Below, piece by piece: positions 1-33,237 of a stretch of 33,237 nucleotides of DNA. Made by a program: the position numbers and the translations under genes. Within the stretch, counting starts at the first letter, position 1. Each line of letters starts with the position of its first letter. A model generated the notes under the pieces. It ran no database searches. It saw only the letters and a list, made by a program, of their open reading frames with translations, and had not been told where the DNA came from. Source of the DNA: a virus. Its lineage: Duplodnaviria; Caudoviricetes. The stretch covers positions 1 through 33,237 of the IMG/VR virus record IMGVR_UViG_3300020045_002248. One strand, 5' to 3'.

Positions 1-1
1 A

Positions 2-373
2 ACCGCCGCCGGGTATCAGCTTGGCACGACCGCCGCCGATCTTGTCGGCTTTCACGACGCCGCTCCCGTTGCGCAGGTAGCCGCCGCCGCGCAAGCTGCT
101 GTGACCGCAGCCAGCACCAACGGGGCTATCGCTGCCGTGACAGTTGTCGCAACATCGACCGATGGTGTTGCCGCCGCCGCATCCGCCGACCTTGCGGCCC
201 TTGCCGCCGAAACCGAAAAGATTGGTGACGACGTTCGCGCCGTCATCGTCGCATTCGGAACGCTTGTGACGGAACTGGAAAAGGCGTCCGACGACGCCCG
301 CGCCTCCATCGTCCTTGCGAACGCCCTGCGTGCCGCCCTTGTCACTAAGGGACTCATCAAGGGTGCCGCCTGA
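2..373 (+). CDS. 5'-truncated Ala-rich phage structural protein (capsid decoration/head-fibre-like) in the GC-rich segment
   Basis: Frame open from base 2 (TAAGYQLGTTAADLVGFHDAAPVAQ...ALRAALVTKGLIKGAA). The GF..A.PV.Q and L..L...GLI motifs resemble phage head-fibre/decoration proteins; GC3-rich codons. Confidence 0.55.
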   Translation, partial: TAAGYQLGTTAADLVGFHDAAPVAQVAAAAQAAVTAASTNGAIAAVTVVATSTDGVAAAASADLAALAAETEKIGDDVRAVIVAFGTLVTELEKASDDARASIVLANALRAALVTKGLIKGAA

Positions 374-603
374 TGAACATCAAGCCCGCTGCAATCGTGT
401 TCACCGACGCCGCTGGCAAGCTTTCCGGAGAAGTGGTCAACCTTGTGGAAGGGCTGGAGAAATTCCGGCGCATCACCCACGGGATTGACCGGACGCCGCC
501 GGGGATCGTGTCCGTTCAAATCCTTTCCGCTCGCGGAATCGAAAAGCGGCACAAGGTAGCAACTCCGGAACCTCCGGCCAAGCCCGCAAAGGCGAAGACC
601 TAA
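373..603 (+). CDS. hypothetical protein (GC-rich segment)
   Basis: ATG overlaps upstream stop (TGATG); GC3-rich codons; followed by a terminator-like hairpin. Confidence 0.6.
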   Translation: MNIKPAAIVFTDAAGKLSGEVVNLVEGLEKFRRITHGIDRTPPGIVSVQILSARGIEKRHKVATPEPPAKPAKAKT

Positions 604-608
604 CCACC

Positions 609-639
609 GGGCGGGCGTCAAACCCCGCCCCTATTTTTT
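609..639 (+). terminator. Rho-independent terminator
   Basis: GGGCGGG (609-615) / CCCGCCC (624-630) stem followed by T-run 634-639. Confidence 0.6.
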
Positions 640-651
640 GCAAGGAACACC

Positions 652-1011
652 ATGGCACAGTCACTTTCATGCGGGGCGTTCGTCGCCAATTCGACGCGCT
701 CCACGTTCTCGGGTTCAAGGGGCTTCACCGTTACCACCGCAGGCGACGGGGCCGCGTCTGAAACCCGTAGCATCGCAACCATCGAAGCGGAATGGACGAT
801 CCCGACCAGCATCGGAAACGTCGGTCTTGTGACCATCCGCAACCTTGACGCCACCAACTACGTTCAGGTCGGATTTGCAACCGGCGTCTATGCCCTGCGC
901 ATCAAGGCCGGGCAGACCGCGCTCTTACCCCTGGAACCCGCAACCGCGTCCCTGTTCCTGCTCGCCAACACCGCCGCCTGCATCGTGGAGCTTGCCGCCT
1001 ACGAGGCGTAA
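652..1011 (+). CDS. hypothetical phage structural protein, beta-rich (GC-rich segment)
   Basis: AAGGA RBS before ATG 652; Thr/Ala/Gly-rich beta-strand pattern (IRNLDATNYVQVG); GC3-rich codons. Confidence 0.65.
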   Translation: MAQSLSCGAFVANSTRSTFSGSRGFTVTTAGDGAASETRSIATIEAEWTIPTSIGNVGLVTIRNLDATNYVQVGFATGVYALRIKAGQTALLPLEPATASLFLLANTAACIVELAAYEA

Positions 1012-1523
1012 CCCATGAGCATCCCAGCCGCCATGTTTGCCGCCGACCTCGCCGCCGACTCCGCCGCCGACCTCGCCGCCGACCAATCGCATGTATTTTT
1101 ACCAAGCTCTGCCTCATGGCAAACGCGAACTAATTTCAGGCTTGATAAAACACCTTCAATATTGCAATCATTTTGCAGCTCAATAAGGCGATCAATGCGC
1201 TTAATTGCAAGGATATGGCAAACACTTTCAAGATCAACGCCAACCGGTACCGCATCAAGCAGATCAGTTCCAAACTGCGGCGCTTCGTCTTTTGGTAATC
1301 CTTCAAATATTTTATCTGCAAGGTGCGCAAGCCATTGTGGCCATCCCAATTCAACCGGAAATCGTGAGTGATCGTAATTTTCCAAGGTACAACCAACGAA
1401 ACAACCACGACTTGATGCCGAGTCATAACCAAGGCCCTGAATAACCTGATCCATTTCGCGATGCTTGGCGAAACGCTCTACATACTTTTTCTTTACTTCA
1501 ATATCGTTGTGATAGCTAAGCAT
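999..1523 (-). CDS. phage early hypothetical protein with C-terminal SAAx repeats; C-terminus probably chimeric
   Basis: GGAG RBS upstream on the minus strand; GCFVGC motif; WSAARSAAESAARSAA repeat typical of phage Ala-repeat proteins; the last ~13 codons lie in the foreign GC-rich segment. Confidence 0.75.
   Translation of the reverse strand: MLSYHNDIEVKKKYVERFAKHREMDQVIQGLGYDSASSRGCFVGCTLENYDHSRFPVELGWPQWLAHLADKIFEGLPKDEAPQFGTDLLDAVPVGVDLESVCHILAIKRIDRLIELQNDCNIEGVLSSLKLVRVCHEAELGKNTCDWSAARSAAESAARSAANMAAGMLMGYAS
1039..1084. repeat. 12-bp tandem repeat GCCGCCGAC(CTC/TCC), about 3.8 units, at the composition boundary
   Basis: gccgccgacctc gccgccgactcc gccgccgacctc gccgccgacc read directly; encodes SAAR/SAAE on the minus strand and AADL/AADS on the plus strand. 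Confidence 0.9.
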
Positions 1524-1574
1524 AAAAACTCCGGTTGATTATCAGTTCCGCGCCAATCGCTTCACCATGTGCCC

Positions 1575-1603
1575 ACTATAGCAATGCAAAATATATGTGT
1601 CAA
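1575..1603 (-). promoter_or_regulatory. leftward sigma70 promoter (PL-like)
   Basis: Minus strand reads TTGACA-17 bp-TATAGT with extended -10 TG. Confidence 0.8.
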
Positions 1604-1607
1604 CACG

Positions 1608-1636
1608 TTTACATGTTATCGCGTATGCGCTATTAT
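1608..1636 (+). promoter_or_regulatory. rightward sigma70 promoter (PR-like)
   Basis: TTTACA (1608-1613)-17 bp-TATTAT (1631-1636). Confidence 0.75.
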
Positions 1637-1665
1637 CACCTTACACCAACCAACTAGGAATAATC

Positions 1666-1839
1666 ATGGCAACAACAGCAGCAACACGAACTAGCAAAGA
1701 CGCTATAGCAATGGCTAAGCTTATGACCGCACGCATTAACAAGTTGCGCAAGAAGGAAAAAAAAGAACCTTTAAGCCAATCGCAAGTTATCGCCCTTGCA
1801 ATCGAAAACCTAACCGTGCAAATGGGGGTGGAAAAATGA
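1666..1839 (+). CDS. small basic DNA-binding protein, ribbon-helix-helix-like (Cro-position regulator)
   Basis: AGGA RBS before ATG 1666; Lys/Arg-rich 57 aa ending SQSQVIALAIENL, like helix B of Arc/CopG proteins; first gene after the rightward promoter. Confidence 0.5.
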   Translation: MATTAATRTSKDAIAMAKLMTARINKLRKKEKKEPLSQSQVIALAIENLTVQMGVEK

Positions 1840-2057
1840 AAGACTTTTTAATTTTTGCGGCAATTGTTTTGCTTAGCGCATTTATTGGGTTTGGAGTGGC
1901 GGCAAATTATTCTTACGAAAGAATAGACCCAGTTATCGGCAACTCAATCGAAAACATGGAAAATCTAAAGCGCGACTGCGAGAAATCACTCCCCCGCGAC
2001 AAGGTTTGTGTGATGGTATTTGATTATGTCCCCGTGGAGAATTACTATGAGCTATGA
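1836..2057 (+). CDS. hypothetical protein with N-terminal TM/signal segment
   Basis: ATGA overlap; hydrophobic N-terminus; CE..LPR...C motif. Confidence 0.7.
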   Translation: MKDFLIFAAIVLLSAFIGFGVAANYSYERIDPVIGNSIENMENLKRDCEKSLPRDKVCVMVFDYVPVENYYEL

Positions 2058-2292
2058 ATTTAATAATGGCGACGAGCCAGCAAGCCCTATTTTTAACAGT
2101 GATGGCGAATATACGCGAGGCAGCGGTTTGTCCAAGCGCGAGGCCTTCGCAATGGCTGCAATGCAGGCGATACTTTCAAACCCTTCGCTTGTTGATATTT
2201 GTAGCGATGACGCGGTGGATTTTATTAGTTACAACTCGGTAAGAATAACCAATTCAGTTTTAGCTGAGCTAGCAAAGGAGAAGGCGGAATGA
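2047..2292 (+). CDS. conserved phage hypothetical protein
   Basis: GGAG RBS before ATG 2047; GLSKREAFAMAAMQAIL matches the common phage G(M/L)(T/S)xRxxFAxxAMQ motif. Confidence 0.75.
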   Translation: MSYEFNNGDEPASPIFNSDGEYTRGSGLSKREAFAMAAMQAILSNPSLVDICSDDAVDFISYNSVRITNSVLAELAKEKAE

Positions 2293-2453
2293 AAAACACT
2301 TTTATTTTGTATTTTATGATTTTTATCCCGATGGCGCTTTCAGGTCTATTAAAAGATTACGGGCTTGAGTATTCCGCTATGTCTACGGCTATATTCTCTC
2401 TTCTTCTTGTGCTTCTGCTTCCATACATTAAAGATTCTTTGGAGGGCAAATAA
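2289..2453 (+). CDS. small membrane protein (54 aa, below ORF-track cutoff)
   Basis: ATGA overlap upstream and TAATG overlap downstream; MKNTFILYFMIFIPMALSGLL...AIFSLLLVLLLPYI gives two hydrophobic stretches. Confidence 0.6.
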   Translation: MKNTFILYFMIFIPMALSGLLKDYGLEYSAMSTAIFSLLLVLLLPYIKDSLEGK

Positions 2454-2740
2454 TGGAACTAGCAACCGACATTATGGCGATATGGCAGAAAGAATTCGAA
2501 CAGCTTATGCGCGAAACATACCCGCATAGATCGCTAGAAACTTCTGACGGTAAATTTGCATACGAAGATAGAGACGTATTCTACTGGTTCACTGGGTTTC
2601 TAATGGCAAAGCGCAATATGCCAGTTATTGAGCTTCCAGAAAAAGATCACTATTACTTGGATGATGACGTTTATGACGCAGACGAAGTGCATAGTGCTAT
2701 TAACAAGGTCGGATACAAATACAAGATAAAAGGTGAGTGA
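2453..2740 (+). CDS. hypothetical protein
   Basis: GGAGG RBS; translationally coupled; VIELP motif common in phage early ORFs. Confidence 0.7.
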   Translation: MELATDIMAIWQKEFEQLMRETYPHRSLETSDGKFAYEDRDVFYWFTGFLMAKRNMPVIELPEKDHYYLDDDVYDADEVHSAINKVGYKYKIKGE

Positions 2741-2945
2741 TATGTCATTACTGGAAAACCTTGAATTAATTGTTTCGTTCCAAAAAAACACAGAGCGTAA
2801 GTTAATGAAAAATGGACGCTTTGAGATTCATTGCAAAAAAGGTCTATGGGGTGTTGACGCACCTGATTCTGATACCGCTGACGTCGAAGCCTTGCACTAC
2901 TTCCGCCAATACTATGAAGATGGTGAATACACTAACCAGCTATAA
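2733..2945 (+). CDS. hypothetical protein (start uncertain)
   Basis: Fits operon tiling; CKKGLWGV..P....EALHYF.QY..DGEY resembles small phage proteins. Confidence 0.55.
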   Translation: MSDMSLLENLELIVSFQKNTERKLMKNGRFEIHCKKGLWGVDAPDSDTADVEALHYFRQYYEDGEYTNQL

Positions 2946-2961
2946 ACAAGAGGTAGAGATT

Positions 2962-3144
2962 ATGGCAGACATTCAAATGTGCTTAAAATCAGACTGCCCT
3001 AGCTTTGCTGGGTGCTACCGTGCGCAGGCAATTCCAAATGAGCATGTGCAGAGCTATATGGATTTTGACAACTCAGGCGAGTCATGCTGCGACGACTACA
3101 TCCCAGTGACTCCGATCTGGAAAAACAAGCCGCCAGTTGCTTAA
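2962..3144 (+). CDS. small Cys-rich hypothetical protein
   Basis: GAGG RBS before ATG 2962; MADIQMC...CP....CYR motif. Confidence 0.7.
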   Translation: MADIQMCLKSDCPSFAGCYRAQAIPNEHVQSYMDFDNSGESCCDDYIPVTPIWKNKPPVA

Positions 3145-3174
3145 TCCTAAATATTGACTATACAGAGGTAAATT

Positions 3175-3468
3175 ATGAAACTTTTAACACTAGCTTTAAT
3201 CATTGCGCCATCTATCGCAATGGCTGACTACGTTTCGCCAACCGAGTACAAGGATTTTACTTGTACCGAGTTGCGCGCTGATTACTACGACCTTGGCGAC
3301 ATGATGATAGATAGCCTAATCGATAGCCTAGACTATGATTACCGGTCACAGCGCCGCTTTGATCTTGATCAGGAATACAAGGCTATGAAGTCTCGCCAAG
3401 CCGCGATAGAGAAGGCAGCAAAGCGGATTGAGTGCGATCTATCAAAGATGGTTGCAACTACAGATTAA
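3175..3468 (+). CDS. exported hypothetical protein
   Basis: GAGG RBS; Sec signal MKLLTLALIIAPSIAMA; YVSP..Y....C..L and a terminal Cys. Confidence 0.7.
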   Translation: MKLLTLALIIAPSIAMADYVSPTEYKDFTCTELRADYYDLGDMMIDSLIDSLDYDYRSQRRFDLDQEYKAMKSRQAAIEKAAKRIECDLSKMVATTD

Positions 3469-3479
3469 TGCATTATAAT
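3452..3479 (+). promoter_or_regulatory. sigma70 promoter for the Rha/replication operon
   Basis: TTGCAA (3452-3457)-16 bp-TATAAT (3474-3479). Confidence 0.6.
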
Positions 3480-3486
3480 CTTAACA

Positions 3487-3671
3487 GTGCCCCAGCCGAG
3501 TTTTCACCCGAGAACGCAGGCTGGTAAGCACAATCCTCTGTGGTGGGGGATGTTGTACGCAAACAAGCTAAAAATACAGACCGTTTGTAAATGCTGGCTT
3601 CTTTGTCCTGTGGGTTTTAGCTCCCATGCGCAGGCTTAGATCACCACCCAGCATCTACAAACGGTTTTTTT
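3487..3671 (+). promoter_or_regulatory. structured leader/attenuator upstream of the antirepressor gene
   Basis: Hairpins 3487-3531 and 3533-3551; 17/18-bp inverted repeat 3580-3597/3648-3665 followed by T7; internal complementary boxes. Confidence 0.6.
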
Positions 3672-3685
3672 ATGGGGTAAATTCC

Positions 3686-4348
3686 ATGCTTCCAATTCTG
3701 CAAAACCAATCCGCACCAACCATGACCAGCCGCGAAATAGCTGAGTTAACTGGTAAAAATCACAAAGAAGTAACCCGCGATATCTATAACGTTCTTACTC
3801 AGGCCGAAATAGATGCGAGCAAATTTGCGCACACCTATCAAGACTCACAAAACAGAGACCAAAGAGAATACCGGCTACCAAAGCGCGAATGTGACCTGGT
3901 TGTTTCTGGATATTCTGTCAAATATCGCCTTGCCATTATAGACCGCTGGCAGGAACTGGAAAGCAATCAATTTAAACTACCTCAAAACTTCGCCGAGGCT
4001 CTACGCCTTGCCGCCGATCAGCAGGAAGTAATCCAAGCCCAAGCAGCTCAAATCGAGCACCAGAAGCCAGCCGTTGAGTTTGTCGAGCGCTACGTGGAAT
4101 CCACTGGCAACCTTGGCTTTCGTCAAGTGTGCAAGCTGCTAAAGGCCAAGGAGCCGGAGTTTCGCCTATTTCTTCAAAACCGCAGAATTATGTACAAACT
4201 TGGCGACGAATGGACAGCATATCAGCCGCATATTGATGCTGGCAGGTTCTTTATCATCACGTGGGAAAAGAACAAGAGAAGCAAAATAACAGCAAAGTTT
4301 ACGCCCAAAGGTGTTCAATGGGTTTCTGATTTGTGGAGCAAAAAATAG
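3686..4348 (+). CDS. Rha-family regulator fused to antirepressor KilAC/ANT C-terminal domain
   Basis: MTSREIAELTGKNHKEVTRDI, Y.DSQNR....Y.L, LVVSGYSVKYRLAIIDRWQELE (Rha); LPQNFAEALRLAAD..KPAVEFV..FTPKGVQWV (KilAC). ATG 3686 is more likely than 3626. Confidence 0.85.
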   Translation: MLPILQNQSAPTMTSREIAELTGKNHKEVTRDIYNVLTQAEIDASKFAHTYQDSQNRDQREYRLPKRECDLVVSGYSVKYRLAIIDRWQELESNQFKLPQNFAEALRLAADQQEVIQAQAAQIEHQKPAVEFVERYVESTGNLGFRQVCKLLKAKEPEFRLFLQNRRIMYKLGDEWTAYQPHIDAGRFFIITWEKNKRSKITAKFTPKGVQWVSDLWSKK

Positions 4349-5313
4349 TGCACTACTACGAATTCAATATACCCGCATGGGTTCTTCACACAAGCCACTT
4401 AACGCTTGAGGAAGAGTGCGTATATCGTCGATTGCTGGATTATTACTACGACACGGAAAAGCCTATACCAGAAGAAACCAAGCAGGTTATTCGTAGGTTA
4501 CGATTGGTTAATTACGAAAGCATCGTAGTTCAAATATTGGGCGAATTTTTCCACTTAGAGGCCGATGGATGGCACAACAATAGAGCGGATATTGTTATTT
4601 CAGAGTACCAATCTAAGGCGGATAAGGCTAGAGAGAATGGGAAAAAAGGAGGAAGACCCAAGCAAAATAAGGCGCCAGAAACCCAGCCGGTTATTTTAGC
4701 TAACCCAGAAGAAACCGGATCGAAAGCTAACTATGAACTATTAACTATTAACAATGAACTAGAAACTAATTTAAAAGATCCTGCGCCGCAAGCGGACGCT
4801 GATTTGATAACCGGTCTTGATGACTCGACAACTGATAAACAAAAAAAGGCTACACCGGCAAATTTCAAACCTGAATCGCTGGCAGACGAAATGCCAAGCC
4901 CGCTGCGTGACTGGTGGCTGAAGTGGGTGAATTACCGACGAGCACGTAAGCTATCGACCAAGGAGCCAACATGGCGCGCACAGGCCGCTAATCTGGCCGA
5001 ATGGGGCAAAGCAGGGCACGACCCATGCCTTGCCATCAAGGCGAGCATTGAAAACGGATGGCAGGGGCTTTTTGAGCCAAAACCAAAAACTAACGGGGTA
5101 AATCATGGAAACCAACCAAAATCACCAATTGAGCGTTTCATGCGCAAGCACTATCCGAACGCCGGACCAGGACCTGAAAATGATCACGGACCTATGGGGC
5201 GCGATGATGGCCCTGTTCGGGGAGCTATGGACCCGCAGCTTCGGGGAGATACCGGACGAATCGGGCCAGTGGACCAAGACCTTATCGGGGATTTCTCGCG
5301 GACAGATAGCTGA
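4348..5313 (+). CDS. replication initiator, YdaU/DUF1376 family
   Basis: MHYYEFNI..W...TSHLTLEEECVYRRLLDYYYDTEKPIP...ARENGKKGGRP; C-terminal W..YR..K / SIENGWQGLF; GTG 4348 overlaps the upstream stop. Confidence 0.85.
   Translation: MHYYEFNIPAWVLHTSHLTLEEECVYRRLLDYYYDTEKPIPEETKQVIRRLRLVNYESIVVQILGEFFHLEADGWHNNRADIVISEYQSKADKARENGKKGGRPKQNKAPETQPVILANPEETGSKANYELLTINNELETNLKDPAPQADADLITGLDDSTTDKQKKATPANFKPESLADEMPSPLRDWWLKWVNYRRARKLSTKEPTWRAQAANLAEWGKAGHDPCLAIKASIENGWQGLFEPKPKTNGVNHGNQPKSPIERFMRKHYPNAGPGPENDHGPMGRDDGPVRGAMDPQLRGDTGRIGPVDQDLIGDFSRTDS
4728..4769. repeat. six 7-bp tandem units (nAACTAT-like) inside the initiator gene; candidate origin
   Basis: taactat gaactat taactat taacaat gaactag aaactaa; AT-rich; period is not a multiple of 3. 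Confidence 0.6.
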
Positions 5314-5815
5314 TGCGCTGGATATGGTCCGCAAGAGTGGCCGCAAGTGGCCGCCAGCCGCGCCAGAGTTCCGCGCCATATGCCTGAGCACAAATGCCGA
5401 GAAGCACCCCCCAATGGAGGCCTGCTACTCAGAACTGACAAAGTACATCGCGGATAACCGAAAGGACCGGCACAACCTAAGCCCGATCCTGTACCACACT
5501 ATTCAGCGCAATATGGATTTTTACCGGTACCAGAAAATCGAAAAGGACTATGACCGGGTTCGAGAGTTTGAAATGGCATTCAAGGCGACCTTGTTTCAGT
5601 TGGAGTGTGGCGAGTCATTGCTTCGCGCACCAGCACCAGAAACGCTAATCGAGAGCGATAAACACGAACACAAAATCACTCCCGAGGTGATAGAAAAAAC
5701 ACAGGACATTCGATCAAGCATATTTGCAATGCTCGACGACAAGCCAGAGCCTAAACCACCCACACCGGCAGAGATTGAAGACCTACAGAAATTGGAGCGG
5801 CTTAAAAATGGATAA
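5105..5815 (+). CDS. replication protein P-like (helicase-loader position)
   Basis: LWGAMMALFGELWTRSFGE...W...L.G....QI..AL....WPPAAPEFRAIC; directly follows and overlaps the initiator. Confidence 0.7.
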   Translation: METNQNHQLSVSCASTIRTPDQDLKMITDLWGAMMALFGELWTRSFGEIPDESGQWTKTLSGISRGQIADALDMVRKSGRKWPPAAPEFRAICLSTNAEKHPPMEACYSELTKYIADNRKDRHNLSPILYHTIQRNMDFYRYQKIEKDYDRVREFEMAFKATLFQLECGESLLRAPAPETLIESDKHEHKITPEVIEKTQDIRSSIFAMLDDKPEPKPPTPAEIEDLQKLERLKNG

Positions 5816-5906
5816 CTTGATCGTTAGCGTATCGGGCGGAAAAACATCGATGCTCATGGCAATATGGATCAGCCAAAAATGGAGGGATAAATACAACATT
5901 GTTTAA
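5808..5906 (+). pseudogene. N-terminal remnant of a PAPS-reductase-like (adenine nucleotide alpha-hydrolase) protein
   Basis: MDNLIVSVSGGKTSMLMA carries the SGGKTS PP-loop but stops after 32 codons; no continuation visible downstream. Confidence 0.6.
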
Positions 5907-6046
5907 AGAGCCTAAATGTTGCAGGTTTTGCGGTAGGTCAGTTTGCGAATGCGTGCCTTTTTAGAATTGTTAAGTTAAGCAAATATTCCCCCAACCCCAA
6001 CCATTAAGCCGATAATACATAAACACTAAACAATGGAGCTTTAAAA

Positions 6047-6601
6047 ATGAAAATTTACACAGCAGAACAGTTAGCGGAAATTATAAAAAAGCACGGAATG
6101 TGGTTGCGCGATGAGGATGGTGGGGAGCGAGCCAACCTGCGTTATGCCGACCTGAGTTCTGCCGACCTGCGTTCTGCCGACCTGCGTTCTGCCGACCTGC
6201 GTTATGCCGACCTGCGTTCTGCCGACCTGCGTTCTGCCGACCTGAGTTATGCCGACCTGCGTTCTGCCGACCTGCGTTCTGCCGACCTGCGTTCTGCCGA
6301 CCTGCGTTCTGCCGACCTGCGTTATGCCGCTGGCAACAGTGAACACATTAAAAGCATTTTTGTATCTGAAGTTTATCCGATAGTTTACACGGTTGACTAT
6401 TTGCAAATTGGATGCGAGCGCCATTTAATTTCTGATTGGGCTAATTTCGATGATCGCCGAATTTTAAAAATGGACGGTAAAAGAGCGCTGGAATTTTGGA
6501 AGTCATTCAAGGATTTTATTTTTATGTCAATTCAAATTGCACCGGCTGCTGCAACTGGATTTGTTGAAAAAGTTGAAGAAGAAAAAGCCGAGCAAGTTTG
6601 A
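6047..6601 (+). CDS. pentapeptide-repeat protein
   Basis: GGAG RBS; H..WL....GERANL then 13 A(D/N)L(R/S)(S/Y) repeats; C-terminal LQIGCERH....W domain. Confidence 0.9.
   Translation: MKIYTAEQLAEIIKKHGMWLRDEDGGERANLRYADLSSADLRSADLRSADLRYADLRSADLRSADLSYADLRSADLRSADLRSADLRSADLRYAAGNSEHIKSIFVSEVYPIVYTVDYLQIGCERHLISDWANFDDRRILKMDGKRALEFWKSFKDFIFMSIQIAPAAATGFVEKVEEEKAEQV
6131..6325 (+). repeat. 13 x 15-bp coding tandem repeat
   Basis: gccgacctg(c/a)gtt(c/a)t units, nearly identical at the DNA level. Confidence 0.95.
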
Positions 6602-6628
6602 TGCATAAACACAGATAGGAGATAGATA

Positions 6629-6811
6629 ATGAAAGACTTTGAAGGCAATGAACTAGTTGAAGGTTGGTATTGGTATAGCTCAAATGACGAGGGCGATATT
6701 TTCTACCCTGTTTATATTTGCTGTAATAACGTTTGTATTTTTGACGGCAAAAGAAAGCCTTTATCTGACTTTGCCAATGTGAATTTATTCAAGGCGGAAA
6801 TGCCATCATGA
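6629..6811 (+). CDS. hypothetical protein
   Basis: AGGAG RBS; EGWYW motif. Confidence 0.65.
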   Translation: MKDFEGNELVEGWYWYSSNDEGDIFYPVYICCNNVCIFDGKRKPLSDFANVNLFKAEMPS

Positions 6812-6916
6812 ATTTACACCACATATTTCCATTATATTTCCTAGCCTGCATGGATAAGCACGGAATACAGTTAATGGAAGGTTTTGAGCACGATAGTTTT
6901 GATACGGGGTGGGCAA

Positions 6917-7183
6917 GTGAGTAACCCGCACTTTTTATACCACAAGCAAAAAGAATCCTGGGAAGCATTCGAGCGTGACTTTGAGTTATTCGACAAAAAC
7001 CGTAAGTCTTACCGGAACATCGGATGCAGACCAGAAACAAGAACATGGTTTTACCGTGCAAAAGGCGTAAAGGAAATAAGCAGGAAGTCACTTGCCGATA
7101 TACTAATCGTAAAGGCTGAGCAGGAAGAGTTAAGAAAAGCAAAGCTGCTATTGCCTGCTGAACATCTGGTTCACAATGGCTGA
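6917..7183 (+). CDS. hypothetical protein (start uncertain; GTG 6917 or TTG 6884)
   Basis: Open frame in operon orientation, preceded by a 38-codon ORF at 6808-6924. Confidence 0.5.
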   Translation: MSNPHFLYHKQKESWEAFERDFELFDKNRKSYRNIGCRPETRTWFYRAKGVKEISRKSLADILIVKAEQEELRKAKLLLPAEHLVHNG

Positions 7184-7201
7184 AATTAACGGAGAATTGA
7201 A

Positions 7202-7894
7202 ATGTTAAAAATTTTAACGATGGAAGATGCACAGGCTGATTTTGCTGGTGTCGATAGGCCAGTCATTAACGGTCAAGCTGGCGCCGAAACAGTGTTACAA
7301 GAGCTTGACAGGCTGCGCCAGAAATTGGCTATAGGGTCCGAGAAAAAAGCACTATTACACATTTCAGCCAATCAGTTAGAAGTGGTTGCTTCATGCGACC
7401 ATTTGGCTGAAGGTGATAATCGCAAGATAAATTCACTAGAGCAGATCATTCGTGATGATCATCTAGAGCGCATATATATTGACCACACATACAAGTCAAA
7501 TGATAGCGATGGGTCATTTGATAAGCCCTTTAGTAATATAGATGAGGCAATGCCAGCACCTAAGCAAGAGCCTGTGGCATGGCGGCGATATGCTGGAATA
7601 GTTTGCGGCAGTGGCTGCTTCACTTATCGAGATGAAAAACCTGTTCAAGACGAAGGTTTTGAATGGCATCCGCTTTATTATCATCCAGCGCCACCGCAAG
7701 CAGCAGCTATACCGGATAACTGGAAGCAGTTAATTCTTGATGCTATGGACGAGGGATTTTCTGTGCGCAGAGAGCTTGGTAATTTAGCTGATGGAGGTCT
7801 GGTTTATGACGATACACAGCTAGGTGTTGAATTCGCTATAAACCATTTTAATCGATGGTTATCAGCAGCACCAAAGCCAGAGGGCGAGCAATGA
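7202..7894 (+). CDS. mosaic phage hypothetical protein (EPVAW / AAPKP motifs)
   Basis: GGAG RBS; KQEPVAW, PLY.HPAP, LSAAPKPE motifs typical of lambdoid Ea/nin-region proteins. Confidence 0.65.
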   Translation: MLKILTMEDAQADFAGVDRPVINGQAGAETVLQELDRLRQKLAIGSEKKALLHISANQLEVVASCDHLAEGDNRKINSLEQIIRDDHLERIYIDHTYKSNDSDGSFDKPFSNIDEAMPAPKQEPVAWRRYAGIVCGSGCFTYRDEKPVQDEGFEWHPLYYHPAPPQAAAIPDNWKQLILDAMDEGFSVRRELGNLADGGLVYDDTQLGVEFAINHFNRWLSAAPKPEGEQ

Positions 7895-8064
7895 GTATTA
7901 CACCGAGAGACTTTTTCGAAGTCGAATATGTGAAAAAGTACCACGCGCAGGATAACTACCGGCAGGCCAAGGAAATGATGGAGCAAAACCGCGACGGTGA
8001 TACATACACTGACTGCATGATCGCGCTGGCATACGAAAAGCAACTTATGGGATTGGATTGGTAG
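7891..8064 (+). CDS. hypothetical protein
   Basis: ATGA overlap at 7891; fits tiling. Confidence 0.55.
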   Translation: MSITPRDFFEVEYVKKYHAQDNYRQAKEMMEQNRDGDTYTDCMIALAYEKQLMGLDW

Positions 8065-8065
8065 C

Positions 8066-8527
8066 ATGGGCGAATCATGGGTAATCAACTCCGATACATC
8101 TCTCAAGGCCTTTGTAGCTAACGTAGAGAAGCTTTACGGCGAGCACAAATACATAACCTATGGGTCACCAAGAATCGGGCAGGATCGGTCGCTAGGACAG
8201 AATGCCCTATTTCACCTTTGGCTGACTGACTTTGGTTGCCATCTGGCTAAGTGCCACTATTCCCAATTCACCGATGGAATGATGGACGGAACAAAGAAGT
8301 CAATCAAGGGATTGTTCTATAGGGAATATCCGCGCGACTGGATGATTCACGAAGTCGAATGTGTGATAACAAAGCGCAAGAAAAAAGACTACACCAGCAG
8401 CGCAAAGTGGAAGCAGGGAGAAATGTTCGAGGTTTTAACTTGGCTACAAAACTTTGCTGCCAATCATGGTTGCGTGCTTGAGTCAAAAGGTGAGTTTTCC
8501 AAATTACAGCGGGAGCAAAACAATTGA
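8066..8527 (+). CDS. ninB: NinB/Orf-like recombination protein
   Basis: RSLGQNALFHLWL and SSAKW...EM...L...Q.FA..HG resemble NinB RS..QN and STS.M...E....I..F.A.HG motifs; nin-region position. Confidence 0.6.
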   Translation: MGESWVINSDTSLKAFVANVEKLYGEHKYITYGSPRIGQDRSLGQNALFHLWLTDFGCHLAKCHYSQFTDGMMDGTKKSIKGLFYREYPRDWMIHEVECVITKRKKKDYTSSAKWKQGEMFEVLTWLQNFAANHGCVLESKGEFSKLQREQNN

Positions 8528-9009
8528 ATTTACCAATGCGCCAATGCCACGACAACATAAAAACGATCTATGGGAAAAGCCGTGGATTTGATATTCCGCA
8601 GAAGATGAAAAAGCTTTTAATTGGCGCTGAAATAGTATGGTTTGATAAAGAGCCAATGAGCCAGAACATGAATGACGCATTGCATTTTTTCTTCGATTCG
8701 CACACATCGCTAATGACCGACCTGCTGTTAAAAAAGCAGGGTTTAACCGATGTTAGCCAGTACGTGAATATCCCAATGCAATGGGGCGTAGAAATGGAGC
8801 TGCATTACTCAATGCCTAACCGTGAAAAGCGGCATGTAGAGCATCACTATTTTGAGTTCTACGGTACAATATTCCCGATGAGCGAAAAGTTTAAGCGGCA
8901 CCGAGACACGTTTTACATGACAAAGAACTTGGAGTTTTTGCAGGTTCCAGACGACCACAAAAACAAGAAGTTTTACGAGACAACCAAATTCAGAGCGGTG
9001 GTTATATGA
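8524..9009 (+). CDS. hypothetical protein
   Basis: 161-aa ORF overlapping neighbours by 4 nt at both ends. Confidence 0.65.
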   Translation: MNLPMRQCHDNIKTIYGKSRGFDIPQKMKKLLIGAEIVWFDKEPMSQNMNDALHFFFDSHTSLMTDLLLKKQGLTDVSQYVNIPMQWGVEMELHYSMPNREKRHVEHHYFEFYGTIFPMSEKFKRHRDTFYMTKNLEFLQVPDDHKNKKFYETTKFRAVVI

Positions 9010-9458
9010 CAACGATTGTTTATTGCCATGAATCAAAAAGAATTGCCATAGACTCAAGGTCAACTGTTGGAATAACCATCGAAACTGATAGGGCTGAGAA
9101 GTTCAGACGCATTGGCGATGAGGTTTGGTTTTTTTGTGGATCGTCTGCTGATATTGATAAGCTGATAAAAATCCACAATGAGGATATGCCTGCATTTAAT
9201 GTTGGTTGCAGCGCGATGGTGGCAAACAAGGATGGCGTATTCATTAGGATGTATGACCAAGACAAAAACAGATATATGCCTTACAAGCTTATAGATTCAT
9301 GGGCAATGGGTTCTGGAGCAGATCACGCTCTAACCGCATTGGATATGGGCGCAAGTGTAAAGAAAGCCGTTCAAATTGCTATGCTTCGCGATACGTGCAC
9401 AGGTGGAAAGATTTGGGTATTTGATTGCGTTACTATGGAGTTTATAAATGAGGCGTAA
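9006..9458 (+). CDS. Ntn-hydrolase / proteasome-beta (HslV-like) protein
   Basis: N-terminal MTTI, IAIDSR.T, GS, AMGSGA..A..ALDMG....AV..A..RD..TGG. Confidence 0.75.
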   Translation: MTTIVYCHESKRIAIDSRSTVGITIETDRAEKFRRIGDEVWFFCGSSADIDKLIKIHNEDMPAFNVGCSAMVANKDGVFIRMYDQDKNRYMPYKLIDSWAMGSGADHALTALDMGASVKKAVQIAMLRDTCTGGKIWVFDCVTMEFINEA

Positions 9459-9795
9459 ATCAACACCGCAAAGTCGAGGCGCGCACGCTGATGAAAAAGA
9501 ATTCATGGCATGGTGCAAAGAGCAGCCTAGCATCGTTTCTGGCGCTTATGGAGTAGAGGTGCATCATTGTGTGGGATCATCCAGAAAAACCTACTTTAAC
9601 AACGAGCGGGTGCATATCGGCCATTGGTTTGTTATCCCGCTTACGCCGGATGAGCATAAGCTATTCCACAATGATAAGTTTGAATTCATCCATCGGCATG
9701 GTGAGCAATCAGAATTATGGCTGAAGCTGGTAGAAAATTATCCGGTCGAAATACCGCTAAAGGTAATTCAGGGAATAGTTAATTATGGGAGATGA
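9448..9795 (+). CDS. DUF968-like HNH-type nuclease-fold protein
   Basis: P.IVSG...VEVHH....HWFVIPLT.DEH..FH pattern; located next to RusA. Confidence 0.55.
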   Translation: MRRKSTPQSRGAHADEKEFMAWCKEQPSIVSGAYGVEVHHCVGSSRKTYFNNERVHIGHWFVIPLTPDEHKLFHNDKFEFIHRHGEQSELWLKLVENYPVEIPLKVIQGIVNYGR

Positions 9796-10150
9796 AATTG
9801 TATTGAATATCAAGCCAATGTCAGTCAATGGAGCATGGCAGGGAAGAAGGTTCAAAACTCCGGCATACAAGACCTACGAGAGTCAAATCCTTTTGATGCT
9901 TCCAAAAATAACGATACCCGAAGGTGATTTGAAGTTGTCTATAGAGTTTGGGTTTAGCAATAAAAACTCTGACTGTAGTAATCCTATTAAGCTTATTGAG
10001 GACATTTTACAAAAGAAATACGAGTTCAACGATAGCCGCGTATATGAGATAAGCGCTCGCAAGGTAATAGTAAAAAAAGGAGAAGAATATATAAAATTCT
10101 CAATTGTTAAAAACGGTAAAGATATTAACGCTAGTTCTGTGAAGTGTTAA
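9785..10150 (+). CDS. rusA: RusA-family Holliday junction resolvase
   Basis: KPMSVN..W, D..NPIK...D.L.....FND..V..I...K catalytic Asp pattern. Confidence 0.85.
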   Translation: MGDEIVLNIKPMSVNGAWQGRRFKTPAYKTYESQILLMLPKITIPEGDLKLSIEFGFSNKNSDCSNPIKLIEDILQKKYEFNDSRVYEISARKVIVKKGEEYIKFSIVKNGKDINASSVKC

Positions 10151-10153
10151 ACT
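10125..10153 (+). promoter_or_regulatory. candidate promoter for the ncRNA island
   Basis: TTAACG (10125-10130)-17 bp-TAAACT (10148-10153) with extended -10 TG; predicted start ~10160 coincides with the first stem. Confidence 0.5.
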
Positions 10154-10159
10154 GAGTTT

Positions 10160-10260
10160 GTTGTGAATGCGTAGGCTGATACGCAACGAAACCAGTGTAG
10201 TGGCTATGTAGGTCTGGAGCACACCAACGCCATGTAATCATAATCAGCGATTACCACAAC
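10160..10260 (+). ncRNA. structured RNA, GGCUGA/AUCAGC kissing-loop motif, copy 1
   Basis: Closing stem GTTGTG/CACAAC; hairpin TGCGTA-GGCTGA-TACGCA; hairpin GTAATC-ATAATCAGC-GATTAC; the two loops are complementary. Confidence 0.7.
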
Positions 10261-10287
10261 ATTGCCCATTAGCAATAGTGGGCATAA

Positions 10288-10363
10288 ACCAGCAGGATAC
10301 TAGGCAATATCTGACCAATCGAAAGATTGCGACGTGCGCGGGTTCGATACCCGCACTGCTGGT
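10288..10363 (+). ncRNA. tRNA-like RNA A (anticodon loop replaced by a GAAA tetraloop; no CCA)
   Basis: Acceptor ACCAGCAG/CTGCTGGT; D-like GATA-CTAGGCAA-TATC; CAATC-GAAA-GATTG; T-arm GCGGG-TTCGATA-CCCGC. Confidence 0.7.
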
Positions 10364-10404
10364 GATTTACGCCAACCCTCTCCGGCGGCAGTAAGCGAGA
10401 GGGA

Positions 10405-10537
10405 TTTGATCTTGGTGTTTGTGATGATGGGGCTGACCATCTACGAGAAAGAGCAGTGCATACGACCCGTTCCTGAATCAGGACTGCACGGGAAGCAATC
10501 AAGAGTTCCAGCGATTGCGGCAAGCACCAAGTTCAAA
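10405..10537 (+). ncRNA. structured RNA, GGCUGA/CAGC kissing-loop motif, copy 2
   Basis: Long closing stem 10405-10422/10520-10537; GATGG-GGCTGA-CCATC; middle CCCGT/ACGGG with TCCTG/CAGGA; GCAATC-...CCAGC-GATTGC. Confidence 0.7.
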
Positions 10538-10565
10538 GAATTAGCCAGTAATGGCACAAAGAATA

Positions 10566-10702
10566 TGGGGAAGCATGGTCTGCACAGTTCCGGCTTTCAA
10601 GTGGGTATCGGGTTGCTCCGAGAGATGCTTGATTTGTCAGGGGTTGATCGCCTTGATATAAAACGGGGTCAACTGTAGGGTTCAATTCCCTATTCTCCAC
10701 CA
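10566..10702 (+). ncRNA. tRNA-like RNA B (acceptor + T-arm + CCA, large insertion instead of an anticodon arm)
   Basis: (T)GGGGAA/TTCTCC(A) followed by CCA; T-arm TAGGG-TTCAATT-CCCTA; internal hairpins 10598-10631 and 10643-10673. Confidence 0.7.
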
Positions 10703-10797
10703 ATTCGCCGAAAGGCAAACAGAGCAGAGCGCATGGGCTTTAGGCTGAGGATTTCAGATAATTTACCATGACAGCCGCATGAAAGGGCGGCAACTAT

Positions 10798-10893
10798 GCT
10801 ATCAGTACTTTCAATTCGGAGATGGTGGGAGAATATCCGCAATTGAGCGGATTGGCTCACGGTTGCGGCTTCAAGAACCGCCTGATAGCTCCA
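10798..10893 (+). ncRNA. tRNA-like RNA C (8-bp acceptor, extended anticodon arm, UCCA end)
   Basis: GCTATCAG/CTGATAGC + T + CCA; weak D-arm with AATTCGG loop; GTGGG/CTCAC stem capped by ATCCGC-AATTGA-GCGGAT; variable GGTT; T-like arm GCGGC-TTCAAGA-ACCGC. Confidence 0.65.
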
Positions 10894-10923
10894 AACTCCC
10901 AGCGCGCATGTTCGCAGTAATCC

Positions 10924-10989
10924 AGATTAACCAAAACCCGTGCAAGCACCTCGCTGCGGCAATCTGGTAAATAAGCATGTAGGGCACGG
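10924..10989 (+). ncRNA. candidate minimal HDV-like (theta-type) ribozyme
   Basis: P1 AGATT-aa-CC/GG-c-AATCT, P2 CCGTGC/GCACGG, P3 GCA/TGC, L3 CCTCGC, GG immediately after P1; nested double-pseudoknot order; several mismatches. Confidence 0.45.
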
Positions 10990-11246
10990 TAGGACTACTA
11001 ACCGCATTGCATCGCCGCCCAAGATGTTGCCTGAACGGGCATTAACTTATCTTTACATTTCTACCTATTGCGGTAATCTCTTACTAATGAGATGATGATC
11101 TCACTGAAGCAATGGTGCGACAGAATGGAAATCGGTGAAGATTATGAAAATTACAAAATTGATTATAATTACAAATACTTCTTACACTAAAGCGCCTTTT
11201 GTTAAGGCAAATGAAATGTTCATGCCTTGGTCAAATTGGTTTTAAT

Positions 11247-11402
11247 ATGAGTATCGGAAAAATATTAAATCAGCCAACCCCGAAGCGAGAATTAATGGCT
11301 AGGCTGTATGCTGAGCGAAAAGCAGCAGGATTGCAAAAGTGCAGCTTCTGGCTTACTGAAGATCAGCGCAAAAAAGTTAACGAGCTTCTTAAATCACTAT
11401 GA
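11247..11402 (+). CDS. small basic hypothetical protein
   Basis: R..ERKAAGL.K...W motif of small phage DNA-binding-like proteins; ATG 11247. Confidence 0.55.
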   Translation: MSIGKILNQPTPKRELMARLYAERKAAGLQKCSFWLTEDQRKKVNELLKSL

Positions 11403-11626
11403 ACTTACTACAGGAGCGCGCCTACATGGCGCTGCTGATGACGATGGAAAATAATATCCCACTTCCAGAAGTGGAGGAACTGCAAGAGCCAAAGCCGCGC
11501 AACCAGTTCCACGCGCAAATACTGGCACAAGCAAACGAACCACCAGTAAGCCACAAGCACTGGCCAACACAATCAAGGCCAGTCGAGCCGTGCAGAGGGT
11601 ATGACTGGCCTGGTAATACGATATAG
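11399..11626 (+). CDS. hypothetical protein
   Basis: ATGA overlap with the upstream ORF. Confidence 0.5.
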   Translation: MNLLQERAYMALLMTMENNIPLPEVEELQEPKPRNQFHAQILAQANEPPVSHKHWPTQSRPVEPCRGYDWPGNTI

Positions 11627-11985
11627 GGGGATTGTATGATTAGATTCATTCTTGGATTGCCGCCTTACCAAGATAAGTCAATAAGAATGACCCCTTTTAG
11701 GGTAATGCAAAAAGGTCATTTGGAAATGGAAAAATATGCCAAATACAGAAGGCTTATCGCATAGGGGGATTTATGGCATACGGAGCATACTATGATGATT
11801 ATGAGCAAGACGCTCAAGGCCAAGAATAAGGGCGCAGCCGATCGGAACACGAAATAATGTGCGAAAAATTCGGACTATCAACCGAAGAGTTTGCAGGGCT
11901 TAGTGGAAACGAGCAAAGCAATATTCGCTGGAATTGGCGAAATGTTCAGAAAAGAAAGTAAACCACTAAATATGTCCGCACCTTC

Positions 11986-12007
11986 GCCCGAGTAGTCGGG
12001 CTTTTTT
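11986..12007 (+). terminator. Rho-independent terminator before the packaging genes
   Basis: GCCCGA-GTAG-TCGGGC followed by TTTTTT; extended -10 TGcTAGAAT at 12021-12029 just downstream. Confidence 0.7.
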
Positions 12008-12059
12008 ATTGCCTGAATTGTGCTAGAATTCCGTAAATGACCAAAAAAAGACGGAAGCA

Positions 12060-12479
12060 ATGGCTAAAAAGTTATTCGATTCTGAAAACCAGCCTGAGAA
12101 CAGGGCGCCTCGCGGCAAGTCGTTTAAGACTATGGTAATAGATGCCCTTAAAACTCAGGGCATGAATGAGCAAGAGTTTATCAACAAGCTAGTAGAGCGC
12201 GCCTTAGTCGATGGCGGCGTGTACCTTCAAGAGCTCCTAAAGCGTTACTCCCCCATCCCAAAGCAAACACACGAACCTATCAACATAGACTGGCCAGAGA
12301 AAGGCACGCCTGCGCAAAAGGCAGATGCTGTTCTTAACGCAATGAGCAAAGGCTTAATGAGTCCAGACGTTGGGGCGATATTCATCGAGGCAATCAGCAA
12401 GTCACTCGGGATCGAGGAAGTTACCGAGCTTGCGGCGCGCCTTGAGAAAATTGAGAAGATGCTGGAGGATAAGAAGTGA
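12060..12479 (+). CDS. probable terminase small subunit
   Basis: F....QP...PRG N-terminus, helical body, E.TEL..RLE.IE coiled C-terminus; first gene of the late block. Confidence 0.6.
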   Translation: MAKKLFDSENQPENRAPRGKSFKTMVIDALKTQGMNEQEFINKLVERALVDGGVYLQELLKRYSPIPKQTHEPINIDWPEKGTPAQKADAVLNAMSKGLMSPDVGAIFIEAISKSLGIEEVTELAARLEKIEKMLEDKK

Positions 12480-12625
12480 GCCTATGCCGATACATTCAAT
12501 ACGCACTAAGCCACCCTGACGCCAGCGCAGGATTCTTGATTACATGGATTCCTTACGTTGAGATTGGCGAAGCTAGGAATGCGTACCTTAAAATTATTGA
12601 AGAGCGATTTAGGCAAAATAAATGA
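12476..12625 (+). CDS. small hypothetical protein (49 aa)
   Basis: GGAGG RBS; GTGA and ATGA overlaps with both neighbours. Confidence 0.5.
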   Translation: MSLCRYIQYALSHPDASAGFLITWIPYVEIGEARNAYLKIIEERFRQNK

Positions 12626-12999
12626 GTAAAGTTACTGATATATCAATGTCATTTGCAACAGCTGCAGCGATGACGTCATGGCTTGTTAGTGAGGGGTTTG
12701 TGCAGAAAAAGGACGAAGAAACTGTAACTTCGGCGCTTAAACTTTGCATATCAAATTACGAAAAGGAATTGCTGGCTGACGTAGATGATGCAGTCACGAG
12801 CCTAGAGAATACACTTGCTGGCAAAAAACTAGGCTACGAAGTCCAAAGCTATGGCGTATCGGTGCCCTTTAAGGATGGTGCCAAGCCTGAGTCGTTTTCT
12901 GAAGCTGTTAAGGCTGATTTAACCGGCGCCAATGGCATAGAGGCTCACTTAGCTGCCGTTAAAAAGCACTACCCAGAAAGATTGGATGAAAAGAAATGA
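12622..12999 (+). CDS. hypothetical protein
   Basis: 125-aa ORF coupled by ATGA overlaps. Confidence 0.65.
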   Translation: MSKVTDISMSFATAAAMTSWLVSEGFVQKKDEETVTSALKLCISNYEKELLADVDDAVTSLENTLAGKKLGYEVQSYGVSVPFKDGAKPESFSEAVKADLTGANGIEAHLAAVKKHYPERLDEKK

Positions 13000-13136
13000 T
13001 TAAGCCTAGAATTAAAAAATATGGCAAACGGTGGGAATGTAATGGATTGGTTGGCGCAACGCCTTATGATGCGTATCGGTCTTGGCTTGATAAAACTGAA
13101 TGGCTAGAGAGATTGGGTGTGAGAAATATTGCGTAA
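12996..13136 (+). CDS. small hypothetical protein (46 aa)
   Basis: MIKPRIKKYGKRWEC...GATPYDAY..W; ATGA overlap; ends over the terL start. Confidence 0.55.
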   Translation: MIKPRIKKYGKRWECNGLVGATPYDAYRSWLDKTEWLERLGVRNIA

Positions 13137-14799
13137 GCGCCTAACTGAAGCCGCCATTGCCAACATAGAGCAAAAGGCACAGCAGGCTAATGGTGATAGG
13201 CATTCTACTGTTTTTGGAGTTGTCCATCCTGACGGGACTCTTTTGCGCTCAATTGAGTGCATTGATGGAAGATGGGTGGAGGTTGATAAGCAGCCTACAA
13301 TTTACACCGCAGAAAAGCTTGAGCGAGCAATAACAACAGAAAAAAGGTTCGTAGTAATAATCGGTGGGAGGGGTTCTATGAAGTCGGTCGGAGTGATCGA
13401 CATTATGCTGTCTGGAATAGTTGACAGGGGGGATAAGGTTTATTTTCTCAGGGAGTATCAGGAGTCAATAAGCGATTCTGTGCACGCCCTAAACAAAGAT
13501 GAAATAGATAGGCTTAGTCTTGATGGGTTTACAATACAAGAGAATGCCATTTATCACAGCGGCGGCGGTATAGCTAAGTACAAGGGGCTATCAAGGAATC
13601 CTGCAAGCATAAAGTCTGCAGCCGGATTTCGTCGGTTCATGGTTGAGGAAGCGGCAACCCTTAGTGAAAACTCAATTACACAGTTAACACCTACGGCTAG
13701 GAAAAAGGCTAAGTTTGGCCTTCCAATGGATATAGCAAAGCAGGAGGATGAGGATGATATCTTTTCTGGCGTGCAAATGTTTTTTGTTGCCAACCCAAAT
13801 TCAAGCAGCGATCCATTTAGCGAAAGATTTATAGTCCCGTTTTTAGGTGACATAGAGTCAAATGGATACTATGAGGATGACCTTCACCTCATCATAAAAA
13901 TGAACTACGAGGACAACCCTTGGTATTCTTTGTCCGGTCTTGAGGATGAGCGGAAATTTGATTTTGAAAATAAGTCGAGAGCTAAATATGATCACATTTG
14001 GATGGGGGCATTCTTGGATACAGTACAGAACTCGATCATTGATGCGGCTTGGTTTGATGCGTGTATCGATGCTCACGAAAAATTGGGATGGAAAGCAGAA
14101 GGCCAAGAGAAGATGGCATTCGACCCTGCTGATAGTGGCGATGCTAAGGCGGTCGCTTACCAAGTCGGAACCGTGATCATGGGCGTTAAGCAAACCGAGC
14201 TTGGGGACGTAAATGATGCAACTGACTGGGCTTTGGGTATGTCTGCTAAGCTCAAGCCTGATGTGTTCATTTGGGATGCTACCGGTATTGGATTAAGTCT
14301 CAAGCGACAGATCAATGATGCGCTCAACGGCAAGAAAATTAAGGCTGAGCCGTTTTATAGCTCTGCTGGCACCGTTGACCCAACATATGAGTATGAAGCA
14401 ATCGAAGGAGAGATATGGGAGATAGGCAAGGAGAAAACCAACGGCGACCTATTTGCTAACCTTCGCGCACAAATGTACTGGAAGCTCAGAGACCGGATAT
14501 TCAAAACCTATCTGGCAGTAGAGAAGGGGCGCTACTACTCCCCTGACGAACTTATCTCATTCGGCAGCGGAATCAGTGAGCTAACCGCTCTCCGGTCTGA
14601 GATATGCCGCATACCAAGAAAGATGGGCGTAGCAAGTGGCAAGATACAAATACTCGACAAAGCAGCCATGAAATCACTGGGCATTAAATCGCCAAATATG
14701 GCCGACGCTGTTATGATGTTGCAATTACCCGTAGACGTATTCGGCGGCTACGATGACGATTACGAACCAGTCCGCACAAGCAGCGGGGAGTGGGCATGA
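13129..14799 (+). CDS. terL: terminase large subunit (PBSX/Terminase_3-like)
   Basis: Walker A GGRGSMKS, REYQ.SI..SV, Walker B FMVEEA, NP motif, NY.DNPW, nuclease FDPADSGD and SPNMADA. Confidence 0.93.
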   Translation: MRKRLTEAAIANIEQKAQQANGDRHSTVFGVVHPDGTLLRSIECIDGRWVEVDKQPTIYTAEKLERAITTEKRFVVIIGGRGSMKSVGVIDIMLSGIVDRGDKVYFLREYQESISDSVHALNKDEIDRLSLDGFTIQENAIYHSGGGIAKYKGLSRNPASIKSAAGFRRFMVEEAATLSENSITQLTPTARKKAKFGLPMDIAKQEDEDDIFSGVQMFFVANPNSSSDPFSERFIVPFLGDIESNGYYEDDLHLIIKMNYEDNPWYSLSGLEDERKFDFENKSRAKYDHIWMGAFLDTVQNSIIDAAWFDACIDAHEKLGWKAEGQEKMAFDPADSGDAKAVAYQVGTVIMGVKQTELGDVNDATDWALGMSAKLKPDVFIWDATGIGLSLKRQINDALNGKKIKAEPFYSSAGTVDPTYEYEAIEGEIWEIGKEKTNGDLFANLRAQMYWKLRDRIFKTYLAVEKGRYYSPDELISFGSGISELTALRSEICRIPRKMGVASGKIQILDKAAMKSLGIKSPNMADAVMMLQLPVDVFGGYDDDYEPVRTSSGEWA

Positions 14800-17060
14800 A
14801 GTCACTACTTAAATTTATTGGCAAGTCAAACATCACTGACGAGTTTAACGATGATCAGCTAAAGAAGATTGCTCAAGATGTAATCCGGCGATACGGTGAA
14901 GATTGGGATTCTATGAAGGAGTGGCGCGAGTGCATTCAGAAGGGCATGGACTTAATAAAGCCCAACTGGAACACAAAGAGCGAGCCTTGGGAGGGTGCTG
15001 CAAACTACCGCACTACGATCATTGCTGAGTCAGCTAACACATTTGGCAACCGTGCTGCCGTTGAGCTATTACGAATTCCTAAGCTGGTTAGCGCTTCTAT
15101 TGAGGGTGGCGAGACACTAAAGAATTACATTGACCGCAAGGCTAATGAAAACTCAAAGCTCAAGGCTGAGATTGATCAGTTGCAAGAGCAAGTTAAGGAA
15201 ATGCCGGAGCTGCAAGAGCCATTCAAGGCATTGACTGATAAGTTCAGCGAAAACCAAAAGATCATCACCGACAAGAAAATGTCACTGCGCAAACGCAACG
15301 AACGAGCTGCGCGGGTTGGCGAGTCACTGAACTACACTGTTGACGTAAAGATGAAGAACTGGCGCGAGAACAAAGAGCGCATGTTCTATCTGCTTCCTCC
15401 GCTCGGTTGCATCTTCACCAAGACCTATTACGATCCGATTTACGGCTGTCCGGTAACTGAGGATATTGGCCATTGTGACTTTGCTGTCAACCAAGCAACG
15501 AAAGACTTAGAGAGCTGCAGAAGCTTCACCCATGTTATTCCGTTCTCAAAGTCAGAGGCCGAGTATCGTATTGATGCTGGTATCTGGCGAGATGCGCCGT
15601 TGTATGCTGATAATGCTGATGCTGATGCGGGAAGTAATGAGGCGGAAGGCGCCAAGAAAACTTACGACAATTCCCAGAAATTCCTTGAGCAATACTGCTG
15701 GTTGGATGCTGATGATGATGGCGTTGAAGAACCCTATGTGGTTACCGTACACGAAGCATCACAAAACGTTGTGCGCATTGCTCCACGCTACTCATACGAT
15801 GGCATCCATGCATCACTGGAAGGATTCAAGCCTGACACCATTCTAAACCTGCAGGATAAGAGAACCGCAAAACTCAAAGAACTTGGATCTACTGAATTCC
15901 CTGACCCATATGATCTGAGCGAATACAGCCTGATCCGCGTATCCCCTATGGGAATCATCAACAAATACGGCCTATGCCCTGCATTGGATGGTACGTTCCT
16001 TGATTGGGGCTACTTCCATATCATTGGATCTAACGTGCTTGGGGTTAACAAGACCACTAACGATCTGCTTAACGCCGGTACGCTGTCAAACTTGCAGGGC
16101 GGTATTGTTGCTAAGGACTTCCGCATCAAGTCCGGTGCGTTTACGTTAAAGCCCGGAGAGTACAAGCAAACTGAAGTGCCAAGCCAGAACCTACAGGCAT
16201 CCATCCTCCCTTTGCCATACAAAGAGCCAAGCCCAACTCTGTATCAGCTCAACGAGAAGATGGAAGGCGCTGCGCGAGCGTTTGGGCAGTCTATCGATTT
16301 GGAGGGGCAGCTACAGGCCAATACCGCTCCAACCACCGCATTGGCAATGATCCAAGAGTCACTTGTTAAGCAAACTGCGCACAACTCAATGCTCGCCCGC
16401 TCAATGGGTCGCGAGTTCAACTACCTGCGCGCAATCATGCGTGACTACCTTGACAATGACGAGTACAAGGAAATCACCGCCGACGATGACGCGGATAAGG
16501 ATGCAGACTTTGACGAGAAAGGCCTGAAGATATCTTGCTCAGCTAATCCTGAGTTGGCTAGCCGTATGCAACGCATGATGACTGCCGAAGCTGAGATGGC
16601 ACAGATACCAATTGTTATGCAAGTCGGCGGTAACCCGATCCCAATCGTTAAGAGTTATTTCCGTCAAATTGGCTCAGAGAATACTGATGACGTATTCCCG
16701 AACGAAGCCGAAATGTCACCGGAAGAAAAACAGCAGCTTGAATCAATGCGTCAAGTTCAAGAACAAGCCAATCAAATGGCTCAAGCCCAGCTGCAGGCTG
16801 TACAACTTCAAACTGAATTGCTGAAGCGCGACCAAGACCGCAAAGACCAAGAATTCGCCGTTCAAGCCCAGAAAACAATGGGCGAGATGGCGAAGATGAT
16901 AGAGGAAATGCGCAAGCTACGCGCCGAGACTCTATTAACACAAGAGAAAGCAGAAACCGAAGCGGTGAACAATGGCATAGCTATCTACACCGCAGCTAGT
17001 GATCAACTAGACAAAGCCGAACAGGCATTAGGAGCACCAAGTGCCGAAAATATCGAGTGA
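14796..17060 (+). CDS. portal protein
   Basis: ~755 aa directly after terL; PWEGA.N, L.AGTLSNLQGG, PLPYKEPS.TL, P.T.LA...E motifs; Gln-rich coiled C-terminal barrel as in P22-like portals. Confidence 0.88.
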   Translation: MKSLLKFIGKSNITDEFNDDQLKKIAQDVIRRYGEDWDSMKEWRECIQKGMDLIKPNWNTKSEPWEGAANYRTTIIAESANTFGNRAAVELLRIPKLVSASIEGGETLKNYIDRKANENSKLKAEIDQLQEQVKEMPELQEPFKALTDKFSENQKIITDKKMSLRKRNERAARVGESLNYTVDVKMKNWRENKERMFYLLPPLGCIFTKTYYDPIYGCPVTEDIGHCDFAVNQATKDLESCRSFTHVIPFSKSEAEYRIDAGIWRDAPLYADNADADAGSNEAEGAKKTYDNSQKFLEQYCWLDADDDGVEEPYVVTVHEASQNVVRIAPRYSYDGIHASLEGFKPDTILNLQDKRTAKLKELGSTEFPDPYDLSEYSLIRVSPMGIINKYGLCPALDGTFLDWGYFHIIGSNVLGVNKTTNDLLNAGTLSNLQGGIVAKDFRIKSGAFTLKPGEYKQTEVPSQNLQASILPLPYKEPSPTLYQLNEKMEGAARAFGQSIDLEGQLQANTAPTTALAMIQESLVKQTAHNSMLARSMGREFNYLRAIMRDYLDNDEYKEITADDDADKDADFDEKGLKISCSANPELASRMQRMMTAEAEMAQIPIVMQVGGNPIPIVKSYFRQIGSENTDDVFPNEAEMSPEEKQQLESMRQVQEQANQMAQAQLQAVQLQTELLKRDQDRKDQEFAVQAQKTMGEMAKMIEEMRKLRAETLLTQEKAETEAVNNGIAIYTAASDQLDKAEQALGAPSAENIE

Positions 17061-17259
17061 TGAATTCGAGATCTGGAAAGAAAACGAAGTTACCAAAGCG
17101 CTAATTGCGCAGCTTGAGCTATCCATGCGGGAGACGCTTGAGACACCTATTGCCAGCTACGACCCAAATGTCGTGCTGTCATTAAACGCCGCCAAGAATG
17201 CGGCAGTCGATACCCTAGAGAAGATCCTAAATTGGAGTCCTGTAAATGAGTCAAAATAG
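17041..17259 (+). CDS. hypothetical protein
   Basis: GGAG RBS; F..W....VT small gene typical after this portal type. Confidence 0.7.
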   Translation: MPKISSDEFEIWKENEVTKALIAQLELSMRETLETPIASYDPNVVLSLNAAKNAAVDTLEKILNWSPVNESK

Positions 17260-17632
17260 CTACAAAACAAACGGCCACTATGTATTGGTCGAAGTGCTGG
17301 AAGTGAAGAACAAGAGTGCCGGAGGTATTTTGCTTGGTGACACCGAGCGCGAGCAGATGGCTTGCGAGTATGGGCGCATTGTTTCGTTTGGGCCTACTGC
17401 CTATATTGGGCTTAGTGGTTGTGATCCAGAAAAATACCCTCCACTTGACCCAAGATACAAAATGACACCCTATCAGCTATGGGGAGTTGATGTTGGCGAC
17501 CAAGTTCAATTCTCGAGAATGGAGGGGGTTATTGTGCGCGATCCTAACGGTCGCAACCTGCGGGCAATCCCAGACAATAGAATCATTGTTGGAATTGAAG
17601 GCGATATTGAGCTACACAAAGCAAAATTTTAA
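17246..17632 (+). CDS. groES: GroES/Cpn10-like co-chaperonin
   Basis: G.YVLVE.....KSAGGILL....E.....G.IV..GP.AY....VGD.V.F....G.. Confidence 0.8.
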   Translation: MSQNSYKTNGHYVLVEVLEVKNKSAGGILLGDTEREQMACEYGRIVSFGPTAYIGLSGCDPEKYPPLDPRYKMTPYQLWGVDVGDQVQFSRMEGVIVRDPNGRNLRAIPDNRIIVGIEGDIELHKAKF

Positions 17633-17647
17633 CAGAGGGCAAGCGCC

Positions 17648-18415
17648 ATGACAGACGAGCTAAATGATATTGATTTGCAGGAAGAAGATTTACCGGAAGT
17701 TAATACAGAAACAGTAGAAGAAAAACAGCCTGAGGTTGAATTACCTAAGGGCTACAAGACCAAAGAGGATTTGATTGCCGAGGGTAAAGACCCTAGCACT
17801 TGGTTGCCTCCCGAGGCATTCGCTGAGCGCAAAGAGCGGTTCAAGGTCGAGACCAAGTACCGCCGTGAGCTTGAGGATATGCGCAACCAAATGGCAAACC
17901 TCAATAAGTTCCACTCTCGCCAGCTTGAGATGACCAGATCGCAACTGGAGAAGCAGCGCGAAGATGCCGTATTAACTGCCGACCTGAAGGAAGTTAAGCG
18001 CCTTGATGGTGAGCTTGAGGATTTGAAGCAGGCTCAGCCGGTTCAGCAAGTGCAGAAGCTGCCAGAGGAAATTGAGTGGGAGGCAGAAAACGCATGGATT
18101 ATGAACCCTGATGACCCGCGCACCGCCATTGCCCAGCGCGTCTATGTTGAGCAAATCAATTCTGGCAAAACCATAGCTACCGCATTGCGCGCCGTTGATC
18201 GTGAGGTTGCAAAGCTATCTGATGCTCCAAGAGTTGAGCGTCGCCCATCTGCACCTGCCGCAGACTCCAGCAAGACGCCAGCGGCCAAGCGTGGAAATGA
18301 TGCGCCTACGGTTACTTGGGATAGCCTAAGTGCAGACGAGCAAGCAATTTATGATTCGTCAGTATGGCCGACAAAATCAGAGTTTCTAAAATCAGTGGCT
18401 AATAGCCGGAGATAA
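17648..18415 (+). CDS. scaffolding protein (putative)
   Basis: Acidic N-terminus, coiled-coil centre, W...N.W motif; between portal and capsid. Confidence 0.7.
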   Translation: MTDELNDIDLQEEDLPEVNTETVEEKQPEVELPKGYKTKEDLIAEGKDPSTWLPPEAFAERKERFKVETKYRRELEDMRNQMANLNKFHSRQLEMTRSQLEKQREDAVLTADLKEVKRLDGELEDLKQAQPVQQVQKLPEEIEWEAENAWIMNPDDPRTAIAQRVYVEQINSGKTIATALRAVDREVAKLSDAPRVERRPSAPAADSSKTPAAKRGNDAPTVTWDSLSADEQAIYDSSVWPTKSEFLKSVANSRR

Positions 18416-18417
18416 TT

Positions 18418-18882
18418 ATGACCAGAGAATCAAGAGCAAGAGAAGAACGCAGCACAGCCGATAAGACTTTGGCGTCTGCTGAAAACCTGCCGACCAACTT
18501 ACGCGGTAATCGTGACGCACCGCGCCAAGATGCTGGTGACATTGATTTGATCCTTGCCGTACCTGATGGAACTATTCCCGAGGGCTACACCGGTCACTGG
18601 TTCAACGAAGATAGAGTGCCGCAAAAACTTGCCGAGTGGTGGCTGCACGTTACCGATGCTGCTGGTAACAATATCGTCCGATCGCACAAGACCAAGAAAA
18701 TGTATCTCATGGCAATGGAGACCGCTGAGGTCAAAAAACTGGATGAATTGCGTGAGCGCCGCTACCGTGCTAGTATTGGCGAAACAGAGACCAGCGCTTT
18801 TGATGCGCGCGAAAAAGGTCTACTTGAAGATTACGAGCCAAGCGGCAACAAAACAAAAGTTTCGAAGGATATTTTCGACTAA
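18418..18882 (+). CDS. conserved head-module hypothetical protein
   Basis: IPEGY...W.N motif; GGAG RBS. Confidence 0.7.
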   Translation: MTRESRAREERSTADKTLASAENLPTNLRGNRDAPRQDAGDIDLILAVPDGTIPEGYTGHWFNEDRVPQKLAEWWLHVTDAAGNNIVRSHKTKKMYLMAMETAEVKKLDELRERRYRASIGETETSAFDAREKGLLEDYEPSGNKTKVSKDIFD

Positions 18883-18963
18883 CCTTCACACGCGACTCGG
18901 CAGACCTGCCGGAATGGAGCGAATGAGATTTAACATTCATTTACTTTATTTAGGAGGTCTGCC

Positions 18964-19518
18964 ATGCCCGGTGGATTCAAATGGGTCGGCTCGCTGAGTA
19001 ACGACCCGCACGGCAAAATTCGTACTTTCGATATTGCCTCATCTCACGCTACACGCCTTGCACCTGGTGACGTTGCTCGTATCACTGGAACCGCAAACGC
19101 AACCACTTACCTTCCTGGTGTCGATGCTGCAGCCGCAGGCCAATCGATTACTGGTGTTATCAATTCCTTTGAGCCTTCATTTGCAACTGAGTCATTTACT
19201 GACACCGGTCTGGCAGCTTCAACTGCTGGCACCGCGAAAGTAAACGATGACCCATTTGCACTGTATGAGGTTGATTGTTCTGCCACTCTTGCTGTAGCTG
19301 ATGTTGGTCTGAATGCGGATATTGTGGCTACTGCTGCAACCCAGTCAGGCGGTATCACTATCAGCAATATGACGCTGGACTCGTCCACCAAAGCGACTAC
19401 CGCTACCCTTCAATTCCGAATTGTTGGCCTTTTGGCTGACTCTGCCGGTGTTGTTGGTAACCGTGCGTTGGTAATGGTGAATAACTCAACTAACAAAGCT
19501 GGCGCAACGGGGGTATAA
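18964..19518 (+). CDS. capsid decoration/stabilising protein (putative)
   Basis: AGGAGG RBS; Ala/Thr/Gly-rich; GD.., V.DDP..LYEV, DVG.NA motifs; immediately before the capsid gene. Confidence 0.7.
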   Translation: MPGGFKWVGSLSNDPHGKIRTFDIASSHATRLAPGDVARITGTANATTYLPGVDAAAAGQSITGVINSFEPSFATESFTDTGLAASTAGTAKVNDDPFALYEVDCSATLAVADVGLNADIVATAATQSGGITISNMTLDSSTKATTATLQFRIVGLLADSAGVVGNRALVMVNNSTNKAGATGV

Positions 19519-19520
19519 CC

Positions 19521-20441
19521 ATGAGCACTAAAATTTCCAGTGGTTTAATCCCACGATTACTCCAAGAAGGCATCAACAAAGTTTTTGAGACCGGCACCAA
19601 AGAGTGGGCTCCGATCTATCCAAAACTGTTTGATGTTCAAGGCTCAAGCAAAGCTTACGAAATCGACCAGCACATGGAAGGTTTCGGTTTGGCATCTGAG
19701 AAGAAAGAGGGCGACGATATTACCTTTGACTCTCGTCGCCAAGGCTTTTCACCGAAGTACATTCACACCGCATACGCCAAGGGCTTTATCTTCACCAAAG
19801 AAGCCAATGACGACAAGCTGTACCCTCTTGCCATTAAAGGCGCTCGCAGCTTATTGCGCGCCATGAAGGTGACCAAAGAGGTTCGCTCTCATGTGCTGTA
19901 CAACACAGCGTTCGCTACTTCATCTGCCATGACTGGCGGTGATGGCGTGGCAATGTGTTCAACTGCGCATATCAATGGCCCAAGCGGCGGCACTTACTCA
20001 AACCGTCTTGCTGTTGATGCTGATTTCGCTGAGGCCTCTCTTGAGGATATGCTGAAGCTGATCATGCGCGCCACTGATGACCGTGGTTTAGCAATTAACC
20101 TGATGCCTAAGCGCTTGGTTGGTCATACCGATCAGCTGTTTGAGTTCGAGCGTGTTCTGAATTCAAGCTTGCGCAGTGGCACCGCAGAGAACGACCTGAA
20201 CGCAGTTAAAAAACTGAACATGATCCCTGACTATGTTGTTAGCCCATTCCTCACCGCCAATACCAAGGCGTGGTGGTTGCTGACTGACGCAGAAGAAGGC
20301 TTGAAGTTCTTTGATCGCGTTGCTATGGAGTTTGAAGAAGACACCAGCTTTACCAGTGGTGACTATCGTCATAAGTCATACATGCGCTTCAGTTCTGGTT
20401 ATTCAAACCCTCGCGGCATCTACGGTACATCTGGTCAATAA
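19521..20441 (+). CDS. major capsid protein (HK97 fold, Mu gpT-related)
   Basis: S.KAYE.....GFG.A..K.EG..I.FD, DG.A.CSTAH, D..G..I...P..L, ND.N, FLT....WWL.TD, R.S.G.SNPRG.YG. Confidence 0.9.
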   Translation: MSTKISSGLIPRLLQEGINKVFETGTKEWAPIYPKLFDVQGSSKAYEIDQHMEGFGLASEKKEGDDITFDSRRQGFSPKYIHTAYAKGFIFTKEANDDKLYPLAIKGARSLLRAMKVTKEVRSHVLYNTAFATSSAMTGGDGVAMCSTAHINGPSGGTYSNRLAVDADFAEASLEDMLKLIMRATDDRGLAINLMPKRLVGHTDQLFEFERVLNSSLRSGTAENDLNAVKKLNMIPDYVVSPFLTANTKAWWLLTDAEEGLKFFDRVAMEFEEDTSFTSGDYRHKSYMRFSSGYSNPRGIYGTSGQ

Positions 20442-20444
20442 TTG

Positions 20445-20465
20445 AAGGGGGAGCAATCCCCCTTT
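20445..20465 (+). terminator. hairpin/terminator after the capsid gene
   Basis: AAGGGGGA-GCAA-TCCCCCTT followed by a short T-run. Confidence 0.6.
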
Positions 20466-20483
20466 GCTCATTAGGAGTGATTC

Positions 20484-20882
20484 ATGACTACACGCTTCAA
20501 AACTGGTTTAGACGCTGCACCTGCAGACTACAACCGCACCGAAAAAGTATCTGGCAATAAGACTTTGGTTGCTGCTGATACTGGCAAGACTTTCCAAGTT
20601 AAATCCGGCACATCGATCTTTACACTTCCTGCTACCGCTGTTGGATTGGTTTACACCTTCCACTTCACCGGGCGTAATGCTGGTGGGCAGATTCAAGTGT
20701 CTCCTGTTGCTGCTGATGGTATTGCCGCTGTAGGTTCGGCAGTGGTCAATAAAGATTTGATCATGGCAACCGCAACAATCAAAGAAGGCGACTACGTTAC
20801 TATCGCATCTGGTGTTGGTGCTACTGGGGTTACTGCTTGGCACGTGACCGCACAGCGCGGAATCATCACCAAGGAGGCTTAA
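20484..20882 (+). CDS. virion structural protein
   Basis: AGGAG RBS; TL.AAD.GK....FTLPA...GL.Y.F motif of phage decoration/fibre domains. Confidence 0.7.
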   Translation: MTTRFKTGLDAAPADYNRTEKVSGNKTLVAADTGKTFQVKSGTSIFTLPATAVGLVYTFHFTGRNAGGQIQVSPVAADGIAAVGSAVVNKDLIMATATIKEGDYVTIASGVGATGVTAWHVTAQRGIITKEA

Positions 20883-20883
20883 T

Positions 20884-21201
20884 ATGGGTTCCAAGACCTA
20901 TGTTGAGGCTGATTGGGCGACCGGAAACGCAACCGCACCATTTCCACTCAATCACAAGCAAGATCAGCTTGCCTTGCAGATTGTTGTTACTGGGACTGTC
21001 GATTTTGACATTGAGTCCACTAACGCCGATTTGCAGGCTGGCGAGACTGCTAGCTGGCTGCCTGACAGCACAAACAGTGAAGGGATAACCGCTAGCAAGT
21101 GGCTAACCTTTAACGCTGTGCCTCGCTTTATCCGCATACTGGTAAACAGTGGCGGAACGGGCGCAACAATCAAGCTGATGTGGTCTCAAAATGTCTGCTA
21201 A
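20884..21201 (+). CDS. virion structural protein (beta-sandwich-like)
   Basis: AAGGAGG RBS; alternating beta pattern, PRFIRI.V.SG. Confidence 0.7.
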   Translation: MGSKTYVEADWATGNATAPFPLNHKQDQLALQIVVTGTVDFDIESTNADLQAGETASWLPDSTNSEGITASKWLTFNAVPRFIRILVNSGGTGATIKLMWSQNVC

Positions 21202-21421
21202 CGATCCTTGGACAATTTGCGATGCAAGCGGATTCAAATGCAAATTGTCCGAGACTCGTTTGCGGTGGGATGGGCGTAGAGTAAGGCATGATTTTTGGGA
21301 GCCTCGCCACCCGCAAGACAGAATCCGCACACCAAAAGAACAAAAGCCACCAAGAGACACCAGAACCGAGCAGGCAGACCCACCTGTGACGGTTGAGTTC
21401 ACTCAGGACATGATTATATGA
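21191..21421 (+). CDS. conserved head-completion region hypothetical protein
   Basis: ICD.SGFK.......WDG..V....WEPRHPQ motif. Confidence 0.75.
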   Translation: MSANDPWTICDASGFKCKLSETRLRWDGRRVRHDFWEPRHPQDRIRTPKEQKPPRDTRTEQADPPVTVEFTQDMII

Positions 21422-22320
21422 AGACCGCTGGCGATTTGATCCGCGAGGCCTTAAGGGCAGCAACCATTACCGGCACCGAATCGCCTGTGTCATCCAAAGA
21501 TTTTGCCATGGGGCAAGATCACCTTAATGATATTTTAAGAAACCTGCAGTCCGACCAAATCCATATGTGGTCTGAGACTGAGGCAACTATTCCAATGAAC
21601 CAAGGCCAGCGCGCCTATGTGTTCGGCACCGATCACGCCTTTACTGATTACGTTTACCGCACTGCATCCGCTGCATTGATTGGCGCGACTTTATTGAACA
21701 TCGGATCAAATGCCGGTGTTACTATTGGTGACAATATCGGGATTGAGCTATCGACCGGCGTCCGCCAGTGGACAACAGTTGATTCATTGTCCGGCATTGA
21801 TTCTGTCAACCTTGATGCCGCTCTACTTGCTGCTGTTAACGATTCAGCCACCGTTTACATTTACACCACTGGTATTGAGCAGCCAGTCCGCATTCTGTCC
21901 CTGAGATATTCCGATGGCGAAACCTATTCCGATATTCAAACATGGCAAATTACCCGCGACGACTATTACAATCTGACCGATAAGTCAGACACCGGATCAA
22001 TCAATCAATGGTATTTCTCTCGCCAACTGAATGCGGGCGTTTTGAATGTTTGGCCTACTGCTGATAACTGCAATCGGCTACTAAGAATTACCTTTATCAA
22101 GCCACAAGAGATTCCATCTGATCAGTCGGAAAATGTAGCGATCCCGCCCGAGTGGTATTTGGGGCTAAAATTCCAGTTGGCTGCTGATTTGGGGGTGACT
22201 TACGCTGTTGATGCTAATCGGTTGATGATCCTTGAGCAGAAAGCCGCAACGTACATGCAGAAAGCGCGTGACGCAGACCAAGAATTTACCAGTTTTTCAT
22301 TTGCACCGGATAACCTTTAA
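21418..22320 (+). CDS. head-tail adaptor (P22 gp4-like) with inserted domain
   Basis: TAGDLI..ALR...I.G......LN N-terminus; VWP; P.EW...L...LA..L...Y C-terminus. Confidence 0.7.
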   Translation: MKTAGDLIREALRAATITGTESPVSSKDFAMGQDHLNDILRNLQSDQIHMWSETEATIPMNQGQRAYVFGTDHAFTDYVYRTASAALIGATLLNIGSNAGVTIGDNIGIELSTGVRQWTTVDSLSGIDSVNLDAALLAAVNDSATVYIYTTGIEQPVRILSLRYSDGETYSDIQTWQITRDDYYNLTDKSDTGSINQWYFSRQLNAGVLNVWPTADNCNRLLRITFIKPQEIPSDQSENVAIPPEWYLGLKFQLAADLGVTYAVDANRLMILEQKAATYMQKARDADQEFTSFSFAPDNL

Positions 22321-23795
22321 TGCCGCGCACTGATATCCCTATTGCTGACGGTTTCTACCGTGATGAATCCCTTGCTATAAGCGCGAGAGAGTGCGTTAAC
22401 CTGTTTCCTCACCTTCCAGAGGGGCAATCTGCTACCACTGGCGCCTTAATCGGGTGTTCTGGCATTGAAGAAGTCTGCGACACCGCAGTAAACGCCTTCA
22501 ATCGTGGCGGATCTGAGCACAAAGACAAGGCTTACACCGTAAACGGGAACAAGCTTTGGCGTATTGACTTTGCCACTGACTCTTTTGGGGTTAGAACCTA
22601 TTCTGCTGTTGATGTGTCTGGCGCGGAAACGATAGAAGGCACAGCCAGGGTGTTTATGAGCAGCAATGGCGACCAATTGGTCATTGTTGCGCCTGACTAC
22701 GCCAATCAGTTCAATGCTTGGATTTACACAGAAGGTGGCGGACTGGTTCAAATCTCCGACTTGGATTTTGATGGGCCAGTTGCTGGTGTTAGTTATGCCT
22801 ATGGGTTTTTCCTATTCCCAAAGAAAGACTCCAACAAGTGGTTTATCTCTGACCTTCGGGATGGGTCGGCGTACATCGCAACAGACTTTGCCAGCGCCGA
22901 GTCTGACCCTGATCCAATTCAGGCAATCTCACCGCTTAACGGCGTTGTGTATGTGTTCGGTTCCAGAACGGTAGAGCCAAACCAAATCCTAACCGGTGTG
23001 GCTGAATTCCCATTTGAGGCTATCCCAACCGGCACCCAACAAAAGGGCTGTGTAGCCCCTGCCTCGCTCATAGAGGCCGATGGAAACCTTATCTGGATTG
23101 GCGCAGGCGAAAACGAACGCCCGTCAATTTACGCCACCAATGGAGGTCAGTCGGTTCGCATATCTACTGCGTCAGTTGACAACCTGATATTTGGTTTAGG
23201 TATTGAGCCTGTTCGCAATGCTTATGCCCTTAGGTGGGCTGAGCGCGGTCATGTATTTGTTTCATTCACCGTGCCAGGGGTTTGCACTATTGTTTATGAC
23301 CCAACTACAGGAAGGTGGCACCAAAGAGAATCATTAGACCGGTTCAAAAATGAACAGCCGTGGCGGGTAACGTGTATAATTGACGCCTATTCAGTACTGT
23401 TAGTTGGTGATGAGTTGTCCGGCATTATTGGCAGAATGAGCGACGACATTTTCTACGAGTATGACGAAGAAATACGGCGGAACTTCTCCACCGCTCCGAT
23501 TGATTCAGGTGGTCGCCCGTTCAGTATTTATCAGGTTCAGGCAGTAATGGAGACTGGTACCGCTCCGATCACCGGACAAGGCTCTGACCCAGTTTTAAAG
23601 ATGGAAGTTTCTCGCGATGGCGGTAGATCATTTGAGCCTGCAATATCACGAAACATCGGGAAAATCGGGGAGTACTATTCGCCAATCGTATTCCCACCAT
23701 TGGGTAGATTTGAAAGATCAGCTTGCTTCAGGTTTCTGATTAGCGAGCCAATCAAAGTAGTGTTTGTTAAAGCGGAGATGGAAGTCGGTGCGTAG
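22320..23795 (+). CDS. packaged-DNA stabilisation / tail nozzle protein (P22 gp10-like)
   Basis: CVNLFP, FASAESDPD.I, VFGS.TVE, GH.F..FT.P...T.VYD..T..WH.R, S.DGG..F, IG.IGEY. Confidence 0.85.
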   Translation: MPRTDIPIADGFYRDESLAISARECVNLFPHLPEGQSATTGALIGCSGIEEVCDTAVNAFNRGGSEHKDKAYTVNGNKLWRIDFATDSFGVRTYSAVDVSGAETIEGTARVFMSSNGDQLVIVAPDYANQFNAWIYTEGGGLVQISDLDFDGPVAGVSYAYGFFLFPKKDSNKWFISDLRDGSAYIATDFASAESDPDPIQAISPLNGVVYVFGSRTVEPNQILTGVAEFPFEAIPTGTQQKGCVAPASLIEADGNLIWIGAGENERPSIYATNGGQSVRISTASVDNLIFGLGIEPVRNAYALRWAERGHVFVSFTVPGVCTIVYDPTTGRWHQRESLDRFKNEQPWRVTCIIDAYSVLLVGDELSGIIGRMSDDIFYEYDEEIRRNFSTAPIDSGGRPFSIYQVQAVMETGTAPITGQGSDPVLKMEVSRDGGRSFEPAISRNIGKIGEYYSPIVFPPLGRFERSACFRFLISEPIKVVFVKAEMEVGA

Positions 23796-24039
23796 ACTTG
23801 ATCGCAACACTCAAGTTGTAGACGAAGCTGGGCGCCCAACGCAACCGCTACAGATCTTCAGTGAGGAAGTATCAAGGCTTCCCCCGATATTTGGATCAGG
23901 ATCACCTGTAGGCGCAGTAGAAGCAAGAGCGGGCAGGACTTACATAGACACCACTGACGACACAAAGATCTATTTTAAAATGGTAGATTCTGTTGGTGGC
24001 GATAAAACACTCGGCTGGAAATACGCGGCACTATTATGA
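23788..24039 (+). CDS. small tail protein
   Basis: GTG 23788; VD..GRPT, GSGSP.G.V.A..G..Y.D......Y.K.....GW motif. Confidence 0.7.
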   Translation: MRRLDRNTQVVDEAGRPTQPLQIFSEEVSRLPPIFGSGSPVGAVEARAGRTYIDTTDDTKIYFKMVDSVGGDKTLGWKYAALL

Positions 24040-24590
24040 TCATAATTGACAGCTTTCTAGAAAATTACAGCGAGCTAAAAAAGCATTCATTGTCGTGCTC
24101 ATTTTCTGACATTGTAAATCCGGTTGATGGCGTAGCTTACCCATTTATAAACAAAGACATTCCAGAATCCATAGTTAGTGAGGCACAAGAAAAACTATCA
24201 GAAATATTTGGCGATGTAAAAATTAACGCGATTTTTCTTCGCATGAGTCCTGCTGGGGTTGGTGTTCCGCACATGGCTCACACCGATATTAGCATGGGGC
24301 GCTATAGCCTAATGCTGTACCTGAATGATAAGGATGGTGCTGGTACTGGACTATTGACTCACAAGGAAACAGGAATAGCGTTTACCCCTGAGTCACAGTA
24401 TTTTGCGGATATTGTTATTGCTGATCAAAATAACTGCGATGCTTGGCACATTACCGAAATGGCGCACATGAAAGAGAACAGAGCGGCAATATTCGATGCA
24501 AATAGGTTTCATTGTGCATTGCCGGTTGGAGGATTTGGCGATAGCCAATCAGAATCAAGAATTGTACTCACGGTATTCTTTGATGATTAG
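24036..24590 (+). CDS. 2OG-Fe(II) oxygenase-like protein
   Basis: IIIDSFL, HTD (HxD), LYLN...GT, NRA.IFD...FH...., R.V. Confidence 0.7.
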   Translation: MIIIDSFLENYSELKKHSLSCSFSDIVNPVDGVAYPFINKDIPESIVSEAQEKLSEIFGDVKINAIFLRMSPAGVGVPHMAHTDISMGRYSLMLYLNDKDGAGTGLLTHKETGIAFTPESQYFADIVIADQNNCDAWHITEMAHMKENRAAIFDANRFHCALPVGGFGDSQSESRIVLTVFFDD

Positions 24591-25014
24591 AAAAGCAGAT
24601 AAATTTGATTTTGAGGCAATTCTTGATCTTTCCGAAGAATTCTGGAAAAGCACAATTTACACTGAAAAATTTGACCGAGACCACACAAAAGTAATGGTTG
24701 AAATGGCTCATTCCTGCGGGCTTTTGGCCGTTATTGATTTGGGTGGCGTAGTTGGATTTTGTGCTGCTGTTAAAGCTCCTATTATTGGGTCGCCATTGGC
24801 ATTGGGCGCAACAGAGTTGGCGTGGTACGTAAAGCCTGACCATAGGGGTGGAAGGAAAGGCATAGAGCTAATGAAGTTCATGGAGGATTTAGCTGCTGAC
24901 GAAGGTGTAAAATATTTCACAATGGTCGCTATGCACTCTAGCATGGAGGTTGGCTCGATATACGAGCGACTTGGGTACAAAAAATCTGAAACAAGCTACA
25001 CAAAGGTGCTTTGA
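24583..25014 (+). CDS. GNAT-family acetyltransferase
   Basis: ATG 24583; IRKA...D, ELAWYV.P.HRG...G..L, YERLGY. Confidence 0.85.
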   Translation: MIRKADKFDFEAILDLSEEFWKSTIYTEKFDRDHTKVMVEMAHSCGLLAVIDLGGVVGFCAAVKAPIIGSPLALGATELAWYVKPDHRGGRKGIELMKFMEDLAADEGVKYFTMVAMHSSMEVGSIYERLGYKKSETSYTKVL

Positions 25015-25015
25015 T

Positions 25016-25534
25016 ATGGCAGTTACTACAGCATTAGTGGCAACAACCGCATATGGCGCATACTCATCAAAGCGCGCATCTGACAAGCAAGTTGATGCAA
25101 CCAACAAAGGCATATCTCAAACAAATGCTATGGCGGCGCAGTCGCGAAAGGACGCCATCCAGCTCTATAACCAAGCTCGTCAATCTGGGCAGCGCGGACT
25201 TACATCTGCTTTTAATTTTTATCAACAAGCAGCCCCGTCCAAGTATTCGCCAATCACCCAATCTGGCGTAGCGGCGCAAAGAGTAATTGGGCAAGGTGCG
25301 CAACAAGCAAGCAATGCGATCCTAGGCCTTCCTGTAGACATGAGCTTTACTGATCCGCAGCAAATAAATCCTGATTTGTCATTTATTCAAAATGCTCAGT
25401 TGCCAGAAATGACTGGGGAGTATTTGCCAGCAAGTCAATCAAGCCAAGTGCAGCCAGCCGTATCTGGTATAGCAAGAGAATTGGCACAAAATGCAGTTAG
25501 CGGGCGCGGCGGAAGATTTGGAGGTTTAAGATGA
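25016..25534 (+). CDS. internal virion/ejection protein (P22 gp7-like position)
   Basis: ATG 25016; Ala/Gly-rich N-terminus GAYSSKRA...Q; follows GNAT as in P22/T7-like modules. Confidence 0.65.
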   Translation: MAVTTALVATTAYGAYSSKRASDKQVDATNKGISQTNAMAAQSRKDAIQLYNQARQSGQRGLTSAFNFYQQAAPSKYSPITQSGVAAQRVIGQGAQQASNAILGLPVDMSFTDPQQINPDLSFIQNAQLPEMTGEYLPASQSSQVQPAVSGIARELAQNAVSGRGGRFGGLR

Positions 25535-26736
25535 TAGGCTATCAACAGCCAGTAGGAATGATTGGCGGAATGCCTGCTGGAGCTGCGATTACATCGGTGC
25601 AGCCCGGGATATCTTCAGTTAACCCAGCGATTACGTCAAATACAACTGTCGCGCCAGTGGCTGTCCAGCAGGCAATGGCTCCAGCACAAACTGGCGCGCC
25701 ACCAATTGGATTGATAGGGTCAGAGCAGGCTCTTAATCAAGGTAAAACAGCGGCAGAGCAGGCGCTTGAGGAATCGTATTGGGCGGCGCGTAACGAGTCG
25801 GCAAATTACAGAAAGGCGCTGAATAACCGCAGCTTATCACTTGATGCTACACCAAGCGCTGATGTAATTAATCCGCTGAATGAAGCGGCTGCTAATTTTG
25901 ATCCGTACATGAAAACCGGGCAGTCTGCCGATAAGCTTTATGCAGATTTGACCGGAAGTAATGGACCAGAAGCTCAGGCTGCTGCTCAGGCTGCTTACGA
26001 GTCATCGCCTGCGCTGCAGTACCAGATTGACCAAATGCAAAAGGTCACCGAGCGTAGCGCTGCTGCAAGGGGTGGATTGCTTGGTGGGAGAGTAGCTCTT
26101 GAGTTGCAGAAAAACGCACAAGGCTTGGCCTCTCAGGATTACTTTAAAAACTTGAGCGCTTTGGACGCGCAGGCAAATAGGGGTATTACTGCCGCTGGTC
26201 AGGTTGGGAATATCAGATCAACACAGGCCGGTATAGCTGGCAATCTTCAGGCTCAGAAAATGCAGGCTCAGGCAGAATATGAGATGCAGAAGGAGCAGAT
26301 CAGAAATGATGTTGCCGGGCGCCTTACAAATCTGGCAGAGAATTACGGAATCAATAAGGCCGGCCTTAATACTGGATTCAGTCAAGCGGTTGCCGGTGGG
26401 CGACAAGATGCAGGCTACGCAATTGCCCAGAATGCAAATCAGGCTGCAAGCAACATCTCATCAATTTTGCAGAATCAAGGTATTCAGGTTAGTGAGATGA
26501 TGGGCAAGGATATTGCCTCGTTAACTGATATGATTTACCAATCAGGAATGCAGGATAAGGCTGATATGCAAAATTTGGCTGCAATATTGGCAAACATTAC
26601 TGGCGGTCAGGCATCAAATATCATGCAAGGCCAGCAAACTATTGGCGCGGCTCAGGCTGGCGGTACGGTGGGTGCAGCAAATGCAATCACTCAGGGTCTT
26701 GGCATGTATCTTAGCCAAACTGGAGGCAAAAAATGA
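25531..26736 (+). CDS. DNA ejection/transfer protein
   Basis: PY...G, SP..QY, ERSAAARGGL.GG.....L....QGLASQ motif; Ala/Gln/Gly-rich. Confidence 0.75.
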   Translation: MIGYQQPVGMIGGMPAGAAITSVQPGISSVNPAITSNTTVAPVAVQQAMAPAQTGAPPIGLIGSEQALNQGKTAAEQALEESYWAARNESANYRKALNNRSLSLDATPSADVINPLNEAAANFDPYMKTGQSADKLYADLTGSNGPEAQAAAQAAYESSPALQYQIDQMQKVTERSAAARGGLLGGRVALELQKNAQGLASQDYFKNLSALDAQANRGITAAGQVGNIRSTQAGIAGNLQAQKMQAQAEYEMQKEQIRNDVAGRLTNLAENYGINKAGLNTGFSQAVAGGRQDAGYAIAQNANQAASNISSILQNQGIQVSEMMGKDIASLTDMIYQSGMQDKADMQNLAAILANITGGQASNIMQGQQTIGAAQAGGTVGAANAITQGLGMYLSQTGGKK

Positions 26737-27893
26737 TCGGAAACTACAGCATAGATATGTCTCCAATCGCCCAAGGCTTAAACATGCGGGCGGCGAACAT
26801 TGAGGCTGAGAAAAAGCGTCAAGCTGATCTCGAAATCAGAAAGCTGGTTGCCAAATCAATTCCCACTTTGCGCGAAGGCTCTCCGATGCGCCAATTGTTT
26901 GAGGCTGATCCGCAAACTGGCGCATTTTTGGCTAAAGCGCTTAATATTCCATTAAACAATCTTGACGATATGGAGCAGTTCTCGCAAAACGTCAGGACAA
27001 TGGCGGGAATCGCATCAAAAGATCCTGCTGGTGCCGCTGCAATTGCCCAAAAGCTCCGAGATGATCGCGCTCAGATCGGACAAGATACATCAATGTACGA
27101 CAAATTCCTGAATACTTATCAGGAAAGCCCAGAAATGGCGGTTCGTGCATTAAATGTGATGGACGAAACGCTTAACAAGGATTTGATTGATGCCGAGAAA
27201 CTTAATGAACGCAAGATGAAGCTGCAAGAGCGCGGGCTTGATATTCAGGAGAGGCAGCTTGATCAGGGAAAAAGACCGTTTGCCGGCCAAGTTGTTAATA
27301 CTTCTGAGGGGCTTACTGTTTTTGACCCTACAACCAATACATTCCAAAGAGCTACCATTGATGGAAAGCCACTTACTGGGGCGGCTTATGACCCTGACCT
27401 TAAACGCCAAATAAGTGAAGCTGGCGCTACCGGCACAGCGGTAGGCAAGGATACTGCAGGTGCAATAACAAGCGTTTCGCAGGTCGAGGATAACGCAAAA
27501 TTCTTACGGCAAAAAGTTGATGAAGTCCTTAAGCACCCGGGTAGAGAGATAGCCACTGGCGCAACCTCATTGCTTCCAGTTGTGCCAGGCACCAAGGCAG
27601 CTGATTTTGTTAGCAGGTTTGATCAGCTTCAGGGAGATGCGTTTCTTCAGGCATTTCAGGCGCTCAAGGGTGCTGGGCAAATTACAGAAATTGAAGGGCA
27701 AAAAGCCACTCAGGCAATTAATCGCATGAGTAGAAACACCTCAGCTAAAGAATTTGATGCTGCAGCAAAAGATTTCCTATCAGTTGTTGATGCTGCAGAG
27801 AAAAGGATTAAACAAAAGGCTGGCGCTGACGATCAATCAGGTGGTGGCGAAACAGCCGCTCAAAGATTAGCGAGGTTACGCGGTGGCAACTAG
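26733..27893 (+). CDS. DNA ejection protein (gp20-like position)
   Basis: Helical; FLQAFQ.LKG.G.ITE.EG.KA motif; module position. Confidence 0.65.
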   Translation: MIGNYSIDMSPIAQGLNMRAANIEAEKKRQADLEIRKLVAKSIPTLREGSPMRQLFEADPQTGAFLAKALNIPLNNLDDMEQFSQNVRTMAGIASKDPAGAAAIAQKLRDDRAQIGQDTSMYDKFLNTYQESPEMAVRALNVMDETLNKDLIDAEKLNERKMKLQERGLDIQERQLDQGKRPFAGQVVNTSEGLTVFDPTTNTFQRATIDGKPLTGAAYDPDLKRQISEAGATGTAVGKDTAGAITSVSQVEDNAKFLRQKVDEVLKHPGREIATGATSLLPVVPGTKAADFVSRFDQLQGDAFLQAFQALKGAGQITEIEGQKATQAINRMSRNTSAKEFDAAAKDFLSVVDAAEKRIKQKAGADDQSGGGETAAQRLARLRGGN

Positions 27894-29868
27894 ACAAGAG
27901 TATCTTGATATTGCTGAGCAGGCATTGCGAGAAGGTGATGATGCTACAGCGATGGCCGCTATGGATGAAGCCGAAAAGCTTTCCTCTACTCAGCCTCAGC
28001 AGCCACAAGAAAAAGGCCTGTTGCAGCAAGCGGGTGACGTTGCACTTGAGGGTATGGCAGCGGTAAACCGTGGCGCTGCGGGGATTGTTGATTTTGCTAT
28101 GACGCCGGTTAATGCTGCTATGGAATTGGCTGGTAGTGATGTGCGCGTGCCAAGCGCAGTACAGGCTCTTGCTCCAGCAACTCAAGGCAATTTCATGGAG
28201 GCTGGTCTAGGCCGCGATGTTGTACGCGCTGCAGGTGAGGCTGTACCCGCTGCATTGGCTACTGGTGCCGCCATTAGAACTGCCGCTCAACAACTTCCCG
28301 CAATGGCGTCTGGCGCTGAATCTGTAGGGGCTGGTGCACTTCGCCAAATGGGATCATCTACTGCAGCTCAGGACGCCATCTACGGTGGCATATCTGGTGC
28401 GGGCGCGGCTGTTGGACAAGATGTTGGTGGCGATAACGGCGCAATGATTGGTGCTATTGCTGCGCCAGCCGGTGTGGCTCTTGCTGGGCAAGGTATGGCG
28501 GCAATGGTTAAATCGATATTTGCCAACCCATCCACTGGGGCTGCTGCAAAAACAATTGATGACTTCGCTGCATTTGGTGAGACTCCCACTGTTGGGATGG
28601 CTAGTGGAAAGGAAGGGCTGCAAAGCGCTGAGACAATATCAAAAAGCACCATTGGCGGCGGCGCACTTCGCAGCAGGTCGGATTCAATAGCGGCAAACAT
28701 GCAGAAAAGGCTTGCCCAAATAGCTGACGATCTGAGCACAAAAGAAGGTGCGGAGGCGGCAGGGCTTGAGATTAAAAAAGGAATTCAAGGCAAGGGTGGA
28801 TTTCTTGATCGCTTCCGCGAGACGTCATCTGTTTTATGGAATAAGTCAGATTCAATGATTGACCCTGCCACACCTGTTACGCTTGATAACACCAAGGCAA
28901 TTTTGGGTCAGCTGGTTCGCGGCGATAAGGTTGGCGAGATTCTTGATAACCCTAAGTTGGTTCAATTGAGCCAGGTTTTGGATTCTGGCGAGCCAATCGA
29001 TTACAGCACATTAAAAAGCCTGCGATCATCAATAGGCCAAAAAATTGGTAACAATGAGCTGATTAGCGATATCCCACGCGCAGAGCTTAAGCGTGTTTAT
29101 GGGGCGTTAAGCGAAGACATAAAAACGGCTGCAGCACAAAATGGTGATGAAGCACTAAAAGCATTTGAGCGCGCCAATAAATTTACAAGATCAGGACATG
29201 AACGTATTGATAACTACATCGAGCGTATTGTAAGCAAGACCGATCCAGACAAGGTTTTCGATGCTTTAACCAAGGGCGGTGAAGGAACCAAGACCATCAA
29301 CGCACTGAAGCGAAGCCTAAAGGATGACGAGTGGGAAGTTGTTGCATCCAATGTTATTCGCAAGATGGGTCGGTCAACTTCAGGCAATCAAACAGCCGAA
29401 GGCGATGCGTTTTCTGTTGATAAATTTGTCACTGATTGGGATAAGCTAGGCAAGGCAAAGAATGCGCTATTTTCTGGCTCTGATAAGCTGGAGTCATACG
29501 CTGATGATCTGTCAAAGATTGCAAGAGCCGCAAGCACAGTTAAGCAGTCAAGCAAGCAGGCTGCAAACTATAGCGGCACAGCACAGGCGGCATCAAGGCT
29601 TGCTGCGGGTACAGGGCTTGCAACAGGCGTATTGAGTGGAAGCCCTACGCTGCTTGGTTTGACCGCTGGAAGTATTGCAATGAACACTGGAGGTGCTAGA
29701 TTGATGAGCAATCCAAGGTTTGTTAAATGGCTTGCTCAAAGCGCAAAGATTCCAACAAGAAACTCTGCCGCAGCTATTGCAGCCCTATCAAGCGTTGCAA
29801 ATCAATCGTCCGCAGATGATGCGGCTGTAATCCAGCAATTGGCCGAAGAATTGGAGCAAAATAAATGA
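27883..29868 (+). CDS. large DNA ejection protein (gp16-like position)
   Basis: 661 aa, Ala/Gly-rich helical protein; RL..NP.FV.WL near the C-terminus. Confidence 0.7.
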   Translation: MATRQEYLDIAEQALREGDDATAMAAMDEAEKLSSTQPQQPQEKGLLQQAGDVALEGMAAVNRGAAGIVDFAMTPVNAAMELAGSDVRVPSAVQALAPATQGNFMEAGLGRDVVRAAGEAVPAALATGAAIRTAAQQLPAMASGAESVGAGALRQMGSSTAAQDAIYGGISGAGAAVGQDVGGDNGAMIGAIAAPAGVALAGQGMAAMVKSIFANPSTGAAAKTIDDFAAFGETPTVGMASGKEGLQSAETISKSTIGGGALRSRSDSIAANMQKRLAQIADDLSTKEGAEAAGLEIKKGIQGKGGFLDRFRETSSVLWNKSDSMIDPATPVTLDNTKAILGQLVRGDKVGEILDNPKLVQLSQVLDSGEPIDYSTLKSLRSSIGQKIGNNELISDIPRAELKRVYGALSEDIKTAAAQNGDEALKAFERANKFTRSGHERIDNYIERIVSKTDPDKVFDALTKGGEGTKTINALKRSLKDDEWEVVASNVIRKMGRSTSGNQTAEGDAFSVDKFVTDWDKLGKAKNALFSGSDKLESYADDLSKIARAASTVKQSSKQAANYSGTAQAASRLAAGTGLATGVLSGSPTLLGLTAGSIAMNTGGARLMSNPRFVKWLAQSAKIPTRNSAAAIAALSSVANQSSADDAAVIQQLAEELEQNK

Positions 29869-29942
29869 TAGAATTACTGGTAGCTGCCATCATATTTGTT
29901 TTTATTTGGGCGCCTGCATGGTGGCCGGAGGATAAGCAATGA
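29865..29942 (+). CDS. 25-aa single-TM peptide
   Basis: MIELLVAAIIFVFIWAPAWWPEDKQ; GGAG RBS; ATGA overlaps with both neighbours. Confidence 0.55.
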   Translation: MIELLVAAIIFVFIWAPAWWPEDKQ

Positions 29943-31795
29943 CCGAACGATTCTATCCGCCATTTGCGCGCTTCTTTACGTCAGATTTAAAGACGCTGCC
30001 CGGTGCGCTGCTGTACTTTTACGAAAACGGCACCACTACACCAAAGATTGTGTATCAGGACGTTGCAAAAACTACGCCTCACGCAAACCCTGTTGTCGCT
30101 GGAACGCTTGGCGCTGGTGCCGACCAATTCCCTGCTATTTTCTTGGATGGCACATACGCTGTAGAGCTTAAAAATGCTGCCGGTGTAACACAAGACGGAT
30201 GGCCTCAGAACAACGTTGGCGGCGAACAAGTAGAAGGGCAATTCGATAGCTACTCATCAATCACCAATTACACCATTGGGCGCATCGTTTCTGGCTCTGA
30301 TGGCCAATTTTATCAGTCGCAGTCTACCCCCAATTTAAACCGCGATCCTGTGCTTATCGCTAATCGCCCAACCTACTGGGTGCAGCTTCACCTTGAGCAA
30401 GAATACGACCCCGGCGCAACCTATGAGATAGGTCAGCAGGTTATTTATTCCGGTCTTGAGTATGTAGCTGTTGCGCAAACTACTGGCAACACCCCTGCAT
30501 CAACTAGTGCATTCTGGAAATTGGCTGCTGAGTTTTTCGCGTGGAATGCGTCAACTACTTACGCAAGCGGCGCGGCTGTTTACGTAGGATACAAAAAATA
30601 CATATCCCAGCAAAACACAAACCTAAACCACACTCCAGCTGATGCTGGTGATACTTGTATTGCTATTCCAAACAGCACGCCGAACGGATGGAATGTTGTT
30701 CATTATCAACGTAAAGACTTAGCCCCTGGCGCTGCTGATACTTCCGCTAGTTCGGTTAATCTGACCGGAACGATTGCAAGTGGTGTAACTGGTGTTACGC
30801 AAAGCCCTGGAGACAACAGCACTAAGATTGCTACTACTGCTTATGCAGATGCAGCTGTCGCTGCTGCAGGCTCTGGCGAATCAATTTTTGATGTTGACGC
30901 CTCTGTCGGGTCCAACGCCTTGACGATCACGATCAATGCGCAATCGATAAAATTTCGCAGCACGACCCTCACTGACGGAACCCCTGTAACTCGCACGATA
31001 GCTAGTCCAATAACGATGACGGTCTCTAGCGGCTCAACGCTTGGGACTATCAGTGGAGTCCAGTCCGATATTCTGATTGTCGCAATTGACAACGCCGGGA
31101 CCGTAGAAGTCGCCTGTATTAACTTTGCTGGCAATACAGACGTTTCTGAAACAGGACTTATCAGCACGACGGCGGAAGGCGGTGCCGGGGCGGCTGACAG
31201 TGCTACTGTCTTTTACTCAACTACCGCTAGATCAGACGTTGCGTATAGAGTTGTCGGACTCATAAGAAGCACACAGGCAACAGCAGGAACGTGGGCGACG
31301 ACTCTGAGCCTTGTTCAGGGGAAGGGCGGCAACTCATCGTTCTTAATGATGAGCGTAGGTTACGGACGAAGCGTCCTATTCACTACGGTTGCGACCACAA
31401 GCGGAACAACTGCCGAATTTACAGGTATCCCGAGTACTGCTAAAAAATTGACACTTATGTTCAATGGGCAGGGTAATGCTACGACTAATGCTGGAAATCG
31501 ATTAATCCAGCTTGGAGATTCTGGTGGCTATGAAACAACAGGATATGCCGGCGAAGATACAAGCGGCTTTAGTTTTGGTGTTGTCGTCCTGCAACCTACA
31601 TATGGGCATATCCAAATCACAAAATTCAGCCCAACAGCAAATACATGGGTTGCATCTGGAAATCTTGTTCAAGGATTCAATTGGGGTGATATCCCTGTTG
31701 CTGGAAGTAAGACACTATCCGCAACTCTGGACAGAATCAGAATCAATAACCCCGAAACCATGAACGCTGGCTCTATCGGCCTCATGGTTGAATGA
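29939..31795 (+). CDS. tail fibre/tailspike
   Basis: Virion-anchor N-terminus (L.G..LYFY..GTTTP...Y.D......NPV); three (W/Y)....Y..G..V....Y repeats; DNSTKIATTAY motif; Thr/Ser/Gly-rich C-terminal domains. Confidence 0.85.
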   Translation: MTERFYPPFARFFTSDLKTLPGALLYFYENGTTTPKIVYQDVAKTTPHANPVVAGTLGAGADQFPAIFLDGTYAVELKNAAGVTQDGWPQNNVGGEQVEGQFDSYSSITNYTIGRIVSGSDGQFYQSQSTPNLNRDPVLIANRPTYWVQLHLEQEYDPGATYEIGQQVIYSGLEYVAVAQTTGNTPASTSAFWKLAAEFFAWNASTTYASGAAVYVGYKKYISQQNTNLNHTPADAGDTCIAIPNSTPNGWNVVHYQRKDLAPGAADTSASSVNLTGTIASGVTGVTQSPGDNSTKIATTAYADAAVAAAGSGESIFDVDASVGSNALTITINAQSIKFRSTTLTDGTPVTRTIASPITMTVSSGSTLGTISGVQSDILIVAIDNAGTVEVACINFAGNTDVSETGLISTTAEGGAGAADSATVFYSTTARSDVAYRVVGLIRSTQATAGTWATTLSLVQGKGGNSSFLMMSVGYGRSVLFTTVATTSGTTAEFTGIPSTAKKLTLMFNGQGNATTNAGNRLIQLGDSGGYETTGYAGEDTSGFSFGVVVLQPTYGHIQITKFSPTANTWVASGNLVQGFNWGDIPVAGSKTLSATLDRIRINNPETMNAGSIGLMVE

Positions 31796-32178
31796 ACCAG
31801 CTTGCCAAGCTCTTGGAAAAGCGCCTTGAAGAAAAAGGCGCAGACGTAAAGGATAACTATCTCCTAATGGCCCCTGATATGGGCGGAGACTTCAAGAGCA
31901 AGAGTCGTTCTGTACGGTTTGGAGAGTTGCTTGGTGAATACGGAAAATACTCAACTAACGAGGGACGTAACTACTACGGATACGCGGGCATGCAGCCATG
32001 GAACATTGACAAGCTAAGACTAGGCGGGGCGTTGGGTTTATACGGCAATTCTAGAGAAATCAACCCGCTTGCAGGGCTTTTAGTTTCGTACCCGATTCAT
32101 AATGGAGAGGCGAGGCTCTTGCTCTCCCCTGGTAAAGACGGCCCAGCTATATTTTTTGGACTGGAGAAGAAGTTTTGA
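31792..32178 (+). CDS. hypothetical protein with beta-barrel-like C-terminus
   Basis: Alternating hydrophobic/Gly strands, ends FFGLEKKF. Confidence 0.55.
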   Translation: MNQLAKLLEKRLEEKGADVKDNYLLMAPDMGGDFKSKSRSVRFGELLGEYGKYSTNEGRNYYGYAGMQPWNIDKLRLGGALGLYGNSREINPLAGLLVSYPIHNGEARLLLSPGKDGPAIFFGLEKKF

Positions 32179-32627
32179 AAGTTGCGCATTTTATCGGAAA
32201 GCACACCAAAGACACGCCAAGCGTCCGTCTCGGGTGGTTCCTGACTCGCCTTGTCCAAAAGGGCAAGTATAAGCAAGTCACCCACTGCGAGGCAATCCTT
32301 GAAGAACACGGGGACGGCAGCGTAACAATCGGATCGTCTAGTCTGCGTGACGGTGGGGTGCGAACAAAGCGCTGCTTCCTGACGCCTGAAAATTGGCTGA
32401 TCATGGATGTGCCTCAGTGGGATTCAGCTAAGGCGGCGGTTTGGTTTGCCGAGCATGACGGCGAGAAATACGACCTACGTGGAGCCTTTGCTAGCTGGCT
32501 TCCTATCTCTTGGAGTGGCTATAACGAGTGGTTCTGCAATGAATCCGTGGCCGCTTCTGTAGGCATCGAGAGCCCGGAGATTTTCGGGCCTGCTCAGTTT
32601 GCGGCCATCTGTTCTAGTCTCAAATGA
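32175..32627 (+). CDS. permuted papain-like (NlpC/P60 superfamily) protein
   Basis: THCE (His) precedes G.KYD..G and WFCNE (Cys); SS.RDGGVR.K. Confidence 0.75.
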   Translation: MKVAHFIGKHTKDTPSVRLGWFLTRLVQKGKYKQVTHCEAILEEHGDGSVTIGSSSLRDGGVRTKRCFLTPENWLIMDVPQWDSAKAAVWFAEHDGEKYDLRGAFASWLPISWSGYNEWFCNESVAASVGIESPEIFGPAQFAAICSSLK

Positions 32628-32848
32628 AGCACCTCAAAGACATGAAGAGCTGGTCCATCGCTTTTATTGAAAGCCTTGGCATCTTCCTTTTCAACGCAGT
32701 CTTTGTGCAGAGCTTTTACACTGCCTTGGGAGAGTCCGTTTCATCCAGCAGTGTCCTGATCGTAAGTGGTGGGCTGTTCGTTCTTCGGATGGTCTGGTTT
32801 TATCTAAACCTTAGAATACGCCTGTACCTAGAAAAGAGTGGACCATGA
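32624..32848 (+). CDS. small two-TM membrane protein
   Basis: Two hydrophobic segments; ATGA overlaps. Confidence 0.6.
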   Translation: MKHLKDMKSWSIAFIESLGIFLFNAVFVQSFYTALGESVSSSSVLIVSGGLFVLRMVWFYLNLRIRLYLEKSGP

Positions 32849-33219
32849 GACTAAAAAGAAAATTGATCGTCCTGCTTGCCTATGCGGCGGCGTCAAAACA
32901 TGCCATCGCAGCCTCTGGAACTGCGGCTGTCTCTGGCGCTACTGCTGCCGTCCTGACATCGCATGACTGGATGACATGGGCTGTTTCAGGTATTGGGGCC
33001 GTGGCCTATCGTCTACGTCATCCAGAAGTCAAGAAAGTCGTTTCCGTAAGCAACGGCATCATTTCTGTCTTTCTCGGTGGACTTGGCGCACCATGGCTAG
33101 TTACTGTCGCAGTTCCGGGGGTAACCCAACCCCCTTTGTATCTAGCCGCCTTTCTAGTGGCTTTGCTCTGGCCGTATATGTGGGATAAATACATGCCAGC
33201 CAAAAAGGATGAATCATGA
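32845..33219 (+). CDS. holin-like membrane protein
   Basis: About three TM segments, charged C-terminus (KKDES), lysis-cassette position; next ORF starts at 33216 and runs off the window. Confidence 0.55.
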   Translation: MRLKRKLIVLLAYAAASKHAIAASGTAAVSGATAAVLTSHDWMTWAVSGIGAVAYRLRHPEVKKVVSVSNGIISVFLGGLGAPWLVTVAVPGVTQPPLYLAAFLVALLWPYMWDKYMPAKKDES

Positions 33220-33237
33220 ACGAAGTCTTTGCAACAT

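Follow-up and report, generated by a model that had tools for sequence, protein, structure and literature searches.

Exchangeable tRNA-shaped RNA units without an anticodon loop, arrayed between a RusA-like gene and the terminase genes of a tailed phage

One of the questions raised by this locus is what use a tailed phage may have for a row of predicted RNAs that are shaped like tRNAs and cannot decode. The locus lies in a 33,237-nt stretch of viral DNA (hereafter the window; Caudoviricetes, IMG/VR record IMGVR_UViG_3300020045_002248), where five tRNA-shaped units follow one another on one strand (+), downstream of a RusA-like gene and ahead of the terminase. An earlier note, made from the letters alone, had described the tract as a promoter-driven array of structured RNAs, and had proposed that it is processed into decoys or scaffolds that might counter host defence or modulate translation. 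The features considered here are the following:

9785..10150, + strand: RusA-like gene (Pfam RusA, 24.4 bits; PHROG 11573/140)
10125..10153, + strand: predicted sigma-70-type promoter, not listed by the consensus scan, conserved in relatives
10160..10260, + strand: slot 1, KL1 (model R1, 38.1 bits, E 1.3e-7)
10263..10284, + strand: conserved spacer hairpin 1, identical in L118, kept in X1, X3, X8, X12 and X13
10288..10365, + strand: slot 2, unit A (descriptor and constrained fold; z -3.1)
10376..10403, + strand: spacer hairpin 2 (folds), kept in X3-8 and X8-15
10411..10531, + strand: slot 3, KL2 (R1, 10.8 bits, E 0.35, second best of 20)
10544..10555, + strand: GNRA-capped spacer hairpin, kept in X1 and X8
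10567..10702, + strand: slot 4, unit B (descriptor and fold)
10707..10727, + strand: GAAA-tetraloop spacer and A-rich linker, identical in L118, kept in X1, X2, X3, X12 and X13
10728..10773, + strand: slot 5, variable non-tRNA module (comparison with relatives)
10774..10791, + strand: conserved spacer hairpin closing slot 5, a variant of the hairpin adjoining scaffolds elsewhere
10798..10893, + strand: slot 6, unit C (descriptor and fold)
10900..11040, + strand: module D, a multi-helix 3' element, the most conserved
12060..14799, + strand: downstream packaging genes (PHROG 9747 and 2/3717)
12060-12479, + strand: probable terS
13129-14799, + strand: terL, 40-47% to gammaproteobacterial phages

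That the tract holds no convincing open reading frame is borne out by database and comparative evidence: the frames at 10334-10678, 10269-10523 and 10779-10970 have no match in Pfam, nor has the first of them in PHROG, and the reading frame is preserved at only two of eight distinct joints of slot exchange in relatives and across none of the four gaps in relative L118. ARAGORN calls no tRNA in the tract, and Rfam returns no match there at gathering thresholds; at E values up to 10 its sole match is that of A's T arm to tmRNA (E 0.13). The tract is neither a member of an Rfam family nor a plainly decaying tRNA cluster. No match to it was obtained by blastn against phages (50,697 records) and plasmids. 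The folding z of the whole tract is -2.8; B, the slot-5 element, KL1 and D, taken individually, are no more stable than shuffled sequences. A search anchored on RusA found the tract or its scaffold in none of 48 relatives, a count from which weak scaffold members may be lost, as default filters missed the member in locus L051, and a search anchored on terS found the tract in one of four.

The sigma-70-like promoter said to point at the first stem scores 8 of 12, under the threshold of the consensus scan, but its -35/-10 pattern is conserved in relatives. It consists of a -35 TTAACG (10125-10130), a 17-nt spacer and a TG-extended -10 TAAACT (10148-10153), is overlapped by the 3' end of the RusA-like gene, and has a predicted transcription start at about 10159-10160. 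L118 has other genes in place of the RusA-like gene and retains the promoter. Three -10 variants occur with identical spacing across relatives (TAAACT here, TAAGAT in L118, TACAAT in contig X8-14), the -35 and spacing being retained in both of the latter. No + strand terminator is listed in the scan of the tract.

Three of the five units are mimics with a recognizable T arm. A descriptor of a T arm plus acceptor stem, with tolerances chosen when A, B and C were already known, matches exactly three times in the 33-kb window, both strands included (10288-10363, 10566-10699 and 10798-10889), and never in 500 shuffles of the tract. In each match a T arm with a TpsiC-type loop stacks under the acceptor stem, and the canonical 5-bp stem with its 7-nt anticodon loop is absent, its place being taken by a GAAA tetraloop (A), a three-way junction (B), or a 6-nt loop on an extended arm (C). 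The cloverleaf folds lie at most 0.2 (A), 1.5 (B) and 2.3 (C) kcal/mol above the free minimum. Descriptor and folds agree with the earlier view of three cloverleafs with paired acceptor and T stems, each with a different substitute for the anticodon loop.

Unit A combines an 8-bp acceptor, a D arm with GG, a 5-bp stem under its tetraloop and a canonical T arm, without an encoded CCA; in a variant from X8-15, a T-stem G-C pair is changed to U-G and one D-stem pair is broken. In unit B, the acceptor is 6 bp and the D stem 3 bp long, the T arm is canonical, the branched arm stands in the anticodon-arm position, and the alanine identity set is complete (G1-C72, G2-C71, G3-U70, A73 and CCA), G3-U70 being the main alanine determinant (PMC9976931). 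Its 3' half resembles that of phage tRNA-Ala at 89-93%, with one base missing, and blastn of B alone matches only the 3' halves of tRNA-Ala. In X1, X2 and X8, B is 98-99% identical, and the other slots differ there or were not seen. Unit C has an 8-bp acceptor, U73, CCA, a 4-bp T stem with C-A closure and a variable region of 4 nt, and its anticodon stem continues through an internal loop into a 6-bp hairpin, which bears the 6-nt loop. Since the copies of B are near-identical and A has one variant, there is almost no covariation signal for the stems of A, B and C; exact-pattern searches for A and for the B spacer gave no match. CCA is encoded by B and C only, so the claim that it is retained holds for these two and fails for A, KL1 and KL2.

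Are there precedents for such units? The small stable RNAs species 1 and 2 of phage T4 (rnaC and rnaD) end its tRNA cluster (PMC9697503, PMC12685909; annotation of NC_000866), and in rnaC, too, a canonical T arm lies close to the 3' end, with long arms where the anticodon arm would be. T4 carries two such RNAs and eight real tRNAs, whereas real tRNAs are absent from the present array, whose five mimics are exchanged by slot; no homology to rnaC or rnaD was found by blastn from the tract or with R1 on the T4 region. Rows of non-canonical tRNAs near toxin-antitoxin genes, described as irregular-tRNA polycistrons and 8/4 allo-tRNAs (Mukai et al., PMC5389517), include some that are charged but unused in translation, and some with an 8/4 structure, U73 and an extra loop. 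With an 8-bp acceptor, a 4-bp T stem and G73 or U73, the 8/4 allo-tRNAs come closest to C, but these acidobacterial sequences are reported with an anticodon and a long variable arm, neither of which C has, and the accessible part of that paper describes no kissing scaffold or slot exchange.

The two remaining units, KL1 and KL2, had been noticed as kissing-loop motifs. The folds were right and the loop-loop pairing covaries in the family, but the earlier note had missed that they are tRNA-shaped, with an acceptor/T-like stack and a kissing loop where the TpsiC loop would be. KL1 clearly, and KL2 probably, belong to a widespread phage scaffold, in which the D- and T-loops pair and the middle arm is hypervariable. 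KL1 has a 6-bp acceptor, a 5-bp D stem, a 49-nt payload with a relative in L092, a 6-bp T-like stem, loops pairing as GCUGA/UCAGC, and no CCA; the interior of its slot is replaced in L118, X1, X3, X12 and X13. KL2 is a probable, diverged scaffold of the same topology, with an 11-bp acceptor and loops pairing as GCUG/CAGC. It carries a 53-nt pseudoknotted payload common to L051, L104, L108 and L111, which is 97% paired, with two compensatory pairs across carriers, and which rides on five different frames (R1 scores of 51-75 bits in L104, L108 and L111, clear members of the scaffold family, and 25 bits in L051).

In a covariation sample of 50 of the 105 scaffold members, picked to include all those with variant loops, 95.6% of cells are paired and 92 cells are changed on both sides, compared with 22.5 after shuffling, and three of the five pairs of the kiss are compensated. 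The kiss reaches at least 4 bp in 10 of 12 variant loop types (mean 4.33, against 2.94 shuffled), these shuffle controls ignoring the relatedness of members. Of the 105 members, 38 have a CCA directly after the stem (12.8 expected), and real tRNAs stand beside scaffolds in 11 of 69 loci compared with 1 of 48 controls, on the same strand in 20 cases and on the opposite strand in none. Non-canonical T-arm units on the + strand show no clear enrichment near scaffolds (4 in 69 loci, 3 in 48 controls). The 163 payloads fall into 131 clusters, of which 112 are singletons; their structure is weak (mean z -0.47), no common motif was found among them, and T-loop payloads are not enriched (1 vs 0.7). 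A role as a CsrA sponge is not supported, GGA loops not being enriched in payloads (12 vs 13.5), and a suspected resemblance between type III antitoxin RNA and the L051 sequence found no support in Rfam. Rfam has no scaffold match in the 20 loci tested of 120 scaffold loci, nor in 13 other loci. The 5' motif of the scaffold occurs in an estimated 1,400 IMG/VR stretches, in 245 phage records (including P1, HK620 and mEp460), and in 723 of 5,426 E. coli genomes, with no RNA annotation beneath it among the matches listed.

A signal from RNA has been reported for one scaffold-bearing locus. The regulatory sRNA-17 of E. coli K1 RS218, from an mEp460-like prophage, gives a Northern signal (PMC7719688); the 5' half of the scaffold is present in the published primers, and R1 gives mEp460 a score of 79.3 bits, so that sRNA-17 is, by its primer sequences, probably an expressed member of the KL1/KL2 family. 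It was published as a single regulatory sRNA, with a different payload and no mimic array, and the word tRNA is absent from the main text of that paper.

In relatives, promoter, short spacers and 3' module are all retained, and the units between are swapped slot by slot, a trait that the earlier note had missed. Such exchange, seen in L118 and in contigs from seven of eight runs, occurs between conserved frames of 20-30 nt; the spacers and module D are more conserved than the tRNA-like units. Slot 6 holds a canonical tRNA-Pro(UGG) in L118 and other tRNA-like fillers in X1, X3, X6 and X12; slot 5 is substituted by 75-77 nt in L118, X1, X12 and X13, and diverged in X3. A similar array in L092 has three alanine-ended units, a 13-mer of the GNRA-capped spacer recurs directly after the tRNA-like unit of L051, and in L050, whose terS is 87% identical, the array is absent. 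Phage tRNA clusters are reported to supply cleavage-resistant decoders against anticodon nucleases (PMC12851939), and resemble the array as tRNA-shaped genes in a variable phage region, with the real tRNA-Pro of L118 as a common element; those clusters decode, whereas the present units cannot. The refilling of slots with other RNA modules or a real tRNA points to a fast-changing RNA toolkit as the likely nature of the locus. A literature search found no description of a swappable tRNA-mimic array as a system, and the accessible parts of PMC8421152 and PMC13192938 hold nothing on it.

Two elements proposed for the 3' part of the array find no support. A pseudoknot proposed at 10732-10791 does not survive comparison, its loop strand being altered in contig X3-8 and replaced in L118. 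Module D is 94-98% identical in L118 and L119 and 78% in L245, which has D and no tRNA-like units upstream. The HDV-like fold proposed within it has no compensatory change, compared with three compensatory pairs in a non-HDV fold, and its P1, P2 and P1.1 are broken in the distant homologue L245, where the loop reads UAAG, this comparison resting on two independent sequences. HDV-like ribozymes have a catalytic C in J4/2, 4-5 nt ahead of P2; AUGUAGG precedes the proposed P2 strand of D, which was rejected as an HDV-like or theta ribozyme. Blastn of D alone gave three chance matches only, and a D 19-mer recovered one true homologue among eight metagenome matches and none among six in GTDB genomes. 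Module D is likely a 3' boundary or a separate small RNA.

What, then, could the array do? Anatomy and relatives agree in suggesting a polycistronic cassette of tRNA-shaped, non-decoding RNAs, the part of the first interpretation that stands; the idea of decoys for anticodon nucleases is unlikely on anatomy, as the feature read by these enzymes is the one removed. Maturation of tRNAs in gammaproteobacteria relies on RNase P, RNase E and exonucleases. The reading that we favour, tentatively, is that an accessory, swappable array gives a single transcript from the conserved predicted promoter, which would be cut by RNase P 5' of the acceptor stems and trimmed by RNase E and exonucleases in the AU-rich linkers. 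The resulting stable RNAs would tie up host proteins that read the top half of tRNA (acceptor end and elbow), chiefly anti-phage effectors, and counter-defence is thus the leading candidate function. The top half could serve as a handle for toxSAS-, Cas12a3-, GNAT- or MenT-type enzymes, the variable arm offering each unit a second, fast-evolving binding surface; B would be alanylated, given its identity elements, and units would be exchanged by short-homology recombination within frames. FaRel2 modifies an acceptor minihelix (PMC11559606), and Cas12a3 holds tRNA-Ala by its T-arm, acceptor stem and CCA, cutting even after loop removal (PMC12851939). Several observations count against this account: unit C has two of the four FaRel2 determinants (G1-C72 and C2-G71, but not those at 4-69 and 5-68), the branch of B, at 11 bp, is one short, covariation in A, B and C is scarce, T-arm units show no clear enrichment near scaffolds, payloads are weakly structured and share no motif, only two of five units encode CCA, KL1 and KL2 lack the TpsiC loop used by elbow readers, and a substrate-like decoy turned over by a catalytic toxin may protect poorly.

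It is rather unlikely, though a serious alternative, that the tRNA shape is a stabilising chassis only, and that the variable arm acts as a base-pairing sRNA or protein aptamer unrelated to tRNA readers. Extreme payload diversity on a fixed frame fits this, as do the single pseudoknotted payload on five frames, the substituted TpsiC loop, and CCA in only about one third of scaffold members. However, A's sole "payload" is a GAAA-capped stem, B has its complete alanine set, a real tRNA can fill a slot, and CsrA-type GGA loops are not enriched. Deletion of sRNA-17 alters host gene expression (PMC7719688), but two of the genes it regulates are its immediate downstream neighbours in the prophage, and some of the effect may therefore be in cis.

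The units might instead tune translation quality control, alanylated B titrating SmpB, EF-Tu or AlaRS and uncharged units altering RelA signalling, which we consider improbable. The alanine identity of B and the three alanine-ended units of L092 argue for it, as does the TLD-only RNA of mycobacteriophage DS6A, reported to inhibit tmRNA (PMC11915505, PMC4131195). The DS6A RNA is the closest relative in kind to B, being phage-borne, with alanine identity, a T arm, no anticodon and no tag frame, but it has a 7-bp acceptor, a stemless D loop ending in GAC and a short linker before the T stem, whereas in B the acceptor has 6 bp and the D stem 3 bp, the T stem follows without a linker, and the branched arm takes up 85 nt, all within a multi-unit array. 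This D-loop end and linker, features relevant to SmpB, are missing from B, which has no match to Rfam tmRNA either. Activation of RelA needs anticodon pairing in the A site, which a unit without an anticodon cannot provide, and this explanation accounts for one unit in five.

Could the shapes, in the manner of mitochondrial t-elements, serve in cis as cleavage sites that punctuate a longer transcript, so that spacers, D or the message further downstream are released or stabilised? The conservation of spacers and D above the tRNA-like units, the fact that any tRNA-shaped filler would serve, and the lack of a listed terminator fit this reading, which is nevertheless very improbable: one signal would be enough, so that five units bearing elaborate arms, alanine identity and conserved payloads are more than this role calls for, L050 does without the array, and L245 carries D without upstream units. 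Least probable is a decaying tRNA cluster with recombination boundaries and no RNA function of its own, since the real tRNA in L118, the missing base of B, the few close homologues and the broken D pair of the A variant are outweighed by acceptor and T stems intact in every unit, anticodon arms that are swapped for well-formed structures instead of being eroded, compensation in both kiss and stems of the scaffold, strict strand bias, and a -10 pattern kept in three promoter variants.

More broadly, although we would not put it as the probable case, phages of Proteobacteria may keep a diversifying library of RNA effectors, with tRNA-shaped chassis matured and stabilised by the host, interchangeable acceptor identities and payload arms, and promoter-led arrays shuffled by recombination, akin to protein anti-defence hotspots; this locus would then be an all-mimic RNA counter-defence cassette against attackers of tRNA ends. 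Phage tRNA-like RNAs without a known function date from T4 species 1 and 2, and have had no comparative handle; modular units with conserved frames and hypervariable cargo make this old question accessible to swap tests, of frame against payload and of identity element against elbow. If the counter-defence reading is true, the array would represent a class of anti-defence factors made of RNA alone, and nature's own scaffold for RNA display.

The array studied here lies between a RusA-like gene and the late genes, and is laid out as follows.

10125-11040 (+): array of a predicted promoter, six slots (KL1, unit A, KL2, unit B, a non-tRNA module, unit C) and module D
~10257-10284, 10369-10400, 10538-10563, 10702-10727, 10774-10801 (+): conserved spacers
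10900-11040 (+): module D

ARAGORN and Rfam, the check proposed in the earlier note, called nothing in the window, the sole Rfam contact at E up to 10 being that of the T arm of unit A with tmRNA. A descriptor of a T arm on an acceptor stem, with tolerances chosen with knowledge of units A, B and C, matched exactly these three units on both strands of the 33 kb (0 matches in 500 shuffles of the tract, five in 48 control loci). This agrees with the earlier description of three tRNA-like units that keep the acceptor and T arm without a 7-nt anticodon loop: GAAA caps a 5-bp stem in A, B carries an 85-nt branched arm, and in C the arm is extended and ends in a 6-nt loop. Enforced cloverleafs lie within 0.2 (A), 1.5 (B) and 2.3 kcal/mol (C) of the free minimum, with high pair probability in the acceptor stems and low values in several inner helices and the T stem of C. 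Retention of CCA holds for B (A-CCA; acceptor pairs G1-C72, G2-C71 and G3-U70; 3' half 89-93% like phage tRNA-Ala genes, one base short) and C (U-CCA; 8-bp acceptor), but not for A, KL1 and KL2, which encode no CCA. Unit B would be alanylated, because G3-U70 is described as the main alanine determinant (PMC9976931).

The kissing-loop motifs belong, KL1 clearly and KL2 probably, to an unnamed family of tRNA-shaped phage RNAs, or scaffold (acceptor, D stem, payload, T-like stem, D/T loop pairing). The KL2 core was present in four of 15 pattern matches; a 22-nt motif reached from these loci occurs in an estimated ~1,400 IMG/VR stretches, and 120 fetched loci held 104 distinct downstream sequences. 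When both loops were left free in a second search (120 loci, 105 distinct), 10 of 12 variant loop types kept a Watson-Crick kiss of at least 4 bp, with a mean length of 4.33 against 2.94 in shuffles (0/5,000); the acceptor reached 3.5 bp past the search pattern against 1.1, and CCA followed the stem in 38/105 (12.8 expected). In an alignment of 50 members, picked to include all 41 with variant loops, 95.6% of cells are paired and 92 changed on both sides against 22.5, pattern-fixed positions being unable to vary and relatedness being ignored. Under the resulting model KL1 reaches 38.1 bits, KL2 10.8 bits (E 0.35); KL2 is assigned on topology and on a payload found in clear members, a pseudoknot weakly backed by two compensatory pairs in five sequences. 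The 163 scaffold payloads fall into 131 clusters (112 singletons) and are modestly structured (mean z -0.47), with 11 stable tetraloops (4.4 expected) and no GGA or T-loop excess.

Scaffolds lie beside real tRNAs in 11/69 loci against 1/48 controls, on the same strand in 20 cases and the opposite in 0. The same comparison gave no clear enrichment of non-canonical T-arm units around them, and an all-mimic array is therefore unusual even inside the family. One payload (L208) combines a tRNA D arm and T arm without anticodon arm, an elbow within a tRNA-shaped frame, which is not enriched in the family. In the leader of the phage P1 ban operon there are two unannotated scaffold copies (L375:1499-1605, 60.0 bits; 1760-1888, 29.7 bits). 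They are located between tRNA-Thr and tciA and overlap or adjoin the opposite-strand plp and upl annotations.

Close relatives were obtained through a module D 20-mer (L118, L119) and from 8 of 23 listed runs, with contigs from seven of the eight. They keep the promoter, module D and spacers, and the intervening DNA is replaced: a 4.9-kb contig (X3-8) has 72, 148, 69 and 71 letters where the window has 104, 80, 299 and 92, replaced stretches in run contigs being compared by length and up to 30 letters. In L118, slot 1 is filled by a short hairpin and slot C by a tRNA-Pro(UGG) of canonical type, and both KL2 and B are missing. Its slot 2 contains a rod of 123 nt (L118:2790-2912, -; z -3.5) with a terminal stem of 16 bp and two T loops on separate hairpins; the rod has no Rfam match, and 375 loci yielded no homologue. 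At the loose ends of other contigs, D or T arms of canonical type run into slots 1 and C, and unit B is 98-99% identical in runs X1, X2 and X8. Slots would be exchanged by recombination within the short conserved frames. The array is accessory, since it is absent from L050 (terS 87% identical) and from 48 RusA relatives.

Loci L051 and L092 have arrays of their own with shared pieces. The former (4280-4360, +) shows a tRNA-like unit with irregular anticodon arm and U-CCA, then a GNRA spacer identical to window 10544-10556; the latter, from an unrelated phage (1220-2210, +), three alanine-ended units, one tmRNA-TLD-like, an expanded tRNA-like unit, a scaffold with KL1-type payload, tRNA-Thr and tRNA-Met. 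UGACAG together with a GC hairpin whose loop contains GAAAG, a motif that may be loosely like lambdoid boxB hairpins, recurs at window 10769-10792 and in L090, L095, L148, L193, L199, L208, L211 and L220, adjoining scaffolds and tRNA-like units. Three more phage families (L054 with 16 near-identical loci, L063 with five others, L090/L095) share an end made of a T arm plus CUCCACCA; their branch is short and none is called as a tRNA; L063 and L090 give weak sub-threshold tmRNA scores.

Reading frame is kept in two of eight distinct exchange joints and 0/4 L118 gaps, which argues against a coding tract, in line with the earlier failure to see a convincing ORF. The sigma70-like promoter noted before the first stem scores 8/12, under the scan's listing level, but relatives speak for it: in L118 the -35 is conserved, as is the spacing of 27 nt to slot 1 (-10 TAAGAT), contig X8-14 has TACAAT at the equivalent position, and all three promoters carry a TG extension. 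Two other elements fared worse. The strand of the pseudoknot proposed in slot 5 (10732-10791) is altered in contig X3-8, and in L118 another sequence takes its place. For the HDV-like candidate in module D (10924-10989), L245, the sole distant homologue, has the proposed L3 loop replaced and one pair broken in each of P1, P2 and P1.1, with no compensation; an alternative fold gains three compensatory pairs, two in a hairpin using the proposed P2 strand. The HDV-like consensus has a catalytic C, which module D lacks. On these two independent sequences the ribozyme reading looks unfavourable, if not finally so.

The record is a linear IMG/VR virus sequence (completeness 49%) with a lambdoid-like order by PHROG: antirepressor, O-/P-like replication genes, ninB, HslV-like gene, HNH, RusA-like gene, the tract, small ORFs, probable terS, terL, portal and head; the scan of its proteins turned up no Q-like gene among those covered. 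TerL identity of 40-47% to Vibrio, Pseudomonas, Aeromonas and Shewanella phages makes a gammaproteobacterial host likely. Positions 1-1000 (GC 62-64% against 38-57% elsewhere; ORFs without PHROG match) are possibly a host junction or chimeric end. A 618-aa protein (29939-31795) has a weak CBM5/12 carbohydrate-binding match, and one of 150 aa (32175-32627) matches an enoyl-CoA hydratase-like PHROG family.

Related systems include T4 rnaC/rnaD, described in PMC9697503 and PMC12685909 as stable RNAs without assigned function inside a tRNA cluster, the TLD-only tmRNA of DS6A (PMC4131195, PMC11915505), the irregular-tRNA polycistrons near toxin-antitoxin genes of Mukai et al. (PMC5389517), and sRNA-17, an expressed scaffold locus presented without a tRNA reading (PMC7719688). 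Among these, membership tests matched the scaffold alone; the likeness of rnaC/rnaD comes from papers, annotation and computed fold, and the tests gave no match. Judged by title or abstract start, no paper in open-licence PMC and bioRxiv described the system; the three large supplement files of a viral structured-RNA survey (PMC10690425), outside this search, may hold the scaffold.

Beyond the observed anatomy, scaffold covariation, slot exchange and accessory distribution, the whole array would be made as a single transcript from the predicted promoter and, as is general in tRNA maturation, RNase P would cut it; trimming would take place at the AU-rich linkers, which have small GC hairpins on their flanks. 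What the units do is the least secure part of this mechanism. Decoys for anticodon nucleases, suggested earlier, are unlikely, because the part those enzymes read is missing and the phage counter-measures described supply resistant decoders (PMC12851939). That the units are payload-carrying small RNAs is a possibility of modest weight; tuning of SmpB, EF-Tu or RelA is less probable still; tRNA shapes serving as cis cut signals are improbable, and simple decay slightly more so. Some defences do read the retained tRNA half: FaRel2 modifies an acceptor minihelix and selects its substrate by four base pairs (PMC11559606), two of which unit C has, and Cas12a3 grips tRNA-Ala by its T arm, acceptor stem and CCA and cleaves after loop removal (PMC12851939). 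An array that is rapidly exchanged and varied in its acceptor identities may fit a conflict with such defences, a reading we hold tentatively, at somewhat under even chances, and in which the phage's exchangeable units would counter defences that read the tRNA half they retain.
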